Notes under the pieces: model-generated
Seen by the model: only the letters and a program-made list of their open reading frames with translations
Databases searched by the model: none
What the model was told of the DNA's origin: nothing
Translations under genes and position numbers: made by a program
NCBI RefSeq assembly: GCF_004010195.1
Contig: NC_057719.1
Coordinates: 26,190,227 to 26,210,226, forward strand
Direction: 5' to 3'
Origin: Chiloscyllium plagiosum
Lineage: Eukaryota
DNA length: 20,000 nt
Shown here: in pieces, positions 1 through 20,000 of the stretch
Layout: each line of letters starts with the position of its first letter
How positions within the stretch are numbered: the stretch's first letter is position 1

Positions 1-430
1 TGTCTGCACCATTTGAGGCAATAGATAAATTTGCAATTAAGTTGTGTCAGATTGCAACAGAGTTCGGTGAACAATTATTTATGACAAATTCAACATTTGT
101 GGTTAAGGTGATTGAAAAAGAATAAGTTCATCCAAAATCCAGCCTTTGAACCATAAATCCCCTGGGGCTAGTGTGCTGCCAACTGTCTTTGTGGTAATGT
201 AGGTCATGTTCATGTAACCTGTAAATAGCTCCTGTAATGCAATAAACTTGATCTTGTTTACTCAACATGACTCTTCTAGTTAGACCTAATCCACATGAGA
301 CCACTTCAGGCTTGAAGGAACCCACACACAAGACACTTGGCCACAGTTCTGAAATAATAACCACCAAAGTAACATTTCAAATCAACAGCATCAATTAAAT
401 CATGACATGTTGCATACAAGATCACCCTTG

Positions 431-454
431 CACATCCCTTTATTTTTGTTTTCT
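431..454 (-). other. Candidate polypurine tract and start of a 3' LTR of the Gypsy relic
   Basis: Minus strand reads AGAAAACAAAAATAAAGGGA|TGTG shortly after a pol-end-like peptide. A purine tract followed by TG is the usual PPT/LTR junction. No matching second LTR was found. Confidence 0.3.
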
Positions 455-482
455 ATGTGCCATACATCGCGCTCTTTCACAG

Positions 483-820
483 ATCTAAGCAGGTGGTTGT
501 GTATAACTAGTTGAAAGCTCCTGACTTCTTGTATAAGGTGACAATTCCCTAGTTTTGGACTGCATCAGCCTCAGCTTGTGCAGCTTCAGTCTGTGTTGTC
601 TGGCTGACCGGCCACAATAAGGATGGAGTGGCAGTGATGGGAAGATTATTACTGCCATCCTGAGAGAGGACAACAGAGTCACTGACATTTCCTTGGAGTG
701 TTGCCTGAGCTGCCCAGTACAGTTTTGCATAGATGAGAAACTCTGAAAAGTATAGAATTAGAGATCCATTATTTGAGATGGTCTTTTGTAGGCTGTACCA
801 ATGGAGTGTCACTTATTGAG
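483..820 (-). pseudogene. Gypsy relic: protease continuation and possible pol C-terminal end
   Basis: Manual minus-strand translation with frameshifts gives LVQPTK...NNGSLILY, continuing the protease region. It later gives YTRSQ...QPPA followed by LDL* in a shifted frame, resembling the TRSGR..PP..LDL end of Gypsy pol. No RT, RNase H or integrase motifs lie between them. Confidence 0.45.
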
Positions 821-828
821 GTGTGTGT

Positions 829-883
829 TGAGTGGCATGGGCAAGTTGGGTCGAAGGGCCTGCTTTCATGCTGCAGACTTCTA
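829..883 (+). mobile_element. HER1/CR1 LINE 3'-tail fragment inserted in the Gypsy relic
   Basis: GGCATGGGCAAGTTGGGTCGAAGGGCCTGCTTTCATGCTG resembles the 3' tails of the CR1 copies at 5308-5367 and 11220-11288. Confidence 0.75.
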
Positions 884-1357
884 GGACATGTTTTTCAGGA
901 TATGCAGCTGTTATACATTGCTAATATATAGCTCCCTTGTTTATTTCAGCTTTTATTGTGTGCTGCTCTGTCTTTTCATCACGTATGATTTTAATGGTTG
1001 TAGAAGTTTCTGATCACCCTATAACACTGACTTTTTATATAAAGTTAACAAGGAAAACATTGTCATCTTCTGAAATTTACCTTTTGTTATCTCTGAATAG
1101 CATTGATGTGTTTAAGTTCTGCACCTTCTTAGCCCTTCCCTTGTTGCCAGCATGATGGTGCTGTTGGTCACCTATGTTTTGTTCTGACATCTGGCTTGGC
1201 TTTTGGATCTAGATTTCCTGCATCTGGGTAATCAGTGATCCCAGGTATAACAAGCTATACAGAGATCAAGAAATGCTAGACAGTTTTTGGATAGGTGTGA
1301 CAAACAGCAACCATTAGAAATTTTATAGGTTTGGTACATTTTGCTAACCACAACAAT
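884..1357 (-). pseudogene. Ty3/Gypsy relic: Gag zinc-knuckle region and aspartic protease (decayed)
   Basis: Minus-strand translation SNGCCLSHLSKNCLAFLDLCIACYTWDH*LPRCRK (about 1214-1318) fits the Gypsy Gag pattern C..CG..H....CPA....C..C....HW...CR. TTIKII...HTIKAEINKGA (motif at 930-947) and NV*QLHILKNM fit a decayed K(I/L)DTGA..NVLP protease site. Confidence 0.75.
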
Positions 1358-1378
1358 ATTGGCCATGCTAGTGTGGCT

Positions 1379-1460
1379 GGTAGTGTGGCCGAGCGGTCTA
1401 AGGTGCTGGATTAAGGCTCCAGTCTCGACAGGGGCGTGGGTTCGAATCCCACCGCTGCCA
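1379..1460 (+). tRNA. tRNA-Leu, anticodon AAG (82 nt, long variable arm, no encoded CCA); probably a retroposed copy
   Basis: GGTAGTGTGGCCGAGCGGTCTAAGGTGCTGGATTAAGGCTCCAGTCTCGACAGGGGCGTGGGTTCGAATCCCACCGCTGCCA. Acceptor stem GGTAGTG/CGCTGCC, anticodon stem CTGGA/TCCAG, anticodon AAG at 1413-1415, T arm GTGGG-TTCGAAT-CCCAC. A and B boxes are intact. Confidence 0.95.
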
Positions 1461-1666
1461 TTTCTGCTGATCAACTTCAACGACGCAGCTTGTTAAAATG
1501 CTGTTTCAATCCCCGCTGTATTGATGTTTAAAACAGAAGCAAAATGCGTTTGCTTCGCGGGGAATTAACTGTGGTGTGGGAAAGTGCGGAAATTTCGAAA
1601 GTGTCTGTGCTGTCATGATCGTGTTCGCCTCCCGCGCGGAAAATCGCAAGCAGTTCTACTGTTATT

Positions 1667-1968
1667 GCGGCATGGTGGCACAGTGGTTAGCACTGCTGCC
1701 TCACAGCGCCAGAGACCCGGTTTCAATTCCCGCCTCAGGCGACTGACTGTGTGGAGTTTGCACGTTCTCCCCGTGTCTGCGTGGGTTTCCTCCCACAGTC
1801 CAAAGATGTGCAGGGTCAGGTGAATTGGCCATACTAAATTGCCCGTAGTGTTAGGTAAGGGGTAAATGTAGGGGTATGGGTGGGGTTCGCTTCGGCGGGT
1901 CGGTGTGGACTTGTTGGGCCGAAGGGCCTGTTTCCACACTGTAATCTAATCTAATCTAATCTAATCTA
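1667..1968 (+). mobile_element. HE1-type tRNA-derived SINE, near full length
   Basis: Head GCGGCATGGTGGCACAGTGGTTAGCACTGCTGCCTCACAGCGCCAGAGACCCGG, central TGTGTGGAGTTTGCAC core, LINE-like tail GGGCCGAAGGGCCTGTTTCCACACTG and (TAATC)n. Closely matches the copy at 4985-5299 apart from a 19-nt deletion and a variant 3' region. Confidence 0.93.
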
Positions 1969-1969
1969 A
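1942..1969 (+). repeat. (TAATC)n SINE tail microsatellite
   Basis: TAATCTAATCTAATCTAATCTAATCTAA read directly. Confidence 0.95.
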
Positions 1970-2093
1970 ATTGCTTGTAGTGTTAGGTGAAGGGGTAAAC
2001 ATAGGGGAATGGGTCTGGGTAGGTTGTGCTTCGGTGGGTCGGTGTGGACTTGTTGGGCTGAAGGGCCTGTTTCCACACTGTAAGTAATCTAAT

Positions 2094-2636
2094 GGTGTTG
2101 GCTGTATCTAAAGCATTTAATTGCTGTTGCCCTGCCACTATGACTTCACATTTACACCGATCCTCAAGAAACGGGTTAGTCGTACGGCCATTTATCTTGT
2201 CCACAAGAATCTTCCTAAAGGCTCTACTTTGTAATGATGACTAACCTGATGAGCCTTTTTCACAATTCCTCTTCAGAAAAGTCACACAAATGTCCTTTGT
2301 GCTTGGCATCTTCAGAACAAACTGGCCAGTGGACTCTTGGAGCACTGTCTGTATGACATGAGTTAGAGTCCATTAATCTTGAAGTTAATTCTGACGTTGA
2401 GCTGATCTTCAAGAACCTTACAAATCTTTTCTGGATCTTTCTAATTGACCATGTAAAAATCTGATGTGTTAACTCTGTGAAGTCTCTCCTTGCCAGTGAC
2501 AAGCAAGACATTTAGGCCTATTTTCTCAAGATTATCTATCCCCTGATCTATGAAGTAGAACTGCACGCCTTGATTGCACAGTTGTAGGCAGCAAGCATGT
2601 CACTGGATGCCTGGTCCATAATGAGGTTTCTGTCAT
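2094..2636 (-). pseudogene. Ty3/Gypsy Gag N-terminal and capsid-like region (decayed)
   Basis: Manual translation across stops and frameshifts: MDQASSDMLAAY../VQFYFIDQGIDNLEKIGLNVLLVTGKERL..KDPEKICKVLEDQLNVRINFKINGL*LMSYRQ/QESTGQFV../KGHLCDFSEEEL*KRLIRLVI/AFRKILVDK..EVIVAGQQQLNALDTANTI. This follows the Gypsy Gag pattern R.Q...ES..QF..R....A..C.F. Confidence 0.75.
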
Positions 2637-3000
2637 CTGTGGTCCTCCATTAAAAATATTGTACTGTGCCACCTTAAGCGATGTGACCCTGATTTTGTGT
2701 CAGCTTAAAACTTTATTTTCCAAGAACATAAACTTCGCAGCTCCTGTTCTGAGAAACTGTTACTTATAAGGATTAGGGCATCCTGGCTTCCAGCTTCTGT
2801 ACTGTATTGCACTGATATTGTGTCCCAACTCATGAATGCACCTCAGCCTTTTTAACATTTATTTTGTTCTGAAAGAACTTACATTCTAATCAAAAATAAA
2901 TTTGTTTTCATTTCTTCCTGGTTAATACCCTATCTACAGATCTTTCCAGCTGTCCATCTTCAAAGAAACTGGTCCTGGTGTTGGATGAGAAATTCTCTTT

Positions 3001-3797
3001 TAGAAAAATACAGCACAGTACAGGCCCTTTGGCCCTCGATGTTGCGCCGATCCAAGCTCACCTAACCTATGCTAGCCCACTATCTTCCATATGCCTATCC
3101 AATGCCCGTTTAAATGTCCGTAAAGAAGGAGTGTCCACCACTGCTACCGGCAGGGCATTCCATGAACTCACGACTCGCTGAGTAAAGAATCTACCCCTAA
3201 CATCTGTCCTATACCTACCACCCCTTAATTTAAAGCTATGCCCCCTCGTAATAGCTGACTCCACACGTGGAAAAAGGTTCTCACGGTCAACCCTNNNNNN
3301 NNNNNNNNNNNNNNNNNNNNNNNNNNNNNNNNNNNNNNNNNNNNNNNNNNNNNNNNNNNNNNNNNNNNNNNNNNNNNNNNNNNNNNNNNNNNNNNNNNNN
3401 NNNNNNNNNNNNNNNNNNNNNNNNNNNNNNNNNNNNNNNNNNNNNNNNNNNNNNNNNNNNNNNNNNNNNNNNNNNNNNNNNNNNNNNNNNNNNNNNNNNN
3501 NNNNNNNNNNNNNNNNNNNNNNNNNNNNNNNNNNNNNNNNNNNNNNNNNNNNNNNNNNNNNNNNNNNNNNNNNNNNNNNNNNNNNNNNNNNNNNNNNNNN
3601 NNNNNNNNNNNNNNNNNNNNNNNNNNNNNNNNNNNNNNNNNNNNNNNNNNNNNNNNTTAGCTACATTGAACTCCATTTGCCACCTTTCTGCCCAGTTCTG
3701 CAGCTTATCTATATCCAGCTGTAACCTGACACATCCTTCCTCACTGTCAACAACTCCACCGACTTTCGTATCATCCGCAAACTTGCTCACCCAACCA
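3001..3797 (-). mobile_element. CR1/HER1 LINE 3' fragment (RT C-terminus and tail), interrupted by an assembly gap
   Basis: ORFs WVSKFADDTKVGGVVDSEEGC..WQMEFN and TRGHSFKLRGGRYRTDVRGRFFTQRVV. The 3001-3294 part is near-identical to about 15520-15815. Confidence 0.95.
3295..3656. other. Assembly gap (362 N)
   Basis: Run of N. Confidence 1.
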
Positions 3798-4029
3798 AGT
3801 TTCTCTGAATTCTCTGTTGTTTGGTTGGTCTGCAAATCCATTTTAAAATTTCTGCAAACAAATTACCTCAGGCTTTCCAAGATGACCACCATTTGCGTGG
3901 GTTTACCTCCCACAGTATGTTTGTGGGAGTGCTGATGTCAGTGCTTAGGTTATCTCCTGTAACAGAAGGAACTGGAATGTAATTATTATGTACATTCCTC
4001 AGGCACATGATGTCTAAGCTAACAAAATG

Positions 4030-4184
4030 CATCTGTATGGATACATGGTTAGGAAAGGCTTAGAGGGATATGGGCCAAATGCTGGCAAATGAAACTGGAT
4101 TAATTTGGGATAACTGGTCGGCATGGACAGGTGGACCGAAGGGTCTAATTTTGTCCTGCACAACTCCATGACTGTGTGGCTCTA
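4030..4184 (+). mobile_element. CR1/HER1 3'-end fragment
   Basis: GGATACATGGTTAGGAAAGGCTTAGAGGGATATGGGCC...GGTCGGCATGGAC..GGACCGAAGGGTCT matches the 3' ends of other copies in the window. Confidence 0.88.
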
Positions 4185-4489
4185 TTAAGCTACCAATTTA
4201 CAACAGAGGAGCATACTTCCCATAGGGAGCCATGCCTCAAGTAAATTTGAGACAAGATGGACGATAAGGTCTTTATACCCTCAGGTCACAAGCCAGGATG
4301 ATACCTCTTATAGCCATATTGACACATTGACACTAAGACATCACACAACAGGTTATAATTAATGTAACAGCAGGACTGCCTACACACTTCCAGTAAGGTG
4401 GCAGTGAAGAAGGGCTTCTGAACCTGGGGACCCTCTGCTCCATCCACTTTTCTATTCGTTCCACTTTTTTTCCTTTTTTTCCCTTTTAG

Positions 4490-5367
4490 TACAATGGTAA
4501 AGTCCTGGGGAGTGTTGCTGAACAAAGAGACACTGGAGTGCAGGTAGATAGGATGGTGAAGAAGGCGTTTGGTATGCTTTCTTTTATTGGTCAGAGTATT
4601 GAGTACAGGAGTTTGGATGAGCTCTAGGGAGAGGCTGAACAGGCTGGGGCTGTTTTCTCTGGAGCGTTGGAGGTTGAGGGGTGATTTTATAGAGGTTTAC
4701 AAAATCATGAGGGGCATGGACGGGATAAATAGACAAAGTCTTTTCCCTGGGGTCGGTGAGTCCAGAACTAGAGAGCATAGGTTTAGGGTGAGTGGGCAAA
4801 GATATAAAAGAGACCTAAGGGGCAACATATTCACACAGAGGGTGGTACGTGTATGGAATGAGCTGCCACAGGAAGTGGATTGAGCCTGGTACAATTGCAA
4901 CATTTGAAAGGCTTTTGGATGGGCATATGAGTAGAAAGGGTTTAGAGGGATATGGGCCGTGTGCTGGCAGATGGGACTAGATTGGGTCGGCACGGTGGCA
5001 CAGTGGTTAGCACTGCTGCCTCACAGCGCCAGAGACCCGGGTTCAACTCCTGCCTCAGGCAACTCTCTGTGTGGAGTTTGCACATTCTCCCCGTGTCTGC
5101 GTGGGTTTCCTCCGGGTACTCCGGTTTCCTCCCACAATCCAAAAATGCGCAGGTTAGGTGAATTGGCCATGCTAAATTGCCCGTAGTGTTAGGTGAAGGG
5201 GTAAATGTAGGAGTATAGGTCTGGGTGGTATACGCTTCGCCGGGTCGGTGTGGACTTGTTGGGCCGAAGGGCCTGTTTCCACACTGTAAGTAATCTAATA
5301 TCTGCTTGGCATGGACGGGTTGGACCGAAGAGTCTGTTTCCATGCTGTACATCTCTATGACTCTATG
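4490..5367 (+). mobile_element. CR1/HER1 3' fragment with internal deletions, interrupted by an HE1 SINE
   Basis: ORF RERLNRLGLFSLERWRLRGDFIEVYKIMRG..SRTREHRF..FTQRVVRVWNELP. It ends in CTCTATGACTCTATG and is collinear with 10785-11288. Confidence 0.95.
4985..5299 (+). mobile_element. HE1-type SINE, full length
   Basis: A box TGGCACAGTGG, B box GGTTCAACTCC, central core and tail ...CCACACTGTAAGTAATCTAAT. The LINE 3' UTR resumes on the far side. Confidence 0.95.
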
Positions 5368-5399
5368 ATCTCTTGTTGAAGAACTGGGTTGTGGCAATG

Positions 5400-6046
5400 G
5401 CATCAGCGGTGGTGAGAGAGCCTAACCCAGACACCAGTGGGCCCAGAACAAACACATTGCAGTGATGTTGAAAGTGGGGTTTGGTTTTCCGGTGTCTGCT
5501 GCAGCGACATGGCAGTCCTAGCACCACTCTCGAGTGCTCCGGTGAGGGCGTTTGGATTTATGGTGACATCTGCATCCAGCGCAGGCTCATGGAGGCAGCG
5601 GCGGAGGTGAGCTTGGGTCCAGGACAAGACCTGGCAGCATTAGGAGCAGCTGCATCAGCGAGGTGGGTCTGAAGGGACTCATGGCGGAGTGGAGTTTGGG
5701 ATGGTGTGGTACTGGTTGGCCTAGGTGGGGTTTGCATGGTCAAGGTCCAGCAATGACATTGGTGGTGGTGAGATGACACCGAAGAGTCGTGCCTTTCATT
5801 CCAATGGCGGCAGTGTGGCAAAGGGGACTCTGGCATGTCCACTATGCCCATGGCCCTTGGCACAGCACGTAACAAGAAGGACTGTAAATTTGAATACTTT
5901 TTCTTTATTGTTTCTGCCTGTATATTCTATATGTTGGTTTATTTTCCTGTATTCGAAGATGGCGCCAGAGAGTGGCGACACTCTGCAACACTTTTCACGG
6001 TGTTTTGTAATAAAATACACGTGACAATAAATAAATCAAATCAAAC
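5400..6046 (+). mobile_element. Unclassified retroposon-like segment ending in a short-repeat tail; 5' boundary uncertain
   Basis: G-rich body followed by ...ATACACGTGACAATAAATAAATCAAATCAAA, a LINE/SINE-like 3' end with AATAAA and short repeats. Confidence 0.4.
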
Positions 6047-6609
6047 CAAAAACCCAGACAAATAGCAAGATAACCTTCCTGCTCAAGTAGAATATGGTTT
6101 ATTTTGTATGCCTGCTTTATTTACTTAATTTTTGTCTGACTTTATGTGAAACACAATAAGAAATGTTTATTGACATTTTTGATTCAAAAATACAGAATTG
6201 CTTCTTGCAGCAGATTGTTCCAGTCCACCAAATCTAATTAGTGTAGTTACTGTAATGGAAATTAGACACAGTTATAGGAGGGGGAGTAAAAGAGATGGTA
6301 CCAGAAATGATATCCTAAATCTGACATCTGAAAAAAATGTAAATCATGACAAAGCTTGGAGATATATTATCCAAATCATTATATTGTGACATTTAATTAG
6401 AAAGTTAACTCTGAGCACCAAGATAATGTTTCAAATCTGGAGTTATTAAAAGAAGATGGATTTTTGGTATCATGTTCAATTACATTTTCTTCATGAATGA
6501 AAATGATTTTTTTTTCTGGAAATTTTGGCCAGAGATAATTCTGTGGTGAATTTTAGCTCTTTGACCTTCATTATGTGAATAACATAGACAGGGCAAAGGA
6601 AAGCAGGAG

Positions 6610-6704
6610 CAAATTACTACAGATGCTGGAATCTGAACTGAAAATAAAATATTCTGAACATCAGAGCAGGTCAGGTGGCACTCATGGGGAGAAAGTGAGC
6701 TAAC
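6610..6704 (-). mobile_element. Inverted terminal segment of a Penelope-like element
   Basis: ACTGAAAATAAAAT..TCAGAGCAGGTCAGGTGGCACTCATGGGGAGAAAGTGAGCTAAC is a diverged reverse complement of about 7952-8028. Confidence 0.7.
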
Positions 6705-7295
6705 TTTTTTGATTTCAAAAATATACTTTATTCATAGAAAATAAATCTTTGGTACATAGTCAAAGGTGTTTTTTCTTCACAAATTTCTTCACAAGGGGCA
6801 GGTGATACGGAACGGTCCAACTATTTGAAGCGTACCACAGCAACGAGGCCAGGCTCATCTTTCCCAAAACCGGGGACAAGTAGAACCTCAGTACGTAGTG
6901 ACACTTGGTGTTTGCGTACCGGGGAACCACACACAGCTTGATGCAGCCACACACAAAGGTAGCCATCAGGGTGAGGGTAGCATTGGGTGTGTTTTTTCTC
7001 CCCCTTTCTCCAGATCTTTATACATGGTATCTCTTCAGACACGGTCCATCTTTGATCTCCACATGAAGTGGAAGATTGCACCACTGGCTGCGGCAGCGCA
7101 GGTTCGGGGGATAGGCCAGACCTGTGCCGTGTACAACAACACAGAGAATACCTCACACCAGAATACCAGGCTTTTACCTGTGATGGAGAGTGACCATTGC
7201 TTCCATCTGGCCAGTTTCTGCCTCGTTTTGGTGACACGCTCCTCCCAAGTCTTGGTGCACGCCCCAGCCCCTCCAAACAAAATACTCAGCACCTT
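6705..7295 (-). mobile_element. Tx1/L1-clade LINE ORF2 fragment (post-RT region) with 3' end and short poly(A)
   Basis: Translation KVLSILFGG..WEERVTKTRQKLARWKQWSLSITGKSLV..LLYTAQVWP..IFHFMWRSKMDRV..MATFVCGCIKLCV..CHYVLRFYLSPVL. AATAAA lies at 6727-6732 (minus) and A6 at 6705-6710. Confidence 0.88.
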
Positions 7296-8028
7296 TCCAT
7301 GTAACTGCAGAAGGAACAAAATCTGCCCCTTCACCTCCTCCCTGCTCACCATCCAAGGTCCTAAACAATCTTTCCTAGTGAAGCAGCATTTCACCTGTAC
7401 CTACTCCAGTCTTGTGTATTGTATTTGCTGCACTTAATGTGGCCTACTCTACATTGGACAAAGCAAACGCAGACTGTGACTGCTTTGAGAAACACCTTTG
7501 GTCCACTAGCAAGTATGACCCTGACCTTCCCGTATAGTGTCCTGATCAACAGACAGTATGTCTGCACGCTCCAGCGAATCACAACTCATGCTGGAGGAGT
7601 AACGTCTCATCTTTAAACTCGGCAGTTTACAACCATCTGTGCTCAATATTGAGTTTAACACCTTCAAATTGTGAACTCATTTCTTCCCTTTCTTTCAGCT
7701 TTCCTTGTTACATTCTCTGTGACCCTCTCTCCCCTTCCCCCAACACCGTGAAACTGTCTGTTCTTTCCAGTCTGGTAGGTAGACACACCATTGTTCTGCC
7801 AATCTCACATACCGATCACTTAATCTGAATTGTCAACATCCTTTCTCCCCCAGCACTCCAACCCGCAACATCCCTCCCTCAACCATAGTATAACTGCTGC
7901 CCCCTCCACACTTCCTGTCAACTCTGATGAAGAGTCATCTAGATTCAGAACGTTAGCTTGCTCTCTCTCTCTCTCTATGGATGCTGTATGACCCGGTGTG
8001 ATCTCTAACATTTTTTTTTGTTTTCAGT
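7289..8028 (+). mobile_element. Penelope-like element 3' part: GIY-YIG endonuclease relic and terminal region
   Basis: Translation TFPCNCRRNKICPFTSS..IQGPKQSFLVKQHFTCTYSSLVYCICCT*CGLLYIGQSKRRL contains the VY...YIG motif. The terminal region carries a CTGATGA motif at 7923-7929. Confidence 0.9.
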
Positions 8029-8091
8029 GTAAAGGAAAGGTTTGTCTGTGTGTGAAAAAAAATTGCAGAACTGTCAATGGTATTTTCAATA

Positions 8092-8255
8092 AAAACTGAA
8101 ACAACTGCGGATACTGTAAATCAAAGACAAAAACAGAAATTGCTGGAAAAGAACTGTTCTTAGGAAGGGTCACTCAACCTAAAACATTAACTCTGATGTC
8201 TCTCCACAAATGCTACCAGACCTGCTGAGCTTTCCCAGCAGTTTCTAGTTTTGTC
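8092..8255. mobile_element. Short Penelope-derived element with inverted termini
   Basis: GACAAAAACAGAAATTGCTGGAAAAG (8126-8151) is an imperfect inverted repeat of CTTTCCCAGCAGTTTCTAGTTTTGTC (8230-8255). The interior resembles 12866-12961. Confidence 0.75.
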
Positions 8256-8974
8256 AATGATAATTTTATCTTGATAAAAGCACAACAGTATGAGCACTTT
8301 ACGCCTATTCAACAATGAACGAGAACTTAGCTAAAACATGGCATTAGCTCAGATTAATGAAAGTGAATGTAAAGCTGATGTTTGGAAGATATTTGTCATG
8401 CAGCAATGATGAACATTGGAATGGATTTTTTGATATGCTGGAGCAGGGTGTTATAGATAGGGGCAACGTAGGGAACTTATTTTATTTGTCTTGCCTCCTA
8501 TCCAGCCAGATTAAATTTCAAATGAACTGTGTATATTTCCCAATCTCCTGCCTGTGAAGTCAATTTTTAAAGTGACTCCTGGTATACACATTATTAGATC
8601 GACATGCCAATGAATCACTTCTGCTTACAGAAGCTGATGCCCTATACAAAGCTCAGCAGTGCCCACAGTGGAAGTTTGGAGAGAATGTTTCAGTTGAGGA
8701 CTTCAGTCGTGATTATTAGCACTTTTGCATGCATAATGGGTTTCAATACGTCTTCTTTGTTGTCAGTTCTGGTTCAAAATTGAAAGATCTGTGCCCTCAT
8801 TGTCTTACTATGCTTGCCGTATCATGGAATTATACGTATAAAAATTCCTCAAGAATGATGGGTTAGCATTCTACACTGGCTGTGCCTAGAACAGTACAGT
8901 ATCAACATGTGAATCATGTAATCTGGAGCAGCCACTTTAGTCCAGCAAAGTCCATTTTTTAAGTTATATAAGAA

Positions 8975-9886
8975 AGTAAATATGATCCTGAGGGAACTTG
9001 ACCAGGTGGATATTGAAAGCACTTTCCTCATAGAGTCATGGAAACCTACAGCATGGAAACAGACCCTTCGGTCCAACTAATCCATGCTGACCAAATCTCC
9101 TAAATTAATCTAGTCTCATTTTCCAGCAGTTAGCCCATATCCCTCTAAACCCTTCCTCTTCATATACCCATCCAGATGCCTTTTGAACATTGTAATTGTA
9201 CCAGCTTCCACCGCTTCCTCTGGCAGTTCATTCCATACATGCACCACCCTCTGTGAGAAAACATTGCCCCTTAGGTCCCTTTTAAACCTTTCCCCCCTCA
9301 CCTTAAACTGATGCCCTCTAGTTCTGGACTCCCCCACCCGAGGGAAAAGACCTTGTCTATTTACCCTATCCATGCCCCTCATGATTTTATAAACCTCTAT
9401 ATGGTTACCCTTCAGCCTTCAACGCTCCAGGGTAAACAGTCCCAGCCTTTTCAGCCTCTCCCAATAGCTCAAACCCTCCAACCCTGGAAACATCCTTGTA
9501 AATCTTTTCTGAGCCCTTTTAAGTTTCACAACATCCTTCCTACAGGAGGGAGACCAGAATTGCACGCAATATGTGGAAGAGTCTAGAACTAGTAGTCATA
9601 GTTTAAAAATAGGTGGACATCTATTGAAAATAGATGAGGAAACATTTTTTTTTCTGTCAGGGTATTGTGAGTCTTTGGAATTCCCTTCTTCAAAAAGATG
9701 TAGAATTTTTAAATATTTTTAAGGCAGGGGTAGAGAGGTTCTTGATTACCAAGAAATGGAAGATTATCAGACATATGCAGGAATGTAGAGTTACAGTTAA
9801 AATCAGATTAACCAAATCTTACTGAATGGCAGAGCAGACACGAAGGGCCGAGTGTCCCGCACTTGTTCCTTGTTTGTATATTCTTA
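8975..9886 (+). mobile_element. Old CR1 3' fragment, split by a younger opposite-strand CR1
   Basis: ATGATCCTGAGGGAACTTGACCAGGTGGAT..TTTCCTC (to 9029) continues as GTGGAAGAGTCTAGAACTAG.. (from 9573) through a GAATGGCAGAGCAGACACGAAGGGCCGA tail. Confidence 0.75.
9029..9572 (-). mobile_element. CR1/HER1 3' fragment
   Basis: ORF MRGMDRVNRQGLFPRVGESRTRGHQFKVRGERFKRDLRGNVFSQRVVHVWNELP plus a HER1-type tail. Confidence 0.95.
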
Positions 9887-10551
9887 AGTTTATATATATT
9901 TTTTAAAATCATGTCTCTAATGTCTTATTGACCTGACAGTAGGCAAACCTTAATGTTATTCAATAGCTAACCGGGTTGCACTAAGGGTCTGGTGACATTT
10001 TCGATCTATATCTGATCTTGTGATCTGCTTACTAAATAGTAATTCTGATCTACCTATTTTTCAACAGGCAATCCTTTTTCCTTTAACTAGTCCCACTGGG
10101 CATGAGAATCTCAGTAGTCACTTTGCTGGATCCGACTGATTTGGACGAGCTGTGAAAATCTCTTTGCCAGCTCTCCCCCATCTCTGCTTATCGTGACACC
10201 ATGTATTCCTGGTTTCACTGTCAATACAGCTGGTCATGTCTTCTGCTGCGTGGGTTTGTTACTACAACATTTTGTATTTTTCCTCAAGCAAACATATCTG
10301 CATTGATATTGATGTCTATTTCTCCAAAACAGGAAATGTGACATTACTACTATTCTGTTTCACACAGCTGGTGCACGCAAACATTATCAGATATCATGCC
10401 ATTAATTTTTTCATCTGTTAATTTAAAATGACCATTTAAACAATCAACAAATTTCAGATTTGCAAGATACAAATACAACAGATTTCTTCATCACTGGGCA
10501 ACATTTTTTGAAATAACTTATGAATAGAGTTTTCTCTGGAAACAATTGACA

Positions 10552-11288
10552 CTTTTTGTCATTTACATAAATGATTTGGATGCGAGCATAAGAGGTACAG
10601 TAGTAAGTTTGCAGACGACACCAAAATTGGAGGTGTAGTGGACAGCGAAGAGGGTTACCTCAGATTACAACAGGATCTTGATCAGATGGACCAATGGGCT
10701 GAGAAGTGGCAAATGGTGTTTAATTCAGATAAATGCGAGGTGCTGCATTTTGGAAAAGCAAATCTTAGCACGACTTTTACACTTAATGGTAAGGTCCTAG
10801 GGAGTGTTGCTGAACAAAGAGACCTTGGAGTGCAGGTTCATAGCTCCTTGAAAGTGGAGTCGCAGGTAGATAGAATAGTGAAGAAGGCGTTTGGTTTGCT
10901 TTCCTTTATTGGTCAGAGTATTGAGTACAGGAGTTGGGNNNNNNNNNNNNNNNNNNNNNNNNNNNNNNNNNNNNGGGAGTCCAGAACTAGAGGGCATAGG
11001 TTTAGGGTGAGAGGGGAAAGATATAAAAGAGACCTGAGGGGCAACTTTTTCACGCAGAGGGTGGTACGTGTAAAGAATGAGCTGCCAGAGGAAGTGGTGG
11101 AGGCTGGTACAATTGCAACATTTGAGAGGCATTTGAATGGATATATGAATAGGAAGGGTTTGGAGGGATATGGGCTGGGTGCTGGCAGGTGGGACTAGGT
11201 TGAGTTGGGATATCTGGTCGGCATGGACAGGTTGGATCGAAGGGTCTGTTTCCATGCTGTACATCTCTCTGACCCTGTGACTCTATGA
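10552..11288 (+). mobile_element. CR1/HER1 3' fragment (RT FADD region to tail)
   Basis: LFVIYINDLD../SKFADDTKIGGVVDSEEGYLRLQQDLDQ..WQMVFNSDKCEVLHFG..RDLGVQV, ending in a GACTCTATGA tail. Confidence 0.96.
10939..10974. other. Assembly gap (36 N)
   Basis: Run of N. Confidence 1.
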
Positions 11289-11440
11289 CACTCTGCCTGA
11301 AATTGTGTGGATTGTTGAATTGCTTGGAGTCTGCAACATTTAATTTCTCTTTGATAGGTACTCATCTTGGTCTCAGCCTTATTAACAATGGAGCCACTGA
11401 TAAGTTATTTTCCAACTATTAGGAGGTTAGGTGAGGAGTT

Positions 11441-11750
11441 TTAGATTAGATTCCCTACAGTGTGGAAACAGGCCCTTTCGCCCAACCAGTCTACACTGAC
11501 CCTCCGAAGAGTAACCCACCCAGACCCATTTCCCTCTGACTAATGCACCTAACATTATGGGCAATTTAGTATGGCCAATTCACCTGCACATCATTGAACT
11601 GTGGAAGGAAACCAGAACACCCAGAGGAGACCCACACAGACACGGGAAGAACGTGCAAACACCACACAGACAGTTACCCAAGGCTGGGGTCGAACCTGGG
11701 ACTCTGGTGCTCTGAGGCAGCAGTACTAACCACTGAGCCACTGTGCCACC
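11441..11750 (-). mobile_element. HE1-type SINE
   Basis: Reverse complement starts GGTGGCACAGTGGCTCAGTGGTTAGTACTGCTGCCTCAGAGCACCAGAGTCCCAGGTTCGACCCC and ends CCACACTGTAGGGAATCTAATCTAA. Confidence 0.93.
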
Positions 11751-12289
11751 AGGGTGTTTGCCTAGTTTTCCATAGATATGTCCCTGCACTATTCTTTAAG
11801 GCCACGTGTTCGGAATTCTATTTATTAGGTTAAGAAGTTGCTCCTAAATACTCTATTTAATTCATTTATGACTAATATTTATGATATCTGGATTTGGATT
11901 TGTCAATAACAGCTGCTATATGATAGCCAGCCACCCGGCTTATAGCTAGGCTTGCCTCATGCCTAAGAAAACCTCTTCAAAGACTAGTTCTGAAAGAAAC
12001 CTGGCCTAGATTTTCTGAGGAGTGCAATCTCATGCAGAATGCCTCTGCGCTTTTTTTTAATGTGAAATGAAACAGCTTTTCTGACAGAAAATTCCAATCA
12101 GGGTTCCTTCAGAAATGCAGACTCGTACATCCATTCCAACAAGTCTCTCATAGCATCAAGGAGTCTGGGAAGAGAAACCTCCTTTTTCACAGCAGCCGGT
12201 TGATGTACTTTGAAACTTGAAGTTCCAGTATCACAGATAGCCACATGGAAAGCTTCTGTGGAAGGGTAAATACATTAGATAAGCATGCT

Positions 12290-12865
12290 ATTAGGGTGCC
12301 AGGAGGGTATGTTATCAAGTGTGTATGGATGTAGATGCCAGGTAGGTCAGGTGCCAGTAAGGAGACAACCAAGAGTACGGTGTAGCATGCCAATGAGTAG
12401 GGCATGGGTTAAGTCCTGGGAGTGGTAGGGCGGTGAGAGGGGAAGGGATGCAGAGGGGTTAAAGGCATCAAAGAGGTAGAAAATACCCAGCCAGGAATAG
12501 ATTGCCAGGTGGTTAAATTGTAGGGTGCCAGGTGAGTAGGGTGCCAGATGAGTTATGTCCCAAGACACAAGGTGACAAGGTGTCCAGGTAGGATTGGGGT
12601 GATTGGAGTGACAGGGTAGTGTTGGGTGTGTCGGACATATCAGTCTTGTTGGGAGCAGAGGATGGTGTCTGGTCTGGTTGGGGTTCAGATCCAGCAACGG
12701 GCAGGAGTTTGGGGTCCAGCAACAAGGGTGGAAATGGGGGAGGGGGTGGGGGTGGGTAGAGTGAGGTGGTATGGTGACTGGTCTTGAGCGGATCTGGAGG
12801 AGAGGGGTTGTGTCGGATTCTGAATGGGGAAAATCATGTTGAGACTGGCAAGGGGATGGGAGGAG
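12290..12865. repeat. G-rich, strand-asymmetric segment with a dispersed TGCCAG motif (unclassified)
   Basis: TGCCAG recurs near 12297, 12336, 12352, 12503, 12526 and 12542, and G-runs are dense at about 12736-12757. Confidence 0.45.
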
Positions 12866-12961
12866 TGTTCTGAAGAATGGCCACTGGACCAAAATGTTAA
12901 CTCTGTTTCTCTCTTCACAGGTGCTGTCTGACTGCTGAGCTTCTCCAGCAAATTTTGTTTT
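12866..12961 (+). mobile_element. Penelope-like terminal fragment
   Basis: TTCTGAAGAATGGCCACTGGACCAAAATGTTAACTCTG..CTGCTGAGCTTCTCCAGCAAATTTTGTTTT resembles 8157-8255. Confidence 0.75.
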
Positions 12962-13159
12962 AAAGTCTCTTTTTACCTGCATAGCTATTTAATTAACTGC
13001 AGCAGAACCCTTCAAGTTCTCTGGTTTAAATTGAGACTGGGTAGAGATTGAGAGCAGGATTTCTACCTCAGAATGGGGCCAGAAATGGAAGTGAACACAC
13101 GTCACTTTGTGGCACTAGCTGGTGTGATAACACCACACCATCCCTTGCACCATCGTCCC

Positions 13160-13512
13160 AGTTTATAAAATATGAGGAGTACAGATAGAGTTAATGGTCG
13201 TTGTCTTTTCCCTAGGATGGGGGATTCAAGACTAGGGAGCACCTTTTTAAGGTGAAAGGCAAAGAGATTTTAAAAAGACACGAGGGTACACTGTTTACAC
13301 AGAGGGTGATTCGCGTGTGGCGTGAACTTCCTGAGGAAGTGGTGGATATGGGTACGATTGCAACATTTGGATGGATACATGAATAGGAAAGGTTTGAAAG
13401 GATATGGCCTGGAGCAGGTAGGTGGGACTAGTTTAGTTTGGGATTATGTTCAGCATGGACTGGTTGGACTGAAGGGTCTGTTCCTGTGTTGTATGACTAT
13501 ATGGCTCTATGA
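13160..13512 (+). mobile_element. CR1/HER1 3' fragment
   Basis: GTTTATAAAATATGAGGAG..AAGACTAGGGAGCAC..ACACAGAGGGTGATTCGCGTGTGG..GGACTGAAGGGTCTGTT..GGCTCTATGA matches other copies. Confidence 0.9.
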
Positions 13513-14019
13513 TGGAGCAGATTAAAGGGTTTGAATGGTTTAATTGTGCTCCTATTTGTATGTTTAGAAAAGCACTGTTAGGATCCATATGTGCTTATAT
13601 ACTGTCTCCTAGACTAGCAATTACCCCTAATGGGTTAGGCTTACATTTATTCATCGTCAGTTGATAGAAATCTGGAGGTATATTTCATTTGGATTTAAGT
13701 TATATTTCTAATAAGTCAACTATCCCATTACTAAAAGCACAGAATCTTAGAGGTAAATTTATGTTGTGTCTTGGACTACACGTTACAAATAATTAATAGG
13801 CCTTGTGCATAGTAATTATAATTCACAGGACAGGCTGAAGCATGTTAGCTTTTAAAAATCCAAATACTTCAAAAAAACGTAAACATCAAAGTACTGGGTT
13901 GGTGTCAGTTTCCGACTACTATCTGGAGACAGGTTATTACTGTACACAAGAAATTGGATAATTTCATGATTAGCAGCAACTTAAAGTTCCAAACCAGCAG
14001 CTAGACTGCTATTTCAAGA

Positions 14020-14312
14020 AAATTGGAATGAGGATAAGACATTCAGCCTCTTAAGTTTGTTCTGCTATTCAGTTACATTAAGCCTAATTTGTACATCAAC
14101 TTCATTTATCTGTCTTCCAAGCATATCTCTTTGTAGTCTTACCTCACATAAATCAATAAAGTTCAGTCTTGAAATTTCCAATTGACTAATTTGGCCTTTG
14201 GTGAAGAGAATTCAAGATTTTCACAATTCTTTGTGCAATAAAGTGCTTTCTGATTTCATTTCTAAATTATTTAGCTCTAATTTTAACATTATGCCCTCTT
14301 AATCTGGACTCG
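14020..14312 (-). mobile_element. Highly diverged CR1 3' fragment
   Basis: Remnants such as ATGCCCTCTTAATCTGGACTC (reverse of the SRTRGH region) and a tail-like CATTCAGCCTCTTAAG..TCTGCTATTCAG. Confidence 0.55.
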
Positions 14313-14537
14313 ACATTTCATTATAGGAGGTTCAACATCACAAATGGAACACAGGTGCGACCTGAACAAAGCTCCATACAACTTAAGTATCACTCTCTCA
14401 TATTTAAATTTCAATCCCACCCCATGCTCAATGAGAAAAAGACAAATATTCCATTCACATCTTTGACTACATTTCCTTGTCCACTAATGTGGAGTGACAT
14501 TTTGCATCCTAACATAGTGTAACTTGTAAGGTTGGAT

Positions 14538-14612
14538 ACTCAGAGGTTATTTGGGTGGAACTGAGAAATAAGAAAGGGATGATCACCTTATTGGGATTGT
14601 ATTATAGTCCAA
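14538..14612 (+). mobile_element. Isolated CR1 APE-endonuclease fragment
   Basis: Translation SEVIWVELRNKKGMITLLGLYYSP matches the CR1 ORF2 endonuclease motif E.IWVEL.......L.G.YYRPP. Confidence 0.8.
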
Positions 14613-15070
14613 GAGAATGCTGCTTTGATCCCCACACTGTCTTGCAGCTCAGTCCATGACTAGCCCACTTCATAAGGTTACCTCCAATTCCATGCAGTCT
14701 AACCTTTGTTAATAATTTTTCAAAAGTTGTTTTCAATATTTTTAAGGTCAAACTATTTACATGTGATAGATTGACTTGATGATTAAAAATGCATATTTTT
14801 ATGATAAATTATTTTCCATTCTTAACTGTGTTAAACAGCAGATTTTTAAAAGCAAAATTGTCAAAACAAATGTCACATAATGTACCATTTATGTTGGTTC
14901 ATGCCAGATTTAGCTTTAATTGATGTGCAACTGAGTTTGAGTGGAAAATAAGTGTGGGGCAATGTTAATGAGGGAATGCAATTCTCAAAACTCATGGACG
15001 TTTTGGTACAATTTGTACCTGGATTGCCGAATATGCTCAAAGCAAAATCTCCACTCCACTTCGCGGTATG

Positions 15071-15132
15071 GAGAGTGTGTTGCTGGAAAAGCACAACAGG
15101 TCAGGCAGCATCCAAGGAGTAGGAGAATTGAC
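15071..15132 (-). mobile_element. Penelope-like terminal fragment
   Basis: AGAGTGTGTTGCTGGAAAAGCACAACAGGTCAGGCAGCATCCAAGGAGTAGGAGAATTGA closely resembles 18318-18378. Confidence 0.75.
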
Positions 15133-15505
15133 TCAATTGCATTCACATATTTGATACATCTGGATGTAGGTCTGAGAAATTAAACTGTATGAATAATAAT
15201 AGGGCTTTCAATTTCTGTTCATTGAAACACTAATAAAATGCTTCTTAAAATCACAGTATTGATTATATATCACTATGATTTACTATGAATGCAAGATCTT
15301 GAAGCTTTCAGTTCATAGCAGAAGTAAAACAAGTCAAGACAGACATTTGGATTATACACTTTGGAATATATAAGGAGAAGGGGTTTGCAATAAATTTATG
15401 GATTTTATTATTGATTGAGCAGTTTCAGTTTGTGTACACATGTTGTAAAAATAATCTTAAATTAAGAAATGGTATAGTGCTTTATTATGGTAGGCAAGCA
15501 CTGAT

Positions 15506-16250
15506 TATAGAACATAGAATATAGAAGAATACAGCGCAGCACAGGCCCTTTGGCCCTCGATGTTGCGCCGATCCAAGCCCACCTAACCTACACTAGCCCA
15601 CTATCCTCCATATGCCTATCCAATGCCCGCTTAAATGCCCATAAAGAGGGAGTGTCCGCCACTGCTACTGGCAGAGCATTCCATGAACTCACGACTCGCC
15701 GAGTAAAGAACCTACCCCTAACATCTGTCCTATACCTACCACCCCTTAATTTAAAGCTATGCCCCCTCGTAATAGCTGACTCCATACGTGGAAAAAGGTT
15801 CTCACGGTCAACCCTATCTAAACCCCTAATCATCTTATACACCTCTATCAAGTCACCCCTAAACCTTCTTTTCTCCAATGAAAACAACCCCAAGTGCCTC
15901 AGCCTTTCCTCATACGATCTTCCTACCATACCAGGCAACATCCTGGTAAACCTCCTCTGCACCCATTCCCGTGCCTTCACATCCTTCCTTTAGTATGGCG
16001 ACCAAAACTACACACAATACTCCAGATGCGGCCGCACCAGAGTCTTATACAACTGCAACATGATCTCAGGACTCCGGAACTCAATTCCTCTACCAATAAA
16101 AGCCAGTACGCCATATGCCTTCTTCACCGCACTATTTATCTGGGTGGCAACTTTCCAAGATCTGTGTACATGGACACCAAGATCCCTCTGCTCATCCACA
16201 CTACCCAGTATCCGACCATTAGCCCAATACCCCATTTTTTTGTTACTCTT
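15506..16250 (-). mobile_element. Young CR1/HER1 3' fragment
   Basis: One frame reads [66 protein letters not shown]..WNALP, with two in-frame stops. The tail is (TTCTATG/A)n on the minus strand and CpGs are retained. Confidence 0.96.
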
Positions 16251-16738
16251 TATAAATTTTAAATTATAAATTTTACTAAAAATTAGCCATAGACTGCAAA
16301 GGTACCTCTCACCATTAGCAAGACATTTGGTTATATGTACCTTAAGGGCACCATTATGCAAGCATGGGGCATGGTGAAGAGGCAATTGCCACAGCTGGTA
16401 CACAGATTAAAACCAATACTGGCATTATTCTGCATCATGCTTCAACCAACTAATATAACCAAAAACAGTTAATGCAACTCATTTTGGGAGTGATTTTCTT
16501 TTCCACTTTTGATGCACAAGATACTTATTTCTCATTTGAAACATCTTTATTCAGTACTTGGTGAAGGTATTGTAGATATTAGTGGGATAGGTTATTAACA
16601 AGGCATTGTGTTTTTTTAATAAATTTTCTGAATTAACTTTTACATTTTCTAGCTAATTATATATTAAGATACAGTGCTACTGTATATCTTTACAATGTAT
16701 TTATTTCTAATTTGTCTTAAATTTGCCATTATGAAGTA

Positions 16739-16872
16739 TTGTGGGACAAGGGGTAGCATCTCCGTCTCTGGCCAAGAAGCTCCAAGAAGCTTCATGTCCC
16801 AGTTCAGAACTTGACCGCTATGTAAGATGCCTTCATGATATGGCTGAACAGGTGAATTATCAACCTGACAAC
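16739..16872 (+). mobile_element. Diverged tRNA-derived SINE-like fragment of a different family
   Basis: TGTGGGACAAGGGGTAGCATCTCCGTCTCTGGCCAAGAAG resembles a degenerate A-box head, followed by GAACAGGTGAATTATCAACCTG. Assigned from pattern recall only. Confidence 0.4.
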
Positions 16873-16887
16873 CTGGGGAAGAAGCTC

Positions 16888-17705
16888 TTAGGTTTCAGGA
16901 GAATACAAATGGATTGGTCAAATATGCAGATCAGTGGCAGATGGAATATTAACCTCATAAATGTGAGGTGATGCACTTTGGAAGCAGTGAGAAGACAAGG
17001 ATGTACTCAATGAATAGCAGGGCACTAGGAAGCTCAGAGGAACAAAAGAACCTGGGATGCTTGTACAAAGATCCTTGAAGGTGGCTGGATAGTGTAAAAG
17101 ATAAGTAAAGAATACAAGGGAGGTATTTGTCTTTAACAGACGTGGCAAAAAATTAGAAGAGCCAGGAGGTTATGTTGGAACTGCACATGATATTGGTCAG
17201 GCTACAGCTGGAGTAATGTGTGCAGCTCTGGTCACCACACTATAGGAACAATGTGAGTGCAGAGGCAATTCACCAGAATATTGCCTGGGATGAGCATTTA
17301 AATTATGAAGTGAGACTGAATAAGGTCAGTTGTAGATCAGAGAAGGCTGACAGGGGACCTGATTAAGGTGTATAAAATTACAAAGTGCTTGGAAAGGGTG
17401 GATGGCAAGTAGCTGTTCCCCTTAGTTGATGGGTCAATAACAAGGGGGGATAGGGTTATGGTGAAAGGCAGAAGGTTTAGAGGCAATTTGCAGAAAAACC
17501 TTTCACCCAGAGGTAATCATCTGGAATACACTGTCTGGGAGGTTGTTGAGGCAGAAAACCTCACAAAGTATTTGAAAGAGCATTTTAAATGTCATAACAT
17601 CCAAAACAATAGGCCAAGTACTAGAAAATGGCCTACTGTAGATTTAGAGTAGTTTTTGTCGGTGTAGACTCGATAGACTGAAGGGCCTCTTCTGTACTCT
17701 GTGAG
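16888..17705 (+). mobile_element. Old CR1 3' fragment
   Basis: TGGCAGATGGAATATTAAC..AAATGTGAGGTGATGCACTTTGG (WQMEFN..KCEVMHFG), CAGCTGGAGTAATGTGTGCAG..TGGTCACC (LEYCVQ.WSP) and a GACTGAAGGGCCT tail. Confidence 0.88.
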
Positions 17706-18317
17706 CCTTCCTTATGCCAGTGGCAAGCAGTAAGAGAGGGAGAGTTGCCTGGTCAGTGAGAACGATGTGGCAGCTGTAGCACAGCAGCCTCCCCATGTTC
17801 AGAGTGTCCACACCTCAGTTACTGACACAGGCTATACTCTATGGCAAGGTTTCTACTCATTTCAAGGATCGCCAGTTTCTAAAAGTTTCTCATTACGAAG
17901 ATATGTTTAATATAGTGGGCAAAAAGCATGACTTCAGGTACTTAGAAACATTACTCAAGGCATTTGACCAAAGTAGTTGAAATTTTGAACCACTTTTAAG
18001 CATTTAATTCTTAATACTTTGAACTTAACACCATCAATAGGAAACTAATGGGATCAGATCAGTTGGTTTTACATCAAGCTGATCTTATTTGGTACATAGC
18101 TGGGGCTTAAAAAATGATGGGCTGAATATTACTTTTTTTGGCTAAATCCAAGTCGCTTCAAGTATTTTTGAGGAATTGTCAATGTGAGGCCAAGCGAATT
18201 CTCTCATCATATCTTAAATGTGACTCATTGATTGTCTACCTCATCCTTCCAGTGTCCATTCCTTGTGGTTTACGGCCCATCCCCCTGTGCATGAAAGCTG
18301 GTCACTCAGTGGTATCT

Positions 18318-18410
18318 AGAGTGCGTTGCTGGAAAAGCACAGCAAGTCAGGCAGCATCTGAGGAGTAGGAGAATCGATGTTTCACACCAGAGCCCCTCAT
18401 CAGGATTCCT
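18318..18410 (-). mobile_element. Penelope-like terminal fragment with a degenerate minimal hammerhead ribozyme motif
   Basis: Minus strand 18408-18371 reads GAATC-CTGATGA-GGGGCTCTGGTGT-GAAA-CATC-GATTC. Confidence 0.75.
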
Positions 18411-18529
18411 CACTTTTGCCACTCAATGTTATCTGCCCAAAGAACACCCATGTTTAAAGCTTAGCAGGGCACCTGGACAAGTATTGACATTCTGAATCTG
18501 CCCTGCTGGTTCATGGACATGACCACAAA

Positions 18530-18630
18530 ATGTCAGAGAAGGGGAAGATGTCACATGATTCACCTCCAGGGACCTGGAGCTCTTGGTTGACAGGTTGATG
18601 AGGATGAGGGTCATCCTCTCCCCAAAGACC
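18530..18630 (+). pseudogene. Myb/SANT-like fragment, probably from a PIF/Harbinger transposon
   Basis: With one frameshift and reading TGA as decayed CGA: MSEKGKMS.(R)FTSRDLELLVDRLMRMRVILSP, which fits the ..RF...EL..L.......R.VLF start of Harbinger Myb-like proteins. Confidence 0.5.
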
Positions 18631-18654
18631 TTCAATGGATATTGCGCCACTACA

Positions 18655-19975
18655 TTCTACCATCCCCTTGCCCTAAACCTATGACCTCTCATTCTAGATT
18701 GTCCCACAAGGGCAAACAGCCTCTCTTTGTTAATTACTGTTAGCATCTTATACACCTCAAACAGATCTCCTCTCATGCTTCTAAACTTTTGTGAATACAG
18801 ACCTGCTCAATCTCTTCACAAAAGATAAGGCTTCATCTCTGGAATAAACCATTTCTGAACTGGTTGTAATGCAATTTATATTCTTCCTCAAGTAAAGGGA
18901 CCTGTAGCACTCCAGGTGCTGTCTCACTATTGCCTTGTACAAGTGCAACTTTTATGCTCTATTTTTTAAGCAATAAGCATTCTTATTTCATTGGCCATCC
19001 TTATTCCCAGCAGCACTGGCGTACTAGCTTTCTGTGACTCATGCGAAAGGATCCTTTTGCACTGAAGCATTTAGACATTTCTCTCCATTTGAATAATAAG
19101 TTGTCTTTTTATACTTCTGACCAAAATGGATATCCTCTCACTCATCCACATTAATCTCCATCTGCCAAATCCTGACCTTTTCACCAAACCGATCCATATC
19201 CATTTGTACATTTCTACTTTATCATTGTAAATGTCCTTCTCACCCATTTTAGTGTCATTTGCAAATTTGGCTATGGTGCACTCAATCCCTGCATCCAAAT
19301 CTTTAATATAGATTGTAAATAGTTCGAGCCTAAGGACTTAAACCTATGACAGTTCAATAGTTACATCTTGCCAAACAGAAAAAGACCCATTTGTGCCAAC
19401 TCTCTGCTTTCTGTTGGTCAGCTAATCTTCTATTTCATCTAATAAATTACCCATAAGCCCTCAGCTAATAAATAATCCTACCTAATGTTTTCTTACCTTG
19501 TGTATTAATCTTTGGTGGGGTGTCTTCTGGAAGTCCATCTATATACATCAATGTGGAGGTCTTGGTTAACATGATGTTGCAGAGTATCGCTTGTTACATC
19601 TTCGAAGAACTCGAGGAAATGCTAATTTGGAGAAATCTAGGAAATGATTTGCTCTTCATAAAACCAAGTAGACACTGATGGATTGTGTTTTAACTTTCCA
19701 AATGTCCCATTACTACTTCCTTCATAATGGATTTTACTAATTTCCCAATGACAGTCATTAAACTGACTGGTCCATAGTTTCCTATCGAAGAACTCGAGGA
19801 AATGCTAATTTGGAGAAATCTAGGAAATGATTTGCTCTTCATAAAACCAAGTAGACACTGATGGATTGTGTTTTAACTTTCCGAATGTCCCATTACTACT
19901 TCCTTCATAATGGATTTTACTAATTTCCCAATGACAGTCATTAAACTGACTGGTCCATAGTTTCCTACACTCTGT
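18655..19975 (-). mobile_element. Old CR1 ORF2 (RT) fragment, heavily decayed
   Basis: Minus-strand remnants NYGPVSLMTVIGKLVKSIMKE (NYRPVSL motif), EFFEDVT, and IYIKDLDAGIECTIAKFANDTK (FADD motif). Confidence 0.88.
19602..19967. repeat. Direct tandem duplication, 2 x 183 bp
   Basis: 19602-19784 and 19785-19967 are identical except A19700 versus G19883. Confidence 0.97.
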
Positions 19976-20000
19976 CTCCCCGCCTGCCCCCTCCCCTGCC

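Follow-up and report, generated by a model that had tools for sequence, protein, structure and literature searches.

How a tRNA gene came to stand at the head of a SINE, within a single block that splits an older repeat, is the question raised by a locus in the genome of the shark Chiloscyllium plagiosum. The window analysed here is a stretch of 20,000 nucleotides in which the block from position 1371 to 1968 (598 bp) interrupts an older SINE, as judged from the assembly by sequence comparison within the window. A preliminary description had proposed that a Pol III transcript started at a tRNA-Leu gene, ran into a SINE residing downstream, and was then copied into a new site as a possible nascent composite SINE.

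Structure of the insert and its target site

The SINE carries three marks of a V-SINE, namely a tRNA-like head, a very high copy number (47,326 exact matches to the head in the genome), and a short tandem 3′ tail. Following the preliminary description, we provisionally call it an HE1-type SINE, with HER1 as its putative partner LINE. The HE1/HER1 pairing is tabulated in PMC3747384. A 34-nt 3′ segment of the SINE is common to other repeats of the window at 68–82% identity, some of which by eye lie behind LINE-like frames. The locus has the following features.

1358–1370, plus strand: target site and left remnant, 13 nt of an older, 5′-truncated HE1-type SINE, recognised from 13-mer matches
1371–1378, plus strand: pre-tRNA leader, 8 nt, probably beginning where Pol III initiated on the parent gene
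1379–1460, plus strand: tRNA-Leu(AAG) copy lacking CCA, with one substitution relative to the array consensus
1461–1663, plus strand: trailer, 203 nt, from a unit of a tandem tRNA-Leu/Val array, at most 95% identical to array copies
1592–1595, plus strand: position of the array's usual run of four T residues (T4, at +132), here T3 as in array variants L073, L010 and L077
1601–1661, plus strand: decayed tRNA-Val-like relic inside the trailer, recognised by a shuffle test
1664–1666, plus strand: three junction bases
1667–1941, plus strand: young, near-full-length HE1-type SINE with a private 19-nt deletion, from alignment to window copies
1942–1968, plus strand: (TAATC)n tail, from which reverse transcription was presumably primed, matching the target over CTA(A)
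1969–2093, plus strand: right remnant of the older SINE, of a longer subtype, continuing the 13-mer

The 13-mer at 1358–1370 accounts for one of four matches in the window at no more than one mismatch, where 0.06 are expected by chance, and the remaining three all lie within SINE copies, immediately 5′ of AATTGC. From 1969 onward the sequence bears the diagnostics of a longer SINE subtype, whereas the inserted SINE is of a shorter one. The matches and the subtype mismatch across the block therefore indicate that an older, truncated SINE was split by 1371–1968. The preliminary description was right to treat the block as one unit, given that the 13-mer and its continuation at 1969 rejoin, and right that the insert begins 8 nt before the mature tRNA, lacks CCA, and ends in the (TAATC)n tail of the SINE. 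This tail forms a tandem repeat, (TAATC)5.6, that spans 1942–1969. The CTA reported at both junctions is present and represents either a 3-bp duplication or microhomology of the tail to the target; the phase of the tail is also compatible with CTAA as the shared bases.

That the block is a misassembly of repeat-rich reads is scarcely credible. There are N gaps elsewhere in the window and the junctions are known from the assembly alone, but the older SINE rejoins to the base, the 5′ end makes biological sense, and dozens of similar structures occur at unrelated sites. Sequencing runs of three organisms contain 0.33–0.62 of the sequence words, a fraction for which repeats alone suffice and which carries no evidence on the junctions or on age.

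The tRNA-Leu(AAG) copy scores 53.4 bits against an Rfam cut-off of 29 and conforms to the cloverleaf, and the head of the insert thus holds an intact tRNA with a predicted internal Pol III promoter. No T4 is present anywhere in 1371–1968, which leaves the insert terminator-free up to its tail; the first one past 1371 lies at 2256, approximately 800 nt behind the tRNA. The last 6 nt of the 8-nt leader are identical to array leaders and the array upstream sequence is absent. With this loss and the lack of a nearby terminator, the tRNA copy does not have the surroundings expected of a functional tRNA-Leu gene.

Within the trailer, the relic at 1601–1661 resembles tRNA-Val with a shuffle p of at most 0.0065 for nine of ten array tRNA copies and 0.052 for the tenth. 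An Rfam search of the trailer, relic included, found no RNA family. The bases at 1664–1666 might belong to a SINE leader, might have been added without a template, or might be what is left of a terminator variant of the array (L135). Across fusions of this kind, the 2–3 bases 5′ of the SINE head probably represent the SINE RNA's own leader, because they also precede many stand-alone heads (by eye, among 100 of the 47,326 inspected for this). The inserted SINE itself can be aligned to two further full-length copies in the window, and it is 98% identical to the nearest copy sampled.

The source array and its dispersed fusions

The trailer had been considered unique, and a single source locus was one candidate for its origin. 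Neither view holds, as a genome search returned 460 candidates, the 40 of these that were scored are 86–100% identical to it, and the trailer belongs to a tandem array. In all 30 loci fetched, it stands directly behind a tRNA-Leu copy, and in 28 of them it runs on into common sequence unrelated to the SINE, with a T5 some 25 nt further along. The array is a tandem repeat with units of approximately 3–4 kb that carry tRNA-Leu and tRNA-Val genes, and most of it lies on short unplaced contigs. Homology of the window insert to the array stops at 1663. The 206 nt previously assigned to the trailer are correct as a length, made up of 203 nt of array sequence and the three junction bases, but not as trailer throughout.

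Array units differ from one another. The array upstream match is present in 33 of 40 units, absent in six, and unscorable in one, and the T4 at +132 is found in 22 of 38. One variant, L135, carries a T4 at +205 and is the sole such variant among the units seen. Approximately 5–20 nt upstream of tRNA-Leu, loci L002–L030 exhibit a hypervariable GC-rich stretch between two conserved array-leader blocks, which varies far more than its neighbours. In the predicted fold of the array transcript, the +203 junction falls within a short hairpin, on its 3′ arm, and in the cut form it falls at the base of a 6-bp hairpin. The unit at L236 (G000:C89126) has an antisense SINE directly behind its tRNA with array sequence on both sides, and is a SINE insertion into an array unit at the DNA level, the single clear antisense case.

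At least 235 matches to the trailer start exist in the genome, many of them decayed, and single units are also dispersed on several chromosomes (array examples L073–L085). All 20 matches on large scaffolds among the 100 of 235 listed were examined. They comprise three long fusions, one array unit seen earlier, and 16 newly fetched loci, which are six SINE fusions, three retrocopies with A-tailed partners, and seven array-type copies. There are thus nine dispersed fusions of a Leu trailer to a SINE, with trailer ends at +22 (L121), +58 (L120, with an A8 linker), +60 (L132), +63 (L130), +70 (L129), +139 (L119), ~+195 (L035), +203 (L025, on C19), and +203 (the window copy), the last three being the long ones. 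In all nine, the SINE starts at its head or at most 4 nt from it. L119 terminates on the +132 T run of the array, and L121 and L129 are 5′-truncated within the tRNA. A further locus that matched the junction pattern, L031, has neither tRNA nor trailer and was discarded as a chance match, and seven of ten matches from another junction-pattern search were set aside for lack of trailer in the matched text.

These fusions bear out the proposal that RNA rather than DNA was copied, since array upstream or downstream sequence is retained in none of the seven scored; L121 and L132 likewise lack such a match. Identity to array leaders ends 2–9 nt 5′ of the tRNA in 11 Leu retrocopies, which supports the earlier proposal of a single RNA-templated insertion, primed on the SINE tail and ending at the Pol III start. 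The suggested search for relatives through the trailer did recover other tRNA-Leu/SINE fusions with different flanks, but no common set of junctions and no single source emerged from it. Exact-pattern searches yielded no source locus with both parts joined, in an assembly where the array is fragmented, and exact-pattern searches of the genome yielded no daughter of the window copy.

The trailer of the window copy clusters with one array type and that of L025 with another. A clade of the two is rejected by the trailer tree (p-AU 0.024), as is a clade of the three long fusions (p-AU 0.004), in tests that are weakened by gene conversion within the array. On the SINE parts, a common origin of the window copy and L025 is not rejected (p-AU 0.21). 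The window SINE is closest to those of L119, L095, and one stand-alone copy, and the SINE of L025 is of the longer subtype. One master for the three long fusions was tried as a candidate and rejected on the trailers, but not on the SINE parts. The T4 at +132 is absent in all four retrocopies that extend past it, and the three long fusions have three different T4 lesions, each also present among array-type copies. This loss is weakly selective (0.42 to the fourth power, ~0.03).

A composite SINE family that descends from one master should have the same junction and private mutations in both parts, a combination these sequences do not appear to contain. With the trailer clade rejected, no daughter found, and the SINE subtypes differing, the idea of a nascent composite family is not sustained. 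The window copy, taken by itself, looks inert and does not constitute a new family.

Fusions of other pre-tRNAs and of U6

A scan of the genome for a T-loop motif 8–38 nt 5′ of the SINE head gave 79 hits, and the motif in front of an antisense SINE tail, used as a control, gave 51; all 130 were fetched. With introns allowed and a 95% score, ARAGORN recognises a tRNA in 23 of the 79 sense hits and in 2 of the 51 antisense hits (Fisher p 2e-4); at the default score the counts are 11 and 1 (Fisher p 0.028). BLAST against the tRNAs of this genome finds 14 sense and four antisense cases, three of those four being marginal. By eye, the remaining hits in both sets are mostly another SINE family. Several isotypes were captured, among them Leu, Lys, Cys, Arg, Pro, and Ser or Thr, and five hits are recognised as tRNAs solely when introns are allowed. 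Intron-bearing tRNA-Pro genes are uncommon in vertebrates. Loci L141, L146, L160, L185, and L093 hold tRNA-Pro-like copies with an intron of approximately 17–20 nt, captured unspliced.

Pairs of parent and retrocopy show where these copies start and stop. The Thr pair L251/L252 and the Lys pair L165/L246 have a leader of 7–8 nt in common, the copy stops at the T run of its parent, and no parent sequence follows behind the SINE. The pairs L094/L259 and L153/L264 display the same pattern on the 3′ side. A T4 lies directly 5′ of the SINE leader in six of 30 fusions (L095, L103, L108, L139, L176, and L183). Among the best Rfam tRNA loci fetched, four of 30 are fusions (L238, L251, L253, and L258, partly by eye). 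In L253, the tRNA-Cys/SINE fusion and its upstream flank are duplicated locally, approximately 400 bp apart.

For an empty-site test, 35 candidates were chosen by eye and five (L093, L141, L146, L152, and L162) were dropped because they have no recognisable SINE 3′ end. Of the remaining 30, seven have flanks that restore one repeat once the block is taken out; the case for L035 is weak, and L095, L120, and L170 each rest on one subject. The other 23 gave no collinear pair in the small local database, the window locus among them because its left remnant is just 13 nt long.

The U6 gene is involved as well. Of 48 U6 loci, the best 30 (L268–L297) include 12 that run directly into the SINE, 11 of them full length. 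In L272, a fragment of the SINE 5′ end, U6, and a complete SINE follow one another. At L275 (G000:C17:47236055–47236161, minus strand) a full U6 is joined directly to a tRNA-Lys-like copy that has a few leader bases, with no copy of this SINE adjacent. Four U6 copies (L273, L276, L281, and L287) share a short motif on their upstream side and are followed by the 3′ end of a single A-tailed repeat, which is also the partner in L118 and L124. These are U6 and pre-tRNA chimeras of a second, apparently site-preferring retroposon.

The class of fusions could in principle be built in two steps, in which a tail-less pre-tRNA retrocopy receives a SINE at its 3′ end later, or the SINE targets T-rich tRNA trailers. 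The 47,326 exact SINE heads make chance neighbours common, T-rich bases are frequent 5′ of these heads, and L118, L122, and L124 are pre-tRNA retrocopies without this SINE. The sense orientation is nonetheless strongly favoured, no target residue lies between the parts, one repeat rejoins exactly across the block, and those three retrocopies have A-tailed partners. A two-step origin is consequently very unlikely.

Origin of the junction and relation to known systems

The insert has an array-derived 5′ part and a SINE 3′ part in the same orientation, and it entered in a single event. It is probably a chimeric retrocopy that arose once, by a template jump in which the reverse transcriptase finished a SINE RNA at its 5′ end and went on, end to end, at the 3′ end of a nascent Pol III transcript. 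The proposed sequence of events, for which we infer the enzyme, the jump, and the transcript ends, is as follows. An array unit gave the leader, tRNA, and trailer, and the array flanks are absent from the insert. From a unit lacking the +132 T4, Pol III may have made an unprocessed pre-tRNA of ~293 nt. The enzyme of the partner LINE would then have nicked the older SINE and begun reverse transcription in the (TAATC)n tail of an ordinary SINE RNA, a step suggested by the junction and by known SINE/LINE biology. Upon reaching the 5′ end of the SINE RNA, it could have continued on the pre-tRNA, from the free 3′ end of that RNA back to its start site. The product was inserted as a single 598-bp block, and in this assembly such fusions have arisen independently dozens of times with other pre-tRNAs and U6.

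Complete, fixed SINE 5′ ends combined with variable 3′ ends of Pol III RNAs, in one orientation and at one target site, fit such a jump. Several observations count against it. A template jump and prior ligation of the RNAs yield identical DNA, the window copy and L025 share their junction base, and +203 does not coincide with a T4 in most array units. Furthermore, a simple jump to a terminator end predicts junctions at the common T5 near +228, and the search for such a fusion gave 0 matches. A T4 at +205, as in L135, would fit both +203 junctions if units of that type were the parents.

The read-through originally proposed would require a SINE in the trailer of an unassembled array unit and retrotransposition of a Pol III transcript that runs through both. 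The absence of any T4 from 1371–1968, the +203 junction common to two copies, and the SINE-part clade of these copies that is not rejected are all compatible with it; most array units lie on short unplaced contigs, and L236 proves that a SINE can insert into one. Among the matches examined, however, no copy in array context carries the junction, and the two +203 copies differ in trailer array type and in SINE subtype indels. Nine junction positions, from +22 to +203 and on different array haplotypes, would require many masters, and read-through fails for fusions with a T4 between the parts and for those with U6. We consequently regard it as an unlikely origin for the window insert and as unsupported for the class.

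Joining of the two RNAs by an RtcB-type ligase before retrotransposition, as has reportedly been proposed for U6/L1, would give the same DNA product. The A-rich linkers in L120 and L282 and the intron-bearing pre-tRNAs place the event among nuclear processing intermediates, as ligation would have it. Against this, the SINE is nearly always complete with a 2–3-nt leader as in stand-alone copies, and so presumably bears a 5′ triphosphate. Both a 5′ triphosphate and the 3′-OH of pre-tRNA U-tails are unsuited to RtcB, which makes ligation of these ends improbable.

Template-switch chimeras of U6 with a SINE or L2 are described in platypus (Mon-1) and Anolis (AnolisSINE2) (Doucet et al. 2015, PMC4476161). 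As in those chimeras, a Pol III small RNA lies 5′ of a SINE of a stringent LINE with a short target duplication or none, and the 12 of 30 best U6 loci show that U6/SINE fusions of this kind are present in the shark. The same paper finds switching mostly limited to U6/U6atac among the snRNAs studied, with platypus U6 parts mostly 5′-truncated. In the shark, by contrast, nascent pre-tRNA was captured together with its leader, its trailer, and sometimes an intron; it is usually copied to its 5′ end and brings its own internal promoter.

Template jumps of the R2 element onto tRNA-Lys, tRNA-Gly, and U12 have been described in vivo (Eickbush and Eickbush 2012, PMC3414825), where likewise a full-length element RNA is left at its 5′ end and a second small RNA is entered at its 3′ end. 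The R2 tRNA cases are two, in which the tRNA is mature and bears CCA and the LINE is autonomous and site-specific, whereas the shark has CCA-less precursors and a non-autonomous SINE at dozens of loci. L1 is known to make pre-tRNA and tail-less retropseudogenes (Schmitz et al. 2004, as cited in PMC4476161 and PMC2912911). These too are retroposed unprocessed tRNAs, but there the tRNA itself served for priming, no retroelement tail is present, and the duplications are of L1 type, while the shark copy was primed on a SINE tail.

Head addition is also described for SINEU (Kojima 2015, PMC4494074, which cites the addition of tRNA onto 7SL SINEs and of 5S onto tRNA SINEs), and a head switch for CmiSINE (PMC5499810). 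As in the shark, an RNA-gene copy was gained at the 5′ end of a SINE, and template switching is held responsible. Heads of that type were amplified from masters, whereas by Kojima's criterion (PMC4494074) the shark set is a sum of independent chimeras: a common junction with common private mutations was not found among the fusions. The literature searched contained no case of frequent nascent pre-tRNA capture by a SINE, or of any pre-tRNA/SINE fusion in sharks, although subscription papers and supplements may hold some.

The birth of SINE families has been attributed to the union of a small RNA gene with a LINE-recognised tail by template switching (PMC5499810, PMC4494074, and PMC4476161). Raw products with tRNA heads that have not yet been amplified are rarely shown, and this genome has dozens, of varied ages and isotypes and with identifiable parents. 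It thereby becomes possible to measure how often heads are captured and why few products turn into masters. The fusions spread copies of tRNA genes through the genome and resemble the event with which SINE families are proposed to begin. They also preserve where Pol III started on shark pre-tRNAs, where these RNAs ended, and which introns they held, reveal which array units were active in the germ line, and inflate annotated tRNA gene counts.

More speculatively, the shark SINE/LINE pair might offer a standing route for dispersing tRNA genes and replacing SINE heads, with some fusions being transcribed, retrotransposed again, or yielding mature tRNA. This unlikely reading leans on the fusions among the best tRNA loci, the predicted intact promoter, the lack of a terminator, and the LINE-recognised tail. 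If it were true, the recurrent +203 end would be the sign either of such a master or of a site, not described so far, at which a long array transcript is processed.

The remainder of the window consists mainly of LINE and SINE fragments, and by eye no gene is evident among frames of at least 90 aa. Two LINE 3′ ends on the minus strand, at 3001–3294 and 15522–15815, form a pair that is 94% identical. Finally, positions 19602–19967 hold an exact-looking tandem duplication of 183 bp (99%), which is possibly recent or an assembly artefact.
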